This document shows positions 1 through 64,000 of a DNA stretch of 64,000 nucleotides, piece after piece (the first letter of the stretch is position 1; each line of letters begins with the position of its first letter). The stretch lies in the sequence record ON287375.1; one strand, given 5' to 3'. Below the pieces are notes generated by a model. That model searched no databases and was not told the origin of the DNA. It worked only from the letters and a program-made list of their open reading frames with translations. A program made the position numbers and the translations under genes.

Positions 1-447
1 CTTACTTGTAATTCAACAATCCGTTTCGGCTTACCTGACACCTTGGTCAATGTAACGCCCGGTTCGTATCTATTACGTTGGGAAGGACAGTGGGGATAAT
101 TGTTTTTTGTCTGCGATAACTTAGATCCTGCTCAACTGGATCTCTTCTCCCTGAGGCTGAGAGCACTATTTAAGATTAACGCTTAGTATAACGAAGTATA
201 TCTAAAAAGCCGAACTTAATCGGTAGTTGTTGAGTATCGTAGAGGGACTCGTTTCCAAATTGTGGTCCTGCCATTATACTACACTAGTTAGGCTGGAACA
301 TGTAATCGCTAGTGAAGTTCCTATTCGCTGCAACGCGGCCCTAGGAAGGGAATTGGCGAACCGACTGATCCAGGTGAATGACCATGGCGTAATCATTCCT
401 TTTGTTATCAGCCGGCTCTTGTTCTTAACAGAATATAGTAAACTCTG

Positions 448-744
448 TTAATTAAATACTTTTGGTGGGACTATGGTATTTGGTCTTGGTCTGTATTTCA
501 TCATGGTTTTGTTAATTCCTTCTTCCCCATGATTGTTCCAGATCTTGATGATTTCCTTTTCATCTAAATGATTCATCAGGAACTTGACCTTTCTCAATAC
601 CGCATTGGTCCATAGCTTAGACTTGTTCTTAGCAGACCACCATGTTTTAAAGCTCAGCAAACAAACCACCCCATTCCAACCAGTCTTCTGCCAACAGATC
701 AGAGATTGAAGGAACCCAGGTATTGGATATAAGTTTTGCCGCAT
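448..744 (-). CDS. Small hypothetical protein; start uncertain, 5' part overlaps tad2
   Basis: Open frame directly after tad2 and followed by hairpin TTAACAGA/TCTGTTAA (425-452). No clear RBS. Confidence 0.35.
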   Translation of the reverse strand: MRQNLYPIPGFLQSLICWQKTGWNGVVCLLSFKTWWSAKNKSKLWTNAVLRKVKFLMNHLDEKEIIKIWNNHGEEGINKTMMKYRPRPNTIVPPKVFN

Positions 745-892
745 CGATTATTAAGAAGAATGGTTGAATCCCAGGAACATTATGAATAGTTACACATAGA
801 CCTTTACCGTTCCAACCTTTACGCTGGTATCTTTTCCCTTCTTTAAGTCCTTCAAGAACTTCTGAGAAAGTAAGCAACTTAGTTTCTTGCAT
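647..892 (-). CDS. tad2: Tad2/DUF2829-family signalling-molecule sponge (anti-Thoeris/anti-CBASS type)
   Basis: Motifs TFSEVLEGLKEGKRYQRKGWNGKG and WVPSISDLLAEDW match the recalled DUF2829 pattern (F..AL..LK.G....R.GWNGK ... W..S..D.LA.DW). RBS TAAGGAA. Confidence 0.85.
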   Translation of the reverse strand: MQETKLLTFSEVLEGLKEGKRYQRKGWNGKGLCVTIHNVPGIQPFFLIIDAAKLISNTWVPSISDLLAEDWLEWGGLFAEL

Positions 893-1615
893 GACAATTC
901 CTTAGGGAGAAAAAGGCCCCATATCAAACACTAGGATATGGGGCAAAGGGAATCCTCAATGGAACACATTAACCATTGAGGCAAGCAGCAACCAGCTGGC
1001 GGTTACGCTTTTAATATGGACTTGTTAGATCATATTAAAAGTGCCAGAGATTCATTCCTCTGGCTGCTCAATATAAGCTTAAACACATACGCTTGAAGTT
1101 TAGGCAGCTATAACTTCCATATCCATATTTCAGAAAACAAACATATGGAAGTAGGGTCTTTCGACCCTTACCAACCTCACTGAAGACTTCCTTGCCTTCC
1201 CTAGGAATACTATTTCTAATACCCTTAGGGAAAGCAAATGCATACCAGGAAAAGGAGTACGCACTCACCTTCTTACCTATTGTGAAGATATCAAAGCCGC
1301 GGAGCACGATCCCTTCTTTATATCTACTCGTTCTAATTGAATAGGTTATAAAGAAAGGGGGAAGGGCAGACTTCCCACCTTTGGCTAAGGGCATGAACAA
1401 TGGCTACAAAAACCCAGGCGGGGGTAATCGTAGTGAAAGCACGATGGCAGTACGTGATTCTTTAAGAGTACTTATTCCGGTCAAGATCGCTTAAAGAATC
1501 AGAGATATTAATCGTGACATAATATCTCTGGCCTGTGTAAATATTCACAGTTAAATGTGTATGAGCAATGCAACTTGAACGACAAGAAGTGAAGTGGAAG
1601 AAGTTCACTTTTTGT
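893..1615. ncRNA. Non-coding region packed with 12 or more stem-loops; candidate structured RNA or long leader
   Basis: Perfect stems at 916-944, 954-981, 1008-1041, 1043-1064, 1113-1152, 1153-1168, 1456-1500 and 1500-1530. GAAA tetraloops on the minus strand at 1159-1162 and 1213-1216. No credible ORF. Confidence 0.5.
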
Positions 1616-1649
1616 TACATAATATAAATAAGTTCCATTATTAATTAAA

Positions 1650-1670
1650 TAGATATTATCAAAGGGAATA
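1650..1670 (+). promoter_or_regulatory. Putative early (virion RNAP) promoter
   Basis: TAGATATTATC core shared with about 10 intergenic sites; lies upstream of the 1713 gene array. Confidence 0.55.
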
Positions 1671-1712
1671 TACATTGATATTAATTTTCATTAGAGTATA
1701 GAGGAACTTATT

Positions 1713-2327
1713 ATGCACATTCCAGAAATCGAAATTAACCGTATGCGTAAAATCATTAGCAGTTCTTTATCTGAACGTTTTCACGTTAATCAGGTAACTG
1801 TTGAACAAGTAAAACCAGATGCACTTCATGAAGGTCATATCTGGGAGTCTGAAGTTTATGCATTTGAATTCATTATCAATGGTACTGATCGTTATATCAC
1901 TTTCTGTACCTTGCGCCTTGGTCGTACCATGTTCACCAGGGCTAAACAAGGGATCTGTGAATCTCTTGCCAAACTAATCAGACCGCATGATTTTGGTTTG
2001 ATGGCAACCGGGGATTATTTAAATCGTAATGATGTGGTGGGTAAGTTTATTGAATGTCAGATAAACTTGAAAGCTCATCAACATCTGCAAAGCTATTTTG
2101 CAAGCCACACCATGATCACCAATAATGAATATGACGTTGCAATTGGGTATGACATTACTCGCCGTCATAAAACCACCATGACTTTTGACTGTGTTTTTGA
2201 AATCCTAGTCAAAGAGAAAAAGGACATTAATTACACCAAGTATTCTGGGATGATGATTAATGGTTCCCTCACCGCACTGAATGATGCCAATGGTAAGAGT
2301 GTTAATATCAGGGACATCTTCATCTAA
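1713..2327 (+). CDS. Hypothetical protein, 204 aa
   Basis: RBS GAGGAA; first gene after the early promoter. Confidence 0.85.
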   Translation: MHIPEIEINRMRKIISSSLSERFHVNQVTVEQVKPDALHEGHIWESEVYAFEFIINGTDRYITFCTLRLGRTMFTRAKQGICESLAKLIRPHDFGLMATGDYLNRNDVVGKFIECQINLKAHQHLQSYFASHTMITNNEYDVAIGYDITRRHKTTMTFDCVFEILVKEKKDINYTKYSGMMINGSLTALNDANGKSVNIRDIFI

Positions 2328-2342
2328 CGAAAAAGGTAAGGT

Positions 2343-2810
2343 ATGAATATATACACTACCATCCTGGTTATATTTTTAATCGGTCCAACTATCGCTCTTG
2401 TGGTTAGGTTCCTTTGGAATCGCCATGAGAAAAAATTAAACAACAACATGAATCGCGATCATAGTGATTGCGACTTAACCAAACAGAAGGAATATCCTAT
2501 GGCTCGTAAACCAGTGAAGTCACCTAAGAAAGTGAAAATGAACGAACAGTCTATCAGTCGTCGTGAGATGATTCACCTGGACTATCTGAATGTCTATAAC
2601 GAAGTGTTGAAGTATGAAGAAGTACTCGACCTCGATATTGACATTATCCTGGAAGCTACTAAGACTGTGTTCAGCAACGAGCTGTCTCTGTCTAAACTGG
2701 CTACATCTCCAACTCAGGAAGAGTTGGAAGTCCTGGTTAAGAAAGTTCTTGAGCACCTGGACGGTTTGAAACTCATTTCCAAAGAAGTTCACAACCTGCT
2801 TCAAAAATAA
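2343..2810 (+). CDS. Hypothetical protein with N-terminal TM helix; second in-frame start at 2499
   Basis: Hydrophobic ILVIFLIGPTIALVVRFLW. RBS AAGGT before 2343 and AAGGAA before ATG 2499. Confidence 0.8.
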   Translation: MNIYTTILVIFLIGPTIALVVRFLWNRHEKKLNNNMNRDHSDCDLTKQKEYPMARKPVKSPKKVKMNEQSISRREMIHLDYLNVYNEVLKYEEVLDLDIDIILEATKTVFSNELSLSKLATSPTQEELEVLVKKVLEHLDGLKLISKEVHNLLQK

Positions 2811-2824
2811 TTACACCATAATCC

Positions 2825-2856
2825 AACACTTCTAGGGCCGAAGCCCTAGAAGTGTT
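2825..2856 (+). terminator. Intrinsic terminator-like hairpin
   Basis: 14-bp perfect stem AACACTTCTAGGGC-cgaa-GCCCTAGAAGTGTT. Confidence 0.7.
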
Positions 2857-2874
2857 TATGTGAGATATTAGAAT

Positions 2875-3240
2875 ATGACTAATGTTGAGAAAATAGCTAA
2901 GGTGGTTGAAGGGGTTCTCATCTCTTATAACTCCCGTGAACTGAATGGTTGCAAATATGGCGACCAATTGGCTCAGGTTAGGTTTGGCGAGTATACCCTA
3001 ATTTGTTATCACTCAGGTAAAGATGATAACAACTATGCCACTGCAGTGCTTTACAAAGAAGATTTAGCTGGCGAATATCCTCCAGAAGAAATATTTCGTT
3101 TCTTCCCGACAGGTATTCAAAGTGAAATTGAATTCGTTATGCCTTTCTATTCTCGTGTTATTCGCGGCAATACAAAAGGTATTGTTATTCGTATGCTACA
3201 AGTGGCAGGTATTGAAAATGCAATTAACAATGATCTCTAA
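2875..3240 (+). CDS. Hypothetical protein, 121 aa
   Basis: Part of a tightly packed + strand array. Confidence 0.8.
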   Translation: MTNVEKIAKVVEGVLISYNSRELNGCKYGDQLAQVRFGEYTLICYHSGKDDNNYATAVLYKEDLAGEYPPEEIFRFFPTGIQSEIEFVMPFYSRVIRGNTKGIVIRMLQVAGIENAINNDL

Positions 3241-3634
3241 GTCTCGCCTGAAAGATATCTGCGAGAATGTATGTCGCCGTAAAAGAACTATCGGTAAGTG
3301 TGTTTCAACTGGGATTCCTCAAGGCGATGCTGTTGCTTTAGCTTTGAGAGAAATTACTCACGATCTGTTCCAAGTGAACATGCGTGTCGACCATGGTGAT
3401 AAGCCAGGGTTTGTAGATTGTAAGTGGAGTCCTAAGGGGATGGACAGACATATTTGTGTCAAAGCCACCTTTATCGATTCTCGTAGTCCTGACTATAAGC
3501 TTTTAGAAGTATGGGTTGACTCTGATGGTCATGCTCATATCGAAGCTTATGAGGGCTCTTATGCAGCCATTCTGAAAGTAGTAGTTCCAAGTGAACTAGA
3601 AGAATGGATTTCTAATTTCTTACGTGTTCTTTAA
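3218..3634 (+). CDS. Hypothetical protein, about 135-138 aa
   Basis: Start moved from 3122 to ATG 3218 (or 3230) to fit AGGT RBS and a short overlap with the upstream gene. Confidence 0.75.
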   Translation: MQLTMISKSRLKDICENVCRRKRTIGKCVSTGIPQGDAVALALREITHDLFQVNMRVDHGDKPGFVDCKWSPKGMDRHICVKATFIDSRSPDYKLLEVWVDSDGHAHIEAYEGSYAAILKVVVPSELEEWISNFLRVL

Positions 3635-3651
3635 TTTATTTTCTACTATCT

Positions 3652-3729
3652 CTCTTATATATTTGTAGGGGGTAGGGGTCTATCCGGAAGGATAAATTAT
3701 ATAAATTAACGATTACGTAGTAATCATCC
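3652..3729. repeat. Dispersed structured intergenic element, copy A (copy B at 49577-49651)
   Basis: TCTTATATATT..GGGGGTAGGGG..TATCC-GGAA-GGATA..TTATATAAA.TTAA..CGAT..CATCC. Confidence 0.65.
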
Positions 3730-3742
3730 TACAGGGTTAGTT

Positions 3743-4378
3743 ATGAATATCTTTTACAGTGTAGTTCTCTTCATCTTCTTTCTTCTTGGTTGTTTGTATC
3801 TTTATGGGGAAAGTCAAGATAAGAAAAAGGCAATTGAGAAATTGAATAGAGTTAAAGAAAGATTGGATTATAACTTTGTTCAAGAAATCAGACATAACCG
3901 TGACGCCTCCATCAAAGGAGAATATATGGAAACTGTTCTGAAAGTGATCAGTATAGTTAAGCGTGAAGAAGATGCAACAATTGGGGTCCAGTTTGATACT
4001 CTTGATCGTTCTGGTTTTGTTGAGATCATTATGACATTTAAAGATGTCAAAGCAGCTTACTATTTCATCCCCCCATTTAGCAATGAACTGAGAAGTGAGA
4101 TCACCCGTTCTCGTAAAAGTTTGATGCGTAATGAGATTGACTTGATGCTTCGTATAGCTCAGGAAGATCTAACGCTGGCTGTTAGTAATGGTCAAATCGA
4201 TAAAGGTCATCATTTAACCAGGGATGATTTGAGACCTATCTTGATTGATCTCACGAATAAACACAAACATGTTATATTCGTAGATTTCAAAATCTCTTAC
4301 GATGCGGTAATGATTCGCATCCATCTTAAGTCTGACTACTCCAAAACAGTAGAACAGATCATCCCTATTCGTAACTAG
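3743..4378 (+). CDS. Bitopic membrane protein with an apparently duplicated soluble domain
   Basis: N-terminal IFYSVVLFIFFLLGCLYLY followed by a basic stretch (KKKAIEK). Confidence 0.85.
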   Translation: MNIFYSVVLFIFFLLGCLYLYGESQDKKKAIEKLNRVKERLDYNFVQEIRHNRDASIKGEYMETVLKVISIVKREEDATIGVQFDTLDRSGFVEIIMTFKDVKAAYYFIPPFSNELRSEITRSRKSLMRNEIDLMLRIAQEDLTLAVSNGQIDKGHHLTRDDLRPILIDLTNKHKHVIFVDFKISYDAVMIRIHLKSDYSKTVEQIIPIRN

Positions 4379-4387
4379 GAGTTTAGA

Positions 4388-4756
4388 ATGAGTTTTATTG
4401 AGATGTTACCATATGCTGCCATTATTGCAGTACTTATTCTTTTGAGTATCTCCGTCTATCGATCAGTTACTTTAAAGAAAAGAGTTAGCTCTGCCCATAA
4501 GTACACTCAGTTGAGTGATGCCCGTATCATGTTAGTCATGATGTTGAATCGACTGATTCATGATGATGGTGAAATAACCGAAGAGTACCTGGATAAGTTC
4601 TGCAAGGCAGTTAAGGAATATTGCCCGACTGTCGACTTCAAAGTAGAAGTAGTTGCAGAAACATTCCAATGTCGTCTCAGTATCGGTAAATACTTCGTTA
4701 CTGTTGATGGTTACCTTAAACCACCCCATGACGGAAAACCTTACTTTATTAAATGA
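4388..4756 (+). CDS. Bitopic membrane protein, 122 aa
   Basis: N-terminal AAIIAVLILLSISVY then KKR; RBS AGGAG. Confidence 0.85.
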   Translation: MSFIEMLPYAAIIAVLILLSISVYRSVTLKKRVSSAHKYTQLSDARIMLVMMLNRLIHDDGEITEEYLDKFCKAVKEYCPTVDFKVEVVAETFQCRLSIGKYFVTVDGYLKPPHDGKPYFIK

Positions 4757-4848
4757 GTAAGGATTCTCTGAATTCATTATGATCACTTCGGTGATCTGGT
4801 AGTTGGACAATACTGTCCGTTAATCCCTTAACTTAGGAAATCTTTAAA

Positions 4849-5547
4849 ATGATCCTTTCTGTTCTGAATCTCCGTGCTGTTGTCGTTCGTGTACTGTTGT
4901 CATTCATCGCCCTGAATGCTGACGTCATCAACGCTCGTTACAAAACCATCCTGGAAGTCACCGAACGTAACCTGATCACCATCTGGGATAACCTGGGTGT
5001 TATCATGCTGCTGACCAAAGATGATAAAGGTCATTGGCACCTGTCGGTATCTACCGGTTCCGGTGGTAGTCCGTTCTTTGAAATCAAGCTGGGCAGCACG
5101 ACCAATCTGTTTAACCGTCGTACTTTGAATGCACTGGAAGTATGGTATCATTCCAACCTGCGTGAAGCAAAATCCCGTTTCGATAATGCTGCTATCAATG
5201 CTGTTAAGCAAATCGATATTCGTCCATACATCCTGAACATCGGCTTTATGGATCGTTTGATGGGACGCAGCAAAGAAGTTGATATTAAACTTCCTGCTCC
5301 GCTGAGTGAACTGATTAGTATCCACCTGGATATCAAACGTTCAATCTTTAATAAATTGATCGTTTCGGTTAGTGCTAGTTCTCCAAGTCTGACCCCGGCC
5401 AAAAACCAGGAAGAAAGTTTCCTGGCTAATCTGTTCCCAATTCATTTTGGGAACTTGCGTCAGTTCAATGCGAACATCCAGCAAGAACCTGTTAATGCTT
5501 ATGTACAACAGGCTATTCTGGACCACATTGAACATAACCTGAAGTAA
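4849..5547 (+). CDS. Hypothetical protein, 232 aa
   Basis: RBS TAGGAA, strongly biased codons (CTG/CGT/AAC), followed by a terminator. Confidence 0.9.
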   Translation: MILSVLNLRAVVVRVLLSFIALNADVINARYKTILEVTERNLITIWDNLGVIMLLTKDDKGHWHLSVSTGSGGSPFFEIKLGSTTNLFNRRTLNALEVWYHSNLREAKSRFDNAAINAVKQIDIRPYILNIGFMDRLMGRSKEVDIKLPAPLSELISIHLDIKRSIFNKLIVSVSASSPSLTPAKNQEESFLANLFPIHFGNLRQFNANIQQEPVNAYVQQAILDHIEHNLK

Positions 5548-5553
5548 TCTCTT

Positions 5554-5586
5554 CGGGGTGGTGGGTAAAACCATCGCCCCGTTTTG
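5554..5586 (+). terminator. Intrinsic terminator
   Basis: CGGGGTGGTGG-gtaaaa-CCATCGCCCCG then TTTT. Confidence 0.8.
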
Positions 5587-5623
5587 ATGCCACTTATTTA
5601 TTTTTGTTAATGGAGTACTTGAT

Positions 5624-6013
5624 ATGGCTGATTATGATATCAAAATCTTAGGTGGTATAATACTGGTGTTGGTTTTTCTGCTGTTGATTGGTGCTATCTG
5701 GTTGGGGTCTATTCTTCTGCGTGAAGCTGAAGATATCAAGGCTGCTTCTAAGAACGTCCAATCTGCTTTCCATGCGGTCGATGTAGAGATCACAAGAAAG
5801 CTTAAAAATAACCGAGCCATTCACTTTGCTGATCTTTTAAGGATAGTTGAGAAAGTAAGCAATTTAATACCTGGAGTTAGAGTAGAGCTGGAGAAGGACT
5901 TCGAACGTAAACAAGTCAGCATCGTTATTGAGAGCGATGGTATCAGGGCAACCTATACCTTACTGGCTACTATCGTAGAGATGCCTTACAGATCTGCTGC
6001 TAAAAATATCTAA
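5624..6013 (+). CDS. Bitopic membrane protein, 129 aa
   Basis: Long hydrophobic ILGGIILVLVFLLLIGAIWLGSILL; RBS GGAG. Confidence 0.85.
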   Translation: MADYDIKILGGIILVLVFLLLIGAIWLGSILLREAEDIKAASKNVQSAFHAVDVEITRKLKNNRAIHFADLLRIVEKVSNLIPGVRVELEKDFERKQVSIVIESDGIRATYTLLATIVEMPYRSAAKNI

Positions 6014-6304
6014 AACGACACATGCAATGGGAATCTCTTATTTGAAAAAGTAATAGATTTCTATTGTATGTAGTCTTGGATTCTCATCTTACCTGTTTCT
6101 CCCCTTGGGGTAGGAATGGGGATACAAGATTTTCTCTTCTTTGGTCTTACTTTAAGGGGTTTGGGGTCAGATTTCATTCTCTTCTTCTTCTCTTACCTTT
6201 TAAGGTAATTATACTTATTATATATTAAGTATATATAGAGTAAGTATTAGAGCGAAGAGAAAACCCTTTTGAGAAAATCAAATTAACTTATAGGAAAAGA
6301 AACA

Positions 6305-6718
6305 ATGATCAACTGGTTAAAGTCTTTATTCAAACCTACTTGTCAAGATGAATGGTTGTCTAAAGAGTACGATAAGTATAACGAACAGTTTGAAGATTTT
6401 TATAATAAGCTAGTAGAGCTGTCAAGTACAAGCGAGCCTAAGTACGGTAGAATGGAATTTGATATCGGTAGCTTTAAGTGGAGTGGTGGTTGGCTAATTG
6501 CTTCCTACTACTTTGATGTTTACCCTATCAAACAAACTCGTCATTCCCGATATATGGGTCGTATCTATATCGGCAGAGACATTATAGGCGGTAAGTGCAG
6601 ACTGAACATCCATAGTTGTGATGCCAAGCATAAAGTTAAACAAGAGAAAATCTTCTTCGAAGAAGTATTGAAGAAAGAACACCTACAAGAAGCTATTCAG
6701 TTAATTACCAATCAATAA
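6305..6718 (+). CDS. Hypothetical protein, 137 aa
   Basis: RBS TAGGAA; followed by hairpin 6722-6752. Confidence 0.85.
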   Translation: MINWLKSLFKPTCQDEWLSKEYDKYNEQFEDFYNKLVELSSTSEPKYGRMEFDIGSFKWSGGWLIASYYFDVYPIKQTRHSRYMGRIYIGRDIIGGKCRLNIHSCDAKHKVKQEKIFFEEVLKKEHLQEAIQLITNQ

Positions 6719-6784
6719 ACTACTCTGGTTATCCGTAAAGGGTAACTGGGGTGATAAACCTATGTTTAATTAAGGAGTATAGAA

Positions 6785-7162
6785 ATGAAACCAGAAACTA
6801 TCGAAAGTATTAAGAGTGCAATTAAAGCAGCCATCTCAGAAATCAAAGAGAAAGGATACGACCAGCGTTTTAAAGAAATGTTGCACTCTGTTCGTTATTC
6901 GTTCTCTTCTGAATTAGATATTAATGGCAAAGAGATGATCATCTCAGATACTCGCTATGCTCTTTGCGGTGATAATATCACAGGTCGATTTATCAGAATT
7001 TATGGGAACATTAGCTCAATAGTTCCGATGCTGGCCACTACCATCACATATGACGGGGAAGATTTCAAACTCGAAAACCATATTGAAAGATCAACCACAC
7101 GTTATATCGATTTGCTGTCTGACGATAATGGACAATTAAACATTCTGATGGACTATTTATAA
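6785..7162 (+). CDS. Hypothetical protein, 125 aa
   Basis: RBS TAAGGAG. Confidence 0.85.
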   Translation: MKPETIESIKSAIKAAISEIKEKGYDQRFKEMLHSVRYSFSSELDINGKEMIISDTRYALCGDNITGRFIRIYGNISSIVPMLATTITYDGEDFKLENHIERSTTRYIDLLSDDNGQLNILMDYL

Positions 7163-7164
7163 TT

Positions 7165-7761
7165 ATGAATACTTTATCTTATTTAAGCCTTATGGAGCAA
7201 TCTTTGGTTCGTTACGATATGGCTAACGATATGCTCAAATGGGCACAGTCTATGTCAAAGACTTCTTTGGCTAAACGTAACTTCCGTCAGCTGAAGAAGT
7301 TCCTTCAGAACAAAGGTTATGAATATGAACGCCCTTACCCGTATAAAGGTAAGGAGCGTTGTACTGTAAGTTTGTTAGACATTGTTCGTCAGATTGAGAG
7401 TGATAATTTCCTGAAACCTCACTGGGGTATAATGGATCAGGATGTCGCTCACATGTATCTCACTCCAATAGAACCCCTGAATGGCCAGAAGGTGGGAATG
7501 GTTGGTCGTGAAGTTCCAGAGGTTGATGCCCGTATGGAGATTCCTGGTTTACAAAATCTGATAGATAAACGTTATAGCGCTGATCTACCAGTAACGGAAG
7601 TTAAAAGCTGGATGCCGCCTTCTCAAGAAAGTGTTGATGAAGTCAACAGAATTTTGAAAGATGTTATCGAAGGTAAGAAAGAAGGTAATCCATTAGATCT
7701 CTATGGCATTACAACACGTACTCAACCATACTCTATTATGAAGGAACAAAATAATGATTAA
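7165..7761 (+). CDS. Hypothetical protein, 198 aa
   Basis: Starts 2 nt after the upstream stop; operon-like packing. Confidence 0.85.
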   Translation: MNTLSYLSLMEQSLVRYDMANDMLKWAQSMSKTSLAKRNFRQLKKFLQNKGYEYERPYPYKGKERCTVSLLDIVRQIESDNFLKPHWGIMDQDVAHMYLTPIEPLNGQKVGMVGREVPEVDARMEIPGLQNLIDKRYSADLPVTEVKSWMPPSQESVDEVNRILKDVIEGKKEGNPLDLYGITTRTQPYSIMKEQNND

Positions 7762-8326
7762 ACCCATGTACTTTATCGAAATCCGTTTTGGTCAGATCAT
7801 TAAAGAACGCCTAGCTCGTACTGATCGTACTATTACGTCATTAGCTAATGCCTTGTGTCTGAGTGAGAGTGCGATCAACGAAGTTTTTAACGGTGAGTGT
7901 AGCATTGGTAAATACTTTACATTCGGACAGTTTGATCGTTTCTTCCAAACCAAAATTGGTTACTTTGCTAGCGTGTATGAGAATTGCAAGGTAATGATAT
8001 TGAAAGAGGTTCAAGATATCCCACTTGAACCTGAATACATTCAGGTTCCATTCGACCTCATTCTGGATGCTTGTCATCTTGTTCATGAGATGTACCGTAT
8101 TAAAGATCGCTTGGGTAATGGTTGTAACCGAGTGTTTGAAAATAAAGAAACCGGCCAATCAGTCAGTGTTAGTTTTTACCGTATGAATGATATCAACGGT
8201 AATGACGATTTCGCTAAAGTTAAGTATGGTGAATTCGAAATCAACTATAAGGCCGGAATGGTCCGCCTTTCCAACTATAAACTTATGGCATCTTACTTTG
8301 CCTACCATTTAGGAAAATCAGAATGA
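7754..8326 (+). CDS. XRE/HigA-like HTH protein with an unrelated C-terminal domain
   Basis: GQIIKERLARTDRTITSLANALCLSESAINEVFNGECSI...FDRFFQTKIGYF follows the recalled HigA pattern (GE.L.E......S...LA.ALGVS...INEI.NG...I......LA.FFGT...FW). Confidence 0.7.
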   Translation: MIKPMYFIEIRFGQIIKERLARTDRTITSLANALCLSESAINEVFNGECSIGKYFTFGQFDRFFQTKIGYFASVYENCKVMILKEVQDIPLEPEYIQVPFDLILDACHLVHEMYRIKDRLGNGCNRVFENKETGQSVSVSFYRMNDINGNDDFAKVKYGEFEINYKAGMVRLSNYKLMASYFAYHLGKSE

Positions 8327-8694
8327 AAACCGTAACTATCTCACTTGAATTACTTCAGCGTTTAGTTGATGCAGCTTATGACTTTCACCCAGCTAACCCA
8401 GCGGCAGATGAAGGTCAGGAAATTATCAATAAAGCAACAGCAAGTAAAGCTGAAACCTTCAATGATAAATTCTTAGAAGAAGTTATTGTTGGCGAACGTC
8501 ACCGGCAGTTAGAGATCGTTCGCAATTGGTCTGAACAAAACGGTGTGGTATTAACAGCTAAACCTGCTGAAGGGTTTATGGTGGTCCCCACTAAGTTAGC
8601 TCGCGACGTCGTAGATCATATCTCTGCAGGTCATGATCATTGCGATGAGTCTTTAGAATTACTTAACTTGGTTAAGGTAGCGGAAGGTAATTAA
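8323..8694 (+). CDS. Hypothetical protein, 123 aa
   Basis: ATGA overlap with the upstream gene. Confidence 0.85.
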   Translation: MKTVTISLELLQRLVDAAYDFHPANPAADEGQEIINKATASKAETFNDKFLEEVIVGERHRQLEIVRNWSEQNGVVLTAKPAEGFMVVPTKLARDVVDHISAGHDHCDESLELLNLVKVAEGN

Positions 8695-8695
8695 A

Positions 8696-9085
8696 ATGAG
8701 TATCACTATTTCTTTATTGATATCACTCTTAATCGGCTTTGGTTGTGGGTGTATAACCAAAGCTCTTTTGACCAAAAGAAAGGAACGTAAAGAAGAAGTT
8801 CAGCGAACAAAAGAACTTCTTAAAGAAACGGAACTTCCACCCAAAGCGTTACTGAACTCAATTGGCGTTCATCTTTATGCAGTGTGTTCCATCAAACAAC
8901 TTAGGACATATGACGAGTGCCTTGAGTTTATTGAAGAACAACTCAATTGGTACCTACCTTTAGCTAAGGAGTTAACCTGGACAACCCACAATGCTGGGTT
9001 TAATAAGCTAGAGGTTATCGTCAAGTATAAAGGCGCAACCATGAAAGTGGAAATTGAACTCACTAAATCTAAAAGGAATATCTAA
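8696..9085 (+). CDS. Bitopic membrane protein, 129 aa
   Basis: N-terminal ITISLLISLLIGFGCGCI then KRKERK. Confidence 0.85.
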   Translation: MSITISLLISLLIGFGCGCITKALLTKRKERKEEVQRTKELLKETELPPKALLNSIGVHLYAVCSIKQLRTYDECLEFIEEQLNWYLPLAKELTWTTHNAGFNKLEVIVKYKGATMKVEIELTKSKRNI

Positions 9086-9086
9086 C

Positions 9087-9443
9087 ATGGCTCATTATTT
9101 AGAGATCGACCTGGTTCCTAAAGAACTAGTAGGTGAAAAGAAAAGCATCGGTTATTGTGATCTTGAATCCAAAGACATTCGAGGGGTATTTTCAGAACCC
9201 CGCACCACTGATCATAACGATGTTCTTCGTGGGATCTTTAAAGCTGATTGGGACGACTGTGATTATTATGTACTCACACCGGCATTGGTAGATGAGATCA
9301 TTGCTAAATTCAGCAAAATGGATCTTGAAGATCTGTTTATTGAAACCGATAAGCATGATCGCATCATGAAAGCAATGCGGGCTGTTCAGGATAACATCGA
9401 ACCTAACTCAGAAGTCTGTTATGTAATTAGCTGGAGTAAATAG
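9087..9443 (+). CDS. Acidic hypothetical protein, about 118 aa
   Basis: Start moved to ATG 9087 (RBS AAGGAA). Confidence 0.85.
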   Translation: MAHYLEIDLVPKELVGEKKSIGYCDLESKDIRGVFSEPRTTDHNDVLRGIFKADWDDCDYYVLTPALVDEIIAKFSKMDLEDLFIETDKHDRIMKAMRAVQDNIEPNSEVCYVISWSK

Positions 9444-9799
9444 TGAGAACTTTAGAATCTTTCCGTGACGAGTTGTGTGAACTCACTGCACATGCTCTCG
9501 ACAACCTGGTTATCCAAAACAAGCCAGAGTTTCAAACCGTTCAGAAACATAATGGCGGTGGTCCTGATAACCACGCGCCAACTGAAGTGACCTTTACTCG
9601 TGAAGGGCCTTTAGAAATTATCACCATTCCTTTCTATGGTAAGGAAGTTAAACTACGCTTTAAGTTTGGTTATCCTCGTGACACTATCCCACAAGGCGTA
9701 CTCGATCGTTTCAAAGATAACCGTGATAATAACGTGAAGAATATTGCAATAATGTTTAACCACGTTATCCATGAAGTGTTTGAAACACAACCTAAATAA
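9443..9799 (+). CDS. Hypothetical protein, 118 aa
   Basis: GTG start overlapping the upstream TAG; RBS GGAG. Confidence 0.85.
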   Translation: MRTLESFRDELCELTAHALDNLVIQNKPEFQTVQKHNGGGPDNHAPTEVTFTREGPLEIITIPFYGKEVKLRFKFGYPRDTIPQGVLDRFKDNRDNNVKNIAIMFNHVIHEVFETQPK

Positions 9800-9832
9800 C
9801 ACCATCTGACTAAACTGTATAAGGAAACGTAA

Positions 9833-10168
9833 GTGGAAACTAAAGCTGGAAACCGTTCTGTATCTAAAGGTATTCTGAAAGCTGCTATTCGTGATGGGAT
9901 GTTGGAAGTTTATAAATCCAACCAACCAGTTGAACCTGAACTGGAAGTGGATACTATCCTGGGTAAGATGCGCTTTAAAACTCGCCCTACCTCCCCAGAT
10001 GAAGTCACTATCATTTATCTTAACGGTCACCGCCTTTACAAGATTTTGGTAGATTGCCGTCAGTCCCGTGATCGTATCGAATTCGCTCAACACATCGAAG
10101 AAAAACTCAGTCGTGAGTCCTTCGATCGTCAGTGCGACAAAGTTCTTGCTTATCCAGTTACCAAATAA
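9833..10168 (+). CDS. Hypothetical protein, 111 aa
   Basis: GTG start with RBS TAAGGAA; terminator 10174-10207 follows. Confidence 0.85.
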   Translation: METKAGNRSVSKGILKAAIRDGMLEVYKSNQPVEPELEVDTILGKMRFKTRPTSPDEVTIIYLNGHRLYKILVDCRQSRDRIEFAQHIEEKLSRESFDRQCDKVLAYPVTK

Positions 10169-10173
10169 CAACT

Positions 10174-10250
10174 AACCACTGCCCCCAAATGGAGGCAGTG
10201 GTTTTTATGTTGCATATGTTTTTGAATAGATATTATTCAAGTGAATGTAA
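10174..10250 (+). promoter_or_regulatory. Terminator plus early promoter cassette
   Basis: Hairpin AACCACTGCC/GGCAGTGGTT with T-run, then TTTTGAATAGATATTATTCAAGTG. A similar cassette lies at 55802-55893. Confidence 0.65.
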
Positions 10251-10276
10251 TAACATTAATTTTAAAGGAGTTCAAA

Positions 10277-10888
10277 ATGACTTTAATCAATAAAACTTTC
10301 GCACAACAGGCCAAAGACCAGGTAATTGAACATCTGGCCAAACAACTGGCTGGTAAAGCTAACAGCAATTTCTTTAACCTGAAAGATTCCAATATCGGAG
10401 TCAATATCCGCACTACTGCTAACTCTCATACTAAACTGACTAAGTATGAGATTTATGTAGCTAACCAGATGGTGGGGTCTGGTACTGTTAGGTTTGATAC
10501 TAAAATCATTCTTGATAAATCCCTGGCTGATACCTTAGCTGAAAATATCTTTGCTGTACTTCTCACCTATATCTCCAAAGAGTCCGGTGCCATTGAAGCA
10601 GTTGATAACATGCTTCGTGGTGTTACTACTTCTAATGAAGTTGAACATCCTTATGGAATTAATATCAAATTCCACACTGATGACGACCATCAGGTAATGA
10701 TGCTGACTAAAGGTAAAGAAGTTCTTTATGCTTTAGAAGAAGCAGTGAATCTTGATCAAGGTATCGGCACTGATCTGTTCACTCCGATTGAACAACTGAA
10801 AGGCCGTATTGGTAAAGTTCTCCGTCACTATTCTGAACGAGAAGACTTTGCTGTAGAATATGAATTCGAACCTACTACCCAATTTTAA
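10277..10888 (+). CDS. Early paralog-family protein (with 10903 and 55936)
   Basis: Start moved to ATG 10277 (RBS AAGGAG). Two-domain helix/beta pattern shared with its paralogs. Confidence 0.85.
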   Translation: MTLINKTFAQQAKDQVIEHLAKQLAGKANSNFFNLKDSNIGVNIRTTANSHTKLTKYEIYVANQMVGSGTVRFDTKIILDKSLADTLAENIFAVLLTYISKESGAIEAVDNMLRGVTTSNEVEHPYGINIKFHTDDDHQVMMLTKGKEVLYALEEAVNLDQGIGTDLFTPIEQLKGRIGKVLRHYSEREDFAVEYEFEPTTQF

Positions 10889-10902
10889 TTTAAGGAAATA
10901 AA

Positions 10903-11535
10903 ATGATTGTTAATAAAGAGTGCCTGCGTAAGCTGGCAGAGTTGACTATCTCTCGTTTAATTATTGATGGAACTCAGATTGCTTGGTCTGGCGATTACCA
11001 GATCAATTTGCTGGACGGTAATATTGATATCCTAATTGATGTCAAGTTATCTGAAGTTGGTGACTACGGTGTCCGTTTAGCACTTAACCACACCGGGACC
11101 ACTATCGGAACAATCGTCATTAAAGATTGCCGGATGTTCAGCCGAGATGCACTGAAGGTTGAACTTTCTAAGTGGCGTGAACAAACTCAGAAATATCTGA
11201 TTAATAACTTTGCCAAATGGCTGGTTAATCGTCATATCAAAAATGACCTGAATGTGAAACACTGGATCTGTGCTGCATCTACCGATGACCTAATCGGTTC
11301 AATGTTCCTTTCCGGTCTTCGCTTCAAAGCTAAGGTGAGATCGAATACTGCATGGTTCCAAGTTGAAGAAAACGATGTGGTACTCTACAGAGTAGAACGT
11401 TCCAATTTCCTGAACATGACAACTGAGCAAGGTTGGCAGGGAATGAACATCAACACAGTAACTGCTGAACTGGGCCGAGTACTTGTGACCTTACTTGCTC
11501 AGCGTGAAGGTTTTCTTATTCCGGTCGTTATGTAA
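10903..11535 (+). CDS. Early paralog-family protein, 210 aa
   Basis: MIVNKE start; VVLYRVE and LGRVL..REGF parallel EVLYALE and IGKVL..REDF in the upstream gene. Confidence 0.85.
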   Translation: MIVNKECLRKLAELTISRLIIDGTQIAWSGDYQINLLDGNIDILIDVKLSEVGDYGVRLALNHTGTTIGTIVIKDCRMFSRDALKVELSKWREQTQKYLINNFAKWLVNRHIKNDLNVKHWICAASTDDLIGSMFLSGLRFKAKVRSNTAWFQVEENDVVLYRVERSNFLNMTTEQGWQGMNINTVTAELGRVLVTLLAQREGFLIPVVM

Positions 11536-11855
11536 TGGCTATACCTAAGAAACATCTCCCAAGGGTTACTAAATTCGTCGAGATTGTTTTGGGTATGGTA
11601 GTAAGAGAAGAATTGGCTCATTGCTTTTATAAGCGCGGGCCCTTAGATTCCAATTACGTATTGGTTATCAGTAACAACGTTCTTCTCCCTCCCTATAACG
11701 ACGATCGTATTGAGTTCTTTGCCCAAGTTAATGATAAGAAGGTTGGTCCTTTCACAATCACTGGCGAAGACTTAGCTAAACATAATCTTGATCCTAAACT
11801 GGTTAAAGAAGTTGTAGATGGGATCATGAAAATTCGCATTAAGGAAATGAAATGA
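11535..11855 (+). CDS. Hypothetical protein, 106 aa
   Basis: TAATG coupling with the upstream gene. Confidence 0.85.
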   Translation: MAIPKKHLPRVTKFVEIVLGMVVREELAHCFYKRGPLDSNYVLVISNNVLLPPYNDDRIEFFAQVNDKKVGPFTITGEDLAKHNLDPKLVKEVVDGIMKIRIKEMK

Positions 11856-12568
11856 AACTAACAGTTAAAGCTTTGATGAAGATGGAAGATACCTTCATCA
11901 ACATGGTTCGTGATGTTGCCAATGAAATGATTGAACTCGGACGAAGCGATGACCAGAGCGATGTTAAACGCCACACCATCAGTTTCGATAAAGCCGGTGA
12001 AATTAACATCGATTTCTACATCTCCAACAATCCCCTGCACCGAATGCTGTCGGTTGAAATGGCAGCTGATGTAAGGGCATGTGTTCACATCCCTTATCGT
12101 GGTCCTTACTTATTCACTATCGGTGAGAAAGAAATTGAATCCGGTAAGGTAGAACATGCCGAAGTAGTTGACTGTGCTAAACGCTTGATGCGTGAATATG
12201 CTTTAGGCATGGCATGTTACTGGATGGAAGAAACGGGTGATTTGAAACGAGCCCTTGAATATATGGATAACGATGATCCAACCTCCATCAGAGAAATGAT
12301 GGACGGAATGATTGATATCCATATTAATGATACTGGTTGTTCTATCGCCCTGTTTGAACATAGCGGCAAGCCAATTGCAACTGACGCTAAATTTGATAGT
12401 GTCGGACTAAATGGTGCCAAAAGCAAAGAAGTATACAGACACTTCATTAAAAATCGTCTGAAAACATACATGGCCTTTGGTTGTGCCTTTAGCGGTCACT
12501 ACGATATCTGGTCTGCACCACTCACTAAAACTTTGAAGGAATACAACGATGATCACTCTGCAGAATAA
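11852..12568 (+). CDS. Hypothetical protein, 238 aa
   Basis: ATGA overlap; RBS TAAGGAA. Confidence 0.85.
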   Translation: MKLTVKALMKMEDTFINMVRDVANEMIELGRSDDQSDVKRHTISFDKAGEINIDFYISNNPLHRMLSVEMAADVRACVHIPYRGPYLFTIGEKEIESGKVEHAEVVDCAKRLMREYALGMACYWMEETGDLKRALEYMDNDDPTSIREMMDGMIDIHINDTGCSIALFEHSGKPIATDAKFDSVGLNGAKSKEVYRHFIKNRLKTYMAFGCAFSGHYDIWSAPLTKTLKEYNDDHSAE

Positions 12569-13010
12569 ACTCGCTATCCTGTTCGCCAATGAAACTGATC
12601 GTTCCGATCTGGAAACTGCGAACTTGAGCACCCGCACTAATGCCATCCGTCGCATGTTGCGCGACATGATTACCCAGTCTTCTGCATTGGGTTATGACGA
12701 TTTGGAAGAAGGTGCTGAACTGATTACTGAACAGGAAATGACTTCCGGCGTGCCGGTAACTTTCGATTTACTACAGGTTGATAATCCATTAGTAATCCGG
12801 GCGACAATCCAGCGTTATGGTAATGCGGGTAGCAACTACGTCACTTTGAACATTGAAGTTCTTCTGTCCGAACGTAAGTCCACCTACCTCCAACAGTATT
12901 ACGTAACCAATTTGTTCGTCGAATCGGTATCACTTTCTCGCCTGTGGAAACGTATGGATCGTATTATGAAGGACATCCCTTCACTGGTCGCACCCCTGCT
13001 GGCTAACTAA
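12549..13010 (+). CDS. Hypothetical protein, 153 aa
   Basis: Overlapping start with RBS AAGGAA; hairpin 13017-13036 follows. Confidence 0.85.
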   Translation: MITLQNKLAILFANETDRSDLETANLSTRTNAIRRMLRDMITQSSALGYDDLEEGAELITEQEMTSGVPVTFDLLQVDNPLVIRATIQRYGNAGSNYVTLNIEVLLSERKSTYLQQYYVTNLFVESVSLSRLWKRMDRIMKDIPSLVAPLLAN

Positions 13011-13061
13011 TAAATCTAGGGGAGTTTCCTCCCCTAACTTAAATCAATCAGGAATATAGAA

Positions 13062-13388
13062 ATGAAAATCGCTTCAGAAAAGATTACTCGCACTATCGTT
13101 AAACATGCCAATACCTTCGCTCAGTTTGACTCTAAACTGGGTTCTACTATTTCCCTGATGCTGCGCGATGGTGATACTAATCGTTGCCTGCAATCCAAAC
13201 TCTACGGTTATAACTCTTCTCAAACCGGGATCATTATCGAAGTTCGTATTGACGGTCTGTTGTTAGATCGTGTAACTCTGACCCGTAAACATGCACAGGG
13301 GGATTTTGAACACAAGTACAAAATCGACTATGCTAAACTGTACCACATTGCAGCCAAAGCTCCAAAGAAGGCTCCAGTAGACGAATAA
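13062..13388 (+). CDS. Hypothetical protein, 108 aa
   Basis: RBS CAGGAA. Confidence 0.85.
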   Translation: MKIASEKITRTIVKHANTFAQFDSKLGSTISLMLRDGDTNRCLQSKLYGYNSSQTGIIIEVRIDGLLLDRVTLTRKHAQGDFEHKYKIDYAKLYHIAAKAPKKAPVDE

Positions 13389-13397
13389 GGTTGAGAT

Positions 13398-13856
13398 ATG
13401 CAACGATATGAATTCGCTATTGAGAAGGGTACGCTAGTGGTACACGATCAGGTGACTAATGGATCGTTGCGTATCATTTTCAAACCGTTAGGTAAGCCAG
13501 AAATCAATCCTGCTTTAGAAGCCTGGAATGATTTAGAAACTGCACTTAACTCAGGTAAGTTAATCCTGGGTTTGTTTGGTGTTAACACAATTACCGAACG
13601 TAAGGGCTTTAAGTTAGAAGGTGAGGTCGTGCTGTCATCATCTCACCTTTATGACTGTGAAGTTCGCAATGGTAATTTACACATGGTGTCTTTCAAACAG
13701 AAAGCACTTATCTCAGAATCCACATTGCGATATATGGGTTCTAACAGATTCGGTTTAGTAGCATTTAAAGATTGCTTCTTCAAAACCAACCCTGAGACTG
13801 GTTACTTTAAAAGAACCACCTCTTACTTTAAAAACGAATTAGTGACTGGAGTCTAA
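13398..13856 (+). CDS. Tandem paralog 1, beta-rich C-terminus
   Basis: N-terminal 60 aa align by eye with the 13858 gene. Confidence 0.85.
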   Translation: MQRYEFAIEKGTLVVHDQVTNGSLRIIFKPLGKPEINPALEAWNDLETALNSGKLILGLFGVNTITERKGFKLEGEVVLSSSHLYDCEVRNGNLHMVSFKQKALISESTLRYMGSNRFGLVAFKDCFFKTNPETGYFKRTTSYFKNELVTGV

Positions 13857-13857
13857 A

Positions 13858-14361
13858 ATGAAAAATACCCCTATTGGTCGTTGGAATGTAATCCTTGATG
13901 GTAAACTGATCAAAGTCATTGATCGCCAAACTGGTGGTGAATTGAATATCCACACTACCCACCACGATGACCCAGGCGAGAATGATCTCAATCCGACTAT
14001 CGAGATCATCAATGAACTCTCTGAACAATTGGCCGAACAGCGCCTGATTCTTCAGCTGATCGGTAAAGAAAACAACATCTATGTAACCGGAACTAATATG
14101 GTTCTGGACGGTAGCCTTTCTCTGCATCGCGTTGATCTTGCTAACCCGCACCTTACTGATGTGGAGCTTCGTATTGTGGATACTCGCGAAGCTAAACAAG
14201 TTCGCATGAACAAAACGACCATGTATGAATTCACTTCACCTAAGCTTGAAGGTGAACTTCATATTTCACACTGCCATTACACTGGTGTAGCTAAACCGCG
14301 TGTTACTTCTTCCCGCACTGAGTTCTATCTGAACGAATGCCGTAATGGAGATATGTGGTAA
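13858..14361 (+). CDS. Tandem paralog 2, beta-rich C-terminus
   Basis: VIDRQTGGELNI..LNPTIEIINELSEQL..LILQLIG vs VHDQVTNGSLRI..INPALEAWNDLETAL..LILGLFG. Confidence 0.85.
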   Translation: MKNTPIGRWNVILDGKLIKVIDRQTGGELNIHTTHHDDPGENDLNPTIEIINELSEQLAEQRLILQLIGKENNIYVTGTNMVLDGSLSLHRVDLANPHLTDVELRIVDTREAKQVRMNKTTMYEFTSPKLEGELHISHCHYTGVAKPRVTSSRTEFYLNECRNGDMW

Positions 14362-14687
14362 TGACTAAAGAACTAGAATTTCTAGTTCACTTTACAAAAC
14401 CGCTGATCGAATCCATCCACTCCCATGTTGGGGTGGATGGTTATGTGGTTTGTATGCACAAGCTACCGAACAAAGGCTTGGATCGTAAAGAAAGACTAGA
14501 AAGACATTTCTATGATTTCCTTGATTGGAATGGTTACCAAATAGGTTATTGTTACAACATAATCGAAGGGTTCCCGGTCCGTGTTTTAAATTCGCTTCGT
14601 ATTCTTAAAGATGCTGGTTGCATTAGGGGATACGATATAGATGATAAAGGTATCATCGGTTACTGTGAGGAAGATGAAGATGACTGA
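14361..14687 (+). CDS. Hypothetical protein with acidic tail, about 108 aa
   Basis: ATG 14361 with RBS GGAG; ends EEDEDD. Confidence 0.8.
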   Translation: MTKELEFLVHFTKPLIESIHSHVGVDGYVVCMHKLPNKGLDRKERLERHFYDFLDWNGYQIGYCYNIIEGFPVRVLNSLRILKDAGCIRGYDIDDKGIIGYCEEDEDD

Positions 14688-16557
14688 TACAGCTAAACGT
14701 TTAATTGAAGCAATCCTGAAATTCAAATCTATTTTTACATTCCCCGATCATGGTGGTGAGAATGTAAATCTGGAAGCCATCATCAAAAATTTTGGTTTTG
14801 TTGAAACCGGGTATTTACAAAATAGTGGTTCTTTAAAATGTGATTACGGTTATCTTATAACCCTGATTGATAATGCGATCAAGTCCCGTAATGGTTCAAT
14901 CTTAATTGACATTATTAAAGAAGCCGGTAAGAATGTCAATATATCCCCGCAATACTTAATGGAGCAGTTCGATGAGCTATTCTCAGATGCGGGACTTCAG
15001 TTATTCGAATCAGAAGGTAAACTGTTTGACGTCCCTAGTAAATATCGTACTGGCGAAGGTTGTTCTTCAGGTGAAGAAGCCATAGAGAAAGCAGTCGGGT
15101 GTCTCAAAGATATTCAACTCGGTACTATGACATATGGAACACTCAAACGTAAAGCTAAAATAGTTTACAATATTTTCCATGTATATGCTCATCTTCAGAC
15201 TGAAATCCTGACTAAAGCCTTTACCCCATTATGGGTGAATAACTTCAGAGGTAAAGATTTCTCTACCTTTAAAGAAGCTATCGATAATGCTATTGATGGT
15301 ATCAGAATACTGGCAGCAGAAACTAAATATGCTCGTGAAGAATCACCGTATATTTATTTCCAAGGCACTGCTCATCTCACTGGGCCTTGCGCGGTACACT
15401 CATCTACTGATCCAGATGAGGAGATCGAGTTACTGAAAACTATTATGCTCGATACTTCGATCAAAGGAAACGAAGCTTTTACAAAAGCGATTACCTTTAT
15501 TCATCGTAGTATCTTCCAGAAGGAAATATATACATTCCTTACTGGTGAGTTTGAAGAGAATGAAACGCACTGGACTGTTGATGCACGTCAACGTTCAGAC
15601 TTTGTTCATAACTTAGTCGGACGTTATATGGAACAGCACCGTAAACCATACCCGCCTGAGGTTGAACCAAAGCCACTGACCTCCCGATACAATATGCAAG
15701 ATCGCGATCTTAAACCAACTCAATCTAAGGAAGAAACCATGTCTACTCAACAAGAAATTTTCAAAATCCTGTCCGGTACTAGTAGTCTGAAAGAAATCAT
15801 TGAATTCCTGAAAAACGCTAAATCGGAAGACATTACCCAAGTACAGAAAGTTTGTGGTGATGATGTTAGTATCCAATCTGGACTGATTCATTCCATGATG
15901 GAACGTTATTTCGGCAAAGGCGATTTTGCTGAAGGTCTGGTCGAACGTCTCAAACAAGCTTCTCAACCAGGGACCCCTAAAATCCAGATCTCTGGACCTG
16001 ATGGTGATATGTTATCCCAACTGAAAGAAATGTTTGGTGATGATTGTGTTATTGTTCCTATTTCTCAGGGCGATAATATTTCAGAAGTTCTCGCTAATGT
16101 GATGAAGGAACAACAACCTCAGGTAAAAACCGAGGTCAAATCTGATGAAGTTGAAGCGCGTCGCGCCAAGTGGGGAAAAGCTTTGGGTGTTACCGATCCA
16201 GAGATTCTCGATCTTCTAACGGAAGCTGTTATCAAAGACATTAATAAAGAATCGACCAAGGTGATTAAAACACCAATCAAACATTCACGTCATATGTCTT
16301 TCAATGTTCTTAATAGTAATCGTGAACCTGAAGTTCGGTATACCGGAGTATGGGATGAATCAGTATCCCAATTGGTAGTGTGTTTCCAAACTTTAGACCA
16401 TAAACATCCTAAGCACGCCTTTACTGCCAAATTCCAATCATTCAGTGATGCCGCTACTGCATTCACTGAAATCTCTAAAGGTGTCGGCGTAATGCCAGTC
16501 ATGGATGTTATCGAATTTGCAGTTGGTGCGCTTAACGGTGAGATCTTATCTCGCTAA
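14680..16557 (+). CDS. Large hypothetical protein (about 625 aa) with an internal in-frame start at 15739
   Basis: Long ORF, RBS GAGG. Internal TAAGGAAGAAACC-ATG at 15739. Confidence 0.85.
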   Translation: MTDTAKRLIEAILKFKSIFTFPDHGGENVNLEAIIKNFGFVETGYLQNSGSLKCDYGYLITLIDNAIKSRNGSILIDIIKEAGKNVNISPQYLMEQFDELFSDAGLQLFESEGKLFDVPSKYRTGEGCSSGEEAIEKAVGCLKDIQLGTMTYGTLKRKAKIVYNIFHVYAHLQTEILTKAFTPLWVNNFRGKDFSTFKEAIDNAIDGIRILAAETKYAREESPYIYFQGTAHLTGPCAVHSSTDPDEEIELLKTIMLDTSIKGNEAFTKAITFIHRSIFQKEIYTFLTGEFEENETHWTVDARQRSDFVHNLVGRYMEQHRKPYPPEVEPKPLTSRYNMQDRDLKPTQSKEETMSTQQEIFKILSGTSSLKEIIEFLKNAKSEDITQVQKVCGDDVSIQSGLIHSMMERYFGKGDFAEGLVERLKQASQPGTPKIQISGPDGDMLSQLKEMFGDDCVIVPISQGDNISEVLANVMKEQQPQVKTEVKSDEVEARRAKWGKALGVTDPEILDLLTEAVIKDINKESTKVIKTPIKHSRHMSFNVLNSNREPEVRYTGVWDESVSQLVVCFQTLDHKHPKHAFTAKFQSFSDAATAFTEISKGVGVMPVMDVIEFAVGALNGEILSR

Positions 16558-16575
16558 TTAAAATAAGTAATAATA

Positions 16576-16603
16576 CTCTAGGTACCCAATTGGGTACCTA
16601 GAG
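16576..16603. terminator. Perfect 28-bp palindrome; terminator
   Basis: CTCTAGGTACCCAATTGGGTACCTAGAG, with a T-tract downstream. Confidence 0.7.
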
Positions 16604-16642
16604 GTTACACTTCAATGTTATTTTTTTGGGAAGGGTATAAAA

Positions 16643-16670
16643 TTTCAAACAAATATTATCACCATGTATA
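16643..16670 (+). promoter_or_regulatory. Putative early promoter
   Basis: TTTCAAACAAATATTATCACCATGTATA matches the shared motif. Confidence 0.55.
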
Positions 16671-16688
16671 AAGTGGAGATTTGAATTT

Positions 16689-17129
16689 ATGAGTGTAGAT
16701 ATTGAACCAGTAGTGGATCAAGTATGTGGGGGTGTGAATGTAATCATGCAATCCATCAGGGATAAGATATCTGATCAATTCTTAAACCCATGTGCTTATC
16801 TAAATACATCTATTAAAAATCTTTACATGGTCATTGGTAAAATGCAGATCAATGAACCTGGGCTATTAGCCTATTTTACAATAGGTTTCCAAACTCCCAA
16901 GCATAAACATGTGACGGATGTGATGGAAGTAGCTTATACAAGTACAGGGATTTTCTATAGATTCGGTGGGGTTAGTATTCACACTGTAAATATGGATACT
17001 AATGAAAGCATGTCCACTCAAGAGCAAGTGAACTGGATTAAAATAATCGTTCAGTCTAATGCTGAATTATTAACAGTTCTAAAAGCTAATGAGGAATTAA
17101 ATAATGGGAATAAGAAAAACAGTAAATGA
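16689..17129 (+). CDS. Hypothetical protein, 146 aa
   Basis: RBS GGAG; follows the promoter motif. Confidence 0.85.
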   Translation: MSVDIEPVVDQVCGGVNVIMQSIRDKISDQFLNPCAYLNTSIKNLYMVIGKMQINEPGLLAYFTIGFQTPKHKHVTDVMEVAYTSTGIFYRFGGVSIHTVNMDTNESMSTQEQVNWIKIIVQSNAELLTVLKANEELNNGNKKNSK

Positions 17130-17481
17130 GATTCTGGAGGACGCAGCATTTCTAAGACAACCAAAAGCTTATAAAGATGTGTACTTTATAAAGGTACTTA
17201 ACCCTGGAGATCGTAAAAGTATCTTTGTAAGTTTCAGGTACAAAATAGCTTCTGATATATGTTTGATCTGCCGTACTGAAATCAATCTGGAATATCCAGA
17301 AAAGAACACAAGTATCGCAATCAGCATACTGAAGATAAGAGAACGTGAATCATTCACCTTCTTCCGCAAACGTCAAGCAATTGTCGGACGATCTATTATC
17401 GAGATTCTCCAGAAAACAGTTGCCCCGTTATTAATAGATAAAATCACTAAAGTAAAGGAAATGAATAATGTCAATCGATAA
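17104..17481 (+). CDS. Basic hypothetical protein, 125 aa
   Basis: RBS GAGGAA; overlapping start. Confidence 0.8.
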   Translation: MGIRKTVNEILEDAAFLRQPKAYKDVYFIKVLNPGDRKSIFVSFRYKIASDICLICRTEINLEYPEKNTSIAISILKIRERESFTFFRKRQAIVGRSIIEILQKTVAPLLIDKITKVKEMNNVNR

Positions 17482-17872
17482 AAGCACTTCTGCAGTAAAA
17501 GTATTCGCTACCCGTAAGCTGGTAGAGATCATGGAAGAGATCAAAGGTAAACAGATCCCAAACATGTGGAAGTTTGAAGACACAGTCGGCTTCAGTATCA
17601 ACATTACCGAAGGTGACCTGAACTTTACCGTACAAGCTGCCGCAGCTCCTGTGCAAGAAGCGGGTGCTGGTAACTTCCTGATTCGCATTCAATCTACCTT
17701 TACTGGCAAAGCGGTCATGAAACAAGGTTATCATTTCCCAGCAACACCAGTTGGTCAAATGGTAGTCATGGACTTCCCGCTGTATGCTGAAGATGAACAA
17801 GAACTTACTGATGGTATTGCTCAGATCATCCAAGATGAAGCTGAGAACATTCTGTGTCAGATACTGCAATAA
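17468..17872 (+). CDS. Hypothetical protein, 134 aa
   Basis: RBS AAGGAA; biased codons. Confidence 0.85.
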   Translation: MSIDKSTSAVKVFATRKLVEIMEEIKGKQIPNMWKFEDTVGFSINITEGDLNFTVQAAAAPVQEAGAGNFLIRIQSTFTGKAVMKQGYHFPATPVGQMVVMDFPLYAEDEQELTDGIAQIIQDEAENILCQILQ

Positions 17873-18014
17873 GTTCGCAGGACACGTTGTAAGCAATTGT
17901 TTTAAGTAATACTACTGTTTGTATCATGTAGGTAGAAAAGTCTCTTAGATTTCGATCTGTGAGACTTAATCTCCATCTGACAAAAACCAATCTCATTTAA
18001 AGGAAAGTAAAATC

Positions 18015-18965
18015 ATGTCTAAAGACTTTAACCTCTATCATTTCGGTGGCACTGGTATCAACATTCTGAACCGTTATCTTTCAGAAGGTAAGAACAGTCG
18101 TTTCATCGATCAGGTAGTTGCCCTGGATACTTCTGAAGCAAACCCAGTAGTTGACGGAATGTATCCACTAGAACGTCTGGAAGGTGTTGAAGGTTCTGGT
18201 GGTGATCGTCGTGCTCATGCTGATAAGTATGCCGACTTTGTTAAACAAGTGTTTGCTAAATACAAACCAAACAAAATCAACATCCTGACTTATTCACTGT
18301 CTGGCGGTACTGGTGCTTCAATGGGTCCTTATGCTCTGCGCTATCTGCTGCAGAAAAAGATCCCAGTACTAGTTATCTGTATTGGTGACAAGTCTACCTT
18401 CAATGAAGAGAAGAACACCGTTGAAGCTCTGGGCTCGATGTACAACCAGATCAAAACTGGTTCTCCAGTTCTGTTCAACTACATTGAAAACAGCGCAACT
18501 GTTTCTCAGGGTCAGGTTAACCAACGTGCAGTTGGTGAAATTGATAATGCATTGATGATGTTCAACATGGAAAACGAACGCATCGATTATGCAGACATCA
18601 AGAACTTCTTCTTCTTTACTGATGTGACACAAGCTGATCCAATCATGAGTCAGGTGACTTTCCTGGCTGAAGGTGATATCGGTCGCTATGATCGTAAACC
18701 GGTTGCGGCTATCAGCCTGTATAACAACATTGACGAAATCCGTGCACCATTCGAAAACATGTTGTATCGTAAGTCAGGTCTGTTCGGCGAATCGTTCTCT
18801 GGTATGTCTGTTCCTGTACACGCAGTACTGGATCATGGTGATACCATTCAGTCACTGAAAACCCTGATCGAAAATAAAGAAACCAAGAACAATGAACTGG
18901 CCGGTCAATTCCGTAATAAAGAAGTTGACCTGTTCGGTAGTTCTGACGATGACGGTATGATGTAA
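18015..18965 (+). CDS. phuZ: Phage tubulin PhuZ
   Basis: FGGTGINI, DTSEAN, tubulin signature SLSGGTGAS, acidic C-tail DDDGMM; syntenic with phiKZ gp39. Confidence 0.95.
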   Translation: MSKDFNLYHFGGTGINILNRYLSEGKNSRFIDQVVALDTSEANPVVDGMYPLERLEGVEGSGGDRRAHADKYADFVKQVFAKYKPNKINILTYSLSGGTGASMGPYALRYLLQKKIPVLVICIGDKSTFNEEKNTVEALGSMYNQIKTGSPVLFNYIENSATVSQGQVNQRAVGEIDNALMMFNMENERIDYADIKNFFFFTDVTQADPIMSQVTFLAEGDIGRYDRKPVAAISLYNNIDEIRAPFENMLYRKSGLFGESFSGMSVPVHAVLDHGDTIQSLKTLIENKETKNNELAGQFRNKEVDLFGSSDDDGMM

Positions 18966-18974
18966 TAACTGGAG

Positions 18975-18998
18975 GCCCTGGCATGTCCAGGGCTTTTT
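18975..18998 (+). terminator. Intrinsic terminator after phuZ
   Basis: GCCCTGG-catgt-CCAGGGC then TTTTT. Confidence 0.8.
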
Positions 18999-19007
18999 AT
19001 ATTGCCT

Positions 19008-19295
19008 ATGAAGATCTTATTTAATTTAGCAAATCAACGCGGAGCATTGTCTCAAATATCTAAAAATGATGTTGGGACGGCACATGCTATTTTATCCAGA
19101 ATCTGTTTAGATCAAGGACTCCCAGTAGATCATCACCACTTTGATGCTAATCTCTCTTTAGAACACGCCATTGTGTTTGAGAACGTAAAGGCTTATGCTG
19201 AAGAGAAATTGTTGTTCATCCCCACTCCAGATGTCGCGGTCTTATCTGACCTCGGTAATCTTCAATTCCAACTCACTTTACATAATCGGGAATAA
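19008..19295 (+). CDS. Hypothetical protein, about 95 aa
   Basis: ORF in the block between phuZ and the DNA polymerase. Confidence 0.75.
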   Translation: MKILFNLANQRGALSQISKNDVGTAHAILSRICLDQGLPVDHHHFDANLSLEHAIVFENVKAYAEEKLLFIPTPDVAVLSDLGNLQFQLTLHNRE

Positions 19296-19298
19296 GTC

Positions 19299-19772
19299 AT
19301 GTTTAACATCGATAGGCCATCACTAATAACGGCTATCGCAATATCCCTCGAACCCAATCTACGCAATGTAGAAGATAAACAGCCAGAATACATTAAGTAC
19401 TTCCATGTTGTACTTGATATGGCTTTGGGTGTTATGAATAGTAAGATCCGTAACATCGATGATGCAATTGATGAGCAGTATTCACTTTATCCTGATGATA
19501 AGAACTTGCCATGGTTGGCAGAAACAGTTCGTCAGTTGGTTGTGGATATTAAAACTCAGTTCATTCAAGCTGGGTTCGATAATCGACTGAAATACAAAAT
19601 CGTGACTCGCCCAATCGGTCTTCATAAACTCTATGGTATTGGGATGGATTTGGAAGCAACAATGGCATCTATGATGTCTAGCTTACCAGACGGAACTGAA
19701 GAAGTCGAAGAAACACTGATGGTATCAGAGAACCCAACTTATGAGCAACTTGAAGCAGCCTACAACTGGTGA
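19299..19772 (+). CDS. Hypothetical protein, probably conserved in chimalliviruses
   Basis: Position between phuZ and the polymerase; tight packing. Confidence 0.8.
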   Translation: MFNIDRPSLITAIAISLEPNLRNVEDKQPEYIKYFHVVLDMALGVMNSKIRNIDDAIDEQYSLYPDDKNLPWLAETVRQLVVDIKTQFIQAGFDNRLKYKIVTRPIGLHKLYGIGMDLEATMASMMSSLPDGTEEVEETLMVSENPTYEQLEAAYNW

Positions 19773-20310
19773 GTTTATTCTAGTAGGGAGATTCGATATT
19801 GAAGTTGAATCTTACCTTGAGTCTAAGCAGCACCTGGCCTCTACTTTAATAAAGGAAGAGGATAAGCCAGCTTTAGTTGATGCACTTCGTATTTGGTTAG
19901 TTAAAAATGTGGGGTGCTTTAATATCGTTGGCGGTTATCATCCGGTAGTTAACCTGAATCTTTGGTTTGACCACGATGCACTTACGGAAGAGTTCGATGA
20001 ACTTTTATTATCATTCCGTGATTGGTTGAATATGATCTATGCTCTGGATACCAAGAAAGTTTATAACTTGTTACGTTATATCAGACCTGACACGTTTATC
20101 CTTTTCGATGGTGATATCCCAGCAGATTTGATCCCTCCTCCAATCGAAGAACCTATTGATCATGAAGTCCAAGAGGTCATCGGTTTCATTGAAGAATTTG
20201 AACAAAGACTGAATGAAAAGTTAAGTTCAAACTTTGATGTTGAATGGTTTATAAAAGACACATTCCCTAAAACTGAACTTCCCAAAATGTTGGAGAAGTA
20301 CTTTATATAA
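19741..20310 (+). CDS. Acidic hypothetical protein, 189 aa
   Basis: Overlapping ORF in an operon. Confidence 0.8.
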   Translation: MSNLKQPTTGEFILVGRFDIEVESYLESKQHLASTLIKEEDKPALVDALRIWLVKNVGCFNIVGGYHPVVNLNLWFDHDALTEEFDELLLSFRDWLNMIYALDTKKVYNLLRYIRPDTFILFDGDIPADLIPPPIEEPIDHEVQEVIGFIEEFEQRLNEKLSSNFDVEWFIKDTFPKTELPKMLEKYFI

Positions 20311-20318
20311 GGAGTCCT

Positions 20319-20621
20319 ATGGTTAGGATGTTATCGGTTAACATCTATCCACTTCTTCGAATAGTAAAACGATATAATCTAGACCAGGACCTCTTCTTTA
20401 GAATAATTCTGAATTTCCTCTCGCATCGTCGGGAGGAAATTCTTAATGTTCAATTGTCCAAATGGTTTAGTTCATTTGAGATCTCATTAAAAAGTGAGAT
20501 GAAGCCTATTATATACGAACTCTTAAGTGAGTTAGACTATTCGGATAATGTGGAAGATTATTTCATCTTAAATGGTCGGTTCTATATTAAGGAAAACCCA
20601 GATGCAACAGAACCTGAATGA
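20319..20621 (+). CDS. Hypothetical protein, 100 aa
   Basis: RBS TAAGGAG. Confidence 0.8.
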   Translation: MVRMLSVNIYPLLRIVKRYNLDQDLFFRIILNFLSHRREEILNVQLSKWFSSFEISLKSEMKPIIYELLSELDYSDNVEDYFILNGRFYIKENPDATEPE

Positions 20622-20919
20622 ACAGCCTTTGGCAATGTTCTCGCACACCATGACTTTCCCTGGCGTGCCATTGGAGAACTTGGTATCGTCGATAGCTTTA
20701 TTATTATCTGCGTACGGTGTTAAACACCAACTACCAACTTCACCGACTTTCACAACTGAAGGTCTCACCAGTGGCGATAATAATCGTGATCAGCGATTCG
20801 TAACTGAATATATGCAGTTTAAGCTGATGCTGGAAGATTTATCCCGTCAATATACAACTGTCCAGTGTACCGCACAATCTAACGGAGCATCGGTATACTT
20901 GAGGTTCAGTTGTTACTAG
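20602..20919 (+). CDS. Hypothetical protein, about 105 aa
   Basis: Start moved to ATG 20602 (RBS TAAGGAA). Confidence 0.8.
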   Translation: MQQNLNEQPLAMFSHTMTFPGVPLENLVSSIALLLSAYGVKHQLPTSPTFTTEGLTSGDNNRDQRFVTEYMQFKLMLEDLSRQYTTVQCTAQSNGASVYLRFSCY

Positions 20920-20928
20920 GAGAGCGTA

Positions 20929-21543
20929 ATGTACGTTCATGTAAACAACTTCGATTATGATGAATTGCTTAATGGTCTCGTTAAGCATTATCATCTTGAC
21001 GATGTACCGCTGACTGATGAGATTGTAAGTAAGATCTTTGAAAGCATCAGTGAAAAATATAAATTAAACAAACGCAACACTATGTCTGAACTGGAAATCA
21101 GTTTGGTGGAAGAATTCTTCCGAGTGGTGAGTTTGTGGTCTGATTTCATGCCTGGTGATGATACTGAAACCTTCCTTGAAAGTAAAGGAATGGAAATCAG
21201 TGAATCCCTGGCTTTGATTGAAGAAGTGTTCCTGGCCGGTGTCGGCGAAGAAGATGAACTTAACCGTTTGTTTGAAATCGCAACTAAGTTTGATGGTTAT
21301 GATTTCACCGATGAAGAATCCATTGGTGAGTTCAGTGCTAACCTTTCCAATTTAATCGACTCCTATAACAACATGCAGTGGACGGATGCGGAACTGTTTA
21401 TTCTTGGTCATATTGACCGAGCATTAATGGATCTTGAAATTCTGACTGATGTTGAAGTAGTTCCAGTTGCTGGTAAAGTAGTCAAGTATGGGGATACTTT
21501 GATAACCTTCCCTATTATCTTGATAAAGGTTTCTAACCCATGA
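20929..21543 (+). CDS. Acidic hypothetical protein, 204 aa
   Basis: RBS AGGAG. Confidence 0.85.
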   Translation: MYVHVNNFDYDELLNGLVKHYHLDDVPLTDEIVSKIFESISEKYKLNKRNTMSELEISLVEEFFRVVSLWSDFMPGDDTETFLESKGMEISESLALIEEVFLAGVGEEDELNRLFEIATKFDGYDFTDEESIGEFSANLSNLIDSYNNMQWTDAELFILGHIDRALMDLEILTDVEVVPVAGKVVKYGDTLITFPIILIKVSNP

Positions 21544-21971
21544 GCGATTTGAACACTCTTCAGAAAAACGACATCATTAACTTCGATATGATTCGACCTG
21601 GTATTTTTGGCGCTCAGTATAAGAGCGCTTTAATTACTGGTATTGTCGATTATAATACAGCCCGCATTATCGATCCCGATGTGTATGCTAAACACCAGGC
21701 ATTCTATCCATTCTTCAAAGATTCGGTAGATAACGTAAACAACCCGGAAATTTATAACTATCTCATTCTGCAATTGGACCCAACCAAAGCTGAACGTATT
21801 GTTATCGGTTTCCCATGGATTGACAAAGATTCACTGAAAACAATCCAGTCCCGTTATGCAACGGTAATCATTCAGAACTTCCAGGAATATCAACGTGCAC
21901 CATTAGTTGATTTCTTAGAAGGCATGAATGTGACGTACACCCTGGTTATCGAAGATACTAATAAGAAATAA
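21540..21971 (+). CDS. Hypothetical protein (positional equivalent of the gene before phiKZ gp50)
   Basis: ATGA overlap; 17-bp terminator stem at 21977-22014. Confidence 0.8.
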   Translation: MSDLNTLQKNDIINFDMIRPGIFGAQYKSALITGIVDYNTARIIDPDVYAKHQAFYPFFKDSVDNVNNPEIYNYLILQLDPTKAERIVIGFPWIDKDSLKTIQSRYATVIIQNFQEYQRAPLVDFLEGMNVTYTLVIEDTNKK

Positions 21972-22061
21972 TTATCAGATTACTGAGCTTACCATAAGGT
22001 AGGCTCGGTAATCTATTTACCCAATACTTTTTTTTTCTTTCTCTAAATGAGGGAATTGAAT

Positions 22062-24140
22062 ATGTCATCTGCTGGACCATTCCTCTCAGAAGAATATACC
22101 AGTGATCGCAACATTTTAAAACATGCGGTTAATCAATACGCTTTAGTTGTAAGTCGAGTACGCGGTGAGGATGAAGATACTGTACGTCAGAACCTGATGA
22201 AGTATTTTAAATCTAACCAGGAAAAGTTCCGCTCTCGTCGTGCAAAAGTTATTATCAAAAATAAGAACGAAGATCGTGAGTTGAAAGTTATTCCTCTGTC
22301 TTCTGTCTTTAAACATGTTCAGGCTAATAACTATCACTTTAGTCCATCAATGGTTGCATACACCAACTCAGATAAAGAAGAGTGTGTTAACTCAATTGGG
22401 ACACGTCTGTTCATTGATAACCGTTCTTACTATAAAGGACTGCGTCAGAAAGCTAAAGCTGATAACGATCCAGATCTCTATGGTAAGTACCACGAATTAC
22501 AAAACGCCTTTAAGATCTTTAACAACGCCCAATCTGGCGCTATGAGTTCCGAAGGTACACCAATTAACAACAAGACTGGTCATACTTCATTGACTTCCAC
22601 TTGTCGTTGCTTGACCTCCACAGCTAACCTTATTAATGAACAGTTCATTGCCGGTAACCGTTTCTATAATACACCAGAGAACACATTACAGGCAATTGTA
22701 GCTCGACTTAAGGTAACTGACTATAAAGCACTGGAAGATGTAATGGAGAAATATAAACTCCATTATGCGACTGTTGATGATGTAATGGGTCAAGTAGAGT
22801 ACTGCTCTCGTCGTTATTGGGAATCAGCCCGTCACACCAGAATCATCCGTGACTTTGTTGAGAAGTTAAGTGGTTTAGAGCGTTCATCTATTCTGTACAC
22901 CATGGATTTGGTTCAGTTGTTTAACCATAACCGTGAAGTCGTTTCAGAGTTCTTTGATCGTTGGGTCGCAATGAATGATCCAGAAGAAGGGAAAACTGCT
23001 GATGATTACTTAGCCCCAGACAACGGGGATAAGTGGACATTGTGCATTTCCAAACTTCCAAATAAACCACCTAAGGTCGCAGTTAACGCACTGAATGAAT
23101 CTCATATGAAGGTTGAAACTGAATATGCTGATTTCATGCGTCAATTCTTCCATTCACCAATTCCACCATCTGGTTTATTTGATGTTGTATCTGCTGTACG
23201 TGACTGTGTACTGACTTCTGACACTGACTCCTCGATTTATACCGTGGATGAAATGATCGAAGCTTATACTCATGACCGTGATAAGGGTGTTAAACTTAAC
23301 GCAGTACTGACTTACTTCATCCGCATGATTTCTGTTGACCAACACCAACAATTGTCGGCTAACCTAAACGTAACCAAGAAAAACTTGCGTATGTTGGGTA
23401 TGAAGAATGAATACTACTTCGGTGCTTACGTTACTACTTTGATGTCTAAACACTATTATGCCAGCCAGCTTATGGTTGAAGGTGTTATGAACCATGAACC
23501 AGAAATGGAAATCAAAGGGGTTCACCTTAAGTCTTCTAAGATCGCATCGAACATCAAAGACTTCGCCCAGAAGTTAATGAATGATACTTTAGTCGCTATC
23601 GAGAAGAAACAGAAGTTGAATGCAGCAGAAACACTGAAAGAGATTGGGGACCTGGAACGCACAATCATTGATGATATTCACGCAGGTGACTGGAAGTGGT
23701 TATCTCGTCAAGGTGTTAAATCTGCCGCAGCTTATTCTAAGCCTATGGCATCAGTATACTTCTACCATGAACTGTGGGAAAATGTATTCAGCGATAAATA
23801 TGGTCCAGCTCCAGAGCTTCCATATATCGGTGTTAAGATGTCAGTTGACTTAGGTAGTAAAACCAAGGTTAAAGAGTTTATTGAAAAGATCGAAGATCGT
23901 GAACTGGCCGATAAGCTTGAGAAGTTTATGGAGAAGACAGGTCGTACTGATTTAGGTAACCTAGTTGTACCCATGGAACGTCTTCAGTACATGGCGGATA
24001 TCCCTACGGAAATCAAGCAATGTATCGATTATCGTACCGTTATCAAACAGAACCTTAAATGTGTTTATGAGGTTCTTAACTCAACTGGTTTGTACTTCAT
24101 GAATGACTCCATAACTCGTTTAGTATCCGACGAACACTAA
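22062..24140 (+). CDS. Split family-B DNA polymerase, C-terminal subunit (phiKZ gp50-like)
   Basis: Motif B KIFNNAQSG, motif C VLTSDTDSS, KHYY and EIKG motifs; motif A and exonuclease absent. Confidence 0.9.
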   Translation: MSSAGPFLSEEYTSDRNILKHAVNQYALVVSRVRGEDEDTVRQNLMKYFKSNQEKFRSRRAKVIIKNKNEDRELKVIPLSSVFKHVQANNYHFSPSMVAYTNSDKEECVNSIGTRLFIDNRSYYKGLRQKAKADNDPDLYGKYHELQNAFKIFNNAQSGAMSSEGTPINNKTGHTSLTSTCRCLTSTANLINEQFIAGNRFYNTPENTLQAIVARLKVTDYKALEDVMEKYKLHYATVDDVMGQVEYCSRRYWESARHTRIIRDFVEKLSGLERSSILYTMDLVQLFNHNREVVSEFFDRWVAMNDPEEGKTADDYLAPDNGDKWTLCISKLPNKPPKVAVNALNESHMKVETEYADFMRQFFHSPIPPSGLFDVVSAVRDCVLTSDTDSSIYTVDEMIEAYTHDRDKGVKLNAVLTYFIRMISVDQHQQLSANLNVTKKNLRMLGMKNEYYFGAYVTTLMSKHYYASQLMVEGVMNHEPEMEIKGVHLKSSKIASNIKDFAQKLMNDTLVAIEKKQKLNAAETLKEIGDLERTIIDDIHAGDWKWLSRQGVKSAAAYSKPMASVYFYHELWENVFSDKYGPAPELPYIGVKMSVDLGSKTKVKEFIEKIEDRELADKLEKFMEKTGRTDLGNLVVPMERLQYMADIPTEIKQCIDYRTVIKQNLKCVYEVLNSTGLYFMNDSITRLVSDEH

Positions 24141-24161
24141 TCAATTCTATGTAAAACTATT

Positions 24162-24193
24162 GAACCCTACCTCGCACTAAGCGGGTAGGGTTC
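24162..24193. terminator. Bidirectional terminator between convergent genes
   Basis: GAACCCTACCTCGC...GCGGGTAGGGTTC. Confidence 0.75.
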
Positions 24194-24208
24194 GTGATAG
24201 ATATATAT

Positions 24209-25327
24209 TTATTTCAAACGACTAACTTGTTCGTGAAGCATGCTGAAATGCTTTCTCCAAACAGGATCTTTGATTTGGTTTTCTTGAGTAGTTACCGATA
24301 ACTGATAATAAAGAGCAAGATCAGTTCTCAGTTTACCATCCACGGCACCAACAAAGTTACTGTATTCCAGATAAGGCTTCACCATACCCAACGAAGCAAT
24401 GGTCCATACCCAACTCATTTGAACAAAGAACAATGACTTACCTGCTTGAGGGAAGATCATTTTATTCTGATCAACTGAGATATTAGTTACGGCATTGACT
24501 TGTACAAAGTTAGTGAAAGACTTCATGGGTTGAGATAACAAGTATCTATTCTTGAAGTCAGTATAGTCAATCAGGTTTTGGAAATAAGGTTCCAGATTGA
24601 ATGGGCCTTTCTTTATATCAATCTTACCGGCATTACCATTAAGGTAATTGTAGTTAGCCAGCTCATTATGATATAAATAGAAGTTCATTAAAGGAAGACC
24701 CGCCAAATAACCATGAGGACTGTTACCCCATTCCACTCCACGTTGAAGGTGTCTCCAATACCCGATTACAAGAGCATACACGTCGATCTGAGCAATGGTG
24801 TAAGCTTCAGTACCTAATGTATAATCTTTAGTATCAATCAGCTCTATGGAGTTCCAACGCTGTTTGGTATCGGTGGTGTAAATAGGATAAATCGGAACGA
24901 GTGTATTTATTTCGTTATTGAAGTATCCATTAATTTGTGAGGTAGAGGGTTTATCAAAAGGAACAACCAAAAGTGTATTGTGATTCTTTTCAGGATACAA
25001 GCTGAACAGGTGGTTCTTACCTCTATTATAGAGGGATGTAAAATTGACTGCGCTCGCATACTGTTGAATGTGTGAATCAATTACATTAATTAAGTAGTTG
25101 CGATCCCATTCTACGTTCACGGAAAACATTAGCAGAAATTGAACTAATGGATTCTCGTTGGGAAGAACTCTGTTACCAAGGTTGATCCAGTCTTCATACC
25201 GGTCATCATTCCTGGCCATAATACGCCTCAGGTTTCCGAGTGTTCCCCACTCCCTGACCGCGTAGTTCAACCCATTGGGCGAAAGCTTAAAGTAAGACAT
25301 TAATAGAAGCCTCTGGAATATCATCAT
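24209..25327 (-). CDS. Probable virion structural protein (phiKZ gp52-like by position)
   Basis: 372-aa minus-strand gene between the polymerase and chmA. Confidence 0.75.
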   Translation of the reverse strand: MMIFQRLLLMSYFKLSPNGLNYAVREWGTLGNLRRIMARNDDRYEDWINLGNRVLPNENPLVQFLLMFSVNVEWDRNYLINVIDSHIQQYASAVNFTSLYNRGKNHLFSLYPEKNHNTLLVVPFDKPSTSQINGYFNNEINTLVPIYPIYTTDTKQRWNSIELIDTKDYTLGTEAYTIAQIDVYALVIGYWRHLQRGVEWGNSPHGYLAGLPLMNFYLYHNELANYNYLNGNAGKIDIKKGPFNLEPYFQNLIDYTDFKNRYLLSQPMKSFTNFVQVNAVTNISVDQNKMIFPQAGKSLFFVQMSWVWTIASLGMVKPYLEYSNFVGAVDGKLRTDLALYYQLSVTTQENQIKDPVWRKHFSMLHEQVSRLK

Positions 25328-25463
25328 TAAAAAATTAATGAAGATATTAATTATATGTAAAAATAAACTTTCAAGGGTCTTCCTTGAAAGCTAGACGTGA
25401 GTCGCATGTCTATTTGAATGTATTCATACGATTTAACGTTGTAATTTTCCACTCTCTAAAATA

Positions 25464-25500
25464 TTTGAAGTCTATATTATTAGAGTGTATAAGGAAACAG
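25464..25500 (+). promoter_or_regulatory. Early promoter of chmA
   Basis: TTTGAAGTCTATATTATTAGAGTGTATAAGGAAACA; 25 nt identical to the site at about 55869-55893. Confidence 0.7.
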
Positions 25501-25564
25501 ATGTTTCTATTATCCCTCACCAAACGTTAACGTTAACCATAAACACTTTATTAAGGAATTCCAA

Positions 25565-27481
25565 ATGTCTCTCGATAACAACATGAACGCAAACAACGCT
25601 AACTCTTCTTCTAACAACAACGCTGGTAAAAACACTATGCAATCTTCAAATGCTCTGTTCGGTCTGCTGGGTGAAGCGAACCTGTTCTCTTCTACTCACT
25701 CTATCGCTGAAGTAAAAGACATCCAGAAATCTCTGGAAGAAACCATCAAGTACCTGCAGAAGAACACTGCATCTCAGTCTCAGAAAATCTCTCTGCCGAC
25801 TCTGGTTCAGTCTATTACTTCTGACATCAGTTCTCAGCTGCCAGGTCTGACCATCTCCACTGTGATCGACGGCACCCGCTACGTCATGCCAGTTCTGTTC
25901 TACAAAACTGGTGTTACTGAAGCTACCGAAGTGATCATGCTGGCTAACGAAAACATGCCTCGCGGTATCGCTAAAGTACCAGCGTCCTTCATGAACCAGG
26001 AACTGATGGAGAAGATCAAATCTACTTCTGCATTCCACGAAGGCCAGCAGATGAAGAACGTTGTCATCATCGCTCCTTCTGTAGTTAACCTGGAAACCTT
26101 CATCAAGAACGCAGTGAAAGCTGAAGACGTTGTTCCAGAAGTTCGTACCAACCTGCTGAAAGAGTGGAACACTGCTCTGTACAACCTGGTTGTTCTGGAA
26201 GTTACCAAACAAGGCGTTCAGTTCCCAACTCCGTTCAAAGACGGTAAACTGTTCGGTAAAGATGATGCAGCTGTGGCTCGTATCGAACCTGTAAACCGTG
26301 CGACCATCGACGGCAAACCAGTTCCATACAACCTGGCAGTTAAACTGCACACTACCAACAAAAACAACACGCAGAACATGAACAGCAACAACACTCGTTC
26401 TATCTGCACCACTTACCTGAAAGTGTCTCTGGAAGCAATGTCTCAGGCTCAGTTCCTGCAGGCTCGTCAGCTGCGTCCAGGCGTTAACGTAGGCCCACTG
26501 GTTCCAGTAATCTCTACTGGTATCACTATCCCTGGCGAAACCCTGAACAACAACAACTCCATGCTGACTGCTCTGCTGGGTCTGTACGCATCTATCGGTG
26601 CAAACCAGATGCAGTTCTTCTCTGAAGCATTCCGTGGTAAAGAAGTTGGTCATTCCGGTAACCTGGGTAACTTCAACAACTACCTGACTCAGATGTTGGG
26701 CGGTGCTTACGGCACCAGCCAGATGATCACCGATAAGAACATCACCAACGCTGCACAGGTAAACCAGTGGCTGAACAGCTACGTTGCTCCGAACGCAGTA
26801 TACGTTCTGGATCTGGCATCCTTCACCGAAGACGTTTCTAACTCCGACTTCTGGTGGAACATCATCGGTCAGCCTAATGGTTCTACTTACCATAAAGCTC
26901 TGATCAACCTGATGGACGTTCTGTCTAACAAAGCTTTCAGCCGCATCATCTCTGAAAATGCTTCCAAAGGTCAGAACCGTGATCCTCGTAAAGACTGGAC
27001 TGCAGGTGATGCAATCCTGAAACCTACTCCGATCATGATGCCTGCTGGTATCGCTCGTGGTAAAGATGGCAAATGGTTCGACCTGGCAGAAGTTGACGGC
27101 ATGTTCCTGCGTCAGGAAAACTACTACGGTCAAAACGAACCAGCTGTTAACCAATACCTGGGTCTGATCAACGGCGCAACCGGTACCGATCCAAAAGCTC
27201 GTCAGTACGCTATCTACAACCTGCTGAATCAACTGTTCGATACCAACGTAATCATCGAAGGTTGGAAACGTCGTTTCGTATGGGAAGATGCGTTCTTCAA
27301 CACCGCAGCACGCGCAATGGCAACTGCTGGTGCAATGACCATGTCTGCAAGCAACAACGTATCCGCATGGCAGGTACAACACAGCAACGATTACCTGAAC
27401 TACACTATGTCTGCAGTTCTGCAGCAGGGTATGCAGGTAGGCGCAATGGGTGGCTTCTCTGGCGCATACACCCACTACTAA
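25565..27481 (+). CDS. chmA: Chimallin, major phage-nucleus shell protein (phiKZ gp54-like)
   Basis: 638 aa, immediately upstream of nvRNAP beta' N, extreme high-expression codon bias, low-complexity termini, own promoter and terminator. Confidence 0.88.
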   Translation: MSLDNNMNANNANSSSNNNAGKNTMQSSNALFGLLGEANLFSSTHSIAEVKDIQKSLEETIKYLQKNTASQSQKISLPTLVQSITSDISSQLPGLTISTVIDGTRYVMPVLFYKTGVTEATEVIMLANENMPRGIAKVPASFMNQELMEKIKSTSAFHEGQQMKNVVIIAPSVVNLETFIKNAVKAEDVVPEVRTNLLKEWNTALYNLVVLEVTKQGVQFPTPFKDGKLFGKDDAAVARIEPVNRATIDGKPVPYNLAVKLHTTNKNNTQNMNSNNTRSICTTYLKVSLEAMSQAQFLQARQLRPGVNVGPLVPVISTGITIPGETLNNNNSMLTALLGLYASIGANQMQFFSEAFRGKEVGHSGNLGNFNNYLTQMLGGAYGTSQMITDKNITNAAQVNQWLNSYVAPNAVYVLDLASFTEDVSNSDFWWNIIGQPNGSTYHKALINLMDVLSNKAFSRIISENASKGQNRDPRKDWTAGDAILKPTPIMMPAGIARGKDGKWFDLAEVDGMFLRQENYYGQNEPAVNQYLGLINGATGTDPKARQYAIYNLLNQLFDTNVIIEGWKRRFVWEDAFFNTAARAMATAGAMTMSASNNVSAWQVQHSNDYLNYTMSAVLQQGMQVGAMGGFSGAYTHY

Positions 27482-27520
27482 TAACTAGTAGTAAAAAGCT
27501 GAAGTGTAATTAACTAAATC

Positions 27521-27560
27521 AACAGAGAGGGTGGGTGAAAGCCCTCCTCTCTGTTTGTTT
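27521..27560 (+). terminator. Terminator after chmA
   Basis: AACAGAGAGG..GGGT-GAAA-GCCC..CCTCTCTGTT followed by T-rich tail. Confidence 0.8.
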
Positions 27561-27579
27561 TTATAGGGGTTTTATTTTT

Positions 27580-29169
27580 ATGTCAAGTATGGCAGATATA
27601 CTTAACAAATTCGCAGATGAACATATGGTCCCAAGTAAGTTGTTTGATGCAATGATCAAAGCAACTGGGATAGTACCGCAGCAAGATGACCAGTCGTTCT
27701 ATACCCCAATTTATCCAGACTTCATTGACTTCAATGAAAAGCACGACCAATCCATCACCCCACCAATCTATCTGAATGACTTCGACTTTAATATAGAAGA
27801 AGACCGTCAGGCGATTATTGAATTACTTCGTACAGAGTTCGAAGGTAATAACTTTGACACTGTAGCTTCTTGTAGTTGTAAGAAGTATCGTAGTAACTCT
27901 TATCTGGGTTCTGGTTTCGTTTGTGAGTCCTGTGGTCATGAAGTAGTTAAACCACTAACCAGTCGTATTGAGACTAAGGTCTGGTTGAAACGTCCAGCAA
28001 AAGTATCTGGCTTTATTAGTCCGGCTATGTATGCGGTGTTCTTCAGTAAACTGAATACCAAATCTCCAAAGGTCAACCTGGTGGACTATTGGGTTAACCC
28101 TGATGTCCGTAATGAGAAACGTTTCAAAGATCCAAACAACAATGCTTTCAAAATCGCATGTAAGATCGAAGCATTCCGTGAAACCCTGAACATCCCTTAT
28201 GGATATAACAGTTTCATCGAAAACATCGACCTGATCATCCGTAGTGCGATTGAAGCAGATGTAAGTAAAGTACTCGATCTGTCTGAACAAGATCGTAACT
28301 ATTATTCTGAGTTCTGGGATAAGTATCGTACAAAAGCGGTATTCAACTATCTCCCACTCCCAAACAAAATCACCACAGTCGTTGAATCCGACCAACGTGA
28401 CCGTTATGTAAACAAAGAGCAAACTGATCTGGATAAGATCTATTTCACAATCGCCGATACCTATCCTGACTATGATATCCGCGTAGATGAAAACGAAGAC
28501 TTGATGGGTCGTAACCTGAAAGGTCTGGTGGATGCTCTGGCGGAAGTACAGAAGAACATTCTGTTCGGTAAGAAGGGGATGATTCGATATCACGCAGGTG
28601 CTGGTAAATTACCATTTACTGGTCGATCCATTATCACTGGTGAATCTGGAGTGTGTCGTTCTGATACAATCATTTTACCATGGATGTACGGGTTAACCTG
28701 TCTGGATAAACATCTGACTTCCTGGTTGTATCGTAAAGGATATACTCCGAAGAAGATCAAGGAAATAATCCGAACTGCGGCTCACGCTAAACTTCCGATT
28801 ATTGAAGAATTCTATACCTGGATTGAAACCAACCGTTATGCAATGGTAACCGCTGGTCGAAATCCATCAATCCAATATCTGTCTGCACGTGGCTTCTTCG
28901 TTAAGTTCAACCGTGACCTTGATGATAAATCCATCCGTATTCCGATTACTACTGTAAAAGAATTCGGTGCTGACTTTGATGGCGATCAGATGTATGTGAT
29001 CTTCATTCCTGACATGATGTCTAAGATTGAAGCATATTCCAGCTGGGGCCACCATCAGATGTTGGATCCAAATAAACCATTTAGAACCAGTCGTTTTGCA
29101 ACACACACCAAGACAAACCTGCTGAATATTAATTCGCTGTTTCTTGATGTTCCTATTGAGGAGGATTAA
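27580..29169 (+). CDS. Non-virion RNA polymerase beta' subunit, N-terminal part (phiKZ gp55-like)
   Basis: Zn-finger CSCKKY..CESC, GRNPSIQ, catalytic GADFDGDQM; uninterrupted. Confidence 0.93.
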   Translation: MSSMADILNKFADEHMVPSKLFDAMIKATGIVPQQDDQSFYTPIYPDFIDFNEKHDQSITPPIYLNDFDFNIEEDRQAIIELLRTEFEGNNFDTVASCSCKKYRSNSYLGSGFVCESCGHEVVKPLTSRIETKVWLKRPAKVSGFISPAMYAVFFSKLNTKSPKVNLVDYWVNPDVRNEKRFKDPNNNAFKIACKIEAFRETLNIPYGYNSFIENIDLIIRSAIEADVSKVLDLSEQDRNYYSEFWDKYRTKAVFNYLPLPNKITTVVESDQRDRYVNKEQTDLDKIYFTIADTYPDYDIRVDENEDLMGRNLKGLVDALAEVQKNILFGKKGMIRYHAGAGKLPFTGRSIITGESGVCRSDTIILPWMYGLTCLDKHLTSWLYRKGYTPKKIKEIIRTAAHAKLPIIEEFYTWIETNRYAMVTAGRNPSIQYLSARGFFVKFNRDLDDKSIRIPITTVKEFGADFDGDQMYVIFIPDMMSKIEAYSSWGHHQMLDPNKPFRTSRFATHTKTNLLNINSLFLDVPIEED

Positions 29170-29837
29170 TGCTAAATGCAACTAGCGCATTTACCCGTGC
29201 ATGTAGTGGGTCGATGACGGATGCAAGTGCAGGTGCTTTTGATAAGTTCATGAATGGGTTTTATGATCGATATCAGAATCTGAGTGGATGGTTAGGTGAA
29301 ACCCTTAATACGGTAAAGGAAGCCCATAAGAACTTTATGGATTCTCGTATGTGGGAATTCTCTAACCGAGTTAATGGTAAAGATGGTCAGTATGTTGGTC
29401 GCTTTGAAATCGGTTATTTGTCTGAAGCGCAATATCAAAGACAAGCAACTGGGTTCATGAGAGATTATATCATGGCCAACCCACTCTTGATGGGTCTGTA
29501 TCAGGATGGTCGTGTCGATGGTTATGGTGGGGACTTTAGTGACCTGTGTACTGGAGTAGGTCGCGATAACTTCTATTATAATAAATCCATCGATGGTAAG
29601 GTAATGTTTGATGCTGAAGAGAACACATTAAACAGAACGGTGTTTACATCTTCCCGTGATGCTCTGACTCATCTGACATTCTCCGAACGTGTTGATATCC
29701 ATCGCACCTGGCAAGCTACTAACCTTCATATCGCAGCGAATCTGTTTGATCCAACTTCTATTATTGGTGATAACATTCTGAGCATGGAAGAAGTAGAAGA
29801 ACGTCGTCGTAAGTTAGAAGAAGAGAGTTCTGAATAA
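29169..29837 (+). CDS. Conserved chimallivirus hypothetical protein
   Basis: TAATG-coupled to the RNAP gene; YIMANP..LY..GRVDGY motif; terminator 29845-29876. Confidence 0.8.
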   Translation: MLNATSAFTRACSGSMTDASAGAFDKFMNGFYDRYQNLSGWLGETLNTVKEAHKNFMDSRMWEFSNRVNGKDGQYVGRFEIGYLSEAQYQRQATGFMRDYIMANPLLMGLYQDGRVDGYGGDFSDLCTGVGRDNFYYNKSIDGKVMFDAEENTLNRTVFTSSRDALTHLTFSERVDIHRTWQATNLHIAANLFDPTSIIGDNILSMEEVEERRRKLEEESSE

Positions 29838-29906
29838 CTGAAATAGCAATGGGGTGGAAACACCCTGTTGCTTTTATTCAGGTTCTTATTTTTTTTGTGA
29901 GAAAAT

Positions 29907-30362
29907 ATGATTTTTGATACTGAACGTATGGATGAGTGTTTGAAGTCTGAACGCATTACTTGTCCTCCAGGATTATCAAGAGAACAGAAACGGACTTTTA
30001 TCATTCAACATGCTACTGATAAAGAGGGTAATGTGGATATTCATAAAGACGGTCTAGTCGTTGTCAAACGTAAGTCTGATGATCTTAATAACTTTAAAGC
30101 CTATAACCTTAAAGGAGGTGACAAAGTTGCTCGCATCAACTTCCAAAATGGATTTGTGGATGAACAAACTGGTGCCAATGGTTTGACTAACGAAGCACTC
30201 ATTGCAATTGCACTGAATCGCTTAGAAGGTCAGAACAAAGGTAAGTTCCAGTCCATCCATAATGATAAAGCTATCGAATGTTTACGTGGTGCTTTGGTTG
30301 CACTTAAAGCTCGCGTAGATGACAGAATAGCTCGTGGTGTTTCTAACACTGATGCGGAGTAA
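29907..30362 (+). CDS. acb2: Acb2-family anti-CBASS cyclic-oligonucleotide sponge with an N-terminal extension
   Basis: [45 protein letters not shown] matches the recalled Acb2 pattern (FQ.G....NG.T.E.L.....DRL.......N..A...L..A...L..R...R..RGV). Confidence 0.85.
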
Positions 30363-30830
30363 ATGATGTCTAACTTTGGTTACTGTGAATTACAGGTTGA
30401 CCTTAACACCGGGATTAAGATTCAAAAGGCCATCGACTCTGCTGAGGTTGAACAACCTTTAGATCTTATTCCTGCCAACAAGCTCCATGCTACAATAATG
30501 TACGATGAACGGAATCCTGATATCTTCCCTTCTAAATCTAAGTCGGTTTACAAGGCCAAGATTAAAGGCGTAAAGACTTTAGGAGAACCTGGTTCTAAGT
30601 GGTATGCGGCAGCTTTGGTACTGGAGTCCCCAGCTATCCAAAACCGCTTCAAGCAGCTACTGGATGAAGGTTTCCAACATTCTTATGACGACCTTCTGTT
30701 ACACGTATCATTATGCTACGGTAAAGATACCGATATCCTTGCACCTATATTAGAGAAGATGTTGGCGGAAGGTAAACTTCCTGAAACAATTACTCTGTGC
30801 AATGAGACTTGGGAACACTGTGGTATTTAA
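30363..30830 (+). CDS. acb1: Acb1-family 2H phosphoesterase (T4 gp57B-like anti-CBASS nuclease)
   Basis: Two HxT/S motifs (LHATIMY, LHVSLCY), preceded by HSYDD as in T4 57B; 155 aa. Confidence 0.85.
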   Translation: MMSNFGYCELQVDLNTGIKIQKAIDSAEVEQPLDLIPANKLHATIMYDERNPDIFPSKSKSVYKAKIKGVKTLGEPGSKWYAAALVLESPAIQNRFKQLLDEGFQHSYDDLLLHVSLCYGKDTDILAPILEKMLAEGKLPETITLCNETWEHCGI

Positions 30831-30902
30831 GCATGGGCGCTGTAAGGATGATTTAGTAGAGGGATCTGGTAGGAGAGTGGATTCATATTCACTTGTATTT
30901 CA

Positions 30903-30930
30903 TTTCAGACCTATATTACTTAAGTGATAA
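30903..30930 (+). promoter_or_regulatory. Putative early promoter
   Basis: TTTCAGACCTATATTACTTAAGTGATAA. Confidence 0.6.
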
Positions 30931-30974
30931 ACCTAAACAGTTTAAACTTAATTAACTATAGAGAGAAACTAATT

Positions 30975-31142
30975 ATGTTCTTTAACAGCCCACATGACTC
31001 AGTAGTAATCGGTTCTGCATTCTTCTCCGGTGTTGGTGCTCTGGTATTTGGCACAGCTGCTTATTATGGTATCAAAGCGGCAGTGATTCAGTTCATCAAT
31101 AATCGCGAATCTAACCGTCCAATGGCTACTCGCAATAAATAA
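30975..31142 (+). CDS. Small single-TM protein, 55 aa
   Basis: Hydrophobic VVIGSAFFSGVGALVFGTAAYYGI; own promoter and terminator (31151-31178). Confidence 0.75.
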   Translation: MFFNSPHDSVVIGSAFFSGVGALVFGTAAYYGIKAAVIQFINNRESNRPMATRNK

Positions 31143-31245
31143 GTCATAACCAGGATCTCCCGTAATTGGGAGATCCTGTTATTATCTGCTTGTTTATTTT
31201 TTTTTGTTTTCATATTTTGATTAGCTTTATATAGAGGAAGTCAAA

Positions 31246-31653
31246 ATGTCCAAAGGTGTAGTGGGAACGATGGATACCGTAGGGTTTATTACCGAACCCA
31301 CCATCAAGATAGATAGACTTATTGCATACTGGTTTGCTAACCGTATTGACCAATGTCTCATACTCCGTAACATTCACTCTTATCAGTACGTCATCGCCAA
31401 ACACCAAGACGATAAAAAGAATGAAGACAAGTTACTGGAAGATATAAAAAATAACCTTCAGGCATATTTACTGGAGTGCTTCGAAGGGTGTTCTGTTGAC
31501 GCCTGGGCGAAGCGTGATAATCCTGAAGATAAAATGTTTACCTTGGTACTCTCTGGTGTTGTTTTCCAAGATGGCAAGGAATATGAACTCAGTAACTCCG
31601 TTCTGATTAACGGTAGTACTTATGAACTCATTGATAAAGGTAGAGGCGGTTAA
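31246..31653 (+). CDS. Conserved chimallivirus hypothetical protein, 135 aa
   Basis: RBS GAGGAA; core-block position before the nuclease. Confidence 0.8.
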   Translation: MSKGVVGTMDTVGFITEPTIKIDRLIAYWFANRIDQCLILRNIHSYQYVIAKHQDDKKNEDKLLEDIKNNLQAYLLECFEGCSVDAWAKRDNPEDKMFTLVLSGVVFQDGKEYELSNSVLINGSTYELIDKGRGG

Positions 31654-31654
31654 C

Positions 31655-32458
31655 GTGGTAGATAAAACTCAGTTTGATAATATCGACAAATCCAAACATG
31701 GTAAATTAATTGAATTCATGACAGATGCTTTTAAGTCTGTCGAAATCGCTGGTAAGAATGTAATCCAAACTCCAGATGGCGAGTTTATTGAATATGTTCT
31801 TATGGAAGAGAAATACTTCATTGATAACTGGTTGGTTCAGTTTGCTATCGGTCATGTCGGTGAAAAGAACTACTTCAACCATGAAGCCTGGTCTCGTTTG
31901 ACTAATGCTTTCACTAAGGGCGTTATTGTTCTTAATGAAGATAAACAGCCTGTGGTACTGATCCGTAAGTTTATTGATATGGATTTGAACTACATGCAGA
32001 AACACCATCTGCAAGATGTGGCCGGCCAAGCTTCTGATGCTAAATTCATTCCTAATAAGGAAGAGGCTGATGAGTTGGTTAATCGTTTTGCTGAAGCAGT
32101 TAAAGTCATCACTAGTCAGAATCCAGACTACGATACATTGACCGCTATGATTCCTTTGGAATACTACCTACGTAATGGCGTAGATCCAACTGTGGTTAAA
32201 CAAGTCATCTATATTCGTGACAACTACAAAATCAATGGTGAACCAATCGAACCAGATTGTGAGATCATGAAAGAAGTAGAAGCTATTCTGTATAAACATG
32301 CACGAATGGAACCTGTCACTGCAAAAGAGAAAGCTTTGGTTACCGAAGTTACTAATGGTGATTTTATTTTCGACGAGAACCCTAATAAGGTAGAAGATAA
32401 AGTTAACCAAACTGCCGAATCTGATCAGGTAGCCGATTTCGATCCATTAGCTGAATAA
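31655..32458 (+). CDS. Conserved chimallivirus hypothetical protein, about 267 aa
   Basis: GTG 31655 with RBS GAGGCGG just after the upstream stop. Confidence 0.8.
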   Translation: MVDKTQFDNIDKSKHGKLIEFMTDAFKSVEIAGKNVIQTPDGEFIEYVLMEEKYFIDNWLVQFAIGHVGEKNYFNHEAWSRLTNAFTKGVIVLNEDKQPVVLIRKFIDMDLNYMQKHHLQDVAGQASDAKFIPNKEEADELVNRFAEAVKVITSQNPDYDTLTAMIPLEYYLRNGVDPTVVKQVIYIRDNYKINGEPIEPDCEIMKEVEAILYKHARMEPVTAKEKALVTEVTNGDFIFDENPNKVEDKVNQTAESDQVADFDPLAE

Positions 32459-32484
32459 TAAGCTTGTGGGTGTAGAGGAAACAT

Positions 32485-33621
32485 ATGAAAGAAAATTTCT
32501 TCGGTGTACAGACCACGGACCATCACTGTCTGCACCCACATACTCCAACTCGTCATATCTTGGGTAACCTTGATCAGTTCTACTATAAGGAACTGAACCT
32601 TGACGAAGTTGACTTTAATATATTAACTGGTGACTTCTTCCATGATTTAGCACCAGCTAATGATCCAAACATGATGCTCTGTCAGCGCTGGATTAAAAAG
32701 CACCTTCAAATATGTCATGATAAGAAAGTTCATGTTCGTATACTTGAAGGGACTTCTTCCCATGACTGGGGTCAACCTGAAGTATTTGATATCCTTAAAC
32801 CTAAGGATACTCCGTACATTAAGTACGTTAACACACTGTCTATTGAGTATATTCCAGAGCTAGATATCAACGTTATGTACGTCCCTGATAACTTCGGTCA
32901 TAAGTCTACTGAACTTATTTACGAAGATGCTCTGAAACTTCTGGCTGGCGCAGGTCTTAAACAAGTTGACTTTATTCTGTTGCATGGTGGATTTGATTAT
33001 CAACTTCCTCCAATTGCTAATAAGAATGGATCTTTGTATGATTCAGTCAAATGGTCTGCTTTAGCCAAGAAAGCCATATTCAGTGGTCATATTCATAAAC
33101 CAAGTCATAAACTGAATATCTATTGTGGCGGTAGCTTTGACCGTACAGCCTTTGGTGAAATGCATCCTAAAGGTGGTTATAAGTTCTGGTGGGGTAAGGA
33201 TGATTTTAAGGCAGAGTTCTGGGAGAACAAGAATGCCTTGATCTATGACAAAATCCTTATCAATCGTGAGATGGGTGCTAAAGAGATCCAAAGGGAACTG
33301 AATAACTACTTAGCTAAGAACCCACCTAAGAACACACATATTCGTTTGGTTGGTGGTTTGGCCTCCGTTACCGGTTCTTTAATTAACGATTATAAAGAAC
33401 AATACCCTCAGTATCATTTTGATCTGGATAATGTTAAAGAGGATAACATCGAAGTTGATGATACCTTGTATACACCAGAAATGTACAAAGGGGTATCTCT
33501 GACCAAGTTGAACCTTCAGGATAGTTTGTTTAACTTCATGGAGTCTACCTTACAGCAGAATGACGATATTGATCGTGATTTGTTGAAGGAACTCCTATCA
33601 GAGGTAATGGAGAATGATTGA
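32485..33621 (+). CDS. SbcD/Mre11-like metallophosphoesterase nuclease (phiKZ gp65-like)
   Basis: Motifs TDHH, GDFFH, GTSSHD, LHG, GHIH and GSFDR. Confidence 0.9.
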   Translation: MKENFFGVQTTDHHCLHPHTPTRHILGNLDQFYYKELNLDEVDFNILTGDFFHDLAPANDPNMMLCQRWIKKHLQICHDKKVHVRILEGTSSHDWGQPEVFDILKPKDTPYIKYVNTLSIEYIPELDINVMYVPDNFGHKSTELIYEDALKLLAGAGLKQVDFILLHGGFDYQLPPIANKNGSLYDSVKWSALAKKAIFSGHIHKPSHKLNIYCGGSFDRTAFGEMHPKGGYKFWWGKDDFKAEFWENKNALIYDKILINREMGAKEIQRELNNYLAKNPPKNTHIRLVGGLASVTGSLINDYKEQYPQYHFDLDNVKEDNIEVDDTLYTPEMYKGVSLTKLNLQDSLFNFMESTLQQNDDIDRDLLKELLSEVMEND

Positions 33622-34408
33622 AAGAACTAAAGGTACACTTCCTATAAGCGTCGGTACGGCGCTTGCTATAGAAGTTCTACCTGGGACAGCCATGCATAAG
33701 TATGGTGCCCTCCTGGTGAATCTCAGGACGATTATCCGTAATGCTAGACAAGCTTACGATGATTACGTTCCGACGGTTAAGGAATTAACCCAAGCAGTCA
33801 AGGAAGACATCATCGGGATAGCTGAAGCAATAGTCGCAATGAAGATAAAGACGGTTTTAGAATTAAAGTTTTACTACCCTAGCTATCTATCGTTACCAAG
33901 ATTATTTCCTTTAGCAAAACTTAAAGACGTTGAGAAAGATGGAAATGATAATCAAAAGAAATTGGCTAGGCTGGATAAAGATGTTGCAACTAACATCTTA
34001 AAGGAGTTTGGAGATAGCATCCTTAAAACAGATTCCAAGATTCCTCAGTTTACTCATGACGCTTTGATTATCACTCACCATCCAGTCGATTTAGTAACGA
34101 CTGATTCTTACGCCAGACTTAATCTATTAGAGTCTCATACTGGTGCGATCAAGAACTACACATTGTTCTACACCAAGTTGACAGGTTCTGATAAATTTAC
34201 AAACATACCTTTTAATAAACTGACGATACAGATATTTGGAGACAAATCTACAAACTTCTACTCTCAGTCATTAGGTGTGAAGAATGAAGTTAAGATGTTG
34301 GCGGATACTGCACGCTGGAGTACTGCATCAACGCCTTCATTAGTAGCAAGATCAATCCGATCTCTGGGCAATACACCAGAGAAACAAATTCTACTCAAAA
34401 TGATTTAA
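33614..34408 (+). CDS. Conserved core protein, possibly 5' nuclease-like fold (phiKZ gp66 position)
   Basis: Lies between the nuclease and chmC; THHPVDL and LLESHTG motifs. Confidence 0.7.
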   Translation: MIERTKGTLPISVGTALAIEVLPGTAMHKYGALLVNLRTIIRNARQAYDDYVPTVKELTQAVKEDIIGIAEAIVAMKIKTVLELKFYYPSYLSLPRLFPLAKLKDVEKDGNDNQKKLARLDKDVATNILKEFGDSILKTDSKIPQFTHDALIITHHPVDLVTTDSYARLNLLESHTGAIKNYTLFYTKLTGSDKFTNIPFNKLTIQIFGDKSTNFYSQSLGVKNEVKMLADTARWSTASTPSLVARSIRSLGNTPEKQILLKMI

Positions 34409-34422
34409 ATAAGGAACTTATT

Positions 34423-35193
34423 ATGGGCCAGCAACAAAACTTCGTACGTCGTCCACAAACCATGTTCAACGACTTCCGTTATCCGATGCCTACCTCTGAC
34501 AAACCAGTTGAAGGTGCTAAGTATCCAGCTCGTTGGGTTTGGGACTTCGGTCTGAACGGCAACATCTACTTCAAAGTGAATGATGGTATTTGGGGTAAAG
34601 ATGATCGCAACGCCAAGTCTAAAGAAGTTGAACTGTCAGTATTTGACCGTGGTGCACTGTTGAACCTGATGGAGAATGCGATCAATGATCCTAACTTCAC
34701 CAAGGCTCAGTACCATGTTAAGAAAGTACAGTTTGGTTCTGGTGGTCGTCTGAACGATCATCCATCTACTCTGGGTACTTTCACTGTTATCCGTGATCAG
34801 CATGGTCGTATCCTGGTTGGTTATTCCAAAGGAACTTACAAAGTAATGTTCCCATTCACCTCTCCTTATGAATCCACTATCCTGGTTTCCTCTAATGGTG
34901 GTGAACCAACTGAAGACCGTGGTCTGATGTCTCGTGTTTATTGCAAAGCTTTCATCGATTTCTCTCGTAAGTTCATGGATCAGTATGAATGGGATAACTA
35001 CAAACCTAAAGAGAAGAAAGGTGAGAACAATAACGGCGGCGGTCGTCAAGGCGGCGGTAACTCTTGGGGTGGCAATAACCAAGGTGGCGGCAACAATAAT
35101 AGTTGGGGTGGTAATGGCGGTAATAGCAACCAGTCTTCTGGTCAAACTCGCTCAGCCCCAGCTAATGATTTCGATGATGACATCGACTTTTGA
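34423..35193 (+). CDS. chmC: ChmC, nucleus-associated RNA-binding protein with a G/N-rich disordered tail
   Basis: 256 aa, directly upstream of the gp68-like subunit and picA; tail ends NDFDDDIDF. Confidence 0.75.
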   Translation: MGQQQNFVRRPQTMFNDFRYPMPTSDKPVEGAKYPARWVWDFGLNGNIYFKVNDGIWGKDDRNAKSKEVELSVFDRGALLNLMENAINDPNFTKAQYHVKKVQFGSGGRLNDHPSTLGTFTVIRDQHGRILVGYSKGTYKVMFPFTSPYESTILVSSNGGEPTEDRGLMSRVYCKAFIDFSRKFMDQYEWDNYKPKEKKGENNNGGGRQGGGNSWGGNNQGGGNNNSWGGNGGNSNQSSGQTRSAPANDFDDDIDF

Positions 35194-35213
35194 TGCCTAA
35201 CTAATTCATAATC

Positions 35214-35239
35214 GAGAGTATCCCTTCGGGGATACTCTC
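35214..35239 (+). terminator. Terminator with cUUCGg loop
   Basis: GAGAGTATCCC-ttcg-GGGATACTCTC. Confidence 0.8.
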
Positions 35240-35318
35240 TCTATGTTTGTTTTGTTATTTTAATTAATAACTCTACGATCCATATCCTGTCAATTCATTT
35301 TTGTAATGTCTATAAATG

Positions 35319-35345
35319 TTGAAACAGATATTATTAGAGTGTATG
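35319..35345 (+). promoter_or_regulatory. Early promoter for the gp68-like/picA operon
   Basis: TTGAAACAGATATTATTAGAGTGTATG. Confidence 0.7.
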
Positions 35346-35378
35346 AACATAAATGAATTTAGTTTAGGAGGATGTGCA

Positions 35379-37019
35379 ATGCTACGTTATGATATCCGAA
35401 TGAGCGGCAAGAAAAACATTGACGCCATTATTGTAAGTTATAAAGGTGAAGAGATTATCTTCCGTGGTATTCAGAAAGTAAATGGTGGGGATGCCGACCA
35501 AGAACTGTTTGAATATCTGAATGAGTTCTTCGAAGGTTGTCAGCAGAAGAAAATCGACAAACTGTGGGATCTTCTTAAACAAGGTAAGAAGATTCTGGAG
35601 CCAGGTTATTTCGATGAAGTCGATTCTGCAGAACTGTCTGAACTCAGAAAGAATAATGGTGACTATCGTTATCTGCAAGATAAACTGGAGCCGATCATTC
35701 GTGAGATCTATAACACTATCGCACCTAATGAAGTAGCTTATGGTGCAATGGTGACCGGGCGTTGTAAAGCTCCGAAAGATCTGATGGCAATGTCTTCCCT
35801 GGGTGATTATCCAGAAGAAACAACCATCGATAACATGAAGTATGAAGAACTGGTGAAGTTTGCATTTGCAGGCCAACTGTCCTTCCCGATCATTAACCAG
35901 TTGCTGGATCATGTTTCCGGTATTGCAGGTAAAGACGGTAAAGATGCAATCGCGGGTGGTTTGATCTCTCGTATTGAAGCACTAACTGCTATGGATGGTT
36001 GGAAGATTCTCGACACATATGTTCGAGCATCTTGCATCCGTCAGGAAGCAAGACGCAATAGTATCAGTGTGGTCAGTGATGTTAAGTATATTGACTATAT
36101 CGTATATAAAGGTTTGTTTAACAAACTGTGTCTGACTTTCCTGCCAAGCAAGATCAATGGCAAGAACCTTTCTAAAGAACTGAACAGTTTAGTAGAAGGT
36201 GAGATTCGTGGTGGATCCGATATTAAGTTCAAAACTTATAAAGATCCAAAGCCAGGTTCTGATGATCAATCGATTCCAGAATCTTTCCGAATCACTCAGG
36301 CTGTAAACGGTACTGATGAAATTGCGCAGGCTGAGTATTTCACATTCGATTTGTATATCGAAGAACATACTCAAGATCAATGGGGTAATCCAGTAGTTAA
36401 CTATCTGAAAAAGCCAAAGGACTTCTTCAGTCATCAATGTTTAGGTCTGGGCGTTAAGAACCAGTTCCTGGCAGAACGTCTGTTCAATACACTTCCACGT
36501 GTTTGGGATTTCCGTTTGAATTCCATCCATATGAAGTTACTGCAACTGGCATTCATCGACGACATTAACTATAACCTGATTCCGGTCCTGAACTATGACC
36601 AGCTCATGGCAGCTATCTGTCTGGCTCAAGTGAAACTGTTTGAAATGGGATTTGAGCATCTGGCATGTCTGTGTTCGATTGTTCGTAATCCTAGTTATCC
36701 AGTAGCGTTCTTGGATGATGACTTTAAGTTGTCCACTAAAGATCGTGAAATGCTGACTGAGATGTGTGACATTTATGTGGGTCAATCTGTATCCACTACT
36801 GAAAACATCTTAGTTAAATCTGTATCTGATTTCCTGGACGAACTCAGTACCTCCGGTTGGGACTCCACTATCGAGCCTGGGCTGTTGGGTAATGAGAAAT
36901 TCGTAAACGCGATGGCTTCTGGTCAAATGTATCAACTTGATCTTGTACCTGAAATGAAACGCGAACTCCTGGAATTGGTTAAACTGACAAACACTGTAGA
37001 AGAGAAGGAAGCTGAATAA
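35379..37019 (+). CDS. nvRNAP promoter-specificity subunit (phiKZ gp68-like)
   Basis: About 546 aa between chmC and picA; RBS AGGAGG. Call rests on synteny. Confidence 0.75.
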   Translation: MLRYDIRMSGKKNIDAIIVSYKGEEIIFRGIQKVNGGDADQELFEYLNEFFEGCQQKKIDKLWDLLKQGKKILEPGYFDEVDSAELSELRKNNGDYRYLQDKLEPIIREIYNTIAPNEVAYGAMVTGRCKAPKDLMAMSSLGDYPEETTIDNMKYEELVKFAFAGQLSFPIINQLLDHVSGIAGKDGKDAIAGGLISRIEALTAMDGWKILDTYVRASCIRQEARRNSISVVSDVKYIDYIVYKGLFNKLCLTFLPSKINGKNLSKELNSLVEGEIRGGSDIKFKTYKDPKPGSDDQSIPESFRITQAVNGTDEIAQAEYFTFDLYIEEHTQDQWGNPVVNYLKKPKDFFSHQCLGLGVKNQFLAERLFNTLPRVWDFRLNSIHMKLLQLAFIDDINYNLIPVLNYDQLMAAICLAQVKLFEMGFEHLACLCSIVRNPSYPVAFLDDDFKLSTKDREMLTEMCDIYVGQSVSTTENILVKSVSDFLDELSTSGWDSTIEPGLLGNEKFVNAMASGQMYQLDLVPEMKRELLELVKLTNTVEEKEAE

Positions 37020-38566
37020 TGAACATGACTCTGGTAAAAGCACGCGCTGGTCTGACTAACTACTATCACCAACAAGTAATCCGAAATGCAGCGATGGATA
37101 TCGATCCAACTCTGATCGATCAGCTGACTGAAGAAAACCTGATGGGTGGTGTAAATCCAGCAACCCTGCAAATGGTTGCGGTTTATTCTGGTGGTCTGAA
37201 TGCACAGGCAACTGATTTTGCTAATATCATGGGTGGTTGGAATGAATCCAAAGGTTTGATGATGCTGGACTTCATCACTCAGGATTCTCCGGTAGCTGTA
37301 GAATATATGCACGTTATCGGTTATGTCACCAATAACGGTTCCGACCAAGGTCTGACTACTGATGCAGTGTTCACACCGGTAATGAGCTGGAAGACTCATG
37401 AAACCATTACAGCTAACTTCCTGGGTGGGGATACTCCAACTACCACTCGTCGGATGATTGGCGGTCGTACTGATTATCTCTTGAACGATGGTTCTCAGGC
37501 TCAGGGTATGGTTTCCATGCGACCGAATGACGTCATCGATTTCTCCATTGAGCGTGCAGGTGCTCAAGATGTAATGGAACGTATGGAAGACGAAGGTCTG
37601 ACTGGTGTTATCCCACAGATTGGTGTTGCCGGAACAAGTATCGATCGTGTTGGTGTTATTGCATCTAAACGTAATAACCTGAACCCAAGTTCTTATGCCA
37701 AAGACATTCTGTCTGCTGGTACTGGTTATCAACGTAACCAACAACTGAGCAGCAATACTGTTGATAGCATGGGTGAAAACCTGAGCGTGTTCGATGGGAT
37801 GTTCAACGATCTGGCAGCCGTATCTTATCAGGCAAGCAATAAAGAACCACAACTTCTGCGTGATGACTTCTTCCGTTCTATGATGGATGTAATGGGCCAA
37901 GCACAGATGCGTGGGTTTACTGGTTATTCCATCAGTGACTTGCTGTGCGCATTCGAGAACCTGAACGATGTTCTGGATCTAACATTCATGGATAAAGCCC
38001 AGTTCGCGGTAAATGATTTTACCCAGAACACTGAGAGCATGGGTACTTCTCAAATTGAAGAATTCGTGTCTCAGGAAATTACCATGAATATCATGGACCT
38101 GATGATCAAGTATGGTCTGTCTGCAATCAACTTCCGTGGTTCTAACTGTGACCACTTTGGTGGGGACGGTGCTCTGAGCAACGTGGTTATTCTTCCTTAT
38201 AGTCCGGCATCTCTGTCTGAAGATGACTTTGATATTGGTAATAAGGTACAAGCATTTGTCGATGAACTGACTAACCAGATCTTCGCTAAACTGAATGGTC
38301 TGCGTACTTCTGATTTGACTCCGATTCGTTTTGATGTAAATGCCGAACTGTTTGGTACTTGTATCATCAACATGCAACGGGTGACCGATCAGAACATGTC
38401 TACTGGGTTTAACCTGCAGGATACTGGAGTTCCTACTGGTATGTGTTCTCGCGTATATCCGACTTATGCGTTGAATAACTATTCCCCAGTTATTGGTGAT
38501 AAAGAACAAGCTCAGCTGGCTGGGTCTAACTTCTATACCAATATCACCAACCACTTCTCTCGCTAA
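37019..38566 (+). CDS. picA: PicA/Imp1 nuclear protein-import factor (phiKZ gp69-like)
   Basis: 515 aa, TAATG-coupled to the gp68-like gene; MRPNDV motif; synteny. Confidence 0.75.
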   Translation: MNMTLVKARAGLTNYYHQQVIRNAAMDIDPTLIDQLTEENLMGGVNPATLQMVAVYSGGLNAQATDFANIMGGWNESKGLMMLDFITQDSPVAVEYMHVIGYVTNNGSDQGLTTDAVFTPVMSWKTHETITANFLGGDTPTTTRRMIGGRTDYLLNDGSQAQGMVSMRPNDVIDFSIERAGAQDVMERMEDEGLTGVIPQIGVAGTSIDRVGVIASKRNNLNPSSYAKDILSAGTGYQRNQQLSSNTVDSMGENLSVFDGMFNDLAAVSYQASNKEPQLLRDDFFRSMMDVMGQAQMRGFTGYSISDLLCAFENLNDVLDLTFMDKAQFAVNDFTQNTESMGTSQIEEFVSQEITMNIMDLMIKYGLSAINFRGSNCDHFGGDGALSNVVILPYSPASLSEDDFDIGNKVQAFVDELTNQIFAKLNGLRTSDLTPIRFDVNAELFGTCIINMQRVTDQNMSTGFNLQDTGVPTGMCSRVYPTYALNNYSPVIGDKEQAQLAGSNFYTNITNHFSR

Positions 38567-38591
38567 CAAATTTAAAACTGGAATATAGATA

Positions 38592-40082
38592 ATGAACAAG
38601 CTGAATAAACTGTATGAAGCAATGCTGAAATCCTGGGGCTGTGTGTTTGGTGAAGACGCAGCACTGATGTTAAACTTTGCTGGTACTGAAGTTCCGGTTA
38701 AGGTTGATGACAAGCAGACTTATCTGCCTACATCTGAAAACCTGAATGGCGTGACTATCGGTAAAGTGTTCTTCCATCCAGCATGCGAATCCATCATGTC
38801 TAAGGAAACCGAGATCTTTAAGGTTATCCGTAAACTGACTTCTGCCAAGATCTATGCAGTATTCCAGCCGATTGCTGATGTACTGTTCTCTGTGGCTGGT
38901 AAAAAGTCAGGTAAGACTTTGAATGGCAAAATGCTGGAAATGCTGGAACCTTTCAAAACAGCAACCAAAGCAGTTAAACAGGAAGTGATCGATATTATCA
39001 AAACGATCTCTATTACTGTTGAAGGTAATGGGTTGGATACTCGACTGATCAACTTCAGTCTGATTAAAGGTGGTAAAACGGATGACGATGAGTCCATCTA
39101 TTATACTGCTACTCCAAGCTTCCCGTTCTATACTGAACTGTGTCGGACCATCGGTCAGAACGATCACATGAAGCCAGGTGATCGCCTGAACTTCAATAAC
39201 CTGAATGTATCCATGCAAGCTATGCGTACAACTCAGGCTCTGTTCGAACTGGCACTGCCGGCATGTCTGGATCCATCTCGTAAGAAGTATTCCACTACTT
39301 CTCCTGATGCAGCACGTCTGGTTGCTTATCTGCATTCGTATGGTCTGGTTGCATCTGACCTGAACAGTCTGATTGGTAAGTTCCGTAAAGAGTTCGACTC
39401 CATTGGTATTTATGGTATCGATCTGGAATGGTTGTCTGATCTGGATGAAATCGGTGAAATCAAGAAACTGATTCCTTCCCTGGATTATAACAACTACAAC
39501 ATGACTTCTGCTCCAGAAGCTCCGGCGTCTAACAGTGGTGCTCGTATCTCTAGCTATAACCCAATGGCTGGTGTGCTGAACACTATTAGCGATAATGGAA
39601 ATGTACCGGCTCCTACTGGTGCTAATACTCCTGCTTCTGCTCCTAAGACTCCAGATGCACTGCCAGGTGAGAACTATATCGGTTGTGATTATAACCAGAC
39701 TAGCGGTATTTATGAATTTAAATTCCAACAGTCTAATGGTTATGTTCGTGTTCGTTGTGTGGCTGAAGATGGTCGTTTCATTTCTGAGAACTTCCAAAAC
39801 CCAATGCAGCAAAACAACATGGGCATGCCTGGCATGATGGCTCTCCCTAATACCGGTCTTCCAGGAATGATGCCAATCCCCGGTATGATGAACGGCATGC
39901 CAAACACCGGTTTGCCTATGGGTATGCAGATGGGTGGGTTTGTTCGTGATCCGTATACCGGTGGTTTCGTACCAGCAGGTAACCAGATGCAGAACAACTT
40001 CCAACAACCAATGAACACTGGCTTCCAGAATCCAATCGGTGGAATGGAATACGGTGGTACTGTTGGGATTAACAACTACTAA
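38592..40082 (+). CDS. Conserved core protein (phiKZ gp70 position) with M/G/P/Q/N-rich C-terminal tail
   Basis: Synteny; KVFFHPACE motif; low-complexity C-terminus. Confidence 0.75.
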   Translation: MNKLNKLYEAMLKSWGCVFGEDAALMLNFAGTEVPVKVDDKQTYLPTSENLNGVTIGKVFFHPACESIMSKETEIFKVIRKLTSAKIYAVFQPIADVLFSVAGKKSGKTLNGKMLEMLEPFKTATKAVKQEVIDIIKTISITVEGNGLDTRLINFSLIKGGKTDDDESIYYTATPSFPFYTELCRTIGQNDHMKPGDRLNFNNLNVSMQAMRTTQALFELALPACLDPSRKKYSTTSPDAARLVAYLHSYGLVASDLNSLIGKFRKEFDSIGIYGIDLEWLSDLDEIGEIKKLIPSLDYNNYNMTSAPEAPASNSGARISSYNPMAGVLNTISDNGNVPAPTGANTPASAPKTPDALPGENYIGCDYNQTSGIYEFKFQQSNGYVRVRCVAEDGRFISENFQNPMQQNNMGMPGMMALPNTGLPGMMPIPGMMNGMPNTGLPMGMQMGGFVRDPYTGGFVPAGNQMQNNFQQPMNTGFQNPIGGMEYGGTVGINNY

Positions 40083-40105
40083 TTAGAAAACATTTATGTA
40101 AATAA

Positions 40106-40133
40106 CTACCACCTACTCTATAGTAGGTGGTAG
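40106..40133. terminator. Bidirectional terminator
   Basis: CTACCACCTACT-ctat-AGTAGGTGGTAG between convergent genes. Confidence 0.75.
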
Positions 40134-40154
40134 CTTTATATATTTGTTTTTCTT

Positions 40155-40502
40155 TTATTCTCTTCTTACACGAGTTACTTGAATGACAGAATCAATTTGT
40201 TCTGCTGTAACGGTGTAGATTCCTTTTAAGTGCATAAAGTCCTGATTAGGATCTTCAATACCATTTAGATAACTAATGGTCCAGATCAACTCCTCAGGGA
40301 TAGATGGATTCTCACCACCCAACTGTCTAAGGAATTTGTGGAAGTTGTAACGATAAGCAAACTTAATTGAATCCCCGATGAATGGAGAGAAAGAAGCTTG
40401 TGCTAACAAAATCTCTTTGCAAGAACGAATGATTGTTTTGTATTCTGGGGTAAAGTAATATGCATTACCATAAGGAACGATTAAAGGCATAACGGTTTCC
40501 AA
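40155..40502 (-). CDS. Small protein, possibly a LysM/tail-X-like baseplate component
   Basis: IWTISYLNGIEDP resembles the W.I..LN.I.DP motif; start is TTG 40502 or ATG 40490. Confidence 0.55.
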   Translation of the reverse strand: METVMPLIVPYGNAYYFTPEYKTIIRSCKEILLAQASFSPFIGDSIKFAYRYNFHKFLRQLGGENPSIPEELIWTISYLNGIEDPNQDFMHLKGIYTVTAEQIDSVIQVTRVRRE

Positions 40503-40523
40503 TTAATTTTGAGCCAAAGATAA

Positions 40524-40548
40524 TCAGACAGATATTATCTATATGTAA
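40524..40548 (+). promoter_or_regulatory. Early promoter for the nvRNAP beta C / beta' C operon
   Basis: TCAGACAGATATTATCTATATGTAA. Confidence 0.65.
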
Positions 40549-40569
40549 TCAACATAGAGGTATTAGTGA

Positions 40570-42678
40570 ATGAGCAATAAACATAACCAAATAAAATCTA
40601 ATACTGCTGGCCTAGCCATCGGTATGAACCCAAACCGTGCAACTAACTCCTCTGCACGTTTGTATATGCTTGGTAAGAACCAAGGTAAGGCTGCCGTTAT
40701 TTGGGGATCCACTAACCGCAAATATTCCTCTGGCGATGAACAAGAATATGCACGAACTGCTCGAAAGGTACAAGCTCTCTCTGATGTGGAAGTCGAAGAG
40801 GTTCTGTTTGTACGTGACATCATTAACGAAAAAGAACCCAGCATGTGGGGTACTTATTATGTAATCGTTAAGGATCTAGAAACTGGCTTCTATGATCTCA
40901 TCGAGATGCCCAAGTTCAATGCTCAAAATATGGACCTTGGCTTTGAGTATCATTATGATAACGACCTGATGCGTCAGTTAACTAAAGGTGCTCGATTCCG
41001 TAAAGGTACCGTGTTCGCGACCAGTAGTCGAATCACTGAGTCCAATGAGTGGTGTCCTGGTGTTGAGACTAAAGTAGCTGCGATGTCTCACTCGTATACC
41101 GAGGAGGATGCGGTATTCATCTTTGAACATTATGCCAAGAAGATTGGTGTAACATTCAAACGTAATCTGGAGTTCCAATGGAACGAAGAAGAATACGTTA
41201 TGTTGAATCTGTATGGCACACTGGATAATCACCAAGGTGTTCCACTGTCTGGTGAGAAGGTTCGTAGCGATGGTATTGTAATGGGCTTCCGTCGTAAGGA
41301 TCCTGATGCAGCAATGGCTGGCTTAACTAAAGCAGCTCTGATGAATCCAGATCCAATTTATGACATTCTGTTCTATTCATCTCCAAACTGTATCGTTGCA
41401 GATATCAAAGTTGAGACTGAGCGTTATAAGAACCTATCCAATAACAAACGTGCTGAGAAACGTAGTCAACCTCATACTCGTCTACTGGAAAGACTGGAAG
41501 AGGAACAAAACAGTTTCGCAAATAGCATCGTGAGCTGGTATCGTTCTAAGCAGAAACAGTATATCGATAAGAAACCACCTCTGACTCGTGAACTGTGGAA
41601 CTTCATTACCTTTATGGGCGCAGGTCAGATCACTCGTGATTTCACCACTCCAAACTCTAATGGTAAATATACTAAGATCAAACGTAAGCTGGGTAATATC
41701 CAGTTGAAAGATTGGCGTATCCAAGTTTCTCTGCGTGAAGATGTAGAAGGTCAGGTTCGATTCAAGAATACTGGTATGGATGGTAACAAATCCGTTATCA
41801 TGAAAATCCTACCATCTGAATGTGCGCCAGTTGATGATCACGGTGTAATGGCCGACATGGTTGTTGGTAACACTCCTGGTTATCGTCGACAGATCTTTAA
41901 CTCCTTTATGGAATTAGATATCAACTTTGTCAATATCCATCTTTATCCAGAAATCGTTAAAGCGTATCAAGCCAAAGACTTCAAGAAAGCCTGGCAGCTT
42001 GCACGTGATTTCTATGATACCGTTTCTCCTGATCATGGGGCGATGGCAGATGCGTTTAATGCGGAAGAACGTATGCAGCATCTGGAATGGATTATGCGGG
42101 ATGAGAATGAGTTCTCTGCGCTTGGTAATAACACTGGCGATGTTCAAGGTGTTAAAATCATCGAACGTCTTGCAGACAAATATCCGCACATTCAACCAAC
42201 TCCAGTAACTTGGATTAATGAATGGGGTGAAAAGAAACGTAGTCGCCATCCAATCGTGATTAGTTCCGTTTATTATATCATGTTGGATAAATTCGGTGAT
42301 GACATCTCTTGTCAATCCACTCCGAAGCTGAACATCTTTGGTCTGCCGACATCTCTGTCCAAGCATGAACGTGCTCGTGATTTCTATCGTGCAACGTTGA
42401 ACCGAAATGTGGGCGAGACTGAAGGTCGTTTATATATTAACCAAAAAGGTGGCGGTGCAGCAGTACGAGTACTGGCTTTAGCCAACAGCGCCGAGTTGTT
42501 AGAAGAAGCTGTCCGTCGATTAATTCGTTCCGACAACCCATTCGAAATTCCGCGTCTGGTCCTACCTGGTGAAGAGAAGAAGAACCACTCTCTCCAGGTA
42601 ATTGATAACATGCTCTCTGATTTTGGTTTAGGATTTAGGAAAGAAAATGAAAACGATAAAGCTGCGCGAGTTCGCTAA
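40570..42678 (+). CDS. nvRNAP beta subunit, C-terminal part (phiKZ gp71-73-like)
   Basis: YTEEDA, KNTGMDGNKSVI (variant of GRHGNKG), LDKFGDD and NVGETEGR; uninterrupted. Confidence 0.9.
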   Translation: MSNKHNQIKSNTAGLAIGMNPNRATNSSARLYMLGKNQGKAAVIWGSTNRKYSSGDEQEYARTARKVQALSDVEVEEVLFVRDIINEKEPSMWGTYYVIVKDLETGFYDLIEMPKFNAQNMDLGFEYHYDNDLMRQLTKGARFRKGTVFATSSRITESNEWCPGVETKVAAMSHSYTEEDAVFIFEHYAKKIGVTFKRNLEFQWNEEEYVMLNLYGTLDNHQGVPLSGEKVRSDGIVMGFRRKDPDAAMAGLTKAALMNPDPIYDILFYSSPNCIVADIKVETERYKNLSNNKRAEKRSQPHTRLLERLEEEQNSFANSIVSWYRSKQKQYIDKKPPLTRELWNFITFMGAGQITRDFTTPNSNGKYTKIKRKLGNIQLKDWRIQVSLREDVEGQVRFKNTGMDGNKSVIMKILPSECAPVDDHGVMADMVVGNTPGYRRQIFNSFMELDINFVNIHLYPEIVKAYQAKDFKKAWQLARDFYDTVSPDHGAMADAFNAEERMQHLEWIMRDENEFSALGNNTGDVQGVKIIERLADKYPHIQPTPVTWINEWGEKKRSRHPIVISSVYYIMLDKFGDDISCQSTPKLNIFGLPTSLSKHERARDFYRATLNRNVGETEGRLYINQKGGGAAVRVLALANSAELLEEAVRRLIRSDNPFEIPRLVLPGEEKKNHSLQVIDNMLSDFGLGFRKENENDKAARVR

Positions 42679-44668
42679 TCTCTCTCTGATCTCCATGCTT
42701 CAATTTACCGAACGTCGGTTTAAAGTTGAAGTAATGGATGACCAGGGTGAAAAGATCATAACAGATAGTTGGATGTTAGCTCTTTCCTGGTTCAGTCTGA
42801 TTGTTCATCGGCACTTCAATGATGAGCCTTATCATGTTGATGAACTGGCAGTCCTGGTGGCCCCTAAAGGCCGCCAAGCATTTATCGATGATGATGTACT
42901 CAAGGAACCAATTGATCACTTCCTGGGGCGTTTGATGCCTAAGTATGATGATCCAGTTTTCTATGATTTCATCAAACAGTTGGTGTTCACTTGGCACAAC
43001 CAGGTTCATAACTATATGTGCGTGGTTTCTGAAACTGGTGTTGTGTCTGCTCGTGCTATGGACGTTGTTCATTGTTATCGTCATCCGCCGGTAGCTGACC
43101 TGAAGAAACGTGTTCAGGAAGGTAAAACCAATTTGGCTGATGCAGCTAAAGAGTTCGAAAAGATCATGATGGAAGATCCGGCTTTTGATAAGTCTGTCTT
43201 CGGTCTCCTGTATCGTACTCGTGCTGTTAACCCAACTCAGTCTTTCCAATTGGTAATTGCTCGTGGTGACGTGTTTGACTTGAACAACGTGATCCTGCCA
43301 AATACAGTAATGACGTCTTATGCAGATGGTATTACTAACCTGGCAGATTCCTTGGGTGACTCCAAAGGCGCTGGTTTCTCCCTGATCTCTAACGGCTCGG
43401 CTTTGCAGGACTCTGAATGGTTCCATAAAAAGATCCACAACGTGTCTCAAGTCGTTCAGGGCGTTCGTTATCAAACTGACTGTGGTTCTACAACAGGTCC
43501 AGTTCTGAAGATCATCTCCAGGGAATTCAAATTGTCTCTGGCTGGTCGTTGGCGGATTAATGATGATGGCACAACCACTCTGCTGACTTATGAAGAACTG
43601 AAGAAAATCGAAACTGGTGACATCATCCGTATTCGTGATGTTGCATGGTGTAAAGATGCTGACCATGATGGCAAGCCTTGTTCCAAATGTTTCGGTAAGA
43701 TGGAATCTGCACTTCCGTATAATCCATATACTAAGAAGTCTGCAGTTCCAGGTCTGTTCTATGGCTCTACTTTTGCGGAACCTATTGGTCAGTCGATCTT
43801 GAAAACCAAACACCGTATCGGTACTGCAACTGCAAAAGGCTTTGTAGTACAACGTCAGGATGTGGACTATATCACAACGGATGATTCTGGAGACTTCATC
43901 TATTTCAATAAAGGTATCCTCAACGAGGAAGCAGATCCGTATATCATCTTGGATAAAGAAACTCAGCAGGACTTCTCTGACTTCCAGTTCATGGATAACA
44001 TTGAAGATCTTGATGTATCTCGTCTGCGTACTTATGAATCTATTAAACTGCGTGTTAACATCGTTAACCCAATGTTCGATAATCGTAAAGCAGTTCATTA
44101 TCCGATCGTGATCACTACGGTAGCTTCTCGTGATGCTCGAATGACTAAGCCGTTCATTGAGTATCTGCTGAGCAAACCAATGGAAGAAGAAGGTCGTACA
44201 TTTAAGATTAGTCTTAAAGACTTCAACTTCAAAGAACCAGCATTCGAATTACCACTGGTAAACGAAGACCTGGATGCTTATCGTAAACGTGTTGAAACAT
44301 TCCTGAAGTTCCCGAATATCAATCGTCGTTGGGATGTCAAAGTAACTCCTGAGTTACATGGCGAAACCATGATTGCATTCTGGAAGGTAGTAGATGAGAA
44401 GTATAAAGGTGCGAATAGTATCATGCACTCTATCTTCTTGTGGGCATGTATGGCACGAGATCCTGAGCATCTCGACTTCGGTATTCCGATCGGTGACGAG
44501 CCGCGTAACTTTATCAGTCTGCATGATGCCGTACTGAGTCGTGGTTTGGGCAATACCTTGTTGTATGGTTGGCAGGGTAGTGCATTGCTGGGTAGTCCAA
44601 TTAACTTCCTGATCAAGAATCGTCAGGGTGGTGCTTTAGAAGCATTCTGTCACCCTATCGCTCGTTAA
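42647..44668 (+). CDS. nvRNAP beta' subunit, C-terminal part (phiKZ gp74-like)
   Basis: TDCGS, C..D.....CSKCFG zinc site, EPIGQSILKTKH. Confidence 0.9.
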   Translation: MKTIKLREFANLSLISMLQFTERRFKVEVMDDQGEKIITDSWMLALSWFSLIVHRHFNDEPYHVDELAVLVAPKGRQAFIDDDVLKEPIDHFLGRLMPKYDDPVFYDFIKQLVFTWHNQVHNYMCVVSETGVVSARAMDVVHCYRHPPVADLKKRVQEGKTNLADAAKEFEKIMMEDPAFDKSVFGLLYRTRAVNPTQSFQLVIARGDVFDLNNVILPNTVMTSYADGITNLADSLGDSKGAGFSLISNGSALQDSEWFHKKIHNVSQVVQGVRYQTDCGSTTGPVLKIISREFKLSLAGRWRINDDGTTTLLTYEELKKIETGDIIRIRDVAWCKDADHDGKPCSKCFGKMESALPYNPYTKKSAVPGLFYGSTFAEPIGQSILKTKHRIGTATAKGFVVQRQDVDYITTDDSGDFIYFNKGILNEEADPYIILDKETQQDFSDFQFMDNIEDLDVSRLRTYESIKLRVNIVNPMFDNRKAVHYPIVITTVASRDARMTKPFIEYLLSKPMEEEGRTFKISLKDFNFKEPAFELPLVNEDLDAYRKRVETFLKFPNINRRWDVKVTPELHGETMIAFWKVVDEKYKGANSIMHSIFLWACMARDPEHLDFGIPIGDEPRNFISLHDAVLSRGLGNTLLYGWQGSALLGSPINFLIKNRQGGALEAFCHPIAR

Positions 44669-44706
44669 TTAAATAGGACAAGGATGTCCTTATAAAGGAG
44701 AATATC

Positions 44707-45006
44707 ATGGAAACATTATCATTAAACTTCATGACCGAAACAGCGGTACCTGAAAATATCAATCATCTTTCCATCAAAGTGGTTCGTTACACTAATAAAA
44801 TTTTGGGTGTAGAAGAAACTTTTGAACCTGCGCCAGGTAATGAATTTACTTGGGAAAAACCACTACCTGGTTCCGAATACTATTTAGGATTCTTGAATAC
44901 GGGACGGGGTGGGATTATTGAAATCCGGTATAACAAGGAACAAAGCTTCATGATGATCCGTGGTCCAGTTAGAACCGACATCACTTTTGAATTGGAAGGC
45001 GAATAA
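44707..45006 (+). CDS. Small beta-rich hypothetical protein, 99 aa
   Basis: RBS AAGGAG. Confidence 0.8.
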   Translation: METLSLNFMTETAVPENINHLSIKVVRYTNKILGVEETFEPAPGNEFTWEKPLPGSEYYLGFLNTGRGGIIEIRYNKEQSFMMIRGPVRTDITFELEGE

Positions 45007-45308
45007 TGTCAACTGAACCTATCCTGATTGAATTGAAAGTCGGGGAAGAAGTAAAGATCCCTGATCGTGGTGCATTTGCATCCTTCCCTAAACTGCGTGT
45101 TAGTAAAGTAGTTAAGGGTGATAAAGTACACGTTACTGAGTACTGGCCTGGTACCGGCAGCATCCCAAGTAACCTTCATCAGAATACAATCCGTTTACTG
45201 AATCTTCAGTGGAACGGTATCACAGTACAGGGTGAATATGACGACAGTTCTAAGCTGCTGAAAATCACCAAAGGTAATGTCGATTCGGTGACTGTAGAAA
45301 TCCGATAA
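45006..45308 (+). CDS. Small beta-rich hypothetical protein, 100 aa
   Basis: TAATG coupling with the upstream gene. Confidence 0.8.
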   Translation: MSTEPILIELKVGEEVKIPDRGAFASFPKLRVSKVVKGDKVHVTEYWPGTGSIPSNLHQNTIRLLNLQWNGITVQGEYDDSSKLLKITKGNVDSVTVEIR

Positions 45309-45362
45309 GGTGAAACCTTTATAGTATGATAAACATTTATCGTACACAATGAAGGCATTACC

Positions 45363-45593
45363 ATGATTACCAAACTGCAAGACATGAAACCTGGGGAATA
45401 CTTTAAAGTAGACTCTAACGAAGGCGGTTGTAAGAAAGCTCCATGTACCCGTCGTATTCTGGCTATAGGTGAAACATCTGTAGCTTCCGATCTGAAAGAA
45501 GATCAAGGTTTCTATTTCCGTTTGAAAATGGAAAACTATTTAGGGACGATTAAAACACCAAACGGTATGGTTGTCCATCAGTTCAGTAAATAA
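45363..45593 (+). CDS. Hypothetical protein, 76 aa
   Basis: RBS GAAGG; terminator 45598-45629. Confidence 0.75.
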   Translation: MITKLQDMKPGEYFKVDSNEGGCKKAPCTRRILAIGETSVASDLKEDQGFYFRLKMENYLGTIKTPNGMVVHQFSK

Positions 45594-45665
45594 ACTGTTA
45601 CTCACCTTCCTTAATTGGAGGGTGGGTAATAATTTTTAAGTATATATTATCTATAGGAGTTACGC

Positions 45666-45935
45666 ATGCAAGTCATTAAAATTGTGAATGGTGAAACCAC
45701 TGTCGTTGGTGATTCCAAGTTTACCCACGGTTATTTGGCAAGTGTCACTTTGGATGACGGTGAACGTCGTTCTTATAACAAACCAACTTACCCTGGTGAA
45801 TATGGTTGGAGTTCCGCTGCAAATGTCAATTACAATTATGACGGTATGTTGTTGACACTGAAATTTGTTCCAGAAGACAAAGCCATTAAAGGCCAAGGTT
45901 ATGGCTGGAAAGAATGCGAGTTTGTCGTATTCTAA
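45666..45935 (+). CDS. Hypothetical protein, 89 aa, with its own early promoter
   Basis: TTTTTAAGTATATATTATCTATAGGAG upstream (45633-45659). Confidence 0.8.
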   Translation: MQVIKIVNGETTVVGDSKFTHGYLASVTLDDGERRSYNKPTYPGEYGWSSAANVNYNYDGMLLTLKFVPEDKAIKGQGYGWKECEFVVF

Positions 45936-46092
45936 TATAAAGGTGGGAGGCTTAGGTCTCCCTTTTAATGTACCAAAAGGAGGAGGTATTTATAAATACT
46001 ACGAGGTCAATATATTAGAGAAAACCATATTTTGTGCTATAACCCTCACGGGTAAAGGGTTGGTGCTCTAATAGTTGAAGAAGGGTTGAGTT

Positions 46093-47637
46093 ATGCGTAG
46101 AACAGTTGTGATCTATAAAGCGAGCACATATGTTCGTTTGACTGACTTTAAACCTGAACTCGTGCAGCAAATACTTCGTCCTTTTTGTGCTCGTAACTTT
46201 TATAGGGTTCAGAAGGTCCCCATACCCGGTGGTGGACCTAATGCATTCAAAAAGGAAGTGAGTCATGTATTTGCCAGGTTCAATGAAGACAAGACCGAGT
46301 TAAGGTTTAATGCTGAGAAACTTCAAGATCTCATTAAGTTCATGGAAGAACATGGGTATAGTAAGTCTCGAATCCAGGTAATAGATGAAACAGTTATCGA
46401 CGCAGCTCCGGCTAACTTGAAACTGAAAGATCCTAATATCAAACCACGAAATGAAATGCAGGAAGAATATACAGCATTCATGGGTGGACCCAAACCGTTA
46501 GTTGTTAATAACATGGGTACTGGGCAGGGTAAAACTTTCTGTGCGATATGGACTGCTGTACAGTTAGGTAAACGTGTATTGATCACGGTACTGCCAAGAT
46601 ATGTAGATATCTGGATTAAAGCATTTGGGGAATTCTTAGATATCCATCCAACGGATATTTTAGTGGCTGATACATTTGGCGTTGAGAAGCTACACCAAGT
46701 AATGAAAGACGGGTTAATTAATCCATCAATCATTATTCTGCCATTAACTAAAATAGACGTCTATATAAAACGTATGAAAGAGGATCCATCTCTTCCTGGA
46801 TTGGACGAGGTATTCCACGACATGCGTTGTGGTGTGAGAATCATTGACGAAGCACACGAATCGATTTATTCGGTTTATATGTCATTGATGTTTGGGAACC
46901 ATCAGAAGACGATGGCGTTGTCGGCAACCTTGAAAGGTGATGATGACTTCATAAACTCTATCTATGGTCAGATCTTCCCAGCTCACTGTTATCTGCGACC
47001 TCCTGAATATACCAAGTATATTCATGTTATCGCTTATAGCCACCGGATGGATGTAAACAAATACCGAATCAATGCTAAAGGGTTTGGTGGTTATTCTCAT
47101 GTCAAGTTTGAACAGGGGATAATGAAAAGGAGCTTTGTCTTCGAAGAGTATTACAAAATGCTCAAAGAGGCATTCGACATTTATTACATGGATACGTATC
47201 GAGAAGGGCAAAAGGTCATGTGGTTCTTTGCAACAATCGAAATGTGCGATCTGTTCCTTAAACGACTTAAACAGGATTATCCAGATTTAGATGCGATAGT
47301 ATTTACAGGTGAGCAAAGTAGTAAGAAGGAAACTAAAACCGCGTACAGGGAACACCAGGTAGTTATTACAACTCCAGGGTCTTGTGGTACCGGTAAAGAT
47401 ATTCCTCAGCTCTATATCGTGTTTAGCCCTATCTCTGTGAGTTCTTCACAGCGTAACGATCAGATGGTTGGACGTACTCGACCAATTGATAAATGGTGGC
47501 CAGATCTGGATCCAATATTCCTGTACTTCGTTTGTCCAGACATTCCTAAGCAGGTAGACTATCACCGTAAACGTAGAACCATCTTTGATAAGAAGATGAA
47601 GAAGTTCACGCTGATTGACTCAGGTTCACGTATTTAA
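46093..47637 (+). CDS. SF2 DEAH-box helicase (UvsW/XPB-like; phiKZ gp75-like)
   Basis: Walker A MGTGQGKT, IIDEAH, LSAT, GTGKDIP and QMVGRTR. Confidence 0.92.
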   Translation: MRRTVVIYKASTYVRLTDFKPELVQQILRPFCARNFYRVQKVPIPGGGPNAFKKEVSHVFARFNEDKTELRFNAEKLQDLIKFMEEHGYSKSRIQVIDETVIDAAPANLKLKDPNIKPRNEMQEEYTAFMGGPKPLVVNNMGTGQGKTFCAIWTAVQLGKRVLITVLPRYVDIWIKAFGEFLDIHPTDILVADTFGVEKLHQVMKDGLINPSIIILPLTKIDVYIKRMKEDPSLPGLDEVFHDMRCGVRIIDEAHESIYSVYMSLMFGNHQKTMALSATLKGDDDFINSIYGQIFPAHCYLRPPEYTKYIHVIAYSHRMDVNKYRINAKGFGGYSHVKFEQGIMKRSFVFEEYYKMLKEAFDIYYMDTYREGQKVMWFFATIEMCDLFLKRLKQDYPDLDAIVFTGEQSSKKETKTAYREHQVVITTPGSCGTGKDIPQLYIVFSPISVSSSQRNDQMVGRTRPIDKWWPDLDPIFLYFVCPDIPKQVDYHRKRRTIFDKKMKKFTLIDSGSRI

Positions 47638-47698
47638 TAACTAGGCTCTGGGGACTTTGAGTCCCTGGAGTCCTATGTTAATAGCAATGGCGGTGAGT

Positions 47699-48100
47699 AT
47701 GGAATTAATAAGTATCAATATCAGACTACCTGGTATCACTGATACAGATGTCCTGCAAGTGGTTGGTGCTGGCATTATGGTTATGTTTGATAGTCATAAG
47801 AAGTTGGGAACTGAGTTCGAAGACTTCTTAGTCATGGAAGAAGCAAAGCTAACTATGGGTGACCATTGTAGCGATCTGGTTATTGATGACCTTCAGTTTG
47901 AAAGAGTTTATCAGGCGGCAAGCAATGCTCTCTCAACTGTCTTAGCGGCACAGAGTGAAGATTTAAAATCCCTGGCTAACCAAGTCAATGGTGTCGAAGA
48001 TATCATGATGATGGAGTATCCAGGAATAATTAAGATGTATGTAAGGGAGAATCCAGAAGGTGAGCAACTTCTTAGATATCGTCTCTTTAACGTTTGCTAA
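47699..48100 (+). CDS. Hypothetical protein, about 133 aa
   Basis: The track's TTG lies inside terminator 47642-47675; ATG 47699 (or 47675) preferred. Confidence 0.7.
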   Translation: MELISINIRLPGITDTDVLQVVGAGIMVMFDSHKKLGTEFEDFLVMEEAKLTMGDHCSDLVIDDLQFERVYQAASNALSTVLAAQSEDLKSLANQVNGVEDIMMMEYPGIIKMYVRENPEGEQLLRYRLFNVC

Positions 48101-48455
48101 TCAAAGAGTCAATAGTGCGATTTATACCAATCAAACATTCTTGCAAGAAATCATCGTCTTTATATTAGGCGAGAAGCTTATGCTTGGACCTACTGATCCT
48201 TTTGAAATAAGAGGACGTATGTTTGATTATCTCTTGCAGGTGTTAGATCCGTTAGATCGACCTGTTGTGGAAACCATCATTGCTGAAATTGAGAAACGAG
48301 TAGCCGATATATCTTCTGAGTTAGCTTATCGTTCTTTGTTCCTCAGTGGGGAGTGTTTCCTTAAATATGAATATGAACTTAGACATCGGTTTAGCAAGTT
48401 ATATGTCTATGCCGATGCTCATGCCTTTAACGATCCCATCGATCAATCAAATTAA
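48060..48455 (+). CDS. Hypothetical protein, 131 aa
   Basis: Overlapping GTG start. Confidence 0.65.
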   Translation: MSNFLDIVSLTFANQRVNSAIYTNQTFLQEIIVFILGEKLMLGPTDPFEIRGRMFDYLLQVLDPLDRPVVETIIAEIEKRVADISSELAYRSLFLSGECFLKYEYELRHRFSKLYVYADAHAFNDPIDQSN

Positions 48456-48474
48456 TTTATCTGGAGATTTACAA

Positions 48475-49035
48475 ATGTTACAAGCTACCAATGCTAGCGG
48501 CATCACTGAGAACATGGTTACTTACAAATTCAAGATTAGCGAACTGGCTGATCTGTTTGAAACGTTTACTCCTGAGCAATCCCACATCGCTCTGGAAGGC
48601 GCACTGAACATTATCTTTGGTCGCCCATCCGGTGTTCTTCAAGCGGTTAAACTGGAAGGTGAAGAAGCTGAACCAGAACAAACCCCAGAAGAACTGCAAC
48701 AAGACCACGAAACTCAAATCGTTGGTGAAGTTGCTTATGCCCTGTATTGCCACCAAATGACAGCTGAAGCTGCAGCTCTGGTTCCAGATGGTTGCGCAAC
48801 GGCCTGGACGATCCCTGACGACTATGAAAACACTGAAGAGTATCAACGCATGGAAGAAATGTTCCGTGGCATTGTAGCTCATATCAGCAACGCTATTGCA
48901 GCTGACAAGTTTAACCAAGACGTTATCACTCTTCATGGTGAAATGGAATTCTTTAGCCGTATTGAGTTGTATACTTATAACTACAATACCAACATTGAAA
49001 TCCTGTCAGTAACTATCGCAGCTATGCTTTCCTAA
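48475..49035 (+). CDS. Acidic hypothetical protein, about 186 aa
   Basis: ATG 48475 with RBS GGAG; biased codons; terminator 49038-49072. Confidence 0.85.
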   Translation: MLQATNASGITENMVTYKFKISELADLFETFTPEQSHIALEGALNIIFGRPSGVLQAVKLEGEEAEPEQTPEELQQDHETQIVGEVAYALYCHQMTAEAAALVPDGCATAWTIPDDYENTEEYQRMEEMFRGIVAHISNAIAADKFNQDVITLHGEMEFFSRIELYTYNYNTNIEILSVTIAAMLS

Positions 49036-49101
49036 TCAACTCCTTACCCTTCCTAGTGGAGGGTAAGGGTTATATGTTTACTTTTTCTACAGGTCATCCT
49101 A

Positions 49102-49557
49102 ATGTTCAAATTTAACAAACCAGTCCATAACGAAGCCGAACTCTCTTTCCGTCAACTGGTTACTCAACCGTTCTTTAAAGATCTTAAACAAGACTTTATC
49201 CACAACTTCAAGAACATGTGTTACCACTCGTCCCTGGGTAACTTGTTCGCTAACCAGTTTATTAAACCAGACGGCAAAGTAAGACTGGTTAAAGATATCG
49301 TTGGTTGCGATCCTATTTGTAAGATCTCCATGTCCTGGGACGAGGAAGATGAAGTCTTTACCCTTATGGACGGAATTGTCATTGAACTGAAGACAGACCG
49401 CTTAAATGCTGATAAAGCTTTCCTGGCAATGTCTGCCGATAAAGAACAGGATAAGTTCGATATCGAAATCCATGTTCATTTCAAAACAGGGATTAAGTCA
49501 GTATATAAAGTACCTAACGATAAACTTAAAGAAGCTTTGATCATTGCTTTAGGTTAA
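49102..49557 (+). CDS. Tandem duplicate A, 151 aa
   Basis: Clear end-to-end similarity to the 49702 gene. Confidence 0.85.
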   Translation: MFKFNKPVHNEAELSFRQLVTQPFFKDLKQDFIHNFKNMCYHSSLGNLFANQFIKPDGKVRLVKDIVGCDPICKISMSWDEEDEVFTLMDGIVIELKTDRLNADKAFLAMSADKEQDKFDIEIHVHFKTGIKSVYKVPNDKLKEALIIALG

Positions 49558-49576
49558 TATTTTTATTATACTCTAT

Positions 49577-49651
49577 TTCTTATATATTGGGGGTAGGGGG
49601 TTAATTCCGAAGGAAAGTTATATAAACTTAAGTGGAACGATAGTGACATCC
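49577..49651. repeat. Dispersed structured intergenic element, copy B
   Basis: TCTTATATATTGGGGGTAGGGGG..TTCC-GAA-GGAA..TTATATAAA.TTAA..CGAT..CATCC. Confidence 0.65.
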
Positions 49652-49701
49652 TCTTATGTTATTCTCTTTTAAGTAAGCTAATTAAACAAGGAAATATAGA
49701 A

Positions 49702-50151
49702 ATGAACAAATTCAATAAAACAGCTATTAACCGTGCAGAGCAATCTTTCCGTGATCTGTTGAAACTGGATATCATGAAAGATGTCAAGAAACAATTCATT
49801 CATGATTTTAAGAACCTGTGTCATCATTCAGATGTAGGTAACTTGTTTGATCATTACCTGGTAAGTAAACTGGGTGATGTTAATCTGGTTTATGCTGCAA
49901 TCAATCAAATCGTTGAATGTGAAGACACTCCATTCATTTCAGAGATCGTAGAAGGTCTGGATGCAGTAGCTATTGAACTGAATCCTGAACGTGCTAGTGT
50001 CCGACGTGCTTACCTGATGATCTCGGCAGATACCGCACAAGTTAAGTCAGTTGTTGAAATTCATGTTCATTACTATAGTGTCGGTAAAGTAATTTATCCA
50101 GTTAAAACTGATAACCTGCACAACACTCTGATGTTGGCAATCGGTAAATAA
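49702..50151 (+). CDS. Tandem duplicate B, 149 aa
   Basis: MNKFNK..AEQSFR..FIHDFKNLCHHS..GNLF vs MFKFNK..AELSFR..FIHNFKNMCYHS..GNLF. Confidence 0.85.
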   Translation: MNKFNKTAINRAEQSFRDLLKLDIMKDVKKQFIHDFKNLCHHSDVGNLFDHYLVSKLGDVNLVYAAINQIVECEDTPFISEIVEGLDAVAIELNPERASVRRAYLMISADTAQVKSVVEIHVHYYSVGKVIYPVKTDNLHNTLMLAIGK

Positions 50152-50156
50152 ATATA

Positions 50157-50184
50157 ACCCTACCTTCCATTAGGAAGGTAGGGT
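50157..50184. terminator. Bidirectional terminator
   Basis: ACCCTACCTTCC-atta-GGAAGGTAGGGT. Confidence 0.8.
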
Positions 50185-50191
50185 CTATTAC

Positions 50192-51499
50192 TTATCTTAA
50201 AATTTGGTCCATTGTCATAGATATTGTACGTAGTTGAGAAACATGCATCGCCTTCATACGAGTTAACATGAACTGTGTAAAGATGTAAACAGCTTCAGCT
50301 GAAACACGGTTTTCGATCTTACCCAGTTTCTCACCACAACAAACATGACAGAGGTTATCTTCAGGTTGAGTGCAGTACTGAGGAACACGCATTTCCACAG
50401 TTTTACCAATCATGTCAGAATCAGACTTAGACAGTTTCTTAGGAACCCCACCATCCATGTAGAATCCACCAATCCAACCTTTAAAGTTATGTTTATTCAA
50501 CTTAATAGTTTCGGTTCTTGGTGTTTTACAATCTTCACCAGCTACTCTGATACGGTTAGTTAACAGGATAGCTACCTTAACCTCAGCACCACCTTCACCT
50601 GTTGCGTTACCACGGTCAAAGGAAGCAGAAATAGCGGTGTTGATATATTCAGGATAATGATCAGGATCCCAACCTTCATCCAGTGACTTACGAAGTAAGT
50701 TATATTTACCGGTGTTGAAGTCAGGTACCATATCAAAGATAATGAACATCTTCTTACGGGCGTTATCGATAAACTTACCGTTAATGAAGAAGTCTTTGGA
50801 TGGACCTGAGTATTGGATCTTGGCATCAAGGGCAATTACTTTATCGATGGCCACAGCAACGGCTGTAGGATCGTCTAGCTTGCCTTCATCTTCCAGTTGC
50901 TTGAGTAGTTCATCTCTGAGTTTTAAAACCTCTGGGTGAACTGTCAGGACATCTATGGATGATGCCTTAACGAAGACCTGGTTCATACCTTCCAAGTAAT
51001 CAAGTTGTTTGGTTACTTTCAGGCAATCATCTACAGATGCTTTACCTTCAGGGACTTCTTGACCTGGTTCTGGGTTATCAACCATCAGTCCATCAATAAT
51101 ACCTTGGATGGTCCCGCCAGCGATCTTACCATTAAAGTAACTAGTACGATTCTGGAAAGATTCAAACAGTACTACGATATTGGTTAAGAAGATCCCTATC
51201 GTAGTTTCCATTTTCTCAGTGATGAAACCATGGGCTTCAGCGTCAACTGTAATCTTTTCATTCTTATTGAAAAGTGGCAGTGTATAATCGCCTCCCTCGA
51301 TTGTAACTTTCTGACGATTTTCATCAAGGAAGTATATAGTCTTAGTTTCATCATCGCGAATGGCAGCATACGGTACATCCTCCAACATCTTGCGGTTTGC
51401 AGGATCGTCATGGACCAAACTAAAGATAGACATCAAGAATGACTTACGGATGTAAGCACGATTCCTGAATGCCATGAAGAGATAATCTAATTTATGCAT
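50192..51499 (-). CDS. Virion RNA polymerase beta' subunit fragment (phiKZ gp80-like)
   Basis: SFDRGNATGEGG (bridge-helix-like), EDCKT, and RVPQYCTQPEDNLCHVCCG zinc motif; 435 aa. Confidence 0.85.
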   Translation of the reverse strand: MHKLDYLFMAFRNRAYIRKSFLMSIFSLVHDDPANRKMLEDVPYAAIRDDETKTIYFLDENRQKVTIEGGDYTLPLFNKNEKITVDAEAHGFITEKMETTIGIFLTNIVVLFESFQNRTSYFNGKIAGGTIQGIIDGLMVDNPEPGQEVPEGKASVDDCLKVTKQLDYLEGMNQVFVKASSIDVLTVHPEVLKLRDELLKQLEDEGKLDDPTAVAVAIDKVIALDAKIQYSGPSKDFFINGKFIDNARKKMFIIFDMVPDFNTGKYNLLRKSLDEGWDPDHYPEYINTAISASFDRGNATGEGGAEVKVAILLTNRIRVAGEDCKTPRTETIKLNKHNFKGWIGGFYMDGGVPKKLSKSDSDMIGKTVEMRVPQYCTQPEDNLCHVCCGEKLGKIENRVSAEAVYIFTQFMLTRMKAMHVSQLRTISMTMDQILR

Positions 51500-52373
51500 C
51501 GAGTTTAACCCTATTCAAAATGCTTGTTCCTTTATAAGCTTCTTCGATAGTGTTACAATGTTCTTCTACCAAAGCACTAAACTGACCAGTGATGTCTTCA
51601 TCGGTCATGTAGGAAATCAACATCAAGCTTAAAACGTTAGTGAGATAAACAGTAGCATCATCATCTACTAAAGCTTTAGCTAATCGGTTAGTGAATAACT
51701 TATGGTATCCGTCAAAGTCTTGACCTACCCCACCACCATTAATAATGTGCTCTCCACCCATAGTTCCTTTCAAGAACTCAGCATTAGCTTTAATGCGTTT
51801 CTGTAACCATGGATCAACCCAAGTTTCATCATCCTGCTCGATAACATTAATACCAATCAAGATACCACGAATAACGTTAGTGGAAACTTCTTTGATGTAG
51901 TATTCCATGTTCTCCATATCGAACTGAGGTTGAGTCATTCTTACTACACGAATGAAACGTTCTTTAGGATCAGCTTCTTCATCGTTAAGAGTATCATACA
52001 GACCAATAAGGTCGGTCATACCGTCAACCATGAAGATGGTATCCAATACTACGATCAACTCAGGTAAAGAGTTTGGATCAATCCAGTCTTTATCAATGAT
52101 GATTCCCATTATCTGCAAGGCATCGATGATCGTATCAATAAAGAGGATACGAATATGTGCCATCATGTCTGCCGTACCGATAGATTCATCCACTAGGATA
52201 TGAGTAATCGTATTATCGATAAAGCTTTCAGGAAAACTGATTGCAATTAAATTATACGCCTGGTTGTATTGTGTAGCGTGTTCAGGTGTGCAGCGAGCAA
52301 TAAAGTCCTGCCACATCTCACCAAGATTTTCCACACCTAAATCTACGTTGGTAAGATCGATCATTTCTGACAT
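51492..52373 (-). CDS. Probable virion protein (phiKZ gp79 position)
   Basis: Acidic, about 293 aa, overlapping the vRNAP start; ATG 52373 preferred. Confidence 0.7.
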   Translation of the reverse strand: MSEMIDLTNVDLGVENLGEMWQDFIARCTPEHATQYNQAYNLIAISFPESFIDNTITHILVDESIGTADMMAHIRILFIDTIIDALQIMGIIIDKDWIDPNSLPELIVVLDTIFMVDGMTDLIGLYDTLNDEEADPKERFIRVVRMTQPQFDMENMEYYIKEVSTNVIRGILIGINVIEQDDETWVDPWLQKRIKANAEFLKGTMGGEHIINGGGVGQDFDGYHKLFTNRLAKALVDDDATVYLTNVLSLMLISYMTDEDITGQFSALVEEHCNTIEEAYKGTSILNRVKLDA

Positions 52374-52410
52374 AGGTTTACCTATCACTTATATTAAAAG
52401 GGTTCATAAC

Positions 52411-53166
52411 ATGTCCAAGAAAAACATTGCTCAAGCTAAAGCTGCTAAACGTACTGCTCGTGCTAAAGCCAAAGCAAAATCTGTAGCAAAAGCTAAAGCG
52501 ACACCTCAAGCCATCAAACATCGCCAGCTTCGTGGCGCACTGAATGCTGATGGTCGTATTGCTGATTTCGATACTGTTTTGGAAAATGCAGTGTTGGATA
52601 TCAACAAGCGTAAACAAGTTCAGTCCGAGTTTAAGAACTCAACTGATATGATTAAGGGTATTAAAGAAGCGATTGGTCAGGTATTCAAACTGTACTGCTA
52701 CGTAACCCTGGGTAAAACTCTGGCTGACTCTGGTGCAATGCAACATGAAGTTCAGATCCCTCTGGATGACATCTCTCGTGTACTGATGAACTTCGACAGC
52801 CGTATTGGTCGCCTGGAGTACATGAACCAGACTCCTGAAGATCAACGTGATGATGTGGCTATCGAAACTGAAGCATTCGATATCGGTACCAACCTGGCTA
52901 ATATCTCTGAAGATCTGTACGGTGAAGTTGCACGTATGGAAAAACATAGCCTGATCATGGAAGAAGCGATTTCCCGTATGTCTCTGGAAATCACCGAAGG
53001 TTCTCCAGAAGAACGCCGTATGCGTGCTCTGCAAGCAGTTGCTTACAAATACCTGGCGGAACTGAAACTGCACGATGCTAAAGTTGAAAAGGAACAACGC
53101 GAAGCAGCAGAAGCAGAACAACATCTGTCCGGTGTAGATGAAGCTCCATCTATCCCACAGGTTTAA
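52411..53166 (+). CDS. Hypothetical helical protein with K/A-rich N-terminus, about 251 aa
   Basis: ATG 52411 with RBS AAAGGG; the track's 52264 start overlaps the divergent gene. Confidence 0.85.
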   Translation: MSKKNIAQAKAAKRTARAKAKAKSVAKAKATPQAIKHRQLRGALNADGRIADFDTVLENAVLDINKRKQVQSEFKNSTDMIKGIKEAIGQVFKLYCYVTLGKTLADSGAMQHEVQIPLDDISRVLMNFDSRIGRLEYMNQTPEDQRDDVAIETEAFDIGTNLANISEDLYGEVARMEKHSLIMEEAISRMSLEITEGSPEERRMRALQAVAYKYLAELKLHDAKVEKEQREAAEAEQHLSGVDEAPSIPQV

Positions 53167-53198
53167 TTCACTCACTCATCCTTATATAAGGTATTAAC

Positions 53199-54812
53199 AT
53201 GTCTGAGAATATTCCTCAAACTGAAATGCAGGAAAACGTGAACAAGGAAGCAGCAATCATTACGCTTACCAATGCTCTCGTTGGTCCAGCAGATGACTAC
53301 GATCCTTCACTCCCACTCTTCGTCGGTACTCTGAAAGAAGAACACGAAGCCATCTACAAAACTGCAGTGGCCTTCCTGGGCTGGCGTGATGCAGCTGCCG
53401 CTGGTGAAGAACGTCAAGCCAACGTTCTGAAAGATCGTTATGAAGAACTTCGTGAAGCTCACTTTGAAGGTGTGGAAGAAGAACTGCTTGGTAACATGCT
53501 TACCAACTACTTCCGTTTCTACTTCAATGGCTTCGATCGTGGTCTGGTCCGTAATGCTACAGTAGATGTGGTACGTGACCGTAAACTGGTCAACACTGTT
53601 CCTCTTAAGAATGGTGGACGCTTAGGTCTGATCTCAGCTATCACTCCTACCGTTAAGAGCGAGATGGGTGTGCGTGAACGTATGCGTCGCACATTCCTGA
53701 AAGCATCAGGATCTCCAGATAGCTTTAACGTTATCTTGGCTAACTCACTGATCTTCCTGCGTGTCAAGATCCCTACTCCGCTGGATCTGGTTCGCTTGAT
53801 CAACGATGTGGCTACTAAGCTTCATATGTACGGTGAACATTATAACCAAACTTCCATTCACTTGGAACGCGCTGGTATCAGTCAGATTCTGATTGACTTC
53901 ATGTTGGATCATGTTAGCTACCATAGTGTTAAAGGTATTGATGACCCAATCCAGCTGAAGAATTATATCCTGTCTAACGACATTAACCACATGGCTCAAG
54001 CTCTGTTGAAAATCACTTCTCCTAAAGGTGTGACTTTCCGCATGAACTGCCTGGCTAATAAATGTGGTTGGTCTGCTAACAGTGTTATTGATCCAGCTAA
54101 TATGCTTCTATATGTTGAAGAAGATCAACCAGAAGAACGTCGCACTCTTCTGTTCAAACTGGTTAACGAAGGTCTGAAGTTATCTCCTGAAGATCTGGCT
54201 AACAACCCTCCTGTCTATAAAGACAAAGAAGGTAACGTGCTGGATAATAAAGTAGAACTCACTGAAGGTAATGGTCGTCTGATTATTGATGTACCTTATA
54301 TCTCTGAGTACTTTATGGCTTATGATGAGATGGCTGCTCGTATTAACCCTGAGTTACGTGAGCTGGCTGTTAAATTCGCTAACCCGAAAGTGTTTGATGA
54401 AAAACGTCGTGAGTATCTTGCTCAGATGCGCGGTCATGAATATATCCAATGGTTCCGTGCCATGGAGTTCGATCCACCGGCTGAAGCAGAAGGTACCAAA
54501 GAAGTTATCTATCGTGAAGAGAACCCGAAAGAGTTCGATGAAGGTCTGATGGATATCTTCAACAAAGACGATCAAATGTATTATCGTGCCCTGGAGAAAG
54601 TTATCACTATTGCTCCTCGCATGTCCTATACCTTTGTCGGTATTTGTGATGATGAATGCCCTAACTGTAAGAAAAAGTCAGAAGGTAAAGATCAGGAAGA
54701 ACTTCACTCGTTCACCCCAATCGATCCTATTCTGAATTTTTTCGCCCATACCCGAATGATGATCTCAATCAGAACCGGTCAGCAGAGTTTACAAGAGGAC
54801 GGTCTTTCTTAA
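53199..54812 (+). CDS. Conserved core protein with Cys pairs, possibly tail/baseplate assembly-related; ends near a slippery site
   Basis: CLANKC and CDDECPNC motifs; TPIDPILNFF, with NFF encoded by AAT TTT TTC. Confidence 0.8.
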   Translation: MSENIPQTEMQENVNKEAAIITLTNALVGPADDYDPSLPLFVGTLKEEHEAIYKTAVAFLGWRDAAAAGEERQANVLKDRYEELREAHFEGVEEELLGNMLTNYFRFYFNGFDRGLVRNATVDVVRDRKLVNTVPLKNGGRLGLISAITPTVKSEMGVRERMRRTFLKASGSPDSFNVILANSLIFLRVKIPTPLDLVRLINDVATKLHMYGEHYNQTSIHLERAGISQILIDFMLDHVSYHSVKGIDDPIQLKNYILSNDINHMAQALLKITSPKGVTFRMNCLANKCGWSANSVIDPANMLLYVEEDQPEERRTLLFKLVNEGLKLSPEDLANNPPVYKDKEGNVLDNKVELTEGNGRLIIDVPYISEYFMAYDEMAARINPELRELAVKFANPKVFDEKRREYLAQMRGHEYIQWFRAMEFDPPAEAEGTKEVIYREENPKEFDEGLMDIFNKDDQMYYRALEKVITIAPRMSYTFVGICDDECPNCKKKSEGKDQEELHSFTPIDPILNFFAHTRMMISIRTGQQSLQEDGLS

Positions 54813-55252
54813 GTGACTCTGATTTAGACCCTCGTGTTCTGAACCGTTGCAGTGAGTTGTTCATTGCAGCAGCCAAAGAAAAAGATCATGTTAAATTAGC
54901 CGTCTTGGAAAGACGGCTTTTCATGATTAAATATGGGTATATCTCTGAACAGGAATCGATGAGTTCCCATTTGCGGTATAACACCAATACCAGGGATTTC
55001 TTCCATCCATGGTCCGCAAAGATAATTGGTCATACGTTCGGGGTAAGGGAATATAGTAAATTCATGCCTTTCAAAGATTATCTTGAAATGCCTGTGGATT
55101 TTATAGAGGACTTCATTGAAGGCTTAGTTGAAGGCGAGCAAGCTGCTATTAAAGCTAAGATGGACGCCGTCAAACGTGAAGCTACTCGACAAGGTGGTAA
55201 TGGTGACCCTCAGAAGGCCGCCATTGCTTTAGCTCAAAAGAGTAAAGGATAA
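54737..55252 (+). CDS. -1 frame ORF, probably expressed as a frameshift extension of 53199 (fusion about 684 aa)
   Basis: Frame open from 54689. No ATG/GTG/TTG before an RBS-less TTG at 54857. T TTT TTC heptamer at 54737-54743. Confidence 0.65.
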   Translation, partial: FFRPYPNDDLNQNRSAEFTRGRSFLSDSDLDPRVLNRCSELFIAAAKEKDHVKLAVLERRLFMIKYGYISEQESMSSHLRYNTNTRDFFHPWSAKIIGHTFGVREYSKFMPFKDYLEMPVDFIEDFIEGLVEGEQAAIKAKMDAVKREATRQGGNGDPQKAAIALAQKSKG

Positions 55253-55257
55253 AGATT

Positions 55258-55800
55258 ATGGGTAACTCCTACGAACCTCCTAAGTTGGAGAAACGTGAAA
55301 ATACCGTTGTTAAACAAGTTAAAGATGAAGCACAAGCTGACCGTGTACTGGGTGTAAGCTCTGTTAACATGCAGATGAGTGCCGAAGATCTGTACAAGAA
55401 GAACATCACTGAGTTCGCTGATTTCCTGAAAGGTAATATCTCTTCAGGTACCCTCGAAGAACGTCAGAAGTTCCAACGTACTTTCTTCAACTCTGTGCCG
55501 GCTATGTTGCGCCTGTCTGATAATCAAGTTAAGATCATTCTGGATCACTTCTTGCTGACCATCGCAGAGAACCGCGATGTCTTTGATTATAGTCAGGTGC
55601 TGGCTCCGCTGCGTAGCATCGAATCTCAACTGAACAAAGTTGAAGTGGAACGTTATAAGCGTTTCATGCTGTTCATCACCATGCTGTCTGACAACGCACG
55701 TAACCGCCAACGTTTCCTGGCTAACTACGACATGGTTAAGTTCACCAGCATGTTTGATCCGATCACTAAACAACGTCTGACTAACTACGTCTACCGTTAA
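55258..55800 (+). CDS. Conserved hypothetical protein, 180 aa
   Basis: RBS AAAGGA; biased codons; terminator 55802-55843. Confidence 0.85.
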   Translation: MGNSYEPPKLEKRENTVVKQVKDEAQADRVLGVSSVNMQMSAEDLYKKNITEFADFLKGNISSGTLEERQKFQRTFFNSVPAMLRLSDNQVKIILDHFLLTIAENRDVFDYSQVLAPLRSIESQLNKVEVERYKRFMLFITMLSDNARNRQRFLANYDMVKFTSMFDPITKQRLTNYVYR

Positions 55801-55856
55801 TAAACTCCCTACTCCCTCCGCAAGGAAGGGGTAGGGGTTTTTATGTTGTCTATATG

Positions 55857-55893
55857 TTTTCAAGTAGATATTATTAGAGTGTATAAGGAAACA
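55857..55893 (+). promoter_or_regulatory. Early promoter
   Basis: TTTTCAAGTAGATATTATTAGAGTGTATAAGGAAACA. Confidence 0.7.
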
Positions 55894-55935
55894 AATTTAT
55901 TAAGTAGTAAACCTCACCAATAAAAGGAAGAAAAT

Positions 55936-56493
55936 ATGTTAGTCAATAAAGAAAACATTGTAGCCTTGGCAGAAGAAATTCTTGAGTCCATCAACAAGGC
56001 AGGTCCTGAAGATTATTCCATTGAAGTCAATGATGACATTTCTTTGGTAGTTAAGGTCACCCCTCCAGGAACATGGTCCTTTAAAACCGCTCTGGAACGC
56101 TCTGGTAAAACCTATGTGGTTTATGCCAATGGTAAACGTAAAGGGATCATACTCCATAGCAAAGGTGTTTCTCTTGATATGGTAATTGAAAGCCTTACTC
56201 GTATCGTGGGTAAAGATATCTTGCAAAAGGTCGACGATATCACTTCTCACATTCTGGGTGGTCCAACTGGTATGGTTCATCCAACCTACGTATCAGGTAG
56301 TATCGATATTGAGAAGCGCCGCGAAACCAAACAGGCGATTCAAATGTACCGGGTTCGTGTTAATGGGGTGGTGGTAGCTAACATCCCTCATGAAGGCTTT
56401 ATCGACCGCTCTGAAGATCTGTACAGTGTGGTTAATGCAGTGATTCATCAAGCGGCAATGGATGGTGAGTATCACCTGACGGCGTTCGAATAA
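55936..56493 (+). CDS. Dispersed member of the 10277/10903 paralog family, 185 aa
   Basis: MLVNKENIVALAE start; repeated Y.V.ANG / YRVRVNG strands. Confidence 0.85.
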   Translation: MLVNKENIVALAEEILESINKAGPEDYSIEVNDDISLVVKVTPPGTWSFKTALERSGKTYVVYANGKRKGIILHSKGVSLDMVIESLTRIVGKDILQKVDDITSHILGGPTGMVHPTYVSGSIDIEKRRETKQAIQMYRVRVNGVVVANIPHEGFIDRSEDLYSVVNAVIHQAAMDGEYHLTAFE

Positions 56494-56551
56494 CAAACAT
56501 AACCCCTACCCCTCCTCTCTGAGTGGGTAGGGGTATGCTTTATTCACATTA

Positions 56552-56580
56552 TTTTTCAGACATATATAATTAAAGTGTAA
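56552..56580 (+). promoter_or_regulatory. Putative early promoter (variant)
   Basis: TTTTTCAGACATATATAATTAAAGTGTAA. Confidence 0.55.
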
Positions 56581-56648
56581 TAACAATAATGTTATTACCT
56601 GGATGTTAGCGCATCCAGTTCGTTAATTATAAAATGAGGAACCAACTC

Positions 56649-56801
56649 ATGTTTGAAAATTATGCTGCGGCTGTTGCTCGCATACAATCACCACATCTGT
56701 ATTATTATAACTTCGAAGAAGGTCGTCAGACCAACTGGAAAGAAAGAACAGTTCAGCGAGAGAAAGATCGTCGACTGGTTGAACAGTTTGGCTTGATGTA
56801 A
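56649..56801 (+). CDS. 50-aa micro-protein missed by the ORF track
   Basis: MFENYAAAVARIQSPHLYYYNFEEGRQTNWKERTVQREKDRRLVEQFGLM; RBS GAGGAA; flanked by promoter and terminator. Confidence 0.75.
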   Translation: MFENYAAAVARIQSPHLYYYNFEEGRQTNWKERTVQREKDRRLVEQFGLM

Positions 56802-56807
56802 TAACTA

Positions 56808-56833
56808 CCTCTACCTCCATTTGGAGGTAGAGG
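56808..56833. terminator. Bidirectional terminator
   Basis: CCTCTACCTCC-attt-GGAGGTAGAGG. Confidence 0.8.
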
Positions 56834-56857
56834 GTTAACTTAGTTACTTATTTTTTT

Positions 56858-58597
56858 TTATGCTGCTTTCTTAGCTTCTTCGATGAATGGAATTACAGAC
56901 TCTTCGTAGAAACTATTGATCTCAGTTAACTGAGGCATACCATAAATGGTATTGCACAGTGTAACTGCGTTAGCAATTGGAGATGATGCATAGTTCACAC
57001 CAACACGACGGAACTCGAAACGATCCAGACCTTCAATCTCACAAACTTCCAACTTAGTTGTTTTGTTGGATACGTTAAGTGAAACTGTAATGTGAGGATA
57101 AGCACCAGTTACATCGATATCATCCGTATCACCACGACCACGAGAACGCCATGAAGGAAGACCTGCATAGATTGGCTTGCCTTTATCTTCATTAAGCTCA
57201 GCGTGCAGCAGAGCGATCCAGTCACGAAGATCTGGTTTGATCTCTTTCCAGACATCTTCCTTCTTACGACCTACAGTACCCCAAACATATCCATGTTCCA
57301 AAGCAATGAATGATAACTTATCAGAAATCATTGAAGGCTGTGACTGATATGAACGAAGTTCAGAAGAAGTAATCAGAGAAGGTAATGACAGAGAGTAGTC
57401 ATTAGTTACACGGTTAAGATCTTCAATTACCCAGTTATCTCGAATGTTATACATTGCGTAGATATAAGGGAAGTTCTTCTGCATGAACTTGTGCCATTCA
57501 GTAGAACCTGCTTGAAGATGATCTGCCTCTGGAGTATATAACTTACCTTCCACCCCTTCAGCCTTAGCTGTGTTCTGCAAAGAGTAAGATTCCTTCTTAC
57601 CACCAGGAGCACGTTTAATTGCATAGAAAGACATCCCATCAAACCACTGCCATTTAGCAGGCGCTTGTAAAACAGGAAAACGTTCTTGTGCTTCTAATGG
57701 AGATTTAGATCCATCAACCTTAGTTTTAAACTCACGACCTTTAAAATAGAAATAGTCACGATAAGGTTCTGGTACTTCAGGATCGCTATAAACTTCAGCT
57801 AAATTATAACCTTCATTAGTTAAAGCATCTTCGTTGGCCTGCATATCAAAGTTTGCGTTCCAGCTAACAATGTAATCAGGACCAATACGGTGGAATGCTT
57901 GGATGTTATTATAAACAACTTGACCTGGGGTATCATAGAGTTCAAACACAATCTTAACTTTGTGTTTTTCCATGTACTCTTTTAAATGTTCCTCAGCTGC
58001 TTCATTCAGTTTACGATAAATAGTCTCATCGTCATCACCAGGGAAGAAGCTTCGTATCCCAGCCCAATAGACTGTATCGCCACAGGTAATAGAAGCCATA
58101 TTAACACAGCCAGTTGAACCATCTTGATTGATGTATGTTTCAACGTCATACGCTGCTACTTTATAAGCTTCCTGTGGTTGATGATCTGGATACTTCTTAT
58201 AGAACCGTTCTTTAAAGATAACCGGAACAGTTTCCTGACAACCAAAGACATAAGGGCTATTCTTTAGTTCACCAATCTGTGCTTTACGATCTGGTCGACC
58301 ATATAGACATTTACTGATCTGCATTGCAAGACGAGATTCATTGGAGCTGTGTTTATCACACTTAGCTATCTCAATGTAGTCTCGTTTATCTTGGAAAGTT
58401 TGATACTTCTTCTTGACTATATAAAAGTCACGTTTAAAGTTTTCTATTTTTACTAATCGATCTTTACGAGTTCCATCTTTATGGATATCGGTAATTTTGG
58501 CGGTAAGTAAATCATTACCGTCCATAAATCTGTTGAACGATAAGTAAGCATGTTTACAAACGCGCCCAACAATTGGATTGTCAGTTTGATCTGTCAT
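56858..58597 (-). CDS. Split family-B DNA polymerase, N-terminal exonuclease plus motif A subunit (phiKZ gp82-like)
   Basis: ExoI AYDVETY, ExoII WNANFD, ExoIII YNIRD, motif A DIDVTGAYP. Confidence 0.9.
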   Translation of the reverse strand: MTDQTDNPIVGRVCKHAYLSFNRFMDGNDLLTAKITDIHKDGTRKDRLVKIENFKRDFYIVKKKYQTFQDKRDYIEIAKCDKHSSNESRLAMQISKCLYGRPDRKAQIGELKNSPYVFGCQETVPVIFKERFYKKYPDHQPQEAYKVAAYDVETYINQDGSTGCVNMASITCGDTVYWAGIRSFFPGDDDETIYRKLNEAAEEHLKEYMEKHKVKIVFELYDTPGQVVYNNIQAFHRIGPDYIVSWNANFDMQANEDALTNEGYNLAEVYSDPEVPEPYRDYFYFKGREFKTKVDGSKSPLEAQERFPVLQAPAKWQWFDGMSFYAIKRAPGGKKESYSLQNTAKAEGVEGKLYTPEADHLQAGSTEWHKFMQKNFPYIYAMYNIRDNWVIEDLNRVTNDYSLSLPSLITSSELRSYQSQPSMISDKLSFIALEHGYVWGTVGRKKEDVWKEIKPDLRDWIALLHAELNEDKGKPIYAGLPSWRSRGRGDTDDIDVTGAYPHITVSLNVSNKTTKLEVCEIEGLDRFEFRRVGVNYASSPIANAVTLCNTIYGMPQLTEINSFYEESVIPFIEEAKKAA

Positions 58598-58685
58598 TAT
58601 AAATACCCGAATGTTATGACGTCTTAAGTTGAATTTTCTAAACTATTCAGCTTGCCCTTTTAAATTACTCCGGAGTTTTACTCAT

Positions 58686-60029
58686 ATGTTAGGAATCGAT
58701 TTCCTTCAACCGCCACGGCCGATCACCGTAGCTGGTGTGGAATTTATGGATTACCAGGACCAGAAGTGCTACCTCGATTTGGTTAGCATCTTCAACAAAA
58801 CCCTGGTTGATGAAGTTACCGAAAACGGTAACCGTGTTGCCTTTACTGGTGGACGTGATACACTCATCGCTATCGAAGAACTTATCTTTAATACCTTTGG
58901 TATTAAGACCGATGTTCGTGCTCCTTCTGAAACCGTTGACAACATGGCTGTTGATTCTGGTTGGTTTAGTCCTAACCACGTATTCAACAACAAAGGTCTT
59001 GACGGTGTAATGAATCCTTCTGATAGTAATATCGGTCGTGCATTCCGTCGTCTCCGCACTGACGTACTGAGAGGCTGGGTTGATACAGCCAAAGGTAAAG
59101 TTGGTGGTGATTACAGTAAGGTTACCTTTACCCTTTATACCAGCAAATATATCGATTCATTCCTGAAGTCGAATATCCTGAGTCGGTATAACCTCACCAT
59201 GTCAGAAGGTGTTGCTGCATTCCTGCTTCATGAAGTAGGTCATATCTTTACTTCCTTCCTGTTTGTAACCCGTAATGTCATTGACACTATTATGCCAGCT
59301 ATTGCTGCTCGCATGGTCATTGATGGTCGTAAATATGGTAAAGAGCGTTCTGCCATTATCCACCAGACTTTGAGTGAGTTGGAATGTACTACTCGTCCAA
59401 CTGTAGAAGAACTGGATAAAATGGGTGGTCAGGAAATCATCGTGATGTTTGATAAAGCTATCAACACTCGTGATATTCGTCGTACTCTGTCACTGGGCGC
59501 AACTGACCGTGGTGCTGAAATCTATGCCGATCTGTTTGCAGTACGTTGCGGTGTCCCTAAAGCACTGGTAGGTGCCTTGCTGGCTCTGGATTATGGTGAT
59601 ATCCTGAAACGTTTCAGTATTTCCATGACTAGTGTTGCTATCGCTTCTGCTATTGCTGTAATGCCAGTATTTGCTGTACTGTCAGCAGTCATTGGTGTTC
59701 TGTCAGGTTTACTCCATGCCCATGCAATGACTAACCCTAATGAACTTTACGACTCCCCTTATCGTCGAGTGAAGAACCTGCTACGCGATCAGATCATCGC
59801 TCTGAATGGTGCCAAATATATTGATAACCGCACCAAAGCTCAAATGCTGAAAGATGCTAAAGAGTTGGAAGAAATGATCTCTGAATCCAAACCTTTCTTT
59901 GAAGGTACTGCGGTTCAACGTCTGTTGGGTTGGATCTTCTCTGGTAGTGATTTCAAAGCCGCTGAGTTTGAACACTATACAGATGAACTGGTTGCCCATT
60001 CTCTGTCTATCTATAAAGATGCCTTTTAA
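58686..60029 (+). CDS. Probable virion protein with an M48-like zinc-metalloprotease signature and hydrophobic segment
   Basis: LLHEVGH, then EIYADLFAVRCG..ALVGAL; hydrophobic VAIASAIAVMPVFAVLSAVIGVLSGLL. ATG 58686, RBS GGAG. Confidence 0.75.
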   Translation: MLGIDFLQPPRPITVAGVEFMDYQDQKCYLDLVSIFNKTLVDEVTENGNRVAFTGGRDTLIAIEELIFNTFGIKTDVRAPSETVDNMAVDSGWFSPNHVFNNKGLDGVMNPSDSNIGRAFRRLRTDVLRGWVDTAKGKVGGDYSKVTFTLYTSKYIDSFLKSNILSRYNLTMSEGVAAFLLHEVGHIFTSFLFVTRNVIDTIMPAIAARMVIDGRKYGKERSAIIHQTLSELECTTRPTVEELDKMGGQEIIVMFDKAINTRDIRRTLSLGATDRGAEIYADLFAVRCGVPKALVGALLALDYGDILKRFSISMTSVAIASAIAVMPVFAVLSAVIGVLSGLLHAHAMTNPNELYDSPYRRVKNLLRDQIIALNGAKYIDNRTKAQMLKDAKELEEMISESKPFFEGTAVQRLLGWIFSGSDFKAAEFEHYTDELVAHSLSIYKDAF

Positions 60030-60038
60030 GGATTTATC

Positions 60039-60473
60039 ATGAGTCACTTAGCTCACATTGTAAAACTGAAACAGAACCTGATCGCTGAGGGTGTAACTAA
60101 CCCTGAGACTCAAATCGCTATCGCTCGTACTGCCTATGTTAAAGCTCTGATTACTGTTAACACTTCCAATAAACTGGATGAAGAACAGTGCATCGACTTT
60201 AACCGTTATGTGTTGAGCTACTGGAATGAAACTACACCTGTTAACGGTCTGATCGTCATGAAGGCTATTGGTGACTTCTTCCGTAATCTGGATAACTTCC
60301 TGCAACACACTTTCACTGACTGTGTGCTAAAGATTCAGATCGTTCCTTATGTAGAGAACCCAGCTGATTTGGAATACACTGAACTGGAAACTTATAAGTC
60401 TCTGGTCCAGCAGTTGGTTGATGAAGCTAACTATAAGCTTCCTCAGTTCATGGAAACCGATCAGATCGTTTAA
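60039..60473 (+). CDS. Hypothetical, probably virion protein, 144 aa
   Basis: RBS TAAGGA; located in the structural operon. Confidence 0.8.
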   Translation: MSHLAHIVKLKQNLIAEGVTNPETQIAIARTAYVKALITVNTSNKLDEEQCIDFNRYVLSYWNETTPVNGLIVMKAIGDFFRNLDNFLQHTFTDCVLKIQIVPYVENPADLEYTELETYKSLVQQLVDEANYKLPQFMETDQIV

Positions 60474-60487
60474 TATAAGGAATCATC

Positions 60488-62068
60488 ATGTCTGAAGTTA
60501 AACAAGTTAAAGATGATGATTCTGTAGAGCTGGGGTCTGTACTCCAGCTTGCTCCTCATACTCCTACTAACAAAGTAGATACCATTACTCGTGGTAAGGA
60601 TGGGGAAGAATACATCTCACTGGACGACGTTTATAGCACAACTGGTCAGGAGTCCTTCCAACAGGTTGTGGATAACTGCCGTGCATATATCAAAAGCAAA
60701 CGTTTGAGTAAAGGTGCGTTTACTGCTCTGCGCATTGATGGTGTGGAAGGTTTGGTTCCTGGCTACGATCGCATCAATGCTGTTAAAGGTGCTGAATCAT
60801 TCCTGGAAACCCTGAAGAAAGGTTTCATCACTATTATCAAAGCAGTTAAACGTTTCTGCATTGCAGTAGTGGATTGGATCGTTCTGCGTGTTCGTACTTT
60901 GCTTGGTTTCGAGAAAACTGAGAAAGAACTCGCTATCGTTGCTGAGTACTCTGATTCTGTTAAAGTTAAGTTGGCTAAGCTTCTAGCTATGATGGCTAAT
61001 GAAGATGGCGTCAAACTTGATGCACCAGAACTCTTTGCTGCTCTCCCAGGTAACTTATCCGCTCAAGATGCATTCACTATCATTCAACACAAAAACAGAA
61101 CTACTTTACAACAAGCAGAAGCTTTGACTAATGTAGATAAAGATCTGGAACGTGCTGAAGAAGTTATCTTGTCTGCTGGCCAGCGCGCTCGTGGTTCTGC
61201 AAGTCGTTATCAGCAGGCTACTCGTAAACTGGAACAAGCTTTCAAGAACAAAGATACTTTCAGTGAAGCAGATATTCTTGAATATCGTCATGCGCTTGAC
61301 CGTGAGATTCTGGAAGAACTTGATGCCAAACCACTGGCTGATATGGTATCCGATATCGTTAAGAAAGTCTGGGGTCTGGATCTGGGTGACATTGGTATTG
61401 AAACCAACTTCAAAGCCGTCATGGAACAAAACCGTGCTGCCATTGAAGCAACTACCAAAGTACGCCTGAATGAAGAGTTTTATCAAGACTACCGTAACGT
61501 AGCTAGCAAGCTTGGCAAAATCCTGCTGAACTCTTCTAAGAAACGCTATGATGCAAATCAACTGGCCAACCTTAAATCACTGATCGAAGTTAAGGATGCA
61601 GAGCTGGTACAAGCCGTTGAAGCATTTGCTCCTGGTTCTGGTGTTCTTACCGCAAGCTACTCAGCTTACTCTGGTTTGATCACTCGTTACATCAGTCAGT
61701 TGGAATATCTGATTACCATCGTTTCTCAGGTTCGTCGTTCTATTGCCGGTATCGTTAACTGGGCTAACAAAGTTGATAAACTGATGCTTGCTTATATCAG
61801 TCGCGATGTTAAGAACATTTTGGATACTGAAGCTTTGGTTCTCCCTCCAGAAGCTATTGATGAAGTCCGTGCTGAAAATGGTGGTGAACGTAAACGTTCT
61901 ACTCTGGATGTGGATTATGATGCATTGTTTATTAACAAGCATCCTAAACTGTCCGGTATCCTTGAAGCATGGCGTGGTCAAGTTATGAACTTCCGTAAGA
62001 AGAACATCGGGATCATCAACAGCATCAATGAAGAACTGAAAAAGATCGGCATTGCTAAAGGTATTTAA
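60488..62068 (+). CDS. Inner-head/ejection protein of the phiKZ head-paralog type, protease-processed
   Basis: S/A/G-X-E sites (GQE at aa 53-55, GAE at aa 101-103) before amphipathic SFLETLKKGFITIIKAVKRFCIAVVDWI. Confidence 0.7.
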   Translation: MSEVKQVKDDDSVELGSVLQLAPHTPTNKVDTITRGKDGEEYISLDDVYSTTGQESFQQVVDNCRAYIKSKRLSKGAFTALRIDGVEGLVPGYDRINAVKGAESFLETLKKGFITIIKAVKRFCIAVVDWIVLRVRTLLGFEKTEKELAIVAEYSDSVKVKLAKLLAMMANEDGVKLDAPELFAALPGNLSAQDAFTIIQHKNRTTLQQAEALTNVDKDLERAEEVILSAGQRARGSASRYQQATRKLEQAFKNKDTFSEADILEYRHALDREILEELDAKPLADMVSDIVKKVWGLDLGDIGIETNFKAVMEQNRAAIEATTKVRLNEEFYQDYRNVASKLGKILLNSSKKRYDANQLANLKSLIEVKDAELVQAVEAFAPGSGVLTASYSAYSGLITRYISQLEYLITIVSQVRRSIAGIVNWANKVDKLMLAYISRDVKNILDTEALVLPPEAIDEVRAENGGERKRSTLDVDYDALFINKHPKLSGILEAWRGQVMNFRKKNIGIINSINEELKKIGIAKGI

Positions 62069-62069
62069 A

Positions 62070-62723
62070 ATGCAGAAAGAAGAAATCATTGCGCTTCTTG
62101 ACCAACTGTATCTCGATCAAGAGAAATATAATAAGTTCACCGACTATGTTAGTGACTTTGTTTCTCAACCTCGTTGTAAGAAAGGGATCATCTCCTTTAT
62201 TGAAGATGTCTTTAACTTACCAGAGATCGCTGGCAAGAATCAACTAGCCATCCAGTTACTGTCTTCCAAGACAACTGGTAACTCTCTGAAGGCTGCTGAC
62301 TTCATTCTCAGTCATCCTATAACCAAAGGGTACAACAAAGCTCTGATCGATGCTCGTCTGATGATCATGACTAAAGTTGCCGACTATATCCTGGATATGT
62401 CTAAACGTATTCAAGAAACCACCCTTGAAGACAGACCAGAACGTCAGGTTTATCTGCGGCGTGCAGTAGCTCGTTTGATTACAGCAACTAGTTACTCTCT
62501 GCAGACTCCTATTACGGCAGAACAGTGGGCTAATGTTGAACCATACAAATGGACAAACTATCTCACTACAACGCTGGAAGAACTGACCGATGGCATTAAG
62601 AATGAGAAACGTATCGTTGAATGGTCCGATACCACTTATGCTGGTATGGAACTTGACAACTTGAATGTTATTCGTTCTCTGTGTTCCTATCTGGAATATC
62701 TGGAAAGCTTCTTAGTGTTCTAA
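62070..62723 (+). CDS. Probable virion protein, about 217 aa
   Basis: ATG 62070 right after the upstream stop; bidirectional terminator 62733-62765. Confidence 0.75.
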   Translation: MQKEEIIALLDQLYLDQEKYNKFTDYVSDFVSQPRCKKGIISFIEDVFNLPEIAGKNQLAIQLLSSKTTGNSLKAADFILSHPITKGYNKALIDARLMIMTKVADYILDMSKRIQETTLEDRPERQVYLRRAVARLITATSYSLQTPITAEQWANVEPYKWTNYLTTTLEELTDGIKNEKRIVEWSDTTYAGMELDNLNVIRSLCSYLEYLESFLVF

Positions 62724-62770
62724 ACAAACATACTCCCTACCCTTCCTTACGGAGGGGTAGGGGGATATGA

Positions 62771-64000
62771 TTAGTTCATGTTTTCTGGCATGTGACGTTT
62801 GAACTGAATATCGATATCTTCTTTAATAGACAGATAACGGTCAGCAGTTTGGTCAATCACTTTACGTACAGAGAAACCGTTCGTAGTATCAACGTTAGTA
62901 ATGATATCGATTGCCGAAGTACCTGCAGAAGAGGTAACTTTAACATCAATAACATCACTACCACCTGCAGTCTTAAGTTCCGTGATAGCTTCACTGACAC
63001 TGACAGTATCATTACGAAGAATCGTGTTAAGAATGTGGTGAGTTGCAATAACCAGGTTATCTTTGAGGTTCTGATTACGCAGACCTTCTCTGGTAAGAGA
63101 ATAGGTAACGGTGAACGACAGATCGGTTTTGAGCATGCGCTCAATAGCTTCGTTGATAATACAACGAGTGTAACCCATAGTAGAACGAGGTTTGAACACC
63201 AGTCTGGTTTCATCAAGAGTAATCTTGTTGAATTGATCCAACTGAGCAATAACTTCATCAACGAAGAAGTCATCGATACGATCCATATAGTCAGTATCGT
63301 ATTCGTCTTGAGAAACCATGTAGTTAAAGTCGAACCCGATGAAGTCAAAGTAGTACAACATCTTGCGAGGTTCTAACAATACAGGTTCACCCAAGTCATT
63401 ATAGACTGTCTGACCTTTAGTGAATTTCCAAACAGGCTTACCATCTGGAGTGAATCGTTGTTCACCTTTCTTATGGGTGATGATTGGCAGATTAGTCTTA
63501 GGATCAATAACCAATTGTTGCATTGGTTTACCATTGACAATCACCGTCTCATACTTATACTCGGTTTCTTCATAGACTGCAGGAACGTTAGCAGTATATT
63601 TCTTATACTGAGCAAGACCAGTAATAGGACGAATACGAGTGTAAAGAGATTTAAGCTGACGACCAAACTCAAGAACATAATCAGTTTCGATCATGGCGAT
63701 AGTCGTTGACTTAAACAGTGTCTGGTCAATCTTCATATCAGAAGCTGACTTCAGCTCTAAGTTCTTACCGCTGTAAGTAAAGATGAAGTTAGCAACAGTA
63801 TCCAAGTCAACATAAGTTTTCTCTTGTTGACGACCGAACTGATTGAAGCCACCCAAATCGATCTGATCGTTAGAATCGACATCAAAACGAGTAGGCATGG
63901 TGAATCTGAAGATACGCTCACCTTCCTCAGTCTTACCTAGGTATTCTGCACGAGCCGTAGCAGGTGAAGTTGTACCGGTAGGAGTCAGACTAAGCTGGAC
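62771..64000 (-). CDS. C-terminal part of a large virion structural protein (probably baseplate), truncated by the window edge
   Basis: Frame stays open to 64000 (VQLSLTPTG...RFTMPTRF), so ATG 63898 is internal. Located in the structural block. Confidence 0.7.
   Translation of the reverse strand, partial: VQLSLTPTGTTSPATARAEYLGKTEEGERIFRFTMPTRFDVDSNDQIDLGGFNQFGRQQEKTYVDLDTVANFIFTYSGKNLELKSASDMKIDQTLFKSTTIAMIETDYVLEFGRQLKSLYTRIRPITGLAQYKKYTANVPAVYEETEYKYETVIVNGKPMQQLVIDPKTNLPIITHKKGEQRFTPDGKPVWKFTKGQTVYNDLGEPVLLEPRKMLYYFDFIGFDFNYMVSQDEYDTDYMDRIDDFFVDEVIAQLDQFNKITLDETRLVFKPRSTMGYTRCIINEAIERMLKTDLSFTVTYSLTREGLRNQNLKDNLVIATHHILNTILRNDTVSVSEAITELKTAGGSDVIDVKVTSSAGTSAIDIITNVDTTNGFSVRKVIDQTADRYLSIKEDIDIQFKRHMPENMN

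Follow-up and report, generated by a model that had tools for sequence, protein, structure and literature searches.

A probable structured noncoding RNA of about 700 nt, built of repeated two-hairpin modules, adjacent to tad2 in OBP-like jumbo phages

Bacteria and phages rarely encode large structured noncoding RNAs (>400 nt), and new biology has followed from each new class (OLE, GOLLD, ROOL, raiA). GOLLD and ROOL typically adjoin tRNA genes, and both self-assemble into a higher-order RNA particle. The classical RNase III sites of phage T7 contain internal loops, and in put of phage HK022 two stem-loops stand side by side, closely preceded by an early promoter and followed by terminators. The RNA biology of jumbo phages is almost unexplored. 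Here, we describe an element of one jumbo phage clade that falls within a broad category already known, that of large structured phage noncoding RNAs near tRNA genes, and that has an unusual repeated two-hairpin architecture. A literature search found no description of this element. It is very probably a discrete structured noncoding RNA of ~700 nt on the minus strand of the gap next to tad2, with its transcription and ends predicted from sequence signals.

The element is located in Serratia phage vB_SmaM-Yubaba, an OBP-like jumbo phage with a genome of 255.7 kb, in whose record multisubunit RNA polymerase genes are annotated. Our window, by which we mean the whole 64,000-nt stretch of DNA that was analysed, corresponds to positions 186001-250000 of ON287375.1, and all coordinates given here are those of the window. 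Positions 893-1712 form an unannotated 820-bp gap between a minus-strand gene of 81 codons and a plus-strand gene for a 204-aa protein. An earlier note on this DNA had named the former tad2, which is correct, as phmmer matches the protein to the PDB entries ModTad2 (9eib) and Tad2 (8v3e) with E ~5e-11 and its homologues carry Pfam PF11195. The 204-aa protein has a confident predicted structure (pLDDT 90), but the model has no fold match in the PDB and the protein no PHROG, and therefore it offers no clue to an RNA-binding partner. A phage tRNA cluster is located further downstream of tad2, on the same strand as the candidate RNA. The features of the locus are given below in the order in which the RNA would be transcribed; A8 denotes an alignment of six graded relatives (Yubaba, N1M2, L250, L252, L254 and SXP01), and R2 a covariance model of modules 3-4.

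1713-2327, plus strand: conserved early gene for the 204-aa protein, which opens a long plus-strand block
1651-1666, plus strand: early-type promoter of the divergent plus-strand operon that includes the 204-aa gene, with 1 mismatch to RKATATTATYWAAGTG
1615-1660, minus strand: three-block AT-rich promoter-like element, invariant or nearly so in 18 phages, with blocks GATAATATCT (1651-1660), TTATGGAA (~1632-1641) and TATATTATGTAA (1615-1626)
1582-1615, minus strand: 5' hairpin H0; relatives have a hairpin of different sequence at the same position
1561-1570, minus strand: unpaired motif CAUUGCUCAU, invariant in A8
1456-1530, minus strand: module 1, A1 (1501-1530) abutting B1 (1456-1500), with compensatory changes in both
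1393-1455, minus strand: linker with a small hairpin CACG...CGUG (1439-1455) and blocks invariant in A8
1308-1373, minus strand: module 2, GC-rich A2 (1356-1373) abutting B2 (1308-1355)
1295-1308, minus strand: mini-hairpin with conserved loop CCGC (GUGCUCCGCGGCUU), invariant in A8
1191-1266, minus strand: module 3, A3 (1233-1266) abutting B3 (1191-1232, GAAA apex); helices 1-2 of R2
1113-1168, minus strand: module 4, A4 (AGGGUC-GAAA-GACCCU, 1153-1168) abutting a variant B4 (1113-1152); helices 3-4 of R2
1008-1064, minus strand: module 5, A5 (1043-1064) and B5 (1008-1041), 1 nt apart
954-1006, minus strand: two 3' hairpins, 988-1006 (AGCU in the loop) and 954-981
908-944, minus strand: intrinsic terminator, a 10-bp GC-rich stem (916-944) followed by CUUUUUCU, 24 nt before the tad2 start codon
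647-892, minus strand: Tad2-family gene, 81 aa, directly downstream of the candidate RNA

The earlier note had described positions 893-1615 as a run of back-to-back stems. All ten stems that it named exist: an inverted-repeat search returned 916-944, 954-981, 1008-1041, 1043-1064, 1192-1237, 1311-1358, 1455-1501, 1500-1530 and 1582-1615, and the stem at 1153-1168 is present in the fold. The AACAC shared by the first two loops reads on the plus strand, and the two GAAA tetraloops (1153-1168 and the apex of 1191-1232) on the minus strand. Comparison with dinucleotide shuffles, one of the checks that had been proposed, shows that the hairpins are genuine and much denser than expected by chance, with a minimum free energy for 893-1712 of -258.2 kcal/mol on the minus strand, compared with -194.6 +/- 8.6 for the shuffles (z = -7.4), and of -245.8 kcal/mol on the plus strand (z = -6.5). 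The hairpins do occupy the interval first described, but the element is slightly longer, extending from the promoter block at ~1660, with a likely 5' end at ~1610, to ~908, where the U run that follows the terminator sets its 3' limit.

The stems are indeed back to back, but they are not independent hairpins. Instead, they form five repeats of a two-hairpin module, in which a short, variable and often GC-rich hairpin (A) is separated by 0-1 nt from a nearly bulge-free, AU-rich hairpin of 16-20 bp (B). The B consensus is CUUUCUUAAU-(variable inner stem)-AUU-loop-AGU-(inner stem)-AUUAAGAAAG, in which the 5' arm is rich in U, the 3' arm is rich in purines, and A-U, U.G and U-A pairs close the apex. 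The R1 model matches modules 1, 2 and 3 at 1457-1499, 1313-1356 and 1196-1233, respectively, and the variant B4 carries a conserved AUGUUUGUUUU. Module spacing is irregular (~95-155 nt), and relatives have between four and six modules, with six in OBP. In an alignment-free test that required a contiguous stem, a stem of at least 6 bp abuts 76% of 54 B hairpins at 0-1 nt upstream, compared with 15% when the upstream sequence is shuffled, which supports the two-hairpin module.

Between the modules lie short segments with motifs of their own. The linker at 1393-1455 contains the conserved UGCCAUCGUG and GCCAUUGUUCAU (1393-1404), together with a stretch rich in C and U that in relatives resembles an anti-Shine-Dalgarno sequence, and a GCUCCGC-type motif like that of the mini-hairpin at 1295-1308 is also found in pEt-SU, Survivor and the Aeromonas phages. 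RNAalifold pairs GCUCAU of the CAUUGCUCAU region with GUGAGU at ~1263-1268, a predicted pairing at which the sequences show no variation. The loop of A3 is pyrimidine-rich (CUCCUUUUCCUGG), and across these phage RNAs CCUCC occurs 24 times on the RNA strand and three times on the opposite strand, with 7.2 expected, while CCUCCU occurs 14 times on the RNA strand and never on the opposite strand (2.4 expected). These anti-Shine-Dalgarno-like CCUCC motifs fall in unpaired parts, for example the A3 loop, and as ACCUCCUUA in a linker in SXP01 and L254; Yubaba itself has CUCCU only. A search of the 64-kb window for targets complementary to the invariant linker motifs found none.

Using the 204-aa protein as an anchor, we located gaps in relatives, and homologous gaps were found in 14 GenBank phages and in six metagenomic contigs with the same arrangement (~20 in all). 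DNA identity of the gap to that of Yubaba is 98.7% in Sureiya, 87.6% in Klebsiella phage N1M2 and 69% in Shewanella phage SXP01. In SXP01 the neighboring 204-aa protein is only 45% identical; thus the gap is conserved more strongly at the nucleotide level than the neighboring protein. A noncoding gap of 600-1000 bp occupies the equivalent position in Kc263, pEt-SU, Survivor, OBP, AH04 and six Aeromonas jumbo phages, and nhmmer directly links the enterobacterial, Pseudomonas and Erwinia gaps. Every relative examined has tRNA genes downstream on the RNA strand, and tad2 likewise, except for the Aeromonas phages, which are without tad2 and retain the RNA. A search of IMG/VR with a single 204-aa protein gave no match, and two scans of IMG/VR with degenerate DNA patterns returned mostly chance AT-rich matches, and only three true relatives were left after sieving with nhmmer. 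The element is confined to OBP-like jumbo phages whose hosts are gamma-proteobacteria. The 441 nt that span modules 1-4 (1100-1540) show no similarity to any of 5,426 E. coli genomes, so the element was not copied from an E. coli RNA.

A protein-coding origin for this conservation, either through the 110-aa ORF at 1068-1400 on the minus strand, through small plus-strand ORFs or as decayed coding sequence, is barely credible. The gap in Yubaba does contain ORFs of 33-110 aa, and SXP01 has, on its plus strand, a good Shine-Dalgarno sequence and ATG at the position of 1393. However, this ATG is lost in L250 and L252, and the conserved nucleotides fall in different reading frames in Yubaba and SXP01 (A8). 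The earlier note had allowed that the 110-aa ORF might be the functional product, but it is already absent from N1M2, at 87% DNA identity. Across the relatives the gap contains no conserved ORF, and no peptide is retained beyond near-identical phages.

Covariation was examined across the related phages, as the earlier note had suggested, and strong indications of it were found. RNAalifold on A8 gives 181 pairs, 24 of which are changed on both sides, including pairs in helices of modules 1, 2, 3 and 5, the hairpin at 954-981 and the terminator. The 3' hairpin provides a clear example, CCUC/GAGG being replaced in N1M2 by a fully compensated GUCC/GGAC. When the local fold of Yubaba is projected on SXP01, 119 pairs are unchanged, 17 show one-sided compatible changes, 15 are changed on both sides and 30 are broken, compared with 87-97 broken pairs when the partners are slid. 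With R2 aligned to all loci, in an alignment that was fitted to the model itself and that combines paralogous modules, two-sided changes are seen in 48 of 51 pairs, including 24/24 pairs in module 4, and 90.1% of cells are paired, compared with 70.0 +/- 0.6% in shuffles (0/500) and 42-52% with partners slid. The B-hairpin seed, which was selected for pairing, has 14 of its 18 pairs changed on both sides (0/500 shuffles). For these reasons, and as the phages are phylogenetically related, the numbers are strong indications and not probabilities. RNAalifold found no structure when module 3 of distant phages was aligned by MAFFT without regard to structure, for which reason graded close relatives and covariance-model alignments were used; when OBP was added to a full-length alignment, its extra module was misaligned.

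The same data identify the strand. In all 17 phages compared, the fold of the minus strand, antisense to the 204-aa gene, is 18-47 kcal/mol more stable than that of its complement, contains more G.U pairs and has the stronger z-score. If the Yubaba pairs are read as plus-strand RNA instead, almost twice as many of them are broken in N1M2 and SXP01 (in SXP01, 57 compared with 30). On the opposite strand the conserved U.G near the apex of B would become an A.C mismatch, and the U runs that follow the terminators are on the minus strand. One stem, at 1428-1445, had been thought to fit the plus strand better, but in A8 it is broken in the close relative N1M2, and it lies outside the conserved structure. 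The proposal that the array is a minus-strand structured noncoding RNA with the same orientation as tad2 is therefore well supported by conservation, covariation and G.U asymmetry, and further by the promoter-like element, the terminator, the lack of a conserved ORF and the lack of an Rfam match.

The element constitutes a new RNA family, of which Rfam 15 contains no relative. At the gathering threshold there are no Rfam matches in the 64-kb window, and at a permissive threshold positions 1-1800 give only chance matches of 13-19 bits (E 2.8-10). The search, which the earlier note had recommended with GOLLD, ROOL and OLE in mind, found none of these, nor HEARO, raiA, 6S, tmRNA or RNase P, and in 11 relatives it detected tRNAs only. 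ARAGORN finds no tRNA or tmRNA gene in the window. The element contains no tandem repeats, and its direct repeats are trivial (7-15 nt); an antitoxin of a type III toxin-antitoxin system or a CRISPR-like array was rejected on the lack of near-identical regular repeats and the irregular spacing. Membership in the CsrB/RsmZ-type sponge class was likewise rejected, as the loop columns of B contain no conserved GGA and the loops are variable, closed by AUU...AGU. Within the window the B-hairpin model matches only at 1007-1499, and it has no match in the remaining 191.7 kb of the Yubaba genome; B is therefore neither a general terminator of the phage nor a genome-wide repeat. Matches in the relatives are confined to the homologous gap and to one B-type hairpin in a second gap just upstream of the tRNAs.

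Both ends of the predicted transcript carry recognizable signals. The early promoter predicted for N1M2 and OBP is RKATATTATYWAAGTG, and its ATATTAT core is common to the phiKZ promoter TATATTAC (PMC7058600). The 64-kb window contains nine sites of this early-promoter type, with 0.93 expected, and among them the plus-strand site at 1651-1666 matches the consensus of the clade, KATATTATYWAAGTG with an upstream TTTCARRY (PMC7058600). The element on the RNA side shares only the ATATTAT core with the early promoter of the clade, followed by GTAA, and its flanks differ. Its variant ATATTATGTNA occurs only twice in 64 kb, at 1615-1625 and 1515-1525, and two ATATTATGT motifs lie in tandem on the same strand, the second of them within A1. 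At the other end, the GC-rich stem at 916-944 is followed by a U run on the transcribed strand (CUUUUUCU), as expected of an intrinsic terminator. The stem survives in N1M2 only by means of G.U pairs on the minus strand, and it also shows UA-to-CG covariation. Equivalent terminators are present in L250, L252 and pEt-SU and, by eye, in OBP, Kc263 and Survivor. The distance from promoter core to terminator is ~705 nt in Yubaba, N1M2, L250 and L252 and ~575 nt in pEt-SU; in AH04-like contigs it is apparently shorter still, judging from the last hairpins.

The tandem ATATTATGT motifs, together with the divergent strand switch and a local change in the sign of the GC skew, would suit a replication origin or primer element, or a DNA hairpin or cruciform, at which transcription into the structure primes or activates replication as at ColE1 RNA II or the T7 primary origin. 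Such an origin had been among the hypotheses of the earlier note, but it is quite improbable. In the whole-genome profile the cumulative skew tracks gene orientation and the locus is only a minor local minimum among several and no global extreme, which rejects GC skew as evidence for an origin. Strand-specific G.U pairs and the conserved U.G wobble argue against recognition as double-stranded DNA, and the unit ends in a terminator.

The terminator itself brings in a second and serious alternative, in which the region is a cis-acting leader or attenuator, with five weak terminators (each a GC-rich A hairpin plus the U-rich arm of B) and a strong final one. Lying between an early promoter and the genes downstream (tad2, the tRNAs and then the terminase gene), these would together gate or time read-through. 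Release would possibly come from an antitermination factor or from a put-like action of the paired hairpins on the polymerase. Terminator prediction flags A2 and A5 with their U-rich tails, and internal A hairpins in most relatives. The tad2 gene starts 24 nt past the last terminator, and no promoter-like element is present in this spacer. The tRNA genes invariably follow on the same strand, and the minus-strand block is only ~8.5 kb, ending at the terminase gene. Nevertheless, a barrier to transcription needs no conserved inner stems, U.G wobble, loops or invariant linker motifs. In addition, the polymerase is already beyond the U tract when it transcribes the 3' arm of B, and therefore this arm cannot influence that termination event. 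Retention of the RNA in Aeromonas phages that have no tad2, together with the conserved inner stems, apex and linkers, speaks against attenuation as the sole function, and we regard the attenuator as doubtful.

It is improbable that the B helices, coaxially extended by A, serve as sites for RNase III or another endonuclease in a processed precursor, giving rise to approximately five small RNAs or to protective 3' hairpins as in the early region of T7. Five AU-rich, nearly bulge-free helices of 16-20 bp in an early-type transcript are what such a precursor would contain, and each segment between the hairpins has its own conserved motif. However, conservation of the wobble and of the apex points to recognition of the hairpin as an intact unit, and the helices are without internal loops, unlike the classical T7 sites.

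Given the repeated helices, conserved both in sequence and in shape, the conserved wobble pair and loops, and the invariant linkers, we read the modules as repeated recognition sites and the whole as a multivalent RNA. Transcription would start at the clade-invariant, putative early-type (ATATTAT-core) promoter at ~1615-1660 and end at the terminator at 908-944, giving an RNA in which the 5' hairpin is followed by five tandem A|B units, separated by linkers that carry invariant unpaired motifs, and then by two 3' hairpins and the terminator. Early in infection this RNA may act as a platform that binds several copies of one conserved partner, either titrating it as a sponge or serving as the scaffold of a ribonucleoprotein, while tad2 and the tRNAs would be expressed by read-through of the terminator. 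The partner should be one that hosts from Aeromonas through Pseudomonas to Serratia share, or else be encoded by the phage. Candidate host partners common to gamma-proteobacteria are an RNase III-type binder of double-stranded RNA, RNase E, Hfq, and the ribosome or Shine-Dalgarno sequences, reached through the CU-rich loops; a phage protein is the alternative. We propose multivalent binding only tentatively as the mechanism, and we consider the case for the RNA and this mechanism taken together to be evenly balanced. The idea, also raised in the earlier note, that the RNA is a decoy for defence proteins is pure conjecture; conservation across hosts with different defence repertoires points, if anything, to a more universal partner.

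A bolder version of the multivalent reading, and an unlikely one, is that the element represents a new class of large phage noncoding RNA in which five stacked dumbbells and CU-rich, anti-Shine-Dalgarno-like loops act on a universal host machine at the onset of infection. It might do so by capturing ribosome-binding sites or a factor associated with the ribosome or with RNA decay; alternatively, it might assemble with itself into a higher-order RNA particle like those of GOLLD and ROOL. If so, it would be an RNA-based device for host takeover or counter-defence that is co-expressed with the Tad2 sponge. With its clean boundaries, strong covariation and unusual repeats, the element occurs in one clade of giant phages that builds its own transcription apparatus, where it heads a unit holding an anti-Thoeris sponge gene (tad2) and phage tRNAs. 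It is therefore a concrete and experimentally tractable candidate for RNA-level host takeover or for control of gene timing in jumbo phages. Recognizing it would also amend the annotation of ~20 genomes that now leave the region blank or fill it with spurious small ORFs.

Several known systems resemble parts of this arrangement. Phage RNA decoys, namely the RNA anti-CRISPRs made of solitary repeat units and the pseudo-ToxI arrays, are likewise repeated RNA elements encoded by phages, and the element adjoins an anti-defence gene, tad2. However, it contains no direct repeats and is conserved across hosts with different defence repertoires, and no known defence RNA was found to resemble it. ColE1 RNA II and the T7 primary origin likewise combine a strand-switch point with an untranslated, structured transcript or with tandem phage promoters, but the element lacks the skew signature of an origin, ends in a terminator and shows RNA-level covariation throughout. 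Like the RNase III hairpins of the T7 early region, it places several long hairpins in what would be a phage early transcript, but there are no cistrons between them and the stems are perfect, whereas those of T7 are interrupted by an internal loop.

The likeness to HK022 put is one of layout, and here there are five copies and a different polymerase, the multisubunit one of the phage. The sponges CsrB and RsmZ also carry tandem similar hairpins in one untranslated RNA with a terminator at its end, and by analogy their multivalent binding logic would be the mechanism that we propose; the element differs in having no GGA in its hairpin loops, in its much longer stems (16-19 bp) and in being encoded by a phage. 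GOLLD and ROOL share with the element a large size (hundreds of nt), a phage origin, a high degree of structure and many conserved loops. The element matches neither covariance model, even at E <= 10, and its tRNA genes are always downstream and on the same strand. Finally, GOLLD and ROOL each form one multi-domain fold, whereas this element is composed of repeated two-hairpin modules.

Nucleotide-level conservation is seen not only at the proposed ~700-nt RNA but also in a second gene-free gap, which separates tad2 from tRNA-Asn, and another long hairpin of the B type is found just beyond the left edge of the window:

Window 1-646, on to ON287375.1 185761 (L001:5761-6646, L001 being the Yubaba sequence that reaches left of the window): second gene-free gap, ~886 bp, between tad2 and tRNA-Asn
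ON287375.1 185912-185959 (L001:5912-5959): sixth long hairpin, B-type, CUUAAAG...AUUACGAUAAGU...CUUUGAG

Within the second gap, Kosakonia phage Kc263 matches Yubaba at 88% identity over window 1-120, and Pseudomonas phage OBP does so at 84% identity over window 253-352; the minus-strand motif GCAGGACCACAAUYUGG is common to Yubaba and OBP in the latter interval. The sixth hairpin is located immediately upstream of the tRNA cluster and has counterparts in N1M2, SXP01, OBP, Kc263 and the relative L252. We consider the second gap to be probably an additional non-coding RNA that shares a transcription unit with the ~700-nt RNA. In the near-identical phage Sureiya, this gap holds an insertion with a 204-bp CDS (L002:3106-3309) annotated as "helicase superfamily 1/2, ATP-binding protein", which is probably a gene fragment or mobile insertion.

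Downstream of the RNA, several relatives carry HNH endonuclease genes among the tRNA genes:

L012:1030-1533, L251:327-866 and L252:286-819 (sequences of three relatives): HNH endonuclease genes inserted among tRNA genes

Such insertions in several relatives suggest that homing elements have a hotspot in the tRNA/ncRNA region.

Turning to promoter-like sequences, the relevant features are:

Window 1500-1530: hairpin A1, in which the promoter-like core AGATATTATGT occurs for a second time, in the 5' arm and loop
Window 10228, 25472, 30911, 31670(-), 35326, 40530, 55866 and 56562: eight further copies of the early-promoter motif predicted for the clade, KATATTATYWAAGTG

In distant relatives, A1 is maintained through compensatory changes while the promoter-like core decays; in Yubaba this copy of the core could conceivably double as an internal promoter. 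The eight additional motif copies, with 0.93 sites expected in the whole window, help to annotate the early transcription units of Yubaba.

The early operon begins with a gene that is present and conserved across all relatives:

Window 1713-2327 (+): 204-aa gene, first in the early operon

Its product belongs to no PHROG family, and the AlphaFold model is confident (pLDDT 90.3), predicting a helix-plus-sheet unit repeated twice. A comparison of this model with the PDB returned no match at E <= 0.001, and the predicted structure may represent a new fold.

The Yubaba Tad2-family protein has a 79-aa homologue in Klebsiella phage N1M2 (N1M2_258, L003:5652-5891) with 77% identity, for which the existing annotation of "methionine--tRNA ligase" is almost certainly wrong; OBP_014 is another Tad2 homologue.

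Follow-up and report, generated by a model that had tools for sequence, protein, structure and literature searches.

Serratia phage vB_SmaM-Yubaba, the source of the window analysed here (64,000 nucleotides of record ON287375.1), carries a 537-codon gene whose last codons contain a slippery sequence, and the locus thus raises the question whether some ribosomes leave the reading frame there and continue into the next open reading frame (ORF). The initial annotation had placed an in-phase heptamer at 54737-54743 and an open –1 frame at 54689-55252. Both were found as described: the zero frame (53199-54812) reads AAT TTT TTC at the heptamer, and the ORF scan agreed that the –1 frame of Yubaba is open over 54689-55252. 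The features of the locus are the following.

53199..54812, + strand: zero-frame gene YUBABA_02530, 537 codons, phiKZ gp77 family, PHROG 4585
54737-54743, + strand: in-phase slippery heptamer T_TTT_TTC, X being the third base of a codon
54737..54812, + strand: dual-coding overlap in which the zero frame has its final 25 codons (counting the stop) and the –1 frame its initial 25
54737..55252, + strand: extension in the –1 frame, 171 codons and a stop, uninterrupted between the heptamer and the 3′ end of the downstream gene
54813..54922, + strand: stretch annotated as intergenic, coding in the –1 frame, without a conserved start codon
54899..54922, + strand: hairpin rich in G+C, with a stem of 8 bp and a loop of 3 nt ahead of TTTTC, within the –1 ORF and directly before ATG 54923
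54923..55252, + strand: downstream coding sequence YUBABA_02540, 109 aa, PHROG 19747, as annotated in GenBank

Homologues of YUBABA_02530 are phiKZ gp77, PhiPA3 gp074, 201phi2-1 gp136 and EL ORF047. The proteins called "gp77" in the Goslar and PhiPA3 papers are different from the phiKZ gp77 family considered here. The gene product contains an invariant Cys4 cluster (C284, C289, C487 and C490), and its AlphaFold2 model reached a pLDDT of 80.6 and a pTM of 0.81. From the heptamer, the gene continues for 25 codons, its stop among them, and this zero-frame stop ends 76 nt past the first T of the heptamer. By itself, such a motif is not rare: 30 X_XXY_YYZ heptamers were found in phase within the window's ORFs of at least 100 aa, and the case therefore rests on comparative evidence. 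Runs of at least six T are rare, with seven on the + strand of the window; of these, only the heptamer run is in phase within a long ORF.

The comparison set comprised 39 homologous loci (genomes and contigs, independently sequenced) from more than 20 genera, spanning phiKZ-like, PhiPA3, SPN3US-like, EL and Halocynthia phage. A run of six to eight T was present at the equivalent place in all 39, seven or eight T long in many lineages and six in the Yubaba clade. The distance from the run to the zero-frame stop was 55–85 nt across the 39 loci, with up to about 120 nt in Moabite. Without exception, the downstream gene lay in the –1 register and the –1 frame was open from the run onwards. Hence, the slippery run and the open –1 frame, the two features by which the initial annotation had proposed to judge the site across Chimalliviridae, were both kept in 39/39 loci; non-slippery FF codons in homologues, which it had named as an argument to the contrary, were encountered in none of the relatives examined. 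On comparative grounds, conservation raises the T_TTT_TTC site far above chance.

Codon usage around the run pointed in the same direction. X, the last base of the codon preceding the run, was T in 37 of the 39 loci, with C in L030 and G in PhiPA3, although this codon encoded any of N, T, S, G, A, V, I, L and Y. F514 was encoded by TTT in 26/26 sequences (for comparison, F505: TTC 10, TTT 9), and within this set the preceding codon always ended in T while encoding N, T, S, G or A. In Kc263, the second Phe was replaced by Leu (TTA), and the T run was nonetheless retained. Judged from these alignments, the slippery site is conserved at the nucleotide level beyond amino-acid demand.

The overlap bears the marks of dual coding. 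Synonymous-codon identity amounted to 0.72 in the overlap vs 0.49 in the rest of the gene. Several codons were fixed (GAC 17/17, ACC 20/20, GAG 20/20, CAA 12/12) where a synonymous change would alter a conserved residue of the –1 frame; the invariant –1-frame residues P4 and P6 account codon by codon for the suppression. A comparison of Yubaba with N1M2 showed a stretch of 64 nt free of substitutions. Beyond the zero-frame stop, the annotated gap 54813..54922 evolves as coding sequence of the –1 frame: substitutions at –1-frame positions 1:2:3 were 2:4:18 between Yubaba and N1M2 and 165:130:267 when 12 pairs were summed. In the 1207 codons that precede any possible start in the 27 closer loci, the –1 frame held no stop, and the third frame held 143. 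In agreement, tblastn with the –1-frame piece gave alignments from its first residue in 36 phage records.

We thus consider it likely, from the comparison of sequences, that a family-wide programmed –1 frameshift gives rise to isoforms of ~537 aa and ~684 aa. The frameshift joining the 537-codon gene to the next ORF, as first proposed, gained support from conservation in 39/39 loci, from the coding signature ahead of the possible starts and from synonymous suppression in the overlap. Some ribosomes would slip back by one base with both Phe codons of T_TTT_TTC in the P and A sites, and would then read the –1 frame past the zero-frame stop and through the entire downstream ORF. The two products would share their first 515 residues, the major form being 537 aa long and the minor form (~684 aa) bearing a presumably helical extension of ~169 aa. 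Since the site is kept in 39/39 genomes and is unannotated where annotation was seen, the phage family probably makes a longer second form of this core protein. All GenBank records inspected list two separate genes without a slippage join, and a literature search retrieved no report of a frameshift in the phiKZ gp77 family. The frameshift site is probably ancestral to this family across Chimalliviridae.

The impression that no strong stimulatory structure is visible at the site was borne out. Folding into nested secondary structures gave z = +0.61 for the region downstream of the Yubaba site, and shuffle-controlled folds of the same kind for 33 loci gave a mean z of +0.25, with no value below –2. 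An Rfam scan at the site returned no match, and no upstream stimulator resembling a Shine–Dalgarno (SD) sequence was seen. As no stimulatory RNA structure is predicted, slip efficiency is probably low to moderate and fixed, which would result in a constant ratio of the two forms.

The same long isoform would be produced if the phage RNA polymerase added one U on the T6–T8 run. We regard such transcriptional slippage as rather improbable, although the conserved element is a homopolymer of 7–8 T in many lineages, both loci with an imperfect X retain six T, and neither the folds nor Rfam provided a ribosomal stimulator. The run of the Yubaba clade comprises only six T, which is short for efficient polymerase slippage. 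Moreover, 37 of the 39 runs are extended by the position-3 T of the preceding codon, that is, on the side which permits re-pairing in the P site. The ribosome, rather than the RNA polymerase, is the more probable slipping agent.

Alternatively, there might be no recoding at all: the downstream ORF would be translated from ATG 54923, TTG 54857 or a non-canonical start, and the conserved overlap would stem from a promoter, a processing site or some other signal in RNA or DNA. The separate annotation of two genes in every GenBank record inspected agrees with this explanation, as do the Met at 54923, which is conserved in most relatives, an ATG near the zero-frame stop in some lineages, and the hairpin just upstream of the ATG in some close relatives. 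We nevertheless hold it to be quite unlikely, because it leaves unexplained why, ahead of every possible start, the –1 frame is open and shows the third-position pattern of substitutions, why the downstream gene keeps the –1 register in 39/39 loci, why a variable codon retains T at its wobble position, and why the tblastn alignments begin at the first residue of the –1 piece in 36 records. The candidate starts themselves showed poor or absent SD pairing. Before ATG 54923, the –1 frame contains only two ATG/GTG/TTG codons, TTG 54857 and TTG 54905. Anti-SD pairing was absent for both, in line with the earlier description of TTG 54857 as lacking a ribosome-binding site, and ATG 54923 paired with –3.3 kcal/mol, the weakest value among 11 annotated starts nearby. 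An independent start at TTG 54857, which the initial annotation had weighed against the frameshift, was rejected, the codon being CTC in N1M2. Depending on the locus, the first possible start lies between 31 nt before and 134 nt after the end of the zero-frame stop. A start ahead of the run is precluded in 12 of 27 loci, where a stop closes the –1 frame only four codons before it.

In several lineages (AH04, OBP, SXP01, RSF1 and LucasX), an ATG follows soon after the zero-frame stop, so that a separate downstream protein is possible there; the ATG of OBP and SXP01 corresponds to AGT in Yubaba. Likewise, the conserved Met 54923 could serve as an additional internal start, and independent initiation of the downstream ORF at this residue may occur in some lineages alongside the frameshift.

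That a sequencing error or a recent frameshift mutation split one gene is very improbable, even though homopolymer runs are prone to sequencing errors, since the same layout recurs in all 39 genomes and contigs, each sequenced independently. The zero-frame tail past the T run also speaks against it, being conserved in sequence and in the distance to its stop and taking a helical form in the model (pLDDT 72–82 in the last three 10-residue blocks), as does the finding of no C-terminally fused single-ORF homologue among 37 close homologues or the 150 listed of 810 representatives. All of these end shortly past the FF motif, and the few long members of the gp77 family carry their additions at the N-terminus, not at the C-terminus.

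The programmed –1 frameshift proposed here resembles several known systems. In lambda gpG/gpGT and P2 gpE/gpE+E′, a –1 slip near the 3′ end of the upstream gene appends the next ORF; the position of the slip is conserved rather than its sequence, no strong structure is involved, and the slip presumably sets a ratio of short to long form. The Yubaba locus shares the heptamer near the 3′ end of a gene, the next ORF as C-terminal extension and a position-conserved slip site without strong structure that would set such a ratio. It differs in its upstream partner, which comprises 537 aa and a Cys4 site, whereas those of lambda and P2 measure roughly 100–150 aa, and in the lack of tube or tape-measure neighbours. 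In T7 gene 10A/10B, ribosomes slip by –1 on Phe codons shortly before the gene ends and thereby make a minor, C-terminally extended isoform, as would be the case here; the T7 extension is short and not a separately annotated, conserved gene, whereas the present one is an ORF of ~170 codons that is conserved in the family and forms a PHROG of its own. In E. coli dnaX, recoding at a homopolymeric heptamer sets the ratio of tau and gamma, two isoforms with a common N-terminus. The present site has a homopolymeric heptamer and two predicted isoforms of that kind as well. Unlike dnaX, where the product is shortened and an upstream SD-like element and a downstream hairpin act as stimulators, the product would be lengthened here, and stimulators were not found.

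The initial annotation had likened the extension to tail chaperones while observing that no tube or tape-measure gene lies nearby. The latter statement proved accurate: the gene pair is surrounded by genes for the virion RNA polymerase beta′ subunit, a virion structural protein, hypothetical proteins and a DNA polymerase. With respect to the features that define G/GT pairs, the comparative evidence indicates two products that begin alike and part at a frameshift close to the 3′ end of the first gene; the site does not lie between tail tube and tape-measure genes, and the upstream protein is not a small polypeptide of about 100–150 aa with similarity to chaperones. No Pfam, PHROG-function or PDB match to chaperone families was obtained for the gene pair. 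More generally, the 537-aa protein had zero matches in Pfam, PDB sequences and the PDB fold search; both proteins matched only PHROGs of unknown function; an IMG/VR scan with the single protein as query retrieved zero relatives; and none of the clusters of distant gp77-family members bears a name. The extension had no PDB-sequence match, and its predicted model (pLDDT 54) was too poor for a fold search.

A structural lead came from Foldseek. Searching BFVD with the AlphaFold2 model of the 537-aa protein matched models named "Baseplate hub assembly protein, bacteriophage T4-like" and "Baseplate hub assembly chaperone" (E 1e-3 to 3e-3, probability 0.99–1.00, TM on target 0.46–0.54). The analogy with tail chaperones was thus left without sequence match or tube/tape-measure synteny, and what remained of it was this likeness between the 537-aa protein and the T4-like hub assembly models; a T4 gp51-like fold weakly suggests itself from the predicted structures. 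The PDB fold search yielded no solved structure for a gp51-type comparison. Profile comparison with T4 gp51 and gp26, the proteins named for comparison at the outset, failed to substantiate a relationship, hhalign giving probabilities of 10% (12 columns, CPxCKK motif) and 6%, respectively. T4 gp51 also differs in its length of 249 aa, in having no known frameshift and in its Cys patterns. The annotation of OBP scores the neighbouring protein as a virion component, but not the homologue itself. The 537-aa protein may be a non-virion assembly factor whose fold is akin to that of the T4 gp51-type baseplate hub assembly protein. In phage Churi, a homologue was detected early in infection (PMC11849849), which fits poorly with a late assembly factor.

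A far-reaching interpretation would be that an ancient recoding signal of a core gene pair (phiKZ gp77 and the next ORF), universal in Chimalliviridae, fixes the isoform ratio of a large, gp51-like protein that binds zinc and assists in baseplate or tail assembly, and is thus the missing jumbo-phage counterpart of the G/GT frameshift on an unrelated, much larger protein. We put this forward tentatively and regard it as doubtful. If the frameshift is real, every nucleus-forming jumbo phage makes a ~680-aa isoform, including the phiKZ, PhiPA3, SPN3US-like and Goslar-type phages used in therapy and as models. This isoform would be missing from the annotations inspected and from proteomic databases built on such annotations, and the short downstream "hypothetical protein" would be mis-delimited in most lineages. 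The site would offer a handle on two uncharacterised core genes, represent a deeply conserved case of structure-independent –1 frameshifting on a U run, and bear on the stoichiometry of an assembly or early-infection factor in phages with scattered tail genes. The combination of T run, –1 register and open frame could serve as a simple sequence marker for annotating the family in metagenomes; the family has 810 cluster representatives.

The hairpin at 54899 was also considered as a general element of the locus and was rejected as such, being restricted to one clade and absent in most other lineages; the terminator scan did not list it. Compensatory changes have preserved it in SXP01 and the GCA_007314255 contig, and it could mark a transcript end or control an internal start at ATG 54923.

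The query region was 100% identical to Serratia phage vB_SmaM-Yubaba ON287375.1, for which GenBank lists three hypothetical proteins at the locus:

53199-54812, + strand: YUBABA_02530, hypothetical protein of 537 aa
54923-55252, + strand: YUBABA_02540, hypothetical protein of 109 aa
next gene downstream of YUBABA_02540: YUBABA_02550, hypothetical protein

Neighbouring genes encode a homologue of the virion RNA polymerase beta' subunit, a virion structural protein and a DNA polymerase. According to a note in the PhiPA3 record, the 537-aa protein corresponds to PhiPA3 gp074, phiKZ gp077, 201phi2-1 gp136 and EL ORF047, indicating that the gene is common to nucleus-forming jumbo phages. The initial annotation had proposed a programmed -1 ribosomal frameshift close to its end, and the features it described were all found. 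The heptamer T_TTT_TTC is located at 54737-54743 (zero frame AAT TTT TTC, first T at the third codon position), and the zero-frame stop ends 76 nt after the first T. The -1 frame is open from 54689 to 55252; past the heptamer, its only candidate starts ahead of the annotated ATG 54923 are TTG 54857 and TTG 54905. Taken alone, an in-phase heptamer is weak evidence of frameshifting, since the window contains 30 in-phase X_XXY_YYZ heptamers in ORFs of 100 aa or longer. Runs of at least six T are rarer, with seven on the + strand (103, 16621, 22028, 29889, 31197, 54737 and 56851) in 64 kb at 41% G+C. The run at 54737 is the only one located in phase within an ORF of such length; the other six are 6-9 nt long. 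Homopolymers seem to be avoided in coding sequence. An in-phase A_AAA_AAT was also noted at 31446 in ORF 31246-31653 (+ strand, 135 codons), 69 codons before the stop.

Comparative evidence from 39 homologous loci strongly supported a programmed -1 frameshift at T_TTT_TTC. The set comprised isolated phages (Yubaba, Sureiya, N1M2, SXP01, OBP, Survivor, pEt-SU, Kc263, AH04, ZPAH34, AhC3_1, AVP1, D6, RisingSun, EL, Aphrodite1, PDCC-1, Miami, FishSpeaker, PhiPA3, RSF1, LucasX, MadMel, Moabite, Asesino, PA7 of the genus Phikzvirus, SPLA5c of the genus Seoulvirus and Halocynthia phage JM-2012) and 11 metagenomic or assembly contigs. A T6-T8 run was present at the same place in every locus, at two Phe codons following a conserved (I/L)DP motif. 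The zero-frame stop ends 55-85 nt beyond the run, with distances of up to about 120 nt in Moabite. Likewise, the downstream gene lay in the -1 frame relative to the upstream gene in 39/39 loci, and starting at the run this frame stayed open through the whole downstream gene in all of them (156-182 codons in 27 tabulated loci). None of the 39 loci had non-slippery Phe-Phe codons or an interrupted -1 frame. In 37 of these, a T preceding the two Phe codons completes a perfect heptamer; the remaining two, an EL-like contig (C) and PhiPA3 (G), have an imperfect X but six T each. The codon supplying the T encodes Asn, Thr, Ser, Gly, Ala, Val, Ile, Leu or Tyr, depending on the lineage, and the T is therefore kept at the nucleotide level rather than for the residue. 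In Kc263, the second Phe is replaced by Leu (TTA) with retention of the T run. The frameshift thus appears, as judged from sequence, to be a family-wide feature. We favour ribosomal slippage over transcriptional slippage at the T run, but sequence alone cannot separate the two. As a side observation, comparison locus L021 is a genome-sized contig of a Yubaba-like jumbo phage (AAHPQS010000007.1, 267 kb) from assembly GCA_007314255.1 of Salmonella enterica serovar Saintpaul, probably a co-sequenced or carried phage.

Further support came from -1-frame coding upstream of any start. In the 27 closer loci, the 1207 -1-frame codons that follow the heptamer and precede any ATG/GTG/TTG contained no stop, versus 143 stops in the third frame of the same stretches. 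The position of the first possible start is not conserved, ranging from within the overlap to 134 nt past the zero-frame stop; the annotated start ATG of OBP and SXP01, for instance, is AGT in Yubaba. TTG 54857, considered in the initial annotation as a potential independent start, is CTC in N1M2 and, like TTG 54905, lacks anti-SD pairing. An upstream start has no room in 12/27 loci, because a -1-frame stop is located four codons 5′ of the run. Within 54813-54922, annotated as intergenic, substitutions at -1 codon positions 1:2:3 amounted to 2:4:18 between Yubaba and N1M2 and to 165:130:267 over twelve pairs, compared with 341:244:660 in the undisputed downstream domain. Moreover, tblastn with the -1-frame translation from the T run to 55252 as sole query yielded an ungapped single alignment from the first residue in 36 phage records; in all searches and alignments, the zero and -1 frames were handled individually. 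Gene callers treat this start-less extension inconsistently, as called downstream CDSs range from 93 to 182 aa among relatives and that of Erwinia phage MadMel (L037 2517-3065) shares 136 nt with the upstream gene, in the -1 frame.

Codon usage in the overlap indicated that both frames are under selection. Where pairs shared an amino acid, codons were identical in 72% of cases in the last 25 zero-frame codons versus 49% elsewhere in the gene. The following overlap codons were fixed:

Asn513: AAT 18/18
Phe514: TTT 26/26 (Phe505, outside the overlap: 10 TTC, 9 TTT)
Asp516: GAC 17/17 (Asp509, outside: 15 GAT, 9 GAC)
Thr518: ACC 20/20 (Thr506, outside: four codons in use)
Gln532: CAA 12/12
Glu533: GAG 20/20

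In each case, the invariant third position doubles as position 1 of a -1-frame codon that is conserved, as for prolines 4 and 6 of the -1-frame translation, which do not vary in the alignment of relatives. The zero-frame tail after the run is likewise conserved and modelled as a helix. Selection on both frames speaks against explanations by sequencing error or gene decay.

In line with the initial annotation, in which no strong stimulatory structure was visible, none was predicted: in pseudoknot-free folds, the Yubaba region was no better than shuffles (z = +0.61), the 70 nt 3′ of the run gave a mean z of +0.25 over 33 loci with none below -2, and an Rfam search returned no match. One local structure was observed:

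54899-54922, + strand: hairpin, 8-bp G+C-rich stem followed by TTTTC, inside the -1 ORF and immediately 5′ of ATG 54923

Compensatory changes preserve the hairpin in SXP01 and the Salmonella-assembly contig. Its absence from most lineages indicates that it is not part of the general frameshift mechanism; it may act in one clade as an attenuator or terminator, or control an internal start. ATG 54923 showed the weakest anti-SD pairing of 11 nearby annotated starts (-3.3 kcal/mol). The corresponding Met (-1-frame residue 63) is conserved at the same or an adjoining position in 18/20 closer relatives (L003-L027), so that an additional, internally initiated short product is possible; it may also simply be a core residue.

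All 37 close homologues of the 537-aa protein measure 527-559 aa. When 1.84 billion representatives were searched with a profile, 810 family members were identified; neither the 37 homologues nor the 150 members listed contained a C-terminal fusion. In these 150, the match stops no more than a few residues short of the C-terminus, and the small number of long proteins are extended N-terminally. A slippage join was annotated in no GenBank record inspected, and full-text literature searches gave nothing relevant on frameshifting in Chimalliviridae, phiKZ or jumbo phages.

The AlphaFold2 model of the 537-aa protein was confident (pLDDT 80.6, pTM 0.81), while the extension was predicted with low confidence (pLDDT 54) as helical with a disordered linker. 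The cysteine pairs noticed previously, C284/C289 (C-x4-C) and C487/C490 (C-x2-C), are separated by about 200 residues. Their invariance across 42 homologues suggests that phiKZ gp77 family proteins carry a structural zinc site. Searches of the protein against Pfam, PHROG function, PDB sequence and PDB fold gave no match. In BFVD, the model matched its jumbo-phage homologues and, more weakly (E 1e-3 to 3e-3, probability 0.99-1.00), models named 'Baseplate hub assembly protein, bacteriophage T4-like' and 'Baseplate hub assembly chaperone'; in the T4 record, gp51 carries this product name. Profile comparisons with T4 gp51 and gp26 were not significant. In the OBP record, a neighbouring product, but not the homologue itself, is labelled a virion structural protein; the Churi homologue was among the proteins detected by early-infection proteomics (PMC11849849). 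In size, synteny and similarity, the Yubaba pair does not fit the lambda-type G/GT chaperone family, but by analogy a short and an extended assembly factor made in constant proportion would be a reasonable working model. In the T4 record, where an in-frame product 26′ is annotated inside baseplate hub gene 26 (L035 3803-4429), two hub-related products are obtained from one locus by a different route; searches revealed no similarity to the Yubaba proteins.
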